Positions 1-31,768 of a stretch of DNA of 31,768 nucleotides are shown in pieces. Position 1 is the stretch's first letter. The number at the start of each line of letters is the position of its first letter. The DNA comes from a virus (Duplodnaviria > Caudoviricetes). The translations under genes were made by a program, and so were the position numbers. The notes under the pieces are model-generated. The model saw only the letters and a program-made list of their open reading frames with translations, searched no databases and had not been told where the DNA came from. The stretch lies in the IMG/VR virus record IMGVR_UViG_3300017914_000231, positions 1 to 31,768 of that record; one strand, written 5' to 3'.

Positions 1-141
1 TGAATCTTCAGTTAAAGCGTTCGCGGCGGCGGGTGGCTTTCCAATGGGTATACCGGCGGCGGCTATTTCTATTGCTCAGGGCATGGCTCAAGTTGCTGCT
101 ATTAAGGCGCAGTCTTTTGAGGGTGGCGGCTTCACCGGTCA
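1..141. repeat. 141-nt terminal direct repeat, left copy (circular assembly overlap)
   Basis: Bases 1-141 (TGAATCTTCAG...CACCGGTCA) are identical to 31628-31768, and the repeat lies inside a continuous ORF. Confidence 0.97.
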
Positions 142-424
142 TGGTTCTCGCTCTGGCGGTTTAGATGGCAAAGGTGGTTTTCCGGCTATTCTACACCCTA
201 ATGAGACAGTAATTGACAACACTAAGTCATCAAGCATAGGTCGCTCAGGCTCTAAAGAAACTGTCATTGTCAATCAGACAATCAACGTAACAACTGGGGT
301 GCAAGGCACAGTAAGAGCAGAGATATCTAACCTAATGCCACAGATTGCAGAGGCAGCACAAAACGCGGTTCTAGGTGCTAGAATGCGTGGCGGACAATAC
401 AGCAAACAGCTTATAGGTAGATAA
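2..424 (+). CDS. Tape measure protein, C-terminal part (continues from 30165 across the junction)
   Basis: Same frame as the ORF starting at 30165 once circularised. The C-terminus FEGGGFTG...GGLDGKGGFPAILHPNETV is typical of tape measure proteins. Confidence 0.9.
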   Translation, partial: ESSVKAFAAAGGFPMGIPAAAISIAQGMAQVAAIKAQSFEGGGFTGHGSRSGGLDGKGGFPAILHPNETVIDNTKSSSIGRSGSKETVIVNQTINVTTGVQGTVRAEISNLMPQIAEAAQNAVLGARMRGGQYSKQLIGR

Positions 425-425
425 C

Positions 426-1004
426 ATGGCTATATCATATCCATTGGATTTTCCGCTAATTAACAGTGAAAGCTTAATAGAAAAGATGACTGTAAGGCTT
501 CTAAACTCTAGCGGTTTAAGTGAGTCTCCTTACACATACCGCCAACAGGTTAACAACTTTGGCGGCGCAAGATGGGAAGCAGATGTCACGCTAAGACCAC
601 TGACACAACACGAAGCAAAAGCCGTCAAAGCTTTCTTCGCTTCACTAAAGGGAAGAGTAGGGACATTCAGACTAGGCAATCCTACAGATGTAACCAGTGG
701 TACTGTAAGCCTAAATGGTTCTGCTAGCGTTGGCGATACAGAGATCGGTATAACAATAAACAGCGGCAATATAGAAGCCGGTGACATATTTTCACTGAAC
801 AACAGGATTTATATGTGCTTAACGACACGAAATAGCAGTGGTGATATTGATATAACACCGCCGATTAAAGAGGGAGTATCAGACGAAACAACCGTTGCGC
901 TTAATTCTCCGACAGGCACATGGAGACTAGCAGACAGTGAAGTTGAATGGGATATCGACAAGGCAAGTCGGTTTGGGTTTTCATTTTCTTGCGTAGAGGC
1001 TTAA
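426..1004 (+). CDS. Distal tail (Dit-like) / minor tail protein
   Basis: 192 aa, directly after the tape measure gene. SPYTYRQQV..GGARWEADV..FFASLKGR..TFRL pattern of siphophage distal tail proteins. Confidence 0.75.
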   Translation: MAISYPLDFPLINSESLIEKMTVRLLNSSGLSESPYTYRQQVNNFGGARWEADVTLRPLTQHEAKAVKAFFASLKGRVGTFRLGNPTDVTSGTVSLNGSASVGDTEIGITINSGNIEAGDIFSLNNRIYMCLTTRNSSGDIDITPPIKEGVSDETTVALNSPTGTWRLADSEVEWDIDKASRFGFSFSCVEA

Positions 1005-1007
1005 CAG

Positions 1008-1646
1008 ATGCCTACTGATGGTTTTCCAAGAAGCCTTGACTCAAACGCTTTTATCCAGTTAGCCTCAAGAGACGTTACAAACCTTTGCATTGCTTGCAAG
1101 ATTACTCTACCTGATGAAAACGGTAACGACGAGGTTCATAGACTTTGGACAGGCTATGGCAGCCAAACGATAGATATAAATCCCTCAAGCGCAGCATCTT
1201 ACGCTCACCCTGAGCATGGCGAAACTTATACTGGCGCGGGCGCATTGCTGTCTATTTCTGACATAACCGAAAACTCGGACTTAGGCGCACAAGGAATACA
1301 GATAGCTTTAGTCTCATCAGCAAGTAACCAGTTCTTAACAACCCTTAGACAAAGAGATTATCAAGGCAAGCCGGTTGAAGTTTTTCTCGGCGTTCAAGCG
1401 GAAAACAGCACAGCGATAATCGGTCTAATCACACTGTTTGAAGGTTTCGCAGATCAGATGATATTCAGCCAAAAAGCAGATGAGATGGTTATAACACTGA
1501 CTTGCGAGAGTAAGCTAATAAGGCTTTCGAAAAGCAGCAACAGGAAATATACGTCAGAGGATCAAAAGACAGAATACCCTAACGACAAAGGGTTTGATTT
1601 TGTAAACTCTCTCATTGACAAAGAGGTTTTGTGGGGGAGAACTTGA
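1008..1646 (+). CDS. Minor tail protein / baseplate hub (gpL-like position)
   Basis: 212 aa; RLWTG..YTGAGALLSIS..E; C-terminal YTSEDQK..YPNDKGFDFV..WGR; lies between Dit and the J-like gene. Confidence 0.7.
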   Translation: MPTDGFPRSLDSNAFIQLASRDVTNLCIACKITLPDENGNDEVHRLWTGYGSQTIDINPSSAASYAHPEHGETYTGAGALLSISDITENSDLGAQGIQIALVSSASNQFLTTLRQRDYQGKPVEVFLGVQAENSTAIIGLITLFEGFADQMIFSQKADEMVITLTCESKLIRLSKSSNRKYTSEDQKTEYPNDKGFDFVNSLIDKEVLWGRT

Positions 1647-2098
1647 TTGAATATGCAGTTGAAAAAATACAGAACGTACAGCATGAGTTAGGCGTTTTAT
1701 TTGACGAGCACTACGACATCAACTGTCCTATGCCAGACAAACTTAAGGCAGAGCCAGACTGGGAGCGTTGGTTTCAGCTACAAGAAATGGATATGTTTCG
1801 GCTATTTACTGCAAGAAAAAACAATCTCCTAATAGGTTATATTTTTCTATTCATCGCGCCAAGCTTTCAATATAAGACGCATCTTTTCGCTGTTGTTGAT
1901 ATGATATATGTTCGCAAGCAAAACAGAGCAAGCGGTGCGGGGTATTATCTGTTAAAGTATGCTGAAGATTATATTAAACAGATGGGCGTTTCAGTGGTCG
2001 GTATAAGCACAACTGTTGATGCGCCTTTTGACAAACTACTGAACAGACTGGGGTATGAACTGCGAGAGCGTTCTTATTCCAAGTGGATAGGTGAATAG
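1643..2098 (+). CDS. GNAT-family acetyltransferase
   Basis: Motif A-like IYVRKQNRASGAGYYLLKYAE and C-terminal LLNRLGY. The TTG at 1643 overlaps the upstream stop (TTGA) and follows GGGGAG; the ORF track starts at GTG 1631. Confidence 0.8.
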   Translation: MIEYAVEKIQNVQHELGVLFDEHYDINCPMPDKLKAEPDWERWFQLQEMDMFRLFTARKNNLLIGYIFLFIAPSFQYKTHLFAVVDMIYVRKQNRASGAGYYLLKYAEDYIKQMGVSVVGISTTVDAPFDKLLNRLGYELRERSYSKWIGE

Positions 2099-5062
2099 AT
2101 GGCATTTTTAGTAGCAGTCGCGGCGGGTGCTGGCGCGGTAGCAGTAGGTCTTTCGACAGTTGCGGCTGTTCTGATTGGCGGTGCGGCGGCGGCAATATAC
2201 GACTATGTTGTCGATAGCATGATGGACGACATAAGCGTTGACACAATGCAAGGTCGAAATGTGTCAGGCAAAGATTCGATCGGCAGTAGAAGATACATCT
2301 ATGGCACTTGTCGAGTAGGTGGCACGATCGTCTATCAAGCTAACAGTGGGTCTGACAACAAGTACCTACATACCTTTATTGTTTTTAGCGATGGTAGAAA
2401 CACTGAGTTTGAAGAAATATACTTCGATGACGTTAAGGCTGCCGGTATAGAGCAGTCTGGCGGCAGTCTGAAATACTTCAACAGATATAGCCTGTTTGAA
2501 GATAGCAATTCTAATCAAGGTAGCAAGACAATGATAATGACTCGTCTTGGATACCCTGATCAAAACCTGAACTCGCAGAGTCACGCCGGCACTGATTTGC
2601 CAGACCAGTGGGGCGTTGATCACGATCTTAACGGCGTATGTCATGCTTACGTAAGATTGGAGTATGATGAGACTAAGCACATAAATGGCTTTCCAAATAT
2701 AACTGCAATCATAAAAGGAAAAACTCAATACGATCCAAGACAGGACAGCACATCAAGCGTTTATGACTCTAGCGTTGGAGTGTCTACGCAGAGGATTGAT
2801 GACGAGACAACATGGCAGTATTCAGAAAACAGTGCTGTTTGTTTGCTTAACTATATGCTAGACACTAGGTTAGGTCTTGGCGAGAGCATAGAAGCGTTCA
2901 ATCTAGACAAGCTTGCTACAGCAATGGATATATGTGACGAACTGGTGACATACGATGGTGACGGAAATCAGCAAGCAAGATATACCTGTAATGGCATAAT
3001 AGACTCCGCAAACAGCCATAGAACAAACATATCAAACATACTAACCTCTATGAACGGACAGTTGCTTTACAGTGGCGGCAAGTATGTGGTTAAGGCTTAT
3101 GCCTACGAAACCCCATCTGGAGTAATTGTTGATGAAGATATGATCGTTGGCAGCTTCGATGTAATAACGAAAAACAGCAAAAGAAATATGTACAACAGGG
3201 TTAAGGGTAGGTTTGTTTCTGAACACGACAACTACATTATGACAGAGTACCCTGTACAAAAGTTTTTGTCTGATGATGCAACTCCTATAGCAAGCTTTGA
3301 GGTTGCTGACGGTGAGATCATGTATCACGAATACAATCTACCAATGACGACAAACCATCATAGGGCGCAAAGATTAGCGCGACTAACTATGCTACGCTCT
3401 CGTATGCAAGCGACGATAAAGTTCACCGCTAATTCGCAAGCTTTACAGTATACGGTAGGAGACAATATACGAGTAGCTAACGCGGCTTTAGGTTACAGTT
3501 CTGACGACCCTAAGATATTTCAAATACAAAGGCTTAACGTCAAAATAGATGCAGATAAAGGTCTAGTCGTACAGATAGAAGCAAAGGAAAACGCACAGTC
3601 TATTTATGACTGGCAAGCAACAGATGCCGAAAGCTTCACGACAGGTTCTCTCGTTGAACTTTACGAAGGCACTCTTGATGCGCCGACCTTTATTAACGCT
3701 GTTACTATTGATGGCGGTATGTATTGCGGTTGGTTACACCCTGAGTACAGAGAGTCAGTTGAGTTTGTATTAACAGTTAGTCCGACTGATCCAAACTATA
3801 ATGACACTAGAACATATCCTACGAAAACAAACGTAGTCTTTGTTCCATTAAATCAAGATATCAGCATATACAAAGAATATAATTTCTCAGTTAAAGCAGT
3901 GGACACTGCAACTGGAGCGCAAAGCGCAAGCATTAGCGTTAACAGGAGAAAAGTACCGCTAACAGGCAGCAGACAGCCAATCGTAGTAACAGGTACAGCT
4001 GAGACCCCTACGAATGATGACATTAGAAACAGCTTAGCGGATCAGAATATTTTCATCGGAGAATATAGAACAGAGCTAGTGTATGTGAGACTTAATGATA
4101 GCGGGTTTGCGATTGATTCAACTCCGCTAGTATATATTGATAGCAGCTTGCATCAAATACAGCATTCCCCAATATACGCAAAAACAGCATCAAAGAATCC
4201 TCAAAATTTTGATCTACTTGAAGATCGCGGAGATATTCAGCAAACATATCGTTGGACTGTAATTGGCGATGAATCTAAAGTTATTGTAGGGTCGGGTGTT
4301 GTTAGATTTGAGAATGCATCACAAAACGATATGGCACAAGTATCTACGATGAGAACTAGACCAATAACGCCTGAAAGAAGATACAAGTTGCAATATACAG
4401 AAATAAGTGAGGGCAATGTACCCTATACTTTACTTGTCCAAGCATATTCTTTTGACGGGCATTTAGTCACTATATTAACTAGAAGCAACTCGCCAACACA
4501 AGGGTCATCGCCGTTTACAATTTCAAATGAATTTGACGTACCTAAGAATACAAAAGAGTTGCGAGTACTTGTGCGGGGCACAACACAAAACAATACAAAT
4601 GCTTCTTTTGATGACTTTGTTATTCATGAGGTAACACCAGACAGTCTACATAACTCAGTTTTTGTCGGAAACTATATATCAGATCAAGTAAGTAATTTTT
4701 CTTATAGCTATAATATCGATGAGGTTAGCATACCTAATCACGACAGCGTCGTTACAGATCACACAACTTCAGGCGATACTTCGACCTATAGATTCAAGTA
4801 TTATGATGGCGCACACAAGATCGCTCAGCTGACAATAATTCTGAATCAAGATCATCTTACAGATGATAAATATGACAAGAAAAACTACGTCATATTAAGA
4901 AAATATTATGACGCAGATGTTGCTGAATTAAGCGTTGCCAACCGTTACACAGCGACAGTTACTATAACATCAGAGTATGATGAAGAAACGACAGGCGAAT
5001 CTGAAACAATAACTGTCAGTCAATCAGAAACCGTTTTTGTAGATTGTGAACTTACGGAGTAA
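2099..5062 (+). CDS. Tail tip / host-specificity protein (gpJ-like central fibre) with FN3-like and CBM-like domains
   Basis: 987 aa; Ala/Gly-rich N-terminus, RRYIYGTCRVGG, FPNITAIIKG, ENSAVCLLNY, RYTCNG, YNRVKGRF motifs of J-like proteins. Confidence 0.85.
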   Translation: MAFLVAVAAGAGAVAVGLSTVAAVLIGGAAAAIYDYVVDSMMDDISVDTMQGRNVSGKDSIGSRRYIYGTCRVGGTIVYQANSGSDNKYLHTFIVFSDGRNTEFEEIYFDDVKAAGIEQSGGSLKYFNRYSLFEDSNSNQGSKTMIMTRLGYPDQNLNSQSHAGTDLPDQWGVDHDLNGVCHAYVRLEYDETKHINGFPNITAIIKGKTQYDPRQDSTSSVYDSSVGVSTQRIDDETTWQYSENSAVCLLNYMLDTRLGLGESIEAFNLDKLATAMDICDELVTYDGDGNQQARYTCNGIIDSANSHRTNISNILTSMNGQLLYSGGKYVVKAYAYETPSGVIVDEDMIVGSFDVITKNSKRNMYNRVKGRFVSEHDNYIMTEYPVQKFLSDDATPIASFEVADGEIMYHEYNLPMTTNHHRAQRLARLTMLRSRMQATIKFTANSQALQYTVGDNIRVANAALGYSSDDPKIFQIQRLNVKIDADKGLVVQIEAKENAQSIYDWQATDAESFTTGSLVELYEGTLDAPTFINAVTIDGGMYCGWLHPEYRESVEFVLTVSPTDPNYNDTRTYPTKTNVVFVPLNQDISIYKEYNFSVKAVDTATGAQSASISVNRRKVPLTGSRQPIVVTGTAETPTNDDIRNSLADQNIFIGEYRTELVYVRLNDSGFAIDSTPLVYIDSSLHQIQHSPIYAKTASKNPQNFDLLEDRGDIQQTYRWTVIGDESKVIVGSGVVRFENASQNDMAQVSTMRTRPITPERRYKLQYTEISEGNVPYTLLVQAYSFDGHLVTILTRSNSPTQGSSPFTISNEFDVPKNTKELRVLVRGTTQNNTNASFDDFVIHEVTPDSLHNSVFVGNYISDQVSNFSYSYNIDEVSIPNHDSVVTDHTTSGDTSTYRFKYYDGAHKIAQLTIILNQDHLTDDKYDKKNYVILRKYYDADVAELSVANRYTATVTITSEYDEETTGESETITVSQSETVFVDCELTE

Positions 5063-5065
5063 CAG

Positions 5066-6286
5066 ATGGGATATCAGATAGGAAAAAAAACAATATCAGG
5101 TAACTTCATAATTGATGGCACTCTTGAAGCTAAGCACATCAAAGCAAACACGATCACAGCTAATAAGTTTAGCGGCGCAGTTGAGGAAGAATACTGGGCA
5201 TACCTAGACGACAAAGACATATCATTTGCGTATAGCGGCTATACAACTGCGCTAGAGTTTACGTTTCCTAAAACTGAACTAGATATATTTAAAGGTCGTC
5301 ATGTACATTACTGCGGCGAAGCGTATATGAATACCGGCACCAGTACGCAGTATGACGGCTTTTTGTATTTAAGGTTAGAAGCAGAAGTTCCTAGTGTACA
5401 AACGTCTACTATCATAGGTAGCGCAAAGCATCTGTCTACATCAGGTTCATACCAGATAGTCTATTTTGACGGCAACCTAGCATCTAACAGAATTGGTAGC
5501 GGTGGCAGTATTGGAACTCTTGGCGGCAATTACAGAACCTACAAAAGACTTTACTATGATCCAAAGGGAGCGCAAGGCAGTGAATTAGTTGTGAACGGCA
5601 ACTATAATTCAGGCACAGCAAATTGGACTGTTGGGGCGGGTTCGCATTCGTCAGGCTATGGTCAGTATTCAGTAACTACTGATTCAACGAATAACGGCTT
5701 TACCTATCAGGCTATAACAACTGTTGTAGGCGAGAAGTACCAACTAACTGGCAACATAACAAATGGTGTTGCTAATGGTGAAATTAGAATAACGTCTGCG
5801 CCTAACCTAGATGTTGGCAGTCGTATTGCGACAAGCGCAGTACAGACAGGAACAGCATCTGTTGACTTTGAATTTACTGCAACAGGCACAACAACCTACA
5901 TTGTACTGAGAGCATCAGGTACTGCGGCAAGCCAATCAGTTGGTTTTGACAACATATCTTGCAAGCAATACCTACGCAGAACATATCTAGAATTAAGCAC
6001 AACAGGCGGTGCTATTGTTAATACTAACGGCACAACAGCGGTCAACTTGTACTACCACCCATATAGCGGTGCTTCAAGCGGCACATATCAGGTGGTCGAT
6101 AATTACATTCAAAAAACGCGAACAAAGTCTTACACAAACTATTTTAGATTCCAGACTGAAGCCTATATAGGTTGGTTTAACGATGACATCAAGTTACGAT
6201 TGACTTGCTTGAATCAAATCGCATTCGGCAAGACTGTTACGCTAAATGATGTTAAGATATTCATGCAGAGTAGGATAGTAGAATGA
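5066..6286 (+). CDS. Tail fibre / receptor-binding protein with CBM-like domain
   Basis: N-terminal IDGTLEAKHIKANTITANK fibre repeat; internal ELVVNGNY..W..TVVGEKYQL..FDNISCK jelly-roll pattern. Confidence 0.65.
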   Translation: MGYQIGKKTISGNFIIDGTLEAKHIKANTITANKFSGAVEEEYWAYLDDKDISFAYSGYTTALEFTFPKTELDIFKGRHVHYCGEAYMNTGTSTQYDGFLYLRLEAEVPSVQTSTIIGSAKHLSTSGSYQIVYFDGNLASNRIGSGGSIGTLGGNYRTYKRLYYDPKGAQGSELVVNGNYNSGTANWTVGAGSHSSGYGQYSVTTDSTNNGFTYQAITTVVGEKYQLTGNITNGVANGEIRITSAPNLDVGSRIATSAVQTGTASVDFEFTATGTTTYIVLRASGTAASQSVGFDNISCKQYLRRTYLELSTTGGAIVNTNGTTAVNLYYHPYSGASSGTYQVVDNYIQKTRTKSYTNYFRFQTEAYIGWFNDDIKLRLTCLNQIAFGKTVTLNDVKIFMQSRIVE

Positions 6287-6498
6287 TAGTTATAGGTTAT
6301 CAAAAGCTAGTGAACGATGAAGAGATCGTTGACGTAGTATTCGAAGAACACGAAGATAGAGATGATGCGGAAGATGCTTTGCATAGATTAGTCGCAACTG
6401 AGGCTGATCTTGAGGGTCTAATTAATTATTTCTGGGCGATTAAGCATGATGACAGCTATAAGATTATGGCTATCAAAGACAGAACAAGCGAGGGCTAA
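6283..6498 (+). CDS. Small acidic hypothetical protein in the tail module
   Basis: 71-aa ORF with ATGA overlap on the upstream stop. Confidence 0.6.
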   Translation: MIVIGYQKLVNDEEIVDVVFEEHEDRDDAEDALHRLVATEADLEGLINYFWAIKHDDSYKIMAIKDRTSEG

Positions 6499-6500
6499 AC

Positions 6501-6836
6501 ATGACAGCGGGAACTTATGATATAACGATAGATCAAGGCTCAGACTTTGCCTTGTCTGTTACGGTTAGTGATGACGGTGATCCAAGAGACCTATCCACAT
6601 GGGACGCTCGCGCTAAGCTGAAGAAAACAATGTCATCAACAGGCGCAACAGATATCACTGTAAACGAAGCGAACGCATCAGATGGAATCCTTGTAATGGC
6701 ACTATCGCACACTCAGACAGCAGCACTAGAAGCCGGCTCATACGTTTACGACCTAGAGATATACAAAGCAGATGGCACAAAGGCTACAAGGCTACTGCAA
6801 GGCAAAGCGACTGTAAGAGGTGAGGTAACTAAATAA
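6501..6836 (+). CDS. Tail fibre attachment / collar protein (beta-sandwich)
   Basis: YDITIDQGSDF..DLS.W.ARAKLKK..LSHTQTAAL..YVYDLEI..RLLQG pattern, typical upstream of side fibres. Confidence 0.65.
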   Translation: MTAGTYDITIDQGSDFALSVTVSDDGDPRDLSTWDARAKLKKTMSSTGATDITVNEANASDGILVMALSHTQTAALEAGSYVYDLEIYKADGTKATRLLQGKATVRGEVTK

Positions 6837-8974
6837 TGGCTACCACTATCACTGTAACTGAAGATGTAACTAAGGTTACTGTTACAGAGAATACGACCGA
6901 ACTAAACATAACGCCACAGGTTACTACTGTAGGTGTTTCTGCCGTTGATATAACAGCGTCAAACATAGCGCAGTCAGTTAGCCTAAATCCGACAGGCGGT
7001 ATATCAGCTACAAACGTACAAGCGGGTTTTGCAGAGGTTGCAAGCGAAGCGGCATTTTTATCAGGAGCGAGTTTCACCGGCGACATAAGTGTTAATACAA
7101 ACACATTTCATGTAGACGTTGCAGATGATCGCGTTGGTATTGGCACTACTACTCCTGACACATTGCTTGAAGTAGTTGGTGCTGACCCTGTTCTTACAAT
7201 AAGAGATATTGAAACTACAGGTGCAAACACTAATGCAACTTTAAGATTAGCAGAGTCTGGTGCTTCTGATACGCTTAATAACTATTGGGATATAAACCAC
7301 ACAGGCAACGGTGAATTACGTTTTGTGCAAGACAGAGACGGTGCAAACAACGAGCGTATTCGTATAAACTATGCAGGCAACGTAGGCATAGGTGCTAATA
7401 ACCCGTCTACTGCCCTTGATGTAAACGGAACTGTTACTGCCACAGGACTAGACGTTAACGGCACATCAACATTTGATGACACAGCTACCTTTAATGACAC
7501 AGCTACCTTTAATGACACAGTTAACATATCGGCAAATACTTTATTAGATTTTAGCGCGGATATTGGGGTATATACCGCAATAAACCTACGCAATAACAAT
7601 ATAGTCGGCGTTAACAATATAAGAATGAATGACAGTGGTAGCAACGAGGGCGTACAGTGGACAAACTGGAGAATCTTTGAGTCGCCTATTCCTCTTGCAA
7701 ATGAGAGCGGCAACTTTCAGATTACCTATACTGGCGGCGGCGGCAATCAATCTATTCTAGAAGTGCGACCAGATGGCATTAGTGTAACAGGGAATGTGAT
7801 AATAAGCGGTACAGTTGACGGTCGTGATATTGCAACTGACGGCGCGAAGCTAGACGATATTGAAGCCGAAGCAGATGTTACTGACGCAGTGAACGTAGCT
7901 GCTGCCGGCGCGATTATGGACAGTGACTTTACCGCTAATGGCTTTATGAAGCGCACAGGTGCGGGTACATATGCTATAGACTCAAGTAATTATATAACTG
8001 ATTACAACGTTACAGAGTCAGATGTAACGGCTCACCAAGATGCATTAGAGATAAGCCAGTCACAGATTACCGATCTGGGAAGCAAGACGGTTACTAAAAC
8101 AGAGATACACAGACCTTTCGATATCACAGATTCTCTACAGGCTACAGTACCGCCGCACATAATGATAACAGCGGATCAAACTAAGACCGTAGCTGAGTTT
8201 GTCGTAGACGGTGACACCGATACAATTTTACAAGAATTGACAATAGCTGTTAATGGCAAGCTGATGAATGACAGCACAGCATCAACTATAGGTCAGTTCG
8301 TATCAACAGAAACAGATTGCAGAATCTTTGTTGATAGAAAATCAAAGGGCGGCGTAGGAACTGACATAGGGACAGTTGCAGTTGCAGATGTGTACCCAAA
8401 AAACAACACAGAGACTGGGTCATGGCTTAGGTTGTTTGAAGTTTCAGGCGATCAGACTGGCAAGATAGATAGCTTCAGTTATGTTGCAACATCAAGCGCG
8501 GGCGCAAACAAGAGAAAGGTTATCTACCACAACTACAACGCTACAACAAATAGAACAACTATAGGTTACAACAACATCAACTTTTCTACAGCAGAAGATG
8601 GTTCAGACAACTCAACTCAAGCAACTGCGATATTCCCAAATACCGGCGCGACCGTATACATAAGCTCATCAGGCTTTGAAAGTTCTGGCACTTATACAAC
8701 AGCAATTCCTATCTATACGCACGTTGGAAACAATACAGCAACTTTTCAACTAACAGATTTTGCAACTCCTATAGGTAATGTGAATTCTCGCGCTAGCATA
8801 CCTAGAAAAACATATACATTTCCGAAACTAAGAATTGTTAAAGACTCAGGCGGCGCGGGTGACGTAGAAATTAGAGTTCGTATTCATGTTGGAGACAGCA
8901 CAACTTCAGGCAATGATGAGGGCGAGTTCGAATATTTTCTACTGCAAGCAGACATGGCAAACATTAAAGGCTAA
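6836..8974 (+). CDS. Long (side) tail fibre
   Basis: 712 aa, Thr/Gly/Asn-rich; RVGIGTTTP and NVGIGANNP repeats; GTVDGRDIATDGAKLD.IE..ADVTD fibre module. Confidence 0.8.
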   Translation: MATTITVTEDVTKVTVTENTTELNITPQVTTVGVSAVDITASNIAQSVSLNPTGGISATNVQAGFAEVASEAAFLSGASFTGDISVNTNTFHVDVADDRVGIGTTTPDTLLEVVGADPVLTIRDIETTGANTNATLRLAESGASDTLNNYWDINHTGNGELRFVQDRDGANNERIRINYAGNVGIGANNPSTALDVNGTVTATGLDVNGTSTFDDTATFNDTATFNDTVNISANTLLDFSADIGVYTAINLRNNNIVGVNNIRMNDSGSNEGVQWTNWRIFESPIPLANESGNFQITYTGGGGNQSILEVRPDGISVTGNVIISGTVDGRDIATDGAKLDDIEAEADVTDAVNVAAAGAIMDSDFTANGFMKRTGAGTYAIDSSNYITDYNVTESDVTAHQDALEISQSQITDLGSKTVTKTEIHRPFDITDSLQATVPPHIMITADQTKTVAEFVVDGDTDTILQELTIAVNGKLMNDSTASTIGQFVSTETDCRIFVDRKSKGGVGTDIGTVAVADVYPKNNTETGSWLRLFEVSGDQTGKIDSFSYVATSSAGANKRKVIYHNYNATTNRTTIGYNNINFSTAEDGSDNSTQATAIFPNTGATVYISSSGFESSGTYTTAIPIYTHVGNNTATFQLTDFATPIGNVNSRASIPRKTYTFPKLRIVKDSGGAGDVEIRVRIHVGDSTTSGNDEGEFEYFLLQADMANIKG
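7472..7520 (+). repeat. 18-nt tandem repeat (about 2.7 copies) encoding F(D/N)DTAT
   Basis: TTTGATGACACAGCTACC TTTAATGACACAGCTACC TTTAATGACACAG. Confidence 0.9.
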
Positions 8975-8982
8975 AGGTATCT

Positions 8983-9237
8983 ATGATGAAGATTGAAAAC
9001 GGCGAAGCAAAAATACCATTCAGCACGATAGTTATGATATTAGTACAGCTTGTCGCGATGGTTGCGTTTGCTACTAACCTATCAGCCGATATTGATAAGA
9101 CTGAAGCCGAAGTTGTGCGGCACGATACAAGAATAGGTCACTTAGAGAACACGATACAGAGTCAGCAAGTTACGCTTGCTAGGATTGACGAAAACCTCAA
9201 GCACATGATGCAAAAGCTTGACAGCATCGCAAAATGA
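8983..9237 (+). CDS. Single-TM coiled-coil membrane protein (lysis region)
   Basis: Hydrophobic IVMILVQLVAMVAFA followed by heptad-rich ...LARIDENLKHM. Confidence 0.6.
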   Translation: MMKIENGEAKIPFSTIVMILVQLVAMVAFATNLSADIDKTEAEVVRHDTRIGHLENTIQSQQVTLARIDENLKHMMQKLDSIAK

Positions 9238-9857
9238 AACGCTTTCTCATACTGTTCTTTTTAGCTAATGTAGCACAGGCTAATCAGCAAGAGGGTTCGC
9301 TAAACACCTACAACAGTGACTCAACAGTATCGTCTAATAACACGACTACCGATACAAGCACAACCAACAACTATAACGGCGCGGGTTCGTCTAGCGAGAT
9401 GCCGGTAGGCTCTGCAATATCTCCTAGCTATATGTCAAACGGTGTAGATACTTGCCTTAAAGGTTCAGGCGGTTCAGTTCAGACAGTTGGCGTAGGCATA
9501 TCAAGCGGCAACTATGAGTTAGATGAGAACTGCTTAAGGCTCAGAGAAAGCAAGCTTCTAGCTGATCTAAATATGAAAGTGGCGGCAGTCAGTCGTTTGT
9601 GTGATAGTATTAAGGTATTCAGGGCGATGCTGTTATCTGGCACACCTTGTCCGATTATAAGCGGTGGGAGACTAGTAGCGGGGCGAAAGGGGCTGATTGT
9701 AATAAAGCAACAGCCAGAACTTTACATACCAGATTATGACGACAACAAAGACTGGTATAACGGTATACTACAGATAGGCGAGGCTACAGAAAATGTTGAA
9801 GAAGATTATATCTCTATTGTTGATAAGTTCCGCAGTTCAAGGAAACGAACTGAATGA
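9234..9857 (+). CDS. Exported protein with 4 Cys, function unknown
   Basis: Signal peptide MKRFLILFFLANVAQA, Ser/Thr/Asn linker, SAISPS..DTC..NC..MKVAAV..C..GTPCP. Confidence 0.75.
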   Translation: MKRFLILFFLANVAQANQQEGSLNTYNSDSTVSSNNTTTDTSTTNNYNGAGSSSEMPVGSAISPSYMSNGVDTCLKGSGGSVQTVGVGISSGNYELDENCLRLRESKLLADLNMKVAAVSRLCDSIKVFRAMLLSGTPCPIISGGRLVAGRKGLIVIKQQPELYIPDYDDNKDWYNGILQIGEATENVEEDYISIVDKFRSSRKRTE

Positions 9858-10629
9858 CTTGATCGATACGTCTGCCGCTATCGTTAGCCAGATGGATAAG
9901 GGCGTACAGCTTGTCGGCGCGGGGCTAGACTACGCTTACACTGGCTCTGGCTTAACAGATGGCAACGCAGCAAGTTCGGCTGCCATAAGCAGCGAGATGC
10001 TACAAGCATACAACAGCGCACTAGTTAATATGCAGAATTACCTACCGTATGGTTCTGTTCAGAGTGTTCTAGATGAAAGAGCAAGCGAGCATTTATCGCT
10101 TATGAACGAAGCAGTAGACACGTTTACTGAGGTTGTTGTCGATATGGCTCAAGTGATAGAGGTCGCAGAGATAAGCGAAGCGGCTGTTACACCAGATGAG
10201 CAAGCAGAGGTTCAAGAGTACGTTGCGAACAATCAAGAGACTTTGTCTATTAGTCAAGAAGAAGTAGATACATACAACCAGTCGCTAGAAGATATCGAGA
10301 CTCACGCGAACGCGGCTAGTGCGTTCATCGCGGTAGCGGCTAACCCAGATGCGGTAGACTTCTTGCAACAGGGCGCAGAGAACAACAACACGACAGCTGA
10401 GGCGGCTACTTTAAGTTATTCAGCGAACAACCAGTGGGTCAGCATGGCTTGGGCGGGTACAAACAACGCTACAGCTGTTTATCTAAATGGTAACGACAAC
10501 TTCGGAATGAACCTGTATGTCAGCGATGCAGACGCTTTGCTAGCCGGTAGCGAATCAGAGTTCTACCAGACATCGCCTTTAGGTATGGGCTATAGCTGCT
10601 TTATGTATGGTGAGTGCAGTGAGTATTGA
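9793..10629 (+). CDS. Exported, highly acidic, predicted helical protein, function unknown
   Basis: Signal peptide MLKKIISLLLISSAVQG; almost no Lys/Arg in the mature part; C-terminal CFMYGEC. Confidence 0.75.
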   Translation: MLKKIISLLLISSAVQGNELNDLIDTSAAIVSQMDKGVQLVGAGLDYAYTGSGLTDGNAASSAAISSEMLQAYNSALVNMQNYLPYGSVQSVLDERASEHLSLMNEAVDTFTEVVVDMAQVIEVAEISEAAVTPDEQAEVQEYVANNQETLSISQEEVDTYNQSLEDIETHANAASAFIAVAANPDAVDFLQQGAENNNTTAEAATLSYSANNQWVSMAWAGTNNATAVYLNGNDNFGMNLYVSDADALLAGSESEFYQTSPLGMGYSCFMYGECSEY

Positions 10630-11095
10630 GGACAGCGAACTTAAGATCGGCGGGCAGACGTTCAAGGGTGCTTGGATAGCGGTAGTTCTAGCGATAGGCT
10701 CTACTGTAGGCGGTGGCGTATGGACAGCAAGCAGTCTGTATAGTAGATTAGAATCTGTAGAGGCAAGACAAATACCGGACGTACAGCCAATGCAAGAGTC
10801 GATACAGTTAATTCAGCAACAGTTGCGGGATAACGATATAAGCCAATTAAGCGCGAAATTAGCGACTTTAGGCACTAACCTTGCAACCATACTCGAACAG
10901 CAAGAAAAGCTGTTAGAACTGAAAGCAGAGGTTTCTACGCTATCTAAAGAGATAGAAAGCATGAAAGGCACTGTAGCGAAAGCTGAGGTCATTGCAGATG
11001 ATATGGGCGATATTGACGACAGGCTTAAAGTTTTAAACCGAGAAGCACAGGATTTGTGGGACGCAGTACAGTTCCTTAGCGATCCATTGAGGTGA
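10607..11095 (+). CDS. Membrane-anchored coiled-coil protein (i-spanin-like topology)
   Basis: TM segment AWIAVVLAIGSTVGGGVW, then a long heptad pattern. The start may be GTG at 10619. Confidence 0.7.
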   Translation: MVSAVSIEDSELKIGGQTFKGAWIAVVLAIGSTVGGGVWTASSLYSRLESVEARQIPDVQPMQESIQLIQQQLRDNDISQLSAKLATLGTNLATILEQQEKLLELKAEVSTLSKEIESMKGTVAKAEVIADDMGDIDDRLKVLNREAQDLWDAVQFLSDPLR

Positions 11096-11472
11096 ATATG
11101 TGGCAGAGTTTGATTAGTCCGATAGCTAACCTAGCGGGCGGATACTTAAAAAACAAGGCAGAACAGAGCAAAGCTAAGCACGAAGCCAAGATGAACATCA
11201 TTCAGAATGACGCTGATTGGGAGTCTAAGATGGTTGATGCTTCAGCTAATTCGTGGAAAGACGAGTTCTGGACGCTGATATTAGCAACGCCTGTATTTAT
11301 GGTAGGATATGCTATAGTAGCTAATGATTTGACAGTAATTGACAGGGTACACGCGGCGTTTAGTGCGCTAAGCGAATTGCCAGAGTGGTATCAGTATTTG
11401 CTGTTTATATGCATCTCAAGTAGCTTCGGCATCAGAGGCGCATCGAAACTAATGAACATGAGGTCAAAGTAA
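11092..11472 (+). CDS. Holin (3TM / GTA-holin-like)
   Basis: ADWE..M...SWKDEFWT..TM..LPEWYQY..TM..SSFGIR; directly upstream of the endolysin. Confidence 0.75.
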   Translation: MNMWQSLISPIANLAGGYLKNKAEQSKAKHEAKMNIIQNDADWESKMVDASANSWKDEFWTLILATPVFMVGYAIVANDLTVIDRVHAAFSALSELPEWYQYLLFICISSSFGIRGASKLMNMRSK

Positions 11473-11915
11473 TGACAGATAAACCTAAAGCTAAAGCAAA
11501 AGCTAAGCCTAAAACGGAGCAAAAGAACTACTTCAGCGAAAAAGAGTTACGCTGTAAGCACTCAGGCGAGTACTTCTTCGATGAAGATTTTCTCAAGCTG
11601 CTTAATAAAATTAGAGAAGAGTGCGGCTTTCCATTGCGTATAACTAGCGGCTACAGATCAGAACAGCACCCTACAGAGGCAAGAAAAATTAGATTCAATA
11701 AGCCGGCGGGATCGCATAACAAAGGTAAGGCGGTTGACGTAGGAGTTACTGGCGAAAAAGCACTTAAGCTAATCGAAGTAGCAATGAGCAATGGCATTAC
11801 TAGAATCGGCATAAATCAAAAAGGAGATAGCCGGTTTATTCATCTTGACGTATGTAAGCAATCTGACTTTCCTGAAATCGAGCATTATCCTGAAGTTGCT
11901 ATATGGTCTTACTAG
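11472..11915 (+). CDS. Endolysin, peptidase M15A family
   Basis: YFSEKELRC, LRITSGYRS, SHNKGKAVD and FIHLD zinc-peptidase motifs. Confidence 0.9.
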   Translation: MTDKPKAKAKAKPKTEQKNYFSEKELRCKHSGEYFFDEDFLKLLNKIREECGFPLRITSGYRSEQHPTEARKIRFNKPAGSHNKGKAVDVGVTGEKALKLIEVAMSNGITRIGINQKGDSRFIHLDVCKQSDFPEIEHYPEVAIWSY

Positions 11916-11946
11916 CGGTTGCGAACTATACATTCGACACCGAAAC

Positions 11947-11970
11947 GCCCCTACACAGGGGCTTTTTTTT
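11947..11970 (+). terminator. Intrinsic terminator ending the late operon
   Basis: GCCCCT-ACAC-AGGGGC followed by T8. Confidence 0.9.
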
Positions 11971-11991
11971 GCCCTAAAATAATATGAACGC

Positions 11992-12048
11992 TTTACTTTA
12001 GGCGCGATACGCCGCATACTAGGCACTCAATCAATCAAATATAAAGGT
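11992..12048 (+). promoter_or_regulatory. Sigma70-like early promoter with conserved leader (copy 1)
   Basis: TTTACT(11992-11997)-17 nt-CATACT(12015-12020), then CTCAATCAATCAAAT and AAAGGT; near-copy at 17378. Confidence 0.75.
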
Positions 12049-12054
12049 AATATT

Positions 12055-12231
12055 ATGAATCAATCTAATGATAAAACAGTCGATACTCTAATTGACGCTC
12101 TACTTGAGGGTAGAGACCCGCACTACGTAATTGGTTATATGGGCGCAATGATGACGCGCTATATGGAAGCTGACGACTCAGTAGCTGACGACGTAAATCT
12201 ACATATCGATCTTATACAGGAGTGCAAGTAA
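12055..12231 (+). CDS. Small acidic early protein (58 aa, MNQSNDKTVDTLIDALLEG...; not in ORF track)
   Basis: AAGGT RBS after the promoter; the stop overlaps the next start (TAATG). Confidence 0.7.
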   Translation: MNQSNDKTVDTLIDALLEGRDPHYVIGYMGAMMTRYMEADDSVADDVNLHIDLIQECK

Positions 12232-12539
12232 TGGAAATTCATAACTTCGAAGATTTTCGCTACACCGAATCAGTTGGTCTTAGCAAGTGTTTCGCCGCAC
12301 TTGCTGAGGCTGTTAAAACTCAAAAGTATTACATAGACGTTATTGATATCGGCTTTAATCCAGAGAGCAAGTACGTTTATATTGCCATTGAGTCAGGCGT
12401 TCAGATCGTCTGTCAGAGTGGCGGCGATGTCGATTACTACGTATTCGGCATGGACGATGAAGAGCATTTTTTCACGACATACGAAGATGCTCATGTGTTT
12501 TTATGCAACGAAGAATATGACTATGAGGAGATAGAATAA
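12231..12539 (+). CDS. Acidic hypothetical early protein
   Basis: TAATG coupling at both ends; AGGAG upstream of the ATG at 12231 (track start 12222). Confidence 0.7.
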   Translation: MEIHNFEDFRYTESVGLSKCFAALAEAVKTQKYYIDVIDIGFNPESKYVYIAIESGVQIVCQSGGDVDYYVFGMDDEEHFFTTYEDAHVFLCNEEYDYEEIE

Positions 12540-12721
12540 TGAACTTTAAAGATATGACTGACTATGAGCGCGGTGAGTATGACTGCGTTCATGGACACGC
12601 CGTTCGTGATGATGAGACACCCGAATACTACTCAGGCTATGGCGATGCTTACGCTATGGAGCAGTCGGCTACTTGGTACAGCGAGAAGAGGTTTCTTGAT
12701 ATCATGGGGGCGGCAGAATGA
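12539..12721 (+). CDS. Small acidic hypothetical protein
   Basis: 60 aa, GAGGAG RBS, coupled to both neighbours. Confidence 0.7.
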   Translation: MNFKDMTDYERGEYDCVHGHAVRDDETPEYYSGYGDAYAMEQSATWYSEKRFLDIMGAAE

Positions 12722-13323
12722 GCGTTTGGAAAACTTTAGCAGCAATCGATGTTTCTAATCACGTTGAAACAAAAAATAATCTCTATTACTTATCGTGGGG
12801 GTGGGCTTGGTCTACCCTCTGCGAGCATTACCCAGATTCAACCTACTCTTACTCAGAGCCTAAATGGTGCGATAGAACTAACACTGTTGAGGTTGAGGTA
12901 ACAGTAACGGTCGAGGGTAAGGCTATATCAATGTGGCTACCGGTAATGGATTACAGAATGAAAGCTATTGAGTCGCCTACTAGCAGAGATATCAGCGATG
13001 CGCGTATAAGATGTCTTGTTAAGTGTATTGCGATGCATGGCTTAGGTATGTGCCTATACATGGGCGAAACGAAGCCACAGGCGTTTACAGATGCTTCTAA
13101 GGAGCAAGAGAAGTATCAGCAACAAATCGCAGACTTAATGCCAAGCGTTAAGGCGATTAAAGATGGTATTGCAGTTAATGACTTAGCAACAGCTAATGAA
13201 TCTTGGTCAGAATTGACAGATACCGAAAAGCAACTATTATGGGTTGCACCTAGTCGCGGCGGAGTCTTTTCGACTCAAGAACGCGCCATAATGAAAACAC
13301 CAGAGTTCCGAGAGGCACGATAG
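12718..13323 (+). CDS. Sak-like (Rad52-like, DUF1071-type) ssDNA annealing protein
   Basis: IDVSNHVETKNNLYYLSWGWAW, LPVMDYR and RCLVKCIAMHGLG motifs. Confidence 0.85.
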   Translation: MSVWKTLAAIDVSNHVETKNNLYYLSWGWAWSTLCEHYPDSTYSYSEPKWCDRTNTVEVEVTVTVEGKAISMWLPVMDYRMKAIESPTSRDISDARIRCLVKCIAMHGLGMCLYMGETKPQAFTDASKEQEKYQQQIADLMPSVKAIKDGIAVNDLATANESWSELTDTEKQLLWVAPSRGGVFSTQERAIMKTPEFREAR

Positions 13324-13331
13324 GAGATACT

Positions 13332-13637
13332 ATGAAAGCAAGAGTTAACATATCAATCGATGTAACTAAGATAGATAAAGACCGTCTGGTCAAGGGTGCT
13401 AAAGGCACTTATCTGAACTTAACTACCTTAGTCGATACAGCTAATGAATCGCAGTATGGCGATCATGGCTTTATCACTCAGTCTGTTACTAAGGAAGAAC
13501 GCGAAGCGGGATTGCAAACGCCGATTCTAGGCAATAGCAAAGTAGTCTATATTGAGGGCGAAGATACAGGCAGAACACAGCCGGCTCGCAATGTCGAAAA
13601 GGTTCAAGCTATCCTAGATGATGATATACCGTTCTAG
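13332..13637 (+). CDS. Putative single-stranded DNA-binding protein
   Basis: Follows the Sak-like gene; C-terminal DDDIPF tail typical of SSBs. Confidence 0.7.
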   Translation: MKARVNISIDVTKIDKDRLVKGAKGTYLNLTTLVDTANESQYGDHGFITQSVTKEEREAGLQTPILGNSKVVYIEGEDTGRTQPARNVEKVQAILDDDIPF

Positions 13638-13639
13638 TT

Positions 13640-13666
13640 AAAAACCCCGCCCCCGAAAGGGCGGGT
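13640..13666 (-). terminator. GC hairpin oriented as a minus-strand terminator
   Basis: A5 precedes CCCGCCC-CCGAAA-GGGCGGG, so the U-tract is on the minus strand only. Confidence 0.5.
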
Positions 13667-13728
13667 AAACCATAGGAGATGATGGTCGGGGAAACCATCA
13701 AAGCCAGTGTAACAAATAGGAGATATTA

Positions 13729-13923
13729 ATGATACATTTTGGAGAAAGTCTTAAGCGAGCGCAGAAGCTTACAGGGGTCAATTCTACTGACCTTGCGGGC
13801 TTGCTTGGCGTAAAAAAGCAGCAAATATTCATCTGGCGTAACAAGGAAAACTGCCGCTTAGATACAGCTGTTAAGGTGAGTCAAGCTTTAGGCTTTACCG
13901 TTGATGAGTTTATTTCCCTGTAA
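13729..13923 (+). CDS. Cro/XRE-like HTH regulator
   Basis: 64 aa; FGESLK..STDLAGLLGVKKQQIFIWR..LDTAVKVSQALG; AGGAG RBS. Confidence 0.85.
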   Translation: MIHFGESLKRAQKLTGVNSTDLAGLLGVKKQQIFIWRNKENCRLDTAVKVSQALGFTVDEFISL

Positions 13924-13937
13924 GCAAATGTAATACT
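13909..13937 (+). promoter_or_regulatory. Putative sigma70-like promoter for the downstream structured element
   Basis: TTTATT-17 nt-AATACT with extended TG; the predicted +1 (about 13943) coincides with the first stem. Confidence 0.45.
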
Positions 13938-13942
13938 TAAAA

Positions 13943-14202
13943 GTTATCGGGCTAGAGGCTAGGGAATCACTTGAATTAAACCCTAGAGACGAGTTGCCAA
14001 TTACTGACATAGCCTACGGAGAGAGTCGGTACTCTTGAAGTAATAGATTAGATATTCGATACGATAACGACATATACCGCTGAGTCGCTCGCGCCCTCAG
14101 ATCGTTTTTTAGCAGCGTTTGCGTTGTTAAGGGTTAAGGGTGCTTGTATAAAAATATGTATTTAAAGTTACTTTCAATCAATCAGGCGAGGTTTACCGAG
14201 CC
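13943..14202 (+). ncRNA. Candidate structured ncRNA and/or replication origin
   Basis: Longest ORF-free stretch of the genome, with at least seven complementary segment pairs (see findings). Confidence 0.55.
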
Positions 14203-14217
14203 ATAGGAGATAAGAAG

Positions 14218-14442
14218 ATGTCGCAAGCTGAAAGAGTTTTACAGTATCTAAAAAATGGTAATACGATCACTACATTGAATGCGTTCAATGAGTTAGGGAT
14301 TACACGTTTAGCCGCCAGAGTTCACGAGTTAAAAAGAGACGGTTATAACGTAATGAAAAAAACAATAACAGTTAATAACAGATATGATGAAAAATGTTCT
14401 GTTGCTGAATACTACTTAGGAGACAATCATGCTACTGAATAA
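14218..14442 (+). CDS. Winged-HTH DNA-binding protein (HTH_39-like)
   Basis: SQAERVLQYLKNG..IT...A...LGITRLAARVHELK..GY...VAEYYL. Confidence 0.8.
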   Translation: MSQAERVLQYLKNGNTITTLNAFNELGITRLAARVHELKRDGYNVMKKTITVNNRYDEKCSVAEYYLGDNHATE

Positions 14443-14806
14443 CGGAGATACCTACACCCCAGATGATGCCGATGTTATTGCTTGGCAGAAAACCTATCCG
14501 GCAATCGATGTCTATCAGGAACTAAATGCAATGGAGTCATGGCTAGACGCTAACCCATCGCGTAGAAAGACCGCAAGAGGTATCAAGCGTTTTATCAACT
14601 CATGGCTTTCACGCGCTCAAGATCGTGGCGGCTCGCCACAAGTTAGGTCTAAGAAGAACAGTAGCCGAGATGTAAGTGTTGAAGATAAGCTTGCAGACGT
14701 ATCTTGGGTTCAGAATGAAGAGGCTAAGGCAAGGGCGATGAGCCTATTTACTAGCAAGTACGGCTTCTATTGGGACGGAGAAAAGAGGGTCGAAAAGCAT
14801 GGGTAA
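14429..14806 (+). CDS. Stand-alone C-terminal domain of a phage replication initiator (replisome organiser)
   Basis: W..TYPAIDV.QEL..M..WL.ANP.RRKT.RGIKRFINSWL.RAQD resembles the C-terminus of O-like initiators; only 125 aa. Confidence 0.6.
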   Translation: MLLNNGDTYTPDDADVIAWQKTYPAIDVYQELNAMESWLDANPSRRKTARGIKRFINSWLSRAQDRGGSPQVRSKKNSSRDVSVEDKLADVSWVQNEEAKARAMSLFTSKYGFYWDGEKRVEKHG

Positions 14807-15080
14807 TATCAAGTATGTGAAGTACAAAGGTACTAAGTCTAAGGTATTAGAAACAGGCAAGCTGTACACCTATAAAGAGATAGCCGCCGCCGCTAACGTA
14901 AGCTATCGTTGCATGACAAGCCGTATAGCTGCCAGAGACTTTTTCACCGATAAAGAACTCGCGCCGCTATGCGACAAGAAGATACCAAAGCGTTGGCGTA
15001 ATGCCGCTGACTATACGCATAGTCGATTTGATAACCCTATAGAAGCTTTATCAGACAAATACTTAAGGTTAAAGCTATGA
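14799..15080 (+). CDS. Basic hypothetical protein, possible HTH
   Basis: YTYKEIAAAANVSYRCMTSRI; overlaps both neighbours. Confidence 0.6.
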   Translation: MGNIKYVKYKGTKSKVLETGKLYTYKEIAAAANVSYRCMTSRIAARDFFTDKELAPLCDKKIPKRWRNAADYTHSRFDNPIEALSDKYLRLKL

Positions 15081-15535
15081 CGCAAGGTACGTTCATCAAG
15101 TACAACAGCGCAGATGACGTTGACAAAAAGATCAAGTTCTTGATCGATCAGCTTAAGGGGTGGGATTATTCTCGCCCCTTAGCACTTAAGCTAGAGCCAT
15201 ATCAGGACGAAAGAAGCCTAAGCCAGAACGCACTTTTCCATATGTGGTGCAGAGAGATAACGAATCAGATGAAAAAGAAAGGCTTTCACGTTGTCGAGGG
15301 TGATGCGGTAGAGGCATGGAAGCTTTGGCTTAAGAGACGCTTTTTAGGGACTGATAATTTTCGCATTCGCAACACTACTATAGAGGGGCAAGTTCGCCGC
15401 AGTAGTGCGCTAAATAAGGGCGAGATGGTACATTTTATGGATCAATGCTATCATTGGGCTACAGAGCAAGGTATAAAGTTAACCGTACCACTCGAAAGTG
15501 AATATGCTGAGTTAAAAAACCAACAGGAGAAATAG
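15077..15535 (+). CDS. ninB: NinB/YbcN-family protein
   Basis: RSLSQNALFHMWCREI and SSALNKGEMVHFMDQ..WA.EQGI.L motifs. Confidence 0.8.
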   Translation: MTQGTFIKYNSADDVDKKIKFLIDQLKGWDYSRPLALKLEPYQDERSLSQNALFHMWCREITNQMKKKGFHVVEGDAVEAWKLWLKRRFLGTDNFRIRNTTIEGQVRRSSALNKGEMVHFMDQCYHWATEQGIKLTVPLESEYAELKNQQEK

Positions 15536-15537
15536 CC

Positions 15538-16767
15538 ATGTCGAGCATCGACCCTAGAACGCTATTGAGTTTGGATATACCGATAACAGCAAGACAAAGA
15601 GAGTATCTAGAAGCGACAATAGAGTGCGGGTCGCATACTAAGGCAGCCAAGAAATTAGGCGTAAGCCGAAGAGCAGTTGATAGAGGGATAAAGCTAGTTG
15701 AAGCGAAAGCCGCCGCAGTAGGTGTCGCGCCGCACCGAGACTTGACGCATCAAACTGCTGAGGGCTTCAACGCTAAAAGAATATCTACAGCCTACAAAGA
15801 AGATGGGTCAGTTGCGCTTCAGTGGGTCATACAAGAGCCAGAGAAAAAAGACATAAGGGCTAAGCTAGAAGCTACTCTTGAGGGTCTAACTGACGACCTT
15901 ACCGGATTCAAAAAACCAGTTCCACCACCCAAAGATGTCGATGAAGATTACTGCTCGATGCTACTGATCGGCGACCACCACTTCGGTATGCTCTGCGATG
16001 CTGACGCAAAGCTTGATGATGACTCTTGGGATACGAAGATTGCTACTGAGGTTCTCATCAACGCGACTGAGAGGCTGTTGAACAGGGTCGGTAACGCGCA
16101 TACAGGCGTACTGGTTAACGTAGGCGACTTCTTTCACGCAGATTCTAGTAAAGCAGAAACTACAGCCGGTACTCGCGTAGATGTCGATGGTCGCATATCT
16201 AGAACTTTCAAGCTTGCCGGTAGACTGTTTCAGATACTAATCGACAAGATGCTCGAGAGACACCAAGAGGTCGTAGTTATCAACGTGCGAGGAAACCACG
16301 ACTCTGACATGGCTTGCCACCTATCAAGCTGCTTAGAACTTCTCTACGACAAAGAGCCTAGAGTAAACGTCTTGAAGAACTACTCTAAGTTCATTCATTG
16401 GACATGGAATAACAACCTATTCGTATATCATCATGGCGACCGTATTAAGCCAGAGCAGATACTTCAGACCGTTGTCACTAACCTTGATGATGACTGGTCG
16501 AACTGCAAGAACCGTTACTGTCATCTAGGACATATTCACCACCACGTTGAGCGTGAAGTAGGTAGCATGATGTTTAGCTACTGGGGTTCACTAACTGCGA
16601 CCGACCAGTGGCACAGCGACTCAGGATATGGCGCAGAAAGATCGATGACAGCCATTGTATATCACGCTGAAAACGGTGAAGATAGTAGGGTAAAAATAAC
16701 AATAGATGCGATCAATGATGACGAAAATACTAGAGTTTCCGGACGGAAAAAAGGGCAAAAAGCATGA
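15538..16767 (+). CDS. HTH-fused calcineurin-like metallophosphoesterase
   Basis: N-terminal SHTKAAKKLGVSRRAV; GDHH, GDFFH, GNHD, HHGD and GHIHH motifs. Confidence 0.85.
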   Translation: MSSIDPRTLLSLDIPITARQREYLEATIECGSHTKAAKKLGVSRRAVDRGIKLVEAKAAAVGVAPHRDLTHQTAEGFNAKRISTAYKEDGSVALQWVIQEPEKKDIRAKLEATLEGLTDDLTGFKKPVPPPKDVDEDYCSMLLIGDHHFGMLCDADAKLDDDSWDTKIATEVLINATERLLNRVGNAHTGVLVNVGDFFHADSSKAETTAGTRVDVDGRISRTFKLAGRLFQILIDKMLERHQEVVVINVRGNHDSDMACHLSSCLELLYDKEPRVNVLKNYSKFIHWTWNNNLFVYHHGDRIKPEQILQTVVTNLDDDWSNCKNRYCHLGHIHHHVEREVGSMMFSYWGSLTATDQWHSDSGYGAERSMTAIVYHAENGEDSRVKITIDAINDDENTRVSGRKKGQKA

Positions 16768-16933
16768 GGGCGATGACGGCGGTTTGCGACTTACTAAGGA
16801 GTTCTGCGGTACTTGTGGCGGTTCTCTTGATCTTTGGACTGGTAATGATGGCGTGGCTTATGGGCTTTGTAATAGGTGTGATTTTTCGATTGGTCAATAC
16901 CCCATTGTGGGTCTGGAGAACCTTGAGGACTAA
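16706..16933 (+). CDS. Small zinc-ribbon protein
   Basis: CGTC...CNRC; stop abuts the ninG start; true start probably 16715 or 16718. Confidence 0.6.
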   Translation: MRSMMTKILEFPDGKKGKKHEGDDGGLRLTKEFCGTCGGSLDLWTGNDGVAYGLCNRCDFSIGQYPIVGLENLED

Positions 16934-17365
16934 ATGGCTAGACGTAAGAAAAGGACAATAGCGCAAGAGGTCGAAGCCGCCGCAAAGCTGCTACAGAAAT
17001 ACGTTCGGCTTAAGGCATCAGACGATAACGGCTATTGCACTTGCGTTACTTGCGGCAAGGTAGATCATTATAAGGCTATGCAAGGCGGTCATTTCTACAG
17101 CCGGCGGCATACTGTATTCAAACTATTCGAAGAGAACATACACCCCCAATGCCCCTCATGCAATGTTTATGGCATGAAAACAACCAGAACTCAGGAAGCA
17201 TACCGTATCTATATGGAAGATATGTACGGCGCAAGACGCATAAGAGCGATGCAAAGATTGGCTTGGAGAGCCGCACCGAAGTTCGACAGGCAAGAGGTCA
17301 TACAGTTTCAGCGCGATTTAAAAGAGAAGATCAAGCAAGAGGAATACCGTATCGGTGAGTATTAG
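16934..17365 (+). CDS. ninG: NinG/Rap-family endonuclease
   Basis: LQKYVRL, CVTCG, GGHFYSR and ENIHPQCPSCN motifs. Confidence 0.9.
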   Translation: MARRKKRTIAQEVEAAAKLLQKYVRLKASDDNGYCTCVTCGKVDHYKAMQGGHFYSRRHTVFKLFEENIHPQCPSCNVYGMKTTRTQEAYRIYMEDMYGARRIRAMQRLAWRAAPKFDRQEVIQFQRDLKEKIKQEEYRIGEY

Positions 17366-17377
17366 TTAAATAAACGC

Positions 17378-17433
17378 TTTACTTTAGTCGATTGATGTAT
17401 CAGAATTAGAGTCTCAATCAATCAAATAAAGGT
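17378..17433 (+). promoter_or_regulatory. Sigma70-like early promoter with conserved leader (copy 2)
   Basis: TTTACT(17378-17383)-17 nt-CAGAAT(17401-17406), then CTCAATCAATCAAAT-AAAGGT. Confidence 0.75.
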
Positions 17434-17442
17434 TAATTTACT

Positions 17443-17970
17443 ATGCTTACTACAACTTACTACAATGTTTATGAGACTATCCCCGCTACTGCATTGGGCA
17501 ATCCTTATGTTATGGGCAAGGAAAGACTAGTCAACCATCACGACAAGTTCTACACTGAAGCTGAAGCGCAAGAGTGCCTTGAAGCTAAACGCGAACACTG
17601 GAACGACTACCTTAAAGAACAGCTTCACTTAGCTGAAGATGCCGATATGATCGACCACCTACAGACTATGCTTGACGGCACTACCTACGAAATCAAGAAA
17701 GAAGAAGTTGTTTATACACACGCTAGCGAGCATCTTTGGTCAGACGTTATCGCCTACGAGATCGTCAGAGTTGTTAGCGAAAACACTTTAGAGGTTCGCC
17801 GAATGATTAGCGACATCATTATTGACGATGAGGTGCAGTATCAGAGCGTACCAGATAACGAGGTAGTCCGCATTCGCAGAAAGAAAAACAACCCAGAAGC
17901 ATGGGGTAGGGGCAATCTGCGTTTCACTTTAGGCACTAAGCCATACGCTTACCGCGATCCAAACTTCTAA
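17443..17970 (+). CDS. Hypothetical protein in a self-contained transcription unit
   Basis: 175-aa ORF flanked by its own promoter and terminator. Confidence 0.8.
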   Translation: MLTTTYYNVYETIPATALGNPYVMGKERLVNHHDKFYTEAEAQECLEAKREHWNDYLKEQLHLAEDADMIDHLQTMLDGTTYEIKKEEVVYTHASEHLWSDVIAYEIVRVVSENTLEVRRMISDIIIDDEVQYQSVPDNEVVRIRRKKNNPEAWGRGNLRFTLGTKPYAYRDPNF

Positions 17971-17981
17971 CCTCAAAGCTT

Positions 17982-18002
17982 GCCCCCTTCGGGGGGCTTT
18001 TT
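17982..18002 (+). terminator. Intrinsic terminator
   Basis: GCCCCC-TTCG-GGGGGC followed by T5 (cUUCGg tetraloop). Confidence 0.9.
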
Positions 18003-18046
18003 ACCGTATCAGGTGTAATGTTGATACGCTTAATCTGGAGATAGTT

Positions 18047-18244
18047 ATGAGCAAATATGCAATCAAAAAACCAACTACCCGCAAGGTCGTTAATCGCGGC
18101 TATCGCCCTGTTCGAGTTTGGCTCGATGGGTGGTATAATGGGTGGCAAGTTAAGACTGGACGCAAGTATAACCATGTGTACTTAATCAGCACAGGTCGCG
18201 TTCATAAATTACCAATCAACAAGCGCATAGTGCGCGATCTTTAA
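18047..18244 (+). CDS. Small basic hypothetical protein
   Basis: GGAG RBS; 65 aa. Confidence 0.65.
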   Translation: MSKYAIKKPTTRKVVNRGYRPVRVWLDGWYNGWQVKTGRKYNHVYLISTGRVHKLPINKRIVRDL

Positions 18245-18255
18245 GGGGATATAAT

Positions 18256-18420
18256 ATGTACGATCATCATCAACTTACCTATATGGATTTGAATAAGGAG
18301 AAGCCAGTGGACGGTATCGACATTAAGGGCATCATAGCCGGCGTTGTTTTATTCGTTATGTATGCGTTCGTTTCATCTATGGATTATCAAGACTGCTTGC
18401 GAGGTGCTGTATCATGCTAA
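18256..18420 (+). CDS. Small single-TM protein (54 aa, MYDHHQ...; not in ORF track)
   Basis: AAGGGG RBS; hydrophobic GIIAGVVLFVMYAFV; fills the gap between two genes. Confidence 0.6.
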   Translation: MYDHHQLTYMDLNKEKPVDGIDIKGIIAGVVLFVMYAFVSSMDYQDCLRGAVSC

Positions 18421-18899
18421 CCGATTATTCCTCTTTGATAGACTGGCACTATGACACGCTCGACAAAGAAGATGCGCGTCTATCCGACCTACCCGATGCT
18501 GCGAAAGATCGAGCAGTTTACCTCTGGCTCAAGAGCCACAAATCATGGTATGACGACATCTACCCCGCGTCTATCAGCCGCAGTGTAGGCGATATAGCTA
18601 CAGAGATGCTGTTCGGCAAAGCACCGGTAGCAAGCAGAATAGTTACTAACCTGTTTGTCGCTATGGCTGAAGATAGCGATCTTGTAGACAGGGACGATCT
18701 TTGGTGGACTAGTGCCGGCGATATTCATCTAGATACTATCGTCAACTTAGGCAACTTCGCAGACGAGTACAGGTCGCTAATCTACCTGTATCTAGAGGGC
18801 GATATAGAAGATGCGATATTTGAGCAAAAGGCTCAGTATGACGGCGAGATGCAACGCGAAGCCGGTATATTTTTATCTGAAATACAAGGGAACTGCTAA
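18414..18899 (+). CDS. Acidic hypothetical protein
   Basis: 161 aa; GAGGT RBS. Confidence 0.75.
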   Translation: MLTDYSSLIDWHYDTLDKEDARLSDLPDAAKDRAVYLWLKSHKSWYDDIYPASISRSVGDIATEMLFGKAPVASRIVTNLFVAMAEDSDLVDRDDLWWTSAGDIHLDTIVNLGNFADEYRSLIYLYLEGDIEDAIFEQKAQYDGEMQREAGIFLSEIQGNC

Positions 18900-19075
18900 T
18901 GACTGATCTAGCAAAAAAGTGGGCTAGCTTACGCGATCAATACCCGCCGCTTGAGAATGAGTTCGATCGAGAAGAGAGAACCGCTTTCGACCGGTGGGTT
19001 GAATCGATGGGTTATGATGGTATCATTCAAATAACAGGAGATAGCAACAATGACAAAAACCAAACAAGCGATTAG
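18899..19075 (+). CDS. Hypothetical protein (58 aa, MTDLAKKW...; not in ORF track)
   Basis: TAATG coupling with the upstream gene; AAGGGA RBS. Confidence 0.55.
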   Translation: MTDLAKKWASLRDQYPPLENEFDREERTAFDRWVESMGYDGIIQITGDSNNDKNQTSD

Positions 19076-19238
19076 CGAGGTAAATAAAATGGCTGACAAA
19101 GAGATACTTAAAGCCAAGATTGACGGTTACAAAAAGCAAGCAAAAGATTGGTTGAACGTAGAGGTCTATGGTTACAGCCGCAAGAAGATAGTTATAGCCG
19201 TTGCGGTAGTGGCAATCATCTTAGCAGAAGCATTCTAA
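19050..19238 (+). CDS. C-terminally anchored membrane protein
   Basis: AGGAG RBS; ends RKKIVIAVAVVAIILAEAF. Confidence 0.7.
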   Translation: MTKTKQAISEVNKMADKEILKAKIDGYKKQAKDWLNVEVYGYSRKKIVIAVAVVAIILAEAF

Positions 19239-19402
19239 AGACCCCTAGTAGCAAGGAGACTCCTCTTCTCCTGATTGCCAAGAGTGATGCACTTGGGCTG
19301 CGAAACGCATCATTACCTATCAGCATACACCTCATCAAGATATAGCATTAGAACGCGCCTTTAGCACTCCTTATAATACCGCCTTTATACACTGAGGCAT
19401 CA

Positions 19403-19504
19403 ATGAAAACCATCATCATACTTACCTTAATCGCGTTGGCTGCCATCGCGTATGACGATCTAGTCGCTCGCCCAAGAGTCGGTCAAAACACGCAAGAACA
19501 GTGA
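19403..19504 (+). CDS. 33-aa hydrophobic peptide MKTIIILTLIALAAIAYDDLVARPRVGQNTQEQ (not in ORF track)
   Basis: GAGG RBS; TATAAT at 19372-19377 upstream; signal- or TM-like N-terminus. Confidence 0.5.
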   Translation: MKTIIILTLIALAAIAYDDLVARPRVGQNTQEQ

Positions 19505-19533
19505 TTGCTTGACAGTCAAACCTTTGTTATAGT
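19505..19533 (+). promoter_or_regulatory. Putative promoter of the packaging/late operon with an internal palindrome
   Basis: TTGCTT-17 nt-TATAGT with extended TG; inverted repeat TTGAC-A-GTCAA at 19509-19519. Confidence 0.5.
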
Positions 19534-19572
19534 CTTAGAGCATAGAAACTAAGCCACAGGCAAGGTGAGACT

Positions 19573-19830
19573 ATGAACCAGTTATTACAGATATCTATGA
19601 GGGTAACAGACTGCGAAGAAAACGGTTGGACTGACTTGCTATCTAAGCTTGATGAGATAACTCAGAGTCTAATCGACAATCCAAGCGCGGGGCATCAAAT
19701 CAAGACAGCTTTGTTATACTGGAAAGACGCAGTAGATTGTAGGCTAAACGGACTACCGCCAGAGGAAGATGAAGTTCTTATGCGTAATCCGGCTATGTCT
19801 ATTAGGGAATCATTCGGTACAGAGGTATAA
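19573..19830 (+). CDS. Hypothetical protein
   Basis: AAGGTG RBS; stop abuts the next start. Confidence 0.7.
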   Translation: MNQLLQISMRVTDCEENGWTDLLSKLDEITQSLIDNPSAGHQIKTALLYWKDAVDCRLNGLPPEEDEVLMRNPAMSIRESFGTEV

Positions 19831-20412
19831 ATGCTAGGCATAAACTATAGGAAAACAGGGGAGTTAATACCCTATGTTAATAACTCGCGTACGCACAGCG
19901 AACAACAAATACAACAGGTAGCGGCAAGCATTAAGGAGTTCGGGTTTACTAACCCTATTCTCATCGATGATGAAGATGGGATTATTGCCGGTCATGGCAG
20001 ACTAGCGGCGGCACAGCTACTTAATCTAGATACAGTGCCTACGATAACGCTATCTGGCTTGTCGGAAGCACAGCGTAAAGCGTACGTTATAGCTGATAAC
20101 AAACTCGCTTTAAACAGCACTTGGGATAGCGAGATGCTAGTTAACGAACTGGCAGAGATAGCTAACTCAGACATCGACTTCTTGCTGACTGGCTTCGATG
20201 AGATACCAGACCTAGAACCAGAGGTAGACTTCGGCTTGCTAGATGAGGACGTAGACACCCTAGAAGATGGTTGCAAGAAAGCTATACAGATAGAGTTCGA
20301 CCTTGAGCATTACGAAGAAGCTTACGAACTGGTCAAGTTCTGGCGAGACAAGGGCGCGTATGTAGGCTATATGCTGCTTAACTATCTAAGGGCAGAGAGG
20401 GATAAGCTATGA
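19831..20412 (+). CDS. ParB/Sulfiredoxin N-terminal-domain protein
   Basis: LIPYVNNSRTHS..SIKEFGFTNPILID..IIAGHGRLAAA..AYVIADNKLA..WD motifs. Confidence 0.9.
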   Translation: MLGINYRKTGELIPYVNNSRTHSEQQIQQVAASIKEFGFTNPILIDDEDGIIAGHGRLAAAQLLNLDTVPTITLSGLSEAQRKAYVIADNKLALNSTWDSEMLVNELAEIANSDIDFLLTGFDEIPDLEPEVDFGLLDEDVDTLEDGCKKAIQIEFDLEHYEEAYELVKFWRDKGAYVGYMLLNYLRAERDKL

Positions 20413-21155
20413 AGCTAGTTGAACTTACTCAAGTTGAGCATGATATAAGCATCGGCGATATGTGCGGAGACAAGGAAGCTACCGTTAGTGATGATTGCAT
20501 CTTTACACAGGACGGTAAGCCAATCGGTTTCTTCATCAAGAAGATGCCAGAGAAAGCTTGCAAGCTTGCTAATCTAGCTAATCACGAGTTGCGTAGTGAT
20601 AATGTACCTAAGACGGCTATGGTAAGAGCATCTGGCGTAGAGCAGTTCAGTTGCATTATAGGCGGAGTACCACCGAAGCCGCATATGCGTAGACCTTATC
20701 CGAGCATATCCTCAGTACATCAAAAGAAATCAGCGCGGAACTTTATCAAGGCGATGATACTCTTAGCTAGAGAATCAGAGAAGCTTATTGAAGAACACTT
20801 GCCAGAGCAGTATGCTAAGCAGAAAGAGATATTCGATCAGATCGATGACAAGTGGAAGATAGGCAACCTGTTCACTTCATCTATTAGCAATTACAACATT
20901 AGCGCACCGTTCCACAGAGACACTGCGAACATCAAGAACACAGTCAATGTGATTATAACGAAGCGTAAGAACAGCACAGGCGGCAATCTCTGCGTACCAG
21001 ATTATAACGCCACGATAGACCAGTGCGATAACTCGATGCTAGTTTATCCGGCTTGGCGCAACGTGCATGGTGTAACACCTATCGTACCTACTCACGATGG
21101 GGGCTACAGAAACAGTTTAGTATTCTATCCCTTACAGGCATTTATCAACGCATGA
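20409..21155 (+). CDS. 2OG-Fe(II) dioxygenase, TET/JBP-like
   Basis: N..APFHRD (HxD at 20913-20921), GGNL, HGVTPI (distal His) and YRNSLVFY (2OG-binding Arg). Confidence 0.8.
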   Translation: MKLVELTQVEHDISIGDMCGDKEATVSDDCIFTQDGKPIGFFIKKMPEKACKLANLANHELRSDNVPKTAMVRASGVEQFSCIIGGVPPKPHMRRPYPSISSVHQKKSARNFIKAMILLARESEKLIEEHLPEQYAKQKEIFDQIDDKWKIGNLFTSSISNYNISAPFHRDTANIKNTVNVIITKRKNSTGGNLCVPDYNATIDQCDNSMLVYPAWRNVHGVTPIVPTHDGGYRNSLVFYPLQAFINA

Positions 21156-21535
21156 AAATAGGTAATCAAGGCGATGGGGGCGGCAGACCACCAGTAGTAT
21201 TTACAGATGAGCAGATCATCGAACTACAGGCGTTATCCGCTGTTCTTAACAAAAGCCAAGTAGCAGATTACTTTGGCATAACAGAGAAAACACTTCGAGA
21301 GGTAGAGAAGCGACAGCCAGAGGTTTCTACCGCGTATAAAAAGGGGAAAGTTAAGCAAGTAGCAAGCATGGGTTCGAACCTAGTTAAGCTTGCTAAGCAA
21401 GGCAACGTAACAGCCAATATCTTTTACCTTAAGACGCAAGGTGGTTGGAAAGAGCAAGAGGCAGAGCCGCTAGAGATACCGCCGCTAATCGTTAACGTGA
21501 GAGGTACTGATGGAACTGACGAATCCGCAGAGTGA
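21152..21535 (+). CDS. terS: Terminase small subunit
   Basis: GGRPP, HTH (VADYFGITEKTL), AYKKGK, NVTANIFYLKT..W; ATGA overlap at 21152 (track start 21053 is too early); directly upstream of TerL. Confidence 0.8.
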   Translation: MKIGNQGDGGGRPPVVFTDEQIIELQALSAVLNKSQVADYFGITEKTLREVEKRQPEVSTAYKKGKVKQVASMGSNLVKLAKQGNVTANIFYLKTQGGWKEQEAEPLEIPPLIVNVRGTDGTDESAE

Positions 21536-22721
21536 TATATTCAACTCTAGCGCAAGGTTCAGAACGGTAGTAGCGGGTCGTAGGTTTGGCAAGACGTTCT
21601 TGTCTACGATCGAGATAATTAGGGCAGCCACAGCCGGTAAGAACAAGAACTGTTGGTACATCGCGCCCACATATGGGGCTGCCAAAGAGATTGCTTGGGA
21701 TATGATGATACACACCATACCCGATGAGTATATAGCCAAGACTAACGAAACAGCGTTAACGCTTAGGCTGATAAACGGCTCTACTATCGCTCTAAAGGGA
21801 GCTGAGAAGCCTAACAACTTACGCGGACGCGCTCTAGACTTCGTTGTGCTAGATGAATTCGCCGATATGCGACCTGAGACATGGACAGAGGTAATTAGAG
21901 CTTCTCTCAGTGATAGACAGGGTAACGCTTTGTTTATCGGTACGCCTAAAGGAAGAAATCACTTCTATGAGTTGTGGGCTGATGGGCTAGGTTCTAAGGA
22001 CAACTGGGCTAGTTTCCAGTATACTACGATAGAGGGCGGCAACGTACCGCCAGATGAGATTGAACAGGCGCAGAATGATCTAGATGAGCGCACATTCAAT
22101 CAAGAGTATTGCGCTGAGTTTGTAACATACAGCGGCTTGATATATTATGCGTTTAGTAGGGAACTATCTGTTATTGATATAGAAGATAACCATAGCACCC
22201 TGTTAATCGGTATGGATTTTAACCTAGACCCGATGAGTGCGGTCATATGCATTAGGCATGGCGTTAACTTATTGGCGATAGATGAAATAGTGATGTACGG
22301 CTCTAATACAGATGAGATGGCGGCTGAGATCAAAGCCAGATATCCCGACAGGAATATAATCATCTTTCCCGATCCGGCATCAAGACAGCGCAAGACGAGT
22401 GCTGGTGGTCGCACAGATTTGTCGATCCTACAAAACGCGGGATTCAGCGTTAAGGTAAAGAAACAACACCCATTGGTCAGGGATAGAATCAACGCGGTGA
22501 ACAGTCGTTTGCTAACATCAGACGGACAAAGACACCTATTCTTTAGTCCGAAGTGTAGGCAGACGATCAAAAGTTTAGAACGACAAACATACAAAGAGGG
22601 AACAAGCCAACCTAACAAAGACGGCTTCGATCATATGAACGATGCGTTAGGTTACTTAGTAGAATACCTGTTCCCAGTTCGTAAAGAATACAACGTGCAA
22701 CAGCCGGCAAGGTGGACTTAA
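21510..22721 (+). CDS. terL: Terminase large subunit
   Basis: Walker A AGRRFGKT, LRG..LDFVVLDE Walker B, GTPKG, GMDFN, DHMNDALGY. Confidence 0.97.
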   Translation: MELTNPQSDIFNSSARFRTVVAGRRFGKTFLSTIEIIRAATAGKNKNCWYIAPTYGAAKEIAWDMMIHTIPDEYIAKTNETALTLRLINGSTIALKGAEKPNNLRGRALDFVVLDEFADMRPETWTEVIRASLSDRQGNALFIGTPKGRNHFYELWADGLGSKDNWASFQYTTIEGGNVPPDEIEQAQNDLDERTFNQEYCAEFVTYSGLIYYAFSRELSVIDIEDNHSTLLIGMDFNLDPMSAVICIRHGVNLLAIDEIVMYGSNTDEMAAEIKARYPDRNIIIFPDPASRQRKTSAGGRTDLSILQNAGFSVKVKKQHPLVRDRINAVNSRLLTSDGQRHLFFSPKCRQTIKSLERQTYKEGTSQPNKDGFDHMNDALGYLVEYLFPVRKEYNVQQPARWT

Positions 22722-24244
22722 TGGAAGAAAAAAGCGTTACAGATACGCACCCCCAGTACGACTTATATAAGAGAGATTGGGAGTTCTTTTTGCGCTCCTA
22801 TATGGGTGGTGAGAACTATACAGATGGTCATTATCTAACCCAATACGTTAACGAAGATGACAGTTCCTATCAGCGCAGACTCGATCTAACGCCAGTAGAC
22901 AACCACTGCAAGAATATCGTCCATATCTACAGTTCTTATTTATGGCGAGTGCCGCCAACAAGAGCATTCAACTCAGCAGCTAATGACACATCGTTGCAGT
23001 CATTCCTAAAAGATGCTGATCTAGATGGACGATCTTTCAATGCGTTTATGAAACAGGCTCAGGTCTGGTCTAGCGTTTACGGTCATGTTTGGATAGTTAT
23101 GGACAAGCCACCGTCAACAGCCGGCACAAAGGCTGAAGAAATGGCACAAGACATCAGACCTTACACTACACTTTACACGCCAGATAACGTATTTGACTGG
23201 GAGTATGAGCGCACACCTAGCGGTAGGTTTGTACTTAAGTATCTAAAGATTAGAGAACAAGTTAACTACATTACCGAAACCGAATACGAGGCGTACTTCA
23301 AAGAGTGGACTAAGGAAAAGATCACTACTTATATGCACAACGCTACTGGTTCAGAATTAATAGAAGAAATGGATAATCCGCTAGGGCGTATACCGGCAGT
23401 ATTCTTGCCATCAAACAGATCGGTTATTCGCGGTATAGGTGTTAGTGATCTTACTGATATCGCACCAATGCAGAAAGCTATCTATCAGGAACTATCTGAG
23501 ATAGAGCAGTTAATCAGAATTAGTAACCACCCTACGCTAGTTAAGACGTATGATACAGACGCAACAGCCGGCGCGGGTTCGGTTATCAATCTGCCAGATG
23601 ATATGGACGGAAGCTTAAAGCCATACCAAATGCAACCCTCTGGGCAGAATCTAGACGCTGTTCGCAACGCTATAGCTGACAAGGTAGAGTCAATAAATCG
23701 AATGGCTCACATGGGCGCAGTTCGTGGCACTGAAGCTGTTAAGCAGTCGGGCGTTGCGCTACAGACTGAGTTTCAGATGCTAAACGCTAAGCTGTCAGAG
23801 AAAGCAGATTTGCTTGAACTGGCTGAAGAGCAGTTGTGGCAGCTATACTGCGAGTGGCAGAACATCACAGCTGATATTGAGGTGTTCTATCCCGATTCAT
23901 TCGATCTGCGCGACTACGACAAAGAACTCATGTTCCTACAGCAACTAAGAGCAACAGGCATCAAATCTACTACTATGGCTCAAGAGATCGATAAGCGTAT
24001 TGCTGATCTACTGCTTGATGATGACATTCTTGTTAAGGCTCACACTGAGATTGAGAGCAACACTCAGAATGTAGGCGACTTCAGCGATAAGACCCAGATA
24101 TACAGCTACCATATCGATGCGGGCGTTGTAACACCTAATGAGGTTCGTGAGAAGATCGGTCTTGAAGATGTTGAGGGCGGAGACGAGCTAATGACTCCTA
24201 AAGAAGCGGCAGAACAGGGTGGTACAAACGTAGGGGAGTTCTAA
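22712..24244 (+). CDS. Portal protein
   Basis: Follows TerL; THPQY..W, NHCKNIV, LGRIP and SGVAL..EF motifs. The start is probably ATG 22721. Confidence 0.9.
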   Translation: MDLMEEKSVTDTHPQYDLYKRDWEFFLRSYMGGENYTDGHYLTQYVNEDDSSYQRRLDLTPVDNHCKNIVHIYSSYLWRVPPTRAFNSAANDTSLQSFLKDADLDGRSFNAFMKQAQVWSSVYGHVWIVMDKPPSTAGTKAEEMAQDIRPYTTLYTPDNVFDWEYERTPSGRFVLKYLKIREQVNYITETEYEAYFKEWTKEKITTYMHNATGSELIEEMDNPLGRIPAVFLPSNRSVIRGIGVSDLTDIAPMQKAIYQELSEIEQLIRISNHPTLVKTYDTDATAGAGSVINLPDDMDGSLKPYQMQPSGQNLDAVRNAIADKVESINRMAHMGAVRGTEAVKQSGVALQTEFQMLNAKLSEKADLLELAEEQLWQLYCEWQNITADIEVFYPDSFDLRDYDKELMFLQQLRATGIKSTTMAQEIDKRIADLLLDDDILVKAHTEIESNTQNVGDFSDKTQIYSYHIDAGVVTPNEVREKIGLEDVEGGDELMTPKEAAEQGGTNVGEF

Positions 24245-25732
24245 GTGGCTGTTGATACGGATCACATCACCTTAGTAGAGAGTCTGGCTAAAGGGCATCA
24301 AGACAGGTTAGTACAGGCTCTCGACAAGGCTGAAAGGCGCATTGTAGATATACTAGCTGATGCACCTACAAAGGACGGTCAGTTGTTTGATCTTGAATGG
24401 GCTGTCAACTCTAGACAGGCTATCAAGGAAGCACTAGACGAAGAGTATCTGGCGAGCGTTGATAGTGTAATCAGAGACTACTCAGCTGTAGCAGATAGTG
24501 CGGCTGAGATGATTGGCAAGTACGCTGATGTTACTAAGGTTGACGCTGATGTCATAAGGCAGCTACAAAAGCTTACCTTTCAGGGCTTCGAAGATGTCGG
24601 CTTAGAAACGCTAGACATAGTGCAAAAGCAAGTATACGAAGCGGCTCTCACTGGGCAGACGTTTGCACAGAGCGTAGACAACGTGCGTAAAGCGGTAGGT
24701 GCTGACGCTAGCCGCTATGCTACGCAACAGGTCAGAGACTCGCTGATGCAGTTCAACTCGAACATCAATGTAGCTATCGGTAAGAAAGCGGGCGCAACTC
24801 ACTGGAAGTACAGTGGCTCGCTATTCGATGACAGCCGAGAGCATTGCCGCAAGCATGAGGGCAAGATATACACTGAAGAAGAAATAAACGAGATATGGTC
24901 AGGCAGTTGGAAAGGTAAGGCAGAGGGCAACCCTTTTATTGTTCGTGGCGGCTACAACTGCGGTCATCAGTGGCGACCAGTATTCGATGTACCGGCAGAG
25001 CAAAGAGCAGACGCTAAGCCAACGCCGTTTCAGTCATCATCAGAACTAGACTTTGCTGACAAGCAAGCCAGAGTTAAGATTGATAAAGCGATGAGCAAAG
25101 TTACTGTCAAGCAGTTAGCAGTACAGAAAAAACTTAAGCAGCCGAAGACTATCCGCGAGTCGGTTGTAGACCCGAATAACGAAGCTTACTATGACAGCAA
25201 TGTCAGCTTGATTAAAGCAGACCCAGAGATAAGGGGCGGTTCTATCTTCAGGCATGAATACGGACATCATATTGATTATCAGTTGATGGAAGCTAAGCTA
25301 GGTCATAAGTATATAGCGATGAGTTCGTCAGACCCTAAGTTCCTTGACGCATTCGACGCTGACAGGAAGCACAGCAAGCTAATTAAGCGCATGGAAAAGG
25401 ACGACAGCATCAGGTCTATTCGCAAAGAGATGTATGAGATGGAATATAAATCGAGAGGCGGCTATACCTACAGCAAGGAAGTTATCATCAATGATGAGTT
25501 AGGCAACTTTAGTGATATTATCGATGCGATGACATTCGGTTATATGCAAGACAGGTACGGCGGCTATGGTCATGGTAAGGATTACTTTAAAACGAAAAGC
25601 ATGAGATACAAAGAGTGTTTTGCTAACCTGTACGCACTAAGGGCAACGCCATACTGGGATTCGCACGTTAAGAAGCACTGCCCTAACATGGCGAAGCGGT
25701 TCGATGAACTAATAGATGAGGTATTAGAATAA
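24245..25732 (+). CDS. MuF/gp7-like minor head protein with C-terminal zincin metallopeptidase domain
   Basis: SREHC and GGYNCGHQW MuF-type motifs; HEYGH at 25253-25267; GHGKDY..ECFAN. Confidence 0.85.
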   Translation: MAVDTDHITLVESLAKGHQDRLVQALDKAERRIVDILADAPTKDGQLFDLEWAVNSRQAIKEALDEEYLASVDSVIRDYSAVADSAAEMIGKYADVTKVDADVIRQLQKLTFQGFEDVGLETLDIVQKQVYEAALTGQTFAQSVDNVRKAVGADASRYATQQVRDSLMQFNSNINVAIGKKAGATHWKYSGSLFDDSREHCRKHEGKIYTEEEINEIWSGSWKGKAEGNPFIVRGGYNCGHQWRPVFDVPAEQRADAKPTPFQSSSELDFADKQARVKIDKAMSKVTVKQLAVQKKLKQPKTIRESVVDPNNEAYYDSNVSLIKADPEIRGGSIFRHEYGHHIDYQLMEAKLGHKYIAMSSSDPKFLDAFDADRKHSKLIKRMEKDDSIRSIRKEMYEMEYKSRGGYTYSKEVIINDELGNFSDIIDAMTFGYMQDRYGGYGHGKDYFKTKSMRYKECFANLYALRATPYWDSHVKKHCPNMAKRFDELIDEVLE

Positions 25733-25911
25733 TGGCAGTCTTAACGTATCAAGATGTGTTAGAGTTACACAAAGAAAAGTTCGGTCAATACCCTGTAATA
25801 ACCGGTATCAGATACAACGGTAGCGGTGATACTATAGATAGGATTATAGATGCTATTGCAAGCGGTGTTCCGTATATTGAGCAACCACCCCCAAAAGGGG
25901 TAGACATATAG
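25732..25911 (+). CDS. Putative immunity protein (59 aa, MAVLTYQDVLELHKEKFGQYP...; not in ORF track)
   Basis: TAATG coupling to the MuF gene; GAGGT RBS. Function is inferred from position. Confidence 0.65.
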   Translation: MAVLTYQDVLELHKEKFGQYPVITGIRYNGSGDTIDRIIDAIASGVPYIEQPPPKGVDI

Positions 25912-25923
25912 AGAGGTGCTATT

Positions 25924-25998
25924 ATGCCAAGTGGAAAAGGTACTTACGGTTCTAAGGTCGGTAGACCAAAGAAGAAGAAGCGTAAAACGAAAAAGTAA
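25924..25998 (+). CDS. 24-aa basic peptide MPSGKGTYGSKVGRPKKKKRKTKK (not in ORF track)
   Basis: GAGGT RBS; AT-hook-like GRP followed by a Lys/Arg tract. Confidence 0.65.
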   Translation: MPSGKGTYGSKVGRPKKKKRKTKK

Positions 25999-26042
25999 TA
26001 TATACTATTGATTCACCAACTACTCTTTAAGAGGTTCGTAAC

Positions 26043-26711
26043 ATGAGCGATGAAATCATGGAAACCGTAGACAAAGCTGAAACTGAGACAGCGGCAGTAG
26101 AAACTCAGGGTAAGACGTTTTCTCAAGAAGAATTAGATCGTATCGTTGCTGATCGTATCGCTAGAGAACAGCGCAAGTTCGACAAGAAGTTAGGCGGCAT
26201 TAATCTCGATGAAGCGAGAGAGTTGCTTTCTCAGCGTGAACAAGCGGAGTTGGAAGCTAAGAAACAGCGCGGTGAGTTCGAAGATGTCTTGAAGCAAACA
26301 GTCGAAAAGAAAGACGCAGAGATAAACAGCATGAAAGCCAGACTGCAAGAGACGCTAATTGACGGAGCGTTAACTTCAGCGGCGAGTAGAAATAACGCAG
26401 TTGATGTGTCTCAGGTAACTACATTGCTCAAGGGCAAGACACGACTCTCACCAGATGGTCAGGTAGAGGTCGTAGATAATAACGGAACACCACGTTACAA
26501 TGAGAAAGGTGAACTGTTATCTGTCGATGAGATGGTTACAGAATTTTTAACGGCAAATCCACATTTTGTACGCGCCTCTGGTGGCGGTTCAGGTAGTGTT
26601 AGTAATGCCGGTGGCTCTACATCGAAGCCGGATAAACCGATGGAATGGATAGTCGAGAACTGGAGTCAAGGCGGTAAAGAAATGTACGCTAAGATGAAAG
26701 GGAAAGGCTAA
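26043..26711 (+). CDS. Capsid scaffolding protein
   Basis: KTFSQEELDRIV..R coiled-coil; FL..NPHF..GGSGS; upstream of the capsid gene. Confidence 0.85.
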   Translation: MSDEIMETVDKAETETAAVETQGKTFSQEELDRIVADRIAREQRKFDKKLGGINLDEARELLSQREQAELEAKKQRGEFEDVLKQTVEKKDAEINSMKARLQETLIDGALTSAASRNNAVDVSQVTTLLKGKTRLSPDGQVEVVDNNGTPRYNEKGELLSVDEMVTEFLTANPHFVRASGGGSGSVSNAGGSTSKPDKPMEWIVENWSQGGKEMYAKMKGKG

Positions 26712-26746
26712 TAACTTTTATCTTTTTATTTTAAGGAATTTTTAAC

Positions 26747-27634
26747 ATGACTACTTTATCTAAAGCCACAGGTGCAGATGGCGCAACTAAGAACCTTAGC
26801 AACCTGTTTAGCAACATTGTTGCACAAGCGCGATTCACTGCGGAAGAAGGATCGCTAATGACTGGTCTAGTAAAGACCTACAACATCGGAACTGTAGCAG
26901 GACACACTGTACAGATTCCTAAGTACGGAACTGTTACTGCGGCAGACGTTGCAGAAGAAACTGATCTAAGCGCAACTGCACTACAGTCAACTAACGTAGA
27001 CGTTGCAATTAAGACTGTTGGTGCTATGGTTGACGTTACTGATCGCGCACAAATGGCTAGCGCAGACGTTGTAGCTGACATTGGTACTGTTCTTGGTAAC
27101 GCTGTTGCTAAGAAAATCGATACAGACATTCTTGGACTGCTAGACAATTTCAGTAACTCGGTAGGTGCTGAGCGTGAGGGTATCGATATCGAAGATATCT
27201 TGAACGCTGTTGCAAAGATTCGCGCTAACTCTTATCGTGGCGAACTTGCTTGCGTACTACACCCACAGCAAGCTGTATACTTGAAGTCATCATTGACTCA
27301 CAGCGCAAACGCTATTGCTAGCGATATTGCTAACGAAGCAATGCGTACAGGTTACATCGGCACTATCGCGGGTTGTAACGTATTTGAAAGCGCAGACGTT
27401 GTGACAGGCGTAAATAATAACGCTACTGCTAATGATGACACAGATGACATTACTTTTGCTAAGGGCGCAATCTTCGCTCCTGAAGCTATTGCAATGGCAC
27501 TCAAGCGCGACTTCACTATCGAGCAAGAGCGTAACGCTAGCAAGCGTTCGACTGAGTTAGTAGCTACTGCATACTACGGTGTTGCAGAACTAGAAGATGG
27601 ATTTGGCTGTACTGTAATCGGTAAAGCGCAATAA
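26747..27634 (+). CDS. Major capsid protein (HK97 fold)
   Basis: 295 aa; TVQIPKY, LGNAVAKKID.DI, VLHPQQ, G.IGTIAG..V, YGV.EL. Confidence 0.92.
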   Translation: MTTLSKATGADGATKNLSNLFSNIVAQARFTAEEGSLMTGLVKTYNIGTVAGHTVQIPKYGTVTAADVAEETDLSATALQSTNVDVAIKTVGAMVDVTDRAQMASADVVADIGTVLGNAVAKKIDTDILGLLDNFSNSVGAEREGIDIEDILNAVAKIRANSYRGELACVLHPQQAVYLKSSLTHSANAIASDIANEAMRTGYIGTIAGCNVFESADVVTGVNNNATANDDTDDITFAKGAIFAPEAIAMALKRDFTIEQERNASKRSTELVATAYYGVAELEDGFGCTVIGKAQ

Positions 27635-27645
27635 TCTTTGATATT

Positions 27646-27670
27646 AGCCCCTACTTCGGTGGGGGCTTTA
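27646..27670 (+). terminator. Terminator hairpin after the capsid gene
   Basis: AGCCCCTAC-TTCG-GTGGGGGCT with a short U-tract (likely leaky). Confidence 0.8.
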
Positions 27671-27684
27671 TTCTAGGAGTTACT

Positions 27685-27960
27685 ATGCCAATAACGTATC
27701 GCGGTGAAAGGTTTGAGGGCTATAACAAGCCAAAGAGAACCAGAGGTCATAAGACAAAGAGCCACGCAGTCCTTGCAAAAGAGGGCGACAAAATACGTTT
27801 AATTAGATTCGGACAGCAAGGCGCAGACAACAAGCCGCCTAGAAAGAATGAATCAGAGGCAGACAAAAGGAAGCGAGCCGCGTTTAAGAAGCGACACGCT
27901 AAGAACATAGCCAAAGGCAAGATGTCTGGGGCTTATTGGTCAGATAGGGTGAAATGGTAA
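27685..27960 (+). CDS. Very basic conserved viral protein (DUF5754-like)
   Basis: GYNKPKRT..KSHAVLAK..IRFGQQG..F..RH..S.AYW...W; AGGAG RBS. Confidence 0.7.
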   Translation: MPITYRGERFEGYNKPKRTRGHKTKSHAVLAKEGDKIRLIRFGQQGADNKPPRKNESEADKRKRAAFKKRHAKNIAKGKMSGAYWSDRVKW

Positions 27961-28373
27961 TGACTTATTCAACAGATCAAAACTTGCAAGAACTCGTGCC
28001 AGACATACTACAGCTTGGCATCGATAACTTTGCTACTGAGCATTATAAGGCAGCCGAAGATATAAGACGCAATCTGCGAATAGACTGGTGGGACAAGAGG
28101 GGATTAAAAGGCGAGATGGATAACAGCTTGTTGGTTTCGGCTCAGTTCACAAGGCTATCTACCTATCTTGTTTTATGGAAGTACGCTTTGCCACAGCTAA
28201 CTAACTGGGTACAAGACGATCGATTCCTTAAAATGATTGACTTTTATAAGGCTAGATATGGCGAAGAATACAGCGATGTACTCAGAGATGGCATCGAGTA
28301 TGATGAAGATGATGACGACACCATCTCAGAGAAAGAGAGACAGCCAGTACACTCAGGTAGGCTGTATAGATAA
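27954..28373 (+). CDS. Head-tail adaptor
   Basis: Position after the capsid gene; helical 139 aa. The start is probably 27960. Confidence 0.65.
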   Translation: MVMTYSTDQNLQELVPDILQLGIDNFATEHYKAAEDIRRNLRIDWWDKRGLKGEMDNSLLVSAQFTRLSTYLVLWKYALPQLTNWVQDDRFLKMIDFYKARYGEEYSDVLRDGIEYDEDDDDTISEKERQPVHSGRLYR

Positions 28374-28795
28374 TGAAAGTTAATATCAATACTAACTCTG
28401 TTGCAGTTCGCAAGGCTCTTAAAGAAGCGGGCGATCAAGTTCAAGCTAAGATGAAGCTAGGTCTGAGTAGGGCGGCACAGCAAGGTATTAATATCATTCA
28501 AGATAGAATGGACAAGGGCAAAGAAATAGAGGGCAGTAAGTTTAAGCCTTATACAGAGAAATATGCCGCGTTCAGAAAGAAAGAGGGCAAACAGCCATTC
28601 CCTAACTTGCAGTTTACGCGAGGTATGCGTAACGCAATGACGACTAAAGCGTCTAGAAAAAAGGCTGAGATATTCTTCACTACTGGCGATGAAGCAAAGA
28701 AAGCCGCTTTTAACGACAAGAGCAGACCTTTCTTTGGCTTCAACAATGATGAAGAAGATACACTGGGCAAGATATTCTTTAGGGCGATAACATGA
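28373..28795 (+). CDS. Neck / tail completion (virion morphogenesis) protein
   Basis: Basic; FKPYT..Y...R..NL.FT..M..RPFFG pattern. Confidence 0.7.
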   Translation: MKVNINTNSVAVRKALKEAGDQVQAKMKLGLSRAAQQGINIIQDRMDKGKEIEGSKFKPYTEKYAAFRKKEGKQPFPNLQFTRGMRNAMTTKASRKKAEIFFTTGDEAKKAAFNDKSRPFFGFNNDEEDTLGKIFFRAIT

Positions 28796-29226
28796 GCGTA
28801 AGAGAAAAGATCGCAGAGAATCTAGTAGATACGCTAAGAGAGATTACTCTGCCAGTGGCAACAAAGTATGTTACTAGAGAGCCATTTGAGTTTGATAAGT
28901 TATCAAATGCTCAATTTCCGGCTATACTAGTACGCACTGCAAACGAAGATAGAGAGGACAGTACGGTAGGTGGCTTAAGCGGCACTCGTATTGCAACGAT
29001 TAACTACGAGCTTATATGCTACGTCAAAGGCAAGGCAATAGACAAAGCTAGAAACGATATCATAGAAGCTGTAGAAGAAAAGCTTGACGCAGATAGAACG
29101 AGAGGCGGTAACGCACTAAACACAACTATCATTAGCGTTGAGGTGGATCAAGGTTCGATTACTCCGATTGGCGGTGTAATCTTAACACTGCGCGTAATAT
29201 ATGAATTTACTCGCGGAACTCTTTAA
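28792..29226 (+). CDS. Tail terminator protein
   Basis: MSVREKI..FPAILV..E..LDADRTRGG.A; upstream of the tail tube gene. Confidence 0.7.
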   Translation: MSVREKIAENLVDTLREITLPVATKYVTREPFEFDKLSNAQFPAILVRTANEDREDSTVGGLSGTRIATINYELICYVKGKAIDKARNDIIEAVEEKLDADRTRGGNALNTTIISVEVDQGSITPIGGVILTLRVIYEFTRGTL

Positions 29227-29246
29227 CTTAAACGAGGTATGAAAAA

Positions 29247-29663
29247 ATGGCTATAGCATTTGGTCAAGGTGGTCAGGTAAAGGTAGGCGCGGGTGATAGT
29301 ACTCCGGCAGTTGTCGGTCAAGTTCGCGGCTTTTCTATGGAGTATAACAACGAGTTAGTTGACGTAACTGTTCTTGAAGGGCAGCTTACAGCTGCTAACG
29401 GCACTGGCAGAAAGTTTGCAAAAGGCTTAGAAAATAACACTATTAGCTTAGATTGTTATTTTGATGAAGCAGACTCTCCGCAAGATGTGATGGTGGCAGG
29501 TGCAGAGATTAATTTTGAACTGTATCCTATTGCTACAGATGGTCAGTATTACACTGGCGACGGCATCGTACAGTCTCTTAGCATGACAGTTGCCGGAGAG
29601 TCTTTAGTAGAAGTTACTTTCTCAATACAGGTAAACGGTAAGCTAACAGTAGAAGCGGGCTAA
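29247..29663 (+). CDS. Major tail (tube) protein
   Basis: G.GG.VKVG..VGQVRGFS..VDVT..GL..YTG.GIV..V.FSIQ.NG.L. Confidence 0.85.
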   Translation: MAIAFGQGGQVKVGAGDSTPAVVGQVRGFSMEYNNELVDVTVLEGQLTAANGTGRKFAKGLENNTISLDCYFDEADSPQDVMVAGAEINFELYPIATDGQYYTGDGIVQSLSMTVAGESLVEVTFSIQVNGKLTVEAG

Positions 29664-29681
29664 TAATCGGGGGATTAAATC

Positions 29682-30032
29682 ATGGGAAGTTTAGCTAAAG
29701 AGTTACGCAAGCGTAGAGAAGTGCGGGTTCGAGAAGTAGTCGTTCCCGCTTGGGCGAATGAAGATGGTGATTTTAAGCTATACACCAGACCGATAACTTG
29801 TAGGGACTTGTCGTTCTTGCAAAAGAAACACCCGAAGTTTCTCGAAGATACTACTATTGACGCTATGGTTGATCTTATAGTTCTAAAGGCGCAAGACGAA
29901 TCTGGCAACAAGCTGTTTACTTCGTCTGATGATGCGTTCGAGTTGATGATGGAGCAGACTGACGTAATCACAGAGATTGCTGCCCAGATGTTTGCAGACA
30001 TTAGTTCTGAGGAACAGCTAGCAAAAAACTAA
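29682..30032 (+). CDS. Tail assembly chaperone (gpG-like)
   Basis: Lies between the tube and tape measure genes; ends in the slippery sequence GCA AAA AAC TAA. Confidence 0.85.
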   Translation: MGSLAKELRKRREVRVREVVVPAWANEDGDFKLYTRPITCRDLSFLQKKHPKFLEDTTIDAMVDLIVLKAQDESGNKLFTSSDDAFELMMEQTDVITEIAAQMFADISSEEQLAKN

Positions 30033-30181
30033 AGTCCGATCACTTGAGATACGATATGATATCTCTTGCTGATCGGTTGCACATGACGATAGAAGAAGCT
30101 GAGGACATTAGCCTTAGCGAGTTGTTCGAGTGGCGGGCTTACTACACACTGAAAAGGGAACGAAATGGCGAAGAACTTTAA
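30023..30181 (+). CDS. -1 frameshift extension of the tail chaperone (gpGT-like)
   Basis: A AAA AAC at 30023-30029; the -1 frame reads LKSDHLRYDMISLADRLHMTIEEAEDISLSELFEWRAYYTLKRERNGEEL and overlaps the tape measure start. Confidence 0.8.
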   Translation, partial: KKLKSDHLRYDMISLADRLHMTIEEAEDISLSELFEWRAYYTLKRERNGEEL

Positions 30182-31768
30182 GATTACCATAACCGCTTTA
30201 GATAAAACTAAAAAAGGTTTTGCAACAGCGGCACGAGGCATTAAGGCTGTAGCCGGTTCTGTATTGTCTTTAAAGACAGCTATTGTAGGTGCAGTGGGTG
30301 TCGGCGGCATAGGCTTGTTGATTAAAAGTTCACTTGACGCGACTGACAGCTTAGCTAAGACCGCTAGAAAAATAGGTGCTACAACTGAAGCTTTGGCAGC
30401 TATGAGGTACGCGGCAAGTTTAACAGGTGTTGCTACAGCGACAATGGATATGGCTTTGCAGAGATTCACTCGTAGGGTTGCTGAAGCGGCAGTCGGTACA
30501 GGTGAAGCAAAAGGCGCACTTAAAGAATTAAATCTGAACGCGAGACAGTTAGTTAAGTTACCGCTAGACAAGCAGATGCAAGAACTAGCCGGCGCGTTTG
30601 AAGAAGTAGAAACTGACGCTGACAAAGTTAGGCTAGCTATGAAGCTGTTTGACTCTGAGGGCGTTGCGTTAGTTAACACTCTTGGTATAGGCAAAGATGC
30701 ATTAGTAGAGTTAGCGGCTGAAGCAGATAAGTTAGGCGTTGCCCTGTCTGGTGACGCGGCTAAAGGCGTTGAAGATGCTAACGATGCATTTACAAGACTC
30801 GCAACTCTGTTTAAGGGAATTAGAGATCAAGCTGTTGCTGCTTTAGCACCGGCTCTTGAAAGCTTAGCGACAACACTGCAAACAAAACTATTAACCGCTA
30901 TCAATGAGACAGACGGCGGTGTAGAAGCTTTTGCTAAGAATATGGCTATTAAGGTTCTTGAGTCTGTTCAGACAGTTTTGTCCGCGTTGCAAAGCCTAGT
31001 TAATGGTGTCATAACTACAATTAACGATATGAATATTGCGGTAGCAAAGTTTACCGGCATATTCAAAGATAACGAAAACAGAAACGCCGTACAGTTAGCA
31101 GCAAGACTAGAGACTGTAAACGAGCTACTCGAAGAAAGAAACAAGAAAGCAGCCAATCCTAGAGCGCAACAAGCGCACGACAGGGCGATGAAAGCCCTAG
31201 AGGACGAAAAGGCGCAGATAGAAAAGCTGATGCTTGCTAAGAAAAATGCGGGCGAGACAAGCTTGATTCCTGAAGTTGCTTTTGCTGATGACATTAATGC
31301 AACACTTGATGGCTTTAAAGCCAAGATTAATGAGGTTAATCAGGCTAGGAACGGTGAAAGTGAAGATGGCTCTGATGAAAACAGCGACCCTGTTAAGAAA
31401 GAAGAAAACAAATATAAAGCTTTACGCGATCTTTTCGACCACCATAAAGATTTGCTAGCACAGGGCGAAACTGAATTTACAAACTTCAAAAAGAAGAACG
31501 CTGTAGATCAAACAAAATCTGTACTTGCCGGACTGTCTGAGCAGCTAAAAGGCACAGGCTTAATCAGCAAGAAGATGGGTAATCTAGAGAAAGCAGTCGC
31601 TATCAAAAAAGCATTAATTGCTACCTATGAATCTTCAGTTAAAGCGTTCGCGGCGGCGGGTGGCTTTCCAATGGGTATACCGGCGGCGGCTATTTCTATT
31701 GCTCAGGGCATGGCTCAAGTTGCTGCTATTAAGGCGCAGTCTTTTGAGGGTGGCGGCTTCACCGGTCA
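30165..31768 (+). CDS. Tape measure protein, N-terminal part (628 aa in total across the junction)
   Basis: MAKNFKITITALDKTK..., Ala-rich and helical, open to the window end and in frame with 2-424. Absent from the track because it has no stop inside the window. Confidence 0.9.
   Translation, partial: MAKNFKITITALDKTKKGFATAARGIKAVAGSVLSLKTAIVGAVGVGGIGLLIKSSLDATDSLAKTARKIGATTEALAAMRYAASLTGVATATMDMALQRFTRRVAEAAVGTGEAKGALKELNLNARQLVKLPLDKQMQELAGAFEEVETDADKVRLAMKLFDSEGVALVNTLGIGKDALVELAAEADKLGVALSGDAAKGVEDANDAFTRLATLFKGIRDQAVAALAPALESLATTLQTKLLTAINETDGGVEAFAKNMAIKVLESVQTVLSALQSLVNGVITTINDMNIAVAKFTGIFKDNENRNAVQLAARLETVNELLEERNKKAANPRAQQAHDRAMKALEDEKAQIEKLMLAKKNAGETSLIPEVAFADDINATLDGFKAKINEVNQARNGESEDGSDENSDPVKKEENKYKALRDLFDHHKDLLAQGETEFTNFKKKNAVDQTKSVLAGLSEQLKGTGLISKKMGNLEKAVAIKKALIATYESSVKAFAAAGGFPMGIPAAAISIAQGMAQVAAIKAQSFEGGGFTG
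31628..31768. repeat. 141-nt terminal direct repeat, right copy
   Basis: Identical to 1-141. Confidence 0.97.

Follow-up and report, generated by a model that had tools for sequence, protein, structure and literature searches.

In the accepted view, origins of lambdoid phages are arrays of iterons to which the HTH of the initiator binds. In hundreds of phage contigs from the environment, a headless initiator goes with a compact predicted RNA instead, and the locus studied here raises the question of what such an RNA does. The window, i.e. the whole stretch of 31,768 bp that was analysed, is a phage record that is complete and bears direct terminal repeats. When 46 ORFs were scanned against PHROG and Pfam, tail, lysis, Sak, NinB, NinG, terminase, portal and capsid genes were recognised, and there was no match to a helicase, primase, polymerase or loader. 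Nearly all genes share one strand, and the same scans yielded no match to an N or Q antiterminator. GC skew in 1-kb bins, a check named in an earlier note on this DNA, is positive throughout with no switch. That note had described about 290 ORF-free nucleotides in the replication module as a promoter-driven, folded element, either a new non-coding RNA or an RNA-primed origin. Indeed, the interval from the stop of the cro-like gene (13923) to the start of the small winged-helix (wHTH) gene (14218) contains no ORF that reaches 60 aa, and the Cro-like gene is the upstream neighbour of the element in most close relatives, too.

Outside this stretch, a G+C-rich hairpin that is terminator-like on the minus strand comes after the ssb-like gene, and another hairpin, which matches skipping-rope only weakly (E 9.4), follows within the same interval (13640-13705). 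An acetyltransferase gene sits within the tail module (1631-2098), and before terminase a ParB-like gene adjoins a gene matching a PHROG annotated as queuine tRNA-ribosyltransferase (20409-21155).

A structured element behind the cro-like gene

Single-sequence folding of the stretch is no better than that of shuffles (z of 0.19 on the plus and 0.60 on the minus strand), and therefore only homologues show structure beyond chance. Loci were gathered in two independent ways, via the neighbouring 125-aa protein and via DNA patterns; in the initial pattern scan, about 25 of the 61 matches were due to chance. A profile placed the element in 360 loci, many of them redundant, of which 350 could be anchored and gave 223 distinct sequences. 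These form a family of structured elements of ~190 nt, termed class 1 here. Its covariance model matches 13938-14143 of the window at 166.8 bits, the window being part of the training set. For IMG/VR we estimate ~580 stretches with one pattern, chance matches included, and 68 of the 80 loci fetched with their flanks were real. The element was found neither in 50,697 GenBank phages nor in GTDB genomes, for which 100 of the 120 pattern loci were tested with the model and a stricter pattern also gave none.

In an alignment of 61 representative homologues, 89.4% of the cells are paired compared with 70.0% in shuffles and 37-47% with partners slid, and two-sided changes occur at 38 of the 46 pairs. 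The 15 pairs of P1, P3 and P7 comprise 822 Watson-Crick, 32 G-U and no A-C cells, which fixes the plus strand. P1 closes a junction of P2, P5 and P6, P2 closes P3 and P4, and P7 and P8 follow (Table 1). Many unpaired bases are invariant, and P7 is missing in the short form of the class. All eight complementary pairs named in the earlier note are present in the window at their positions, and the homologues allow them to be judged. The stems GTTATCG/CGATAAC (P1; 99% of cells paired, two-sided changes at 6 of 7 pairs), CTAGGG/CCCTAG (P3; 99.7%, 6 of 6 pairs), GGCTA/TAGCC (P2; 92%) and CTGAG/CTCAG (P7) are confirmed. The AGAG/CTCT hairpin (P5a) also covaries, in a register one base away from the proposed one, and the TTAGCAGCG hairpin (P8) exists as a stem of variable length whose inner five pairs align poorly (40%). 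A doubled TTAAGGG is present in the window, while the relatives displayed have one copy. The proposed pseudoknot ATTACT/AGTAAT has to be abandoned: pairing is seen in 48% of its cells, the first two pairs cannot form in 57 and 58 of the 61 sequences, and AGTA pairs instead with TAC at 14015-17.

The homologues point to other pseudoknots. PK1 joins the P5a loop to the bases just after P1; 217 of the 222 cognate pairs score 10 or more, compared with 37% of 3,313 non-cognate pairs, and the variants comprise CGGTT/AACCG, CGGTA/TACCG, CGAG/CTCG, TCAGCA/TGCTGA, CAGTG/CACTG, TGACT/AGTCA and others. Only 79% of its cells are paired in the 61-homologue alignment, because the short form is out of register there. 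In the candidate PK2, 206 of 207 CCC loops accompany GGG or longer and five of five CC loops accompany GG, the latter possibly reflecting just one or two events. Loop 4 reads TTGCCAAT in the window and TTGACCCT in most relatives, and the 3' AAGGG is near-invariant in class 1. Six sequences including the window combine the loop TTGCCAAT with GGG (four loops were not classed). With this loop and the retained GGG, PK2 is shortened or lost in this genome, where only ~3 pairs are possible. Judged by covariation, class 1 is doubly pseudoknotted, with a second pseudoknot that is weak in this genome.

Rfam 15 gave no match at family threshold in the window or in 16 relatives and nothing up to E 10 over the element itself, and ARAGORN found no tRNA or tmRNA gene. 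Likeness to a group I intron, RNase P or a T-loop motif is improbable, as the helix order does not fit and Rfam gave no match. A self-splicing intron was rejected as well, since in most relatives a terminator-like hairpin stands between cro and the RNA, and the RNA is followed by diverse genes, each with a start of its own, before the initiator domain described below. The earlier proposals of a folded RNA in the replication module and of its belonging to no known family are in line with these data, i.e. the strong covariation, the 32 G-U versus no A-C cells and the empty Rfam search. We conclude that class 1 is a real, new structured RNA family, whose RNA nature is predicted from covariation and G-U wobbles. 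Some class-1 variants (L280, L290, L294, L296, L298, L049, L055, L056, L169) carry extra hairpins before P3 or near P6 and are useful for mapping peripheral positions.

Table 1. Coordinates of the features in the window and of further element classes in other contigs
Feature	Position	Strand	Basis and remarks
Cro/C1-type HTH gene, lambdoid cro position, upstream of element	13729..13923	+	Pfam HTH_26, E 3.9e-5
Predicted sigma70-type promoter	13909..13937	+	weak -35 TTTATT 13909-14; extended -10 TG-n-AATACT 13929-37
Structured non-coding element (class 1), predicted RNA	13943..14135	+	covariance model and covariation
5' domain	13943..14068	+	covariation, mutual information
P1	13943-49/14062-68	+	covariation
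P2	13950-54/14010-14	+	covariation
P3	13959-64/13981-86	+	covariation
P4	13992-94/14003-05	+	covariation
P5	14015-17/14040-42	+	covariation
P5a	14021-25/14032-36	+	covariation
P6	14046-47/14056-57	+	covariation
3' domain: P7 14080-84/14096-100; variable hairpin P8 14109-30	14080..14130	+	covariation
PK1: P5a loop CGGTA 14027-31 with TACCG 14075-79	14027..14079	+	mutual information z 8.9 for 14031-14075
PK2 (candidate): loop 4 with 3' AAGGGTT 14129-35	13994..14135	+	loop/partner covariation
A+T-rich tract (83%), candidate unwinding element	14144..14184	+	
Tandem G-A hairpin 14185-202, then ribosome-binding site ATAGGAG 14203-09	14185..14209	+	
Small winged-helix protein (HTH_39), accessory	14218..14442	+	Pfam E 3.3e-15; at 152 of 263 loci
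Stand-alone C-terminal domain of phage replication initiator, 125 aa, extra 45-aa tail	14429..14806	+	
Class 2, unrelated conserved non-coding element, ~270 nt	L054:2330-2600; L061:1720-1990; L335-L349		no Rfam match
Class 3, shared element (E 1.4e-8)	L279:1200-1500; L068:748-980	L068: -	apparent compensatory changes
Class 4, conserved gene-free element	L619:18330-18723 (Vibrio phage 1.275.O); L620:1950-2357; L622:3501-3842 (phage NF)		

The sigma70-like promoter proposed in the earlier note, with its +1 at the first stem, was not detected by a standard promoter scan of the window. An extended -10 is present 5 nt ahead of that stem, and the -35 matches 3 of 6 positions; the predicted +1 is 13943 or a position directly before it. 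Promoter-like sites are located upstream of 76% of the 207 distinct flanks compared with 45% of shuffles (strong sites: 34% versus 13%), mostly ~80 nt or 5 nt before P1, and a consensus scan for a minus-strand site of the antisense RNA I type found none within the element. Two hairpins of most close relatives, one terminator-like and the other a leader hairpin, are missing in the window. In 18 of 22 distinct promoters (L001-L046), an inverted repeat of 4-7 bp spans the spacer with its sequence varying in step, and this repeat is a candidate operator for the Cro-like protein. From the window it has been lost, as has the cro terminator.

Behind the element, the A+T-rich tract is restricted to the long form (80% versus 59% A+T over 117 relatives). 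The tract occurs in the window, in 83% of the 117 long forms and in 1% of the 104 short forms, and the tandem G-A hairpin was found in 100 of 117 long-form and in none of 104 short-form sequences. Hairpin and tract are thus present as the earlier note had it, but as accessory features of the long form only. The ATAGGAG site serves whichever gene comes next.

Expression was queried with a relative (L007) instead of the window, and 21 runs contain part of it, 7 of them recorded as RNA; runs that contain a relative carry the labels marine, seawater, aquatic or viral metagenome. The selection was for runs in which the element occurs, and these may include DNA, so that their contigs are evidence neither for nor against transcription. 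In eight runs compared with L007, all contigs had a depth of 2-15 over the element. Every one of the three contigs of run X10 and the single 318-nt contig of run X15 lie on or across the element, in run X12 a contig begins near the predicted promoter with a depth of 14.6 versus 2.5-6 for the other listed pieces, and in runs X2, X3, X4, X9 and X14 the contigs are scattered over the locus.

Initiator domains without a DNA-binding head

The 125-aa ORF downstream of the element has no Pfam or PHROG match. It corresponds to the C-terminal domain of 29 longer, full-length initiators, consistent with the truncated initiator suspected before, and the N-terminal HTH is absent from it. Several of the full-length relatives carry HTH_36, Lin1244_N or Phage_rep_org_N heads, and a DnaC-like ATPase or G39P-like loader comes after them. 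A cultured-phage match of the protein is annotated as replisome organizer. Its structure model (pLDDT 85.5) gave no match with Foldseek, and the best two of 48,161 chains were DnaT ssDNA-binding domains (one with Z 4.7 and an rmsd of 3.8 over 67 residues, the other with Z 4.5), both below the trust level of 8 of the tool and with no sequence match; a DnaD-like chain reached Z 3.8. The model therefore suggests a fold that is weakly DnaT/DnaD-like. The 45-aa tail was considered as a candidate RNA binder. It is present in all eight stand-alone proteins tested and in the full-length initiator of G007, and it is missing from the 29 full-length initiators without the RNA, but it is also missing from those of G006 and G016, which both have the RNA. 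The G007 initiator (L370:1536-2291) ends in two copies of the tail motif, which is otherwise only seen on stand-alone domains. In agreement with the earlier note, there is no iteron array, as the five largest repeat families in 13640-15100 have only two copies each. Internal repeats of 22-24 bp were found in four of five full-length initiators checked (L080, G006, G007, VPBES), L078 being weak.

Among 140 loci collected via the protein, the stand-alone domain has the element at 94 and lacks it at 5, another 12 loci being too short, while the full-length initiators have it at none, lack it at 23 and are too short at 6. The informative loci thus give 94 of 99 versus 0 of 23, a comparison confounded by the fact that loci are related contigs rather than independent cases and that most full-length cases come from distant hosts; one locus (L068) was classed as stand-alone by hand. 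The covariance model found nothing convincing on the 29 full-length loci (best E 0.41). Starting from the RNA, the domain follows downstream on the same strand at 61 of the 62 viral loci whose flank is long enough (another 6 are too short), and at 47 of 47 such metagenome loci, for which the pattern selects the short form. The distance between RNA and domain is up to 1656 nt, and the first gene after the RNA varies, with HNH and methylase genes often inserted directly behind the RNA in other loci. The wHTH gene is present at only 152 of the 263 loci with RNA and domain, and the role suggested for it in the earlier note is not supported; a frameshift fusion of wHTH and domain is improbable, the wHTH being absent from the other 111.

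Four of the five stand-alone-domain exceptions have other conserved non-coding elements, L054 and L061 class 2 and L279 and L068 class 3, and the fifth (L065) is a fragment. Class 2 occurs at 15 loci, four with the domain and the others beside SF2-helicase/primase-fragment modules or elsewhere. Class 3 is near a stand-alone domain each time, in L068 on the opposite strand and 2 kb off. Class 4 is located upstream of short replication proteins without HTH; for classes 3 and 4, with two sequences each, the structure is a candidate. The cultured Vibrio phages 1.275.O and 1.122.A have the same domain stand-alone, at 135 aa, behind a gene-free gap of 600 nt. VPBES encodes it within a 322-aa initiator that carries five 24-bp iterons, and shows no such gap. 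The Vibrio gap is not class 1 and has no Rfam match. It recurs at 75% identity in phage NF before a 185-aa 'replication protein' without HTH head, which may resemble the C-terminal domain of lambda O. A long hairpin region in the 1.275.O gap (L619:18160-18295) is shared by about ten other Vibrio phages, sometimes beside tRNA.

An independent case of class 1 is G016, a complete temperate phage with integrase, repressor and cro. Its divergent RNA (76.8 bits) is found at the lambda-O position, and 11 nt farther on lies the gene for a 123-aa protein whose match to the initiator family phrog_270 is confined to positions 174-286 of 383 (E 1.3e-7). For this protein, we found no BLAST likeness to the G007 initiator, no longer homologue and no other locus. 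An ORF with a weak homing-endonuclease match (E 0.0077) enters the 5' end of this RNA (L614:9500-9883).

Do RNA and domain recognise each other? Over 75 loci, the Spearman correlation with RNA distance is 0.40 for the domain, 0.39 for cro and 0.55 for NinB, and the partial r between RNA and domain is -0.002. As far as sequence distances tell, there is no specific co-divergence beyond shared descent, which argues against sequence-specific recognition and fits a protein that sees only displaced ssDNA. Besides, proteins identical at 92 of 93 and at 102 of 117 residues sit beside class 1 or class 2. Both findings weaken the idea that the RNA is a specific scaffold for the protein.

In a podovirus-like clade of 12 contigs, class 1 is found between the terminase genes in antisense orientation, with 152-170 bits and compensatory changes. 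Two of its members, G006 (93% complete) and G007, are without the domain and encode full-length HTH_36 initiators with iterons. In G006, a TATAAT of its own precedes P1 of the element by 6 nt, a T-rich/A+T-rich run lies behind, no gene on the same strand follows immediately, and there is a separate promoter-like site for the next early genes. The RNA of this clade could be a second origin, similar to the several origins of T4, or show another RNA role.

A possible RNA-based origin and competing explanations

The element may well be an origin of the R-loop type that is based on RNA and takes the place of the HTH-iteron half of the lambdoid initiator, a reading to which we give about even chances. 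The analysis shows the fold, the strand, the two pseudoknots, the pairing with headless initiators, the missing HTH and iterons and the exchangeable RNA classes. From these we infer transcription, co-transcriptional folding, R-loop retention, ssDNA binding and host helicase loading. Host RNA polymerase would initiate at the first stem, and the RNA would fold while being made. Upon reaching the 3' AAGGGT end, loop 4 would pair with AGGGT of either the RNA itself or the displaced non-template DNA strand; the two are identical in sequence, and covariation cannot separate these partners. The transcript would be held on the template as an R-loop that reaches into the A+T-rich tract. Binding of the headless DnaT-like domain to the displaced strand would then bring in the host helicase, and the 3' end of the RNA could serve as primer. 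By these steps, the RNA would do the job of the HTH and iterons lost from the 5' half of the initiator.

The association with stand-alone domains (94/99 versus 0/23, and 61/62 and 47/47 when starting from the RNA), the iterons of full-length initiators that the window region lacks, the G016 case, the other elements in the exception loci, the Vibrio architecture, the DnaT domains as best structural matches and the lack of a helicase, primase, polymerase or loader match in the window speak for an origin. Against it stand the antisense clade of 12 contigs, the lack of co-divergence, the relatedness of the loci behind the association, the short form without A+T tract, the weakened PK2 of the window and the low scores of the DnaT match, which Foldseek did not reproduce. 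In a wider version, which is possible but which we hold only tentatively, lambdoid phages would repeatedly have swapped the DNA-binding head of the initiator and the iterons for a folded RNA, with at least four unrelated classes serving three headless families as origin-recognition module, and the nascent class-1 loop would capture its own non-template strand and hold the origin open.

Alternatively, the element might encode a free, trans-acting phage RNA with its own promoter, such as a protein decoy, an anti-defence RNA or a ribozyme, that owes its place in the early region to descent. The G006 element resembles such a stand-alone unit with its TATAAT, T-rich run and no gene directly behind, the RNA lacks specific co-divergence with the protein, and the invariant unpaired bases would suit a binding or catalytic core. 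However, this explanation is unlikely, as it accounts neither for headless initiators in three domain families nor for unrelated RNAs in the same slot.

RNAs of the put type, as in HK022, are antiterminators that cause read-through of downstream terminators. A put-like antiterminator, or another leader RNA modifying RNA polymerase for read-through of the one-strand operon, would fit an element that lies behind cro and heads a transcription unit, in a nearly one-stranded window with no N or Q match. Yet no operon lies behind the G006 element, where the next early genes have their own promoter-like site, and the headless initiators are given no reason, which makes this role rather improbable.

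The structure could also form in the displaced plus strand DNA as a primosome assembly site, with transcription merely opening it. The G-T wobbles would suit single-stranded DNA equally, and a DnaT-like neighbour would fit the phiX174 pas pathway (PMC5778457). The predicted +1 at the first stem in short-leader forms speaks against such a site. Moreover, pseudoknots, of which there are two here, and tandem G-A pairs are typical of RNA, and we regard a DNA structure as a poor candidate.

Finally, a translational switch for the initiator gene similar to ColIb-P9 repZ, with PK2 hiding or exposing the AAGGG as ribosome site, is very improbable: the initiator does start ~10 nt behind AAAGGG in many short-form loci and in G016, but the arm is adjacent only in some short forms, the first gene of the window and the long form uses its own ATAGGAG ~70 nt further on, 293 nt and another gene separate element and initiator in the window, and elsewhere the first gene varies, with as much as 1656 nt between element and domain.

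If the RNA is the origin, it would add an RNA-specified mode of initiation to the tailed phages and give a function to a new structured RNA class that is small enough for cryo-EM or crystallography. It would also explain a family of 'hypothetical' proteins and provide a rule for finding more classes, i.e. to look upstream of headless initiators. The cultured Vibrio phages share the architecture, which makes the idea testable and offers an experimental model.

Relation to known systems

The element shares the position between cro, initiator and nin as well as the C-terminal domain with lambda O-type initiators (phrog_270, HTH_36, Phage_rep_org_N). Unlike these, its locus lacks the HTH head and iterons and has a structured element upstream instead. 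In ColIb-P9 repZ, a long-range pseudoknot between a loop and a downstream sequence precedes the initiator gene. The element is similar in having a pseudoknot ahead of an initiator gene, but in the long form it is not tied to a start codon, and neither a leader peptide nor an antisense RNA was seen.

Fremin et al. (PMC10690425) list the candidate DNAVirus_1632, a mostly marine phage motif with 389 sequences before HTH_39/HNH_3 genes; at only 69 nt it may be the 3' hairpin or a piece of the element. Otherwise, we found no description of the element in a literature search with subscription journals mostly outside its coverage. DnaT, of the PriA restart primosome in E. coli, binds ssDNA and helps to load DnaB in restart pathways at R-loops and at the phiX174 pas hairpin (PMC5778457). 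The likeness of the initiator domain to E. coli DnaT is one of weak fold only (12-16% identity, Z 4.5-4.7).

ColE1 RNA II is a primer RNA origin of ~550 nt (PMC5043065). Like it, the element is a folded non-coding RNA driven by a promoter, here a predicted one, in a replicon without conventional origin-binding initiator. In contrast, it measures ~190 nt, its fold is unrelated, no equivalent of the antisense RNA I was found, and a phage protein domain accompanies it; the ColE1 hallmark of no replicon-encoded initiator fails here, as the initiator domain follows at 61 of 62 and 47 of 47 loci. The T4 origins oriF and oriG (PMC3016281) are R-loop origins with a promoter and then an A+T-rich tract, and several origins can coexist in one phage; neither a particular sequence nor a fold of the RNA is required for these R-loops, which rely on a phage replisome. 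A predicted promoter with an A+T-rich tract is seen in the window and mostly in the long form, whereas the conserved RNA fold and the lack of a phage helicase match set the element apart. By analogy, the element would work like ColE1 RNA II and T4 oriF while being a member of neither.
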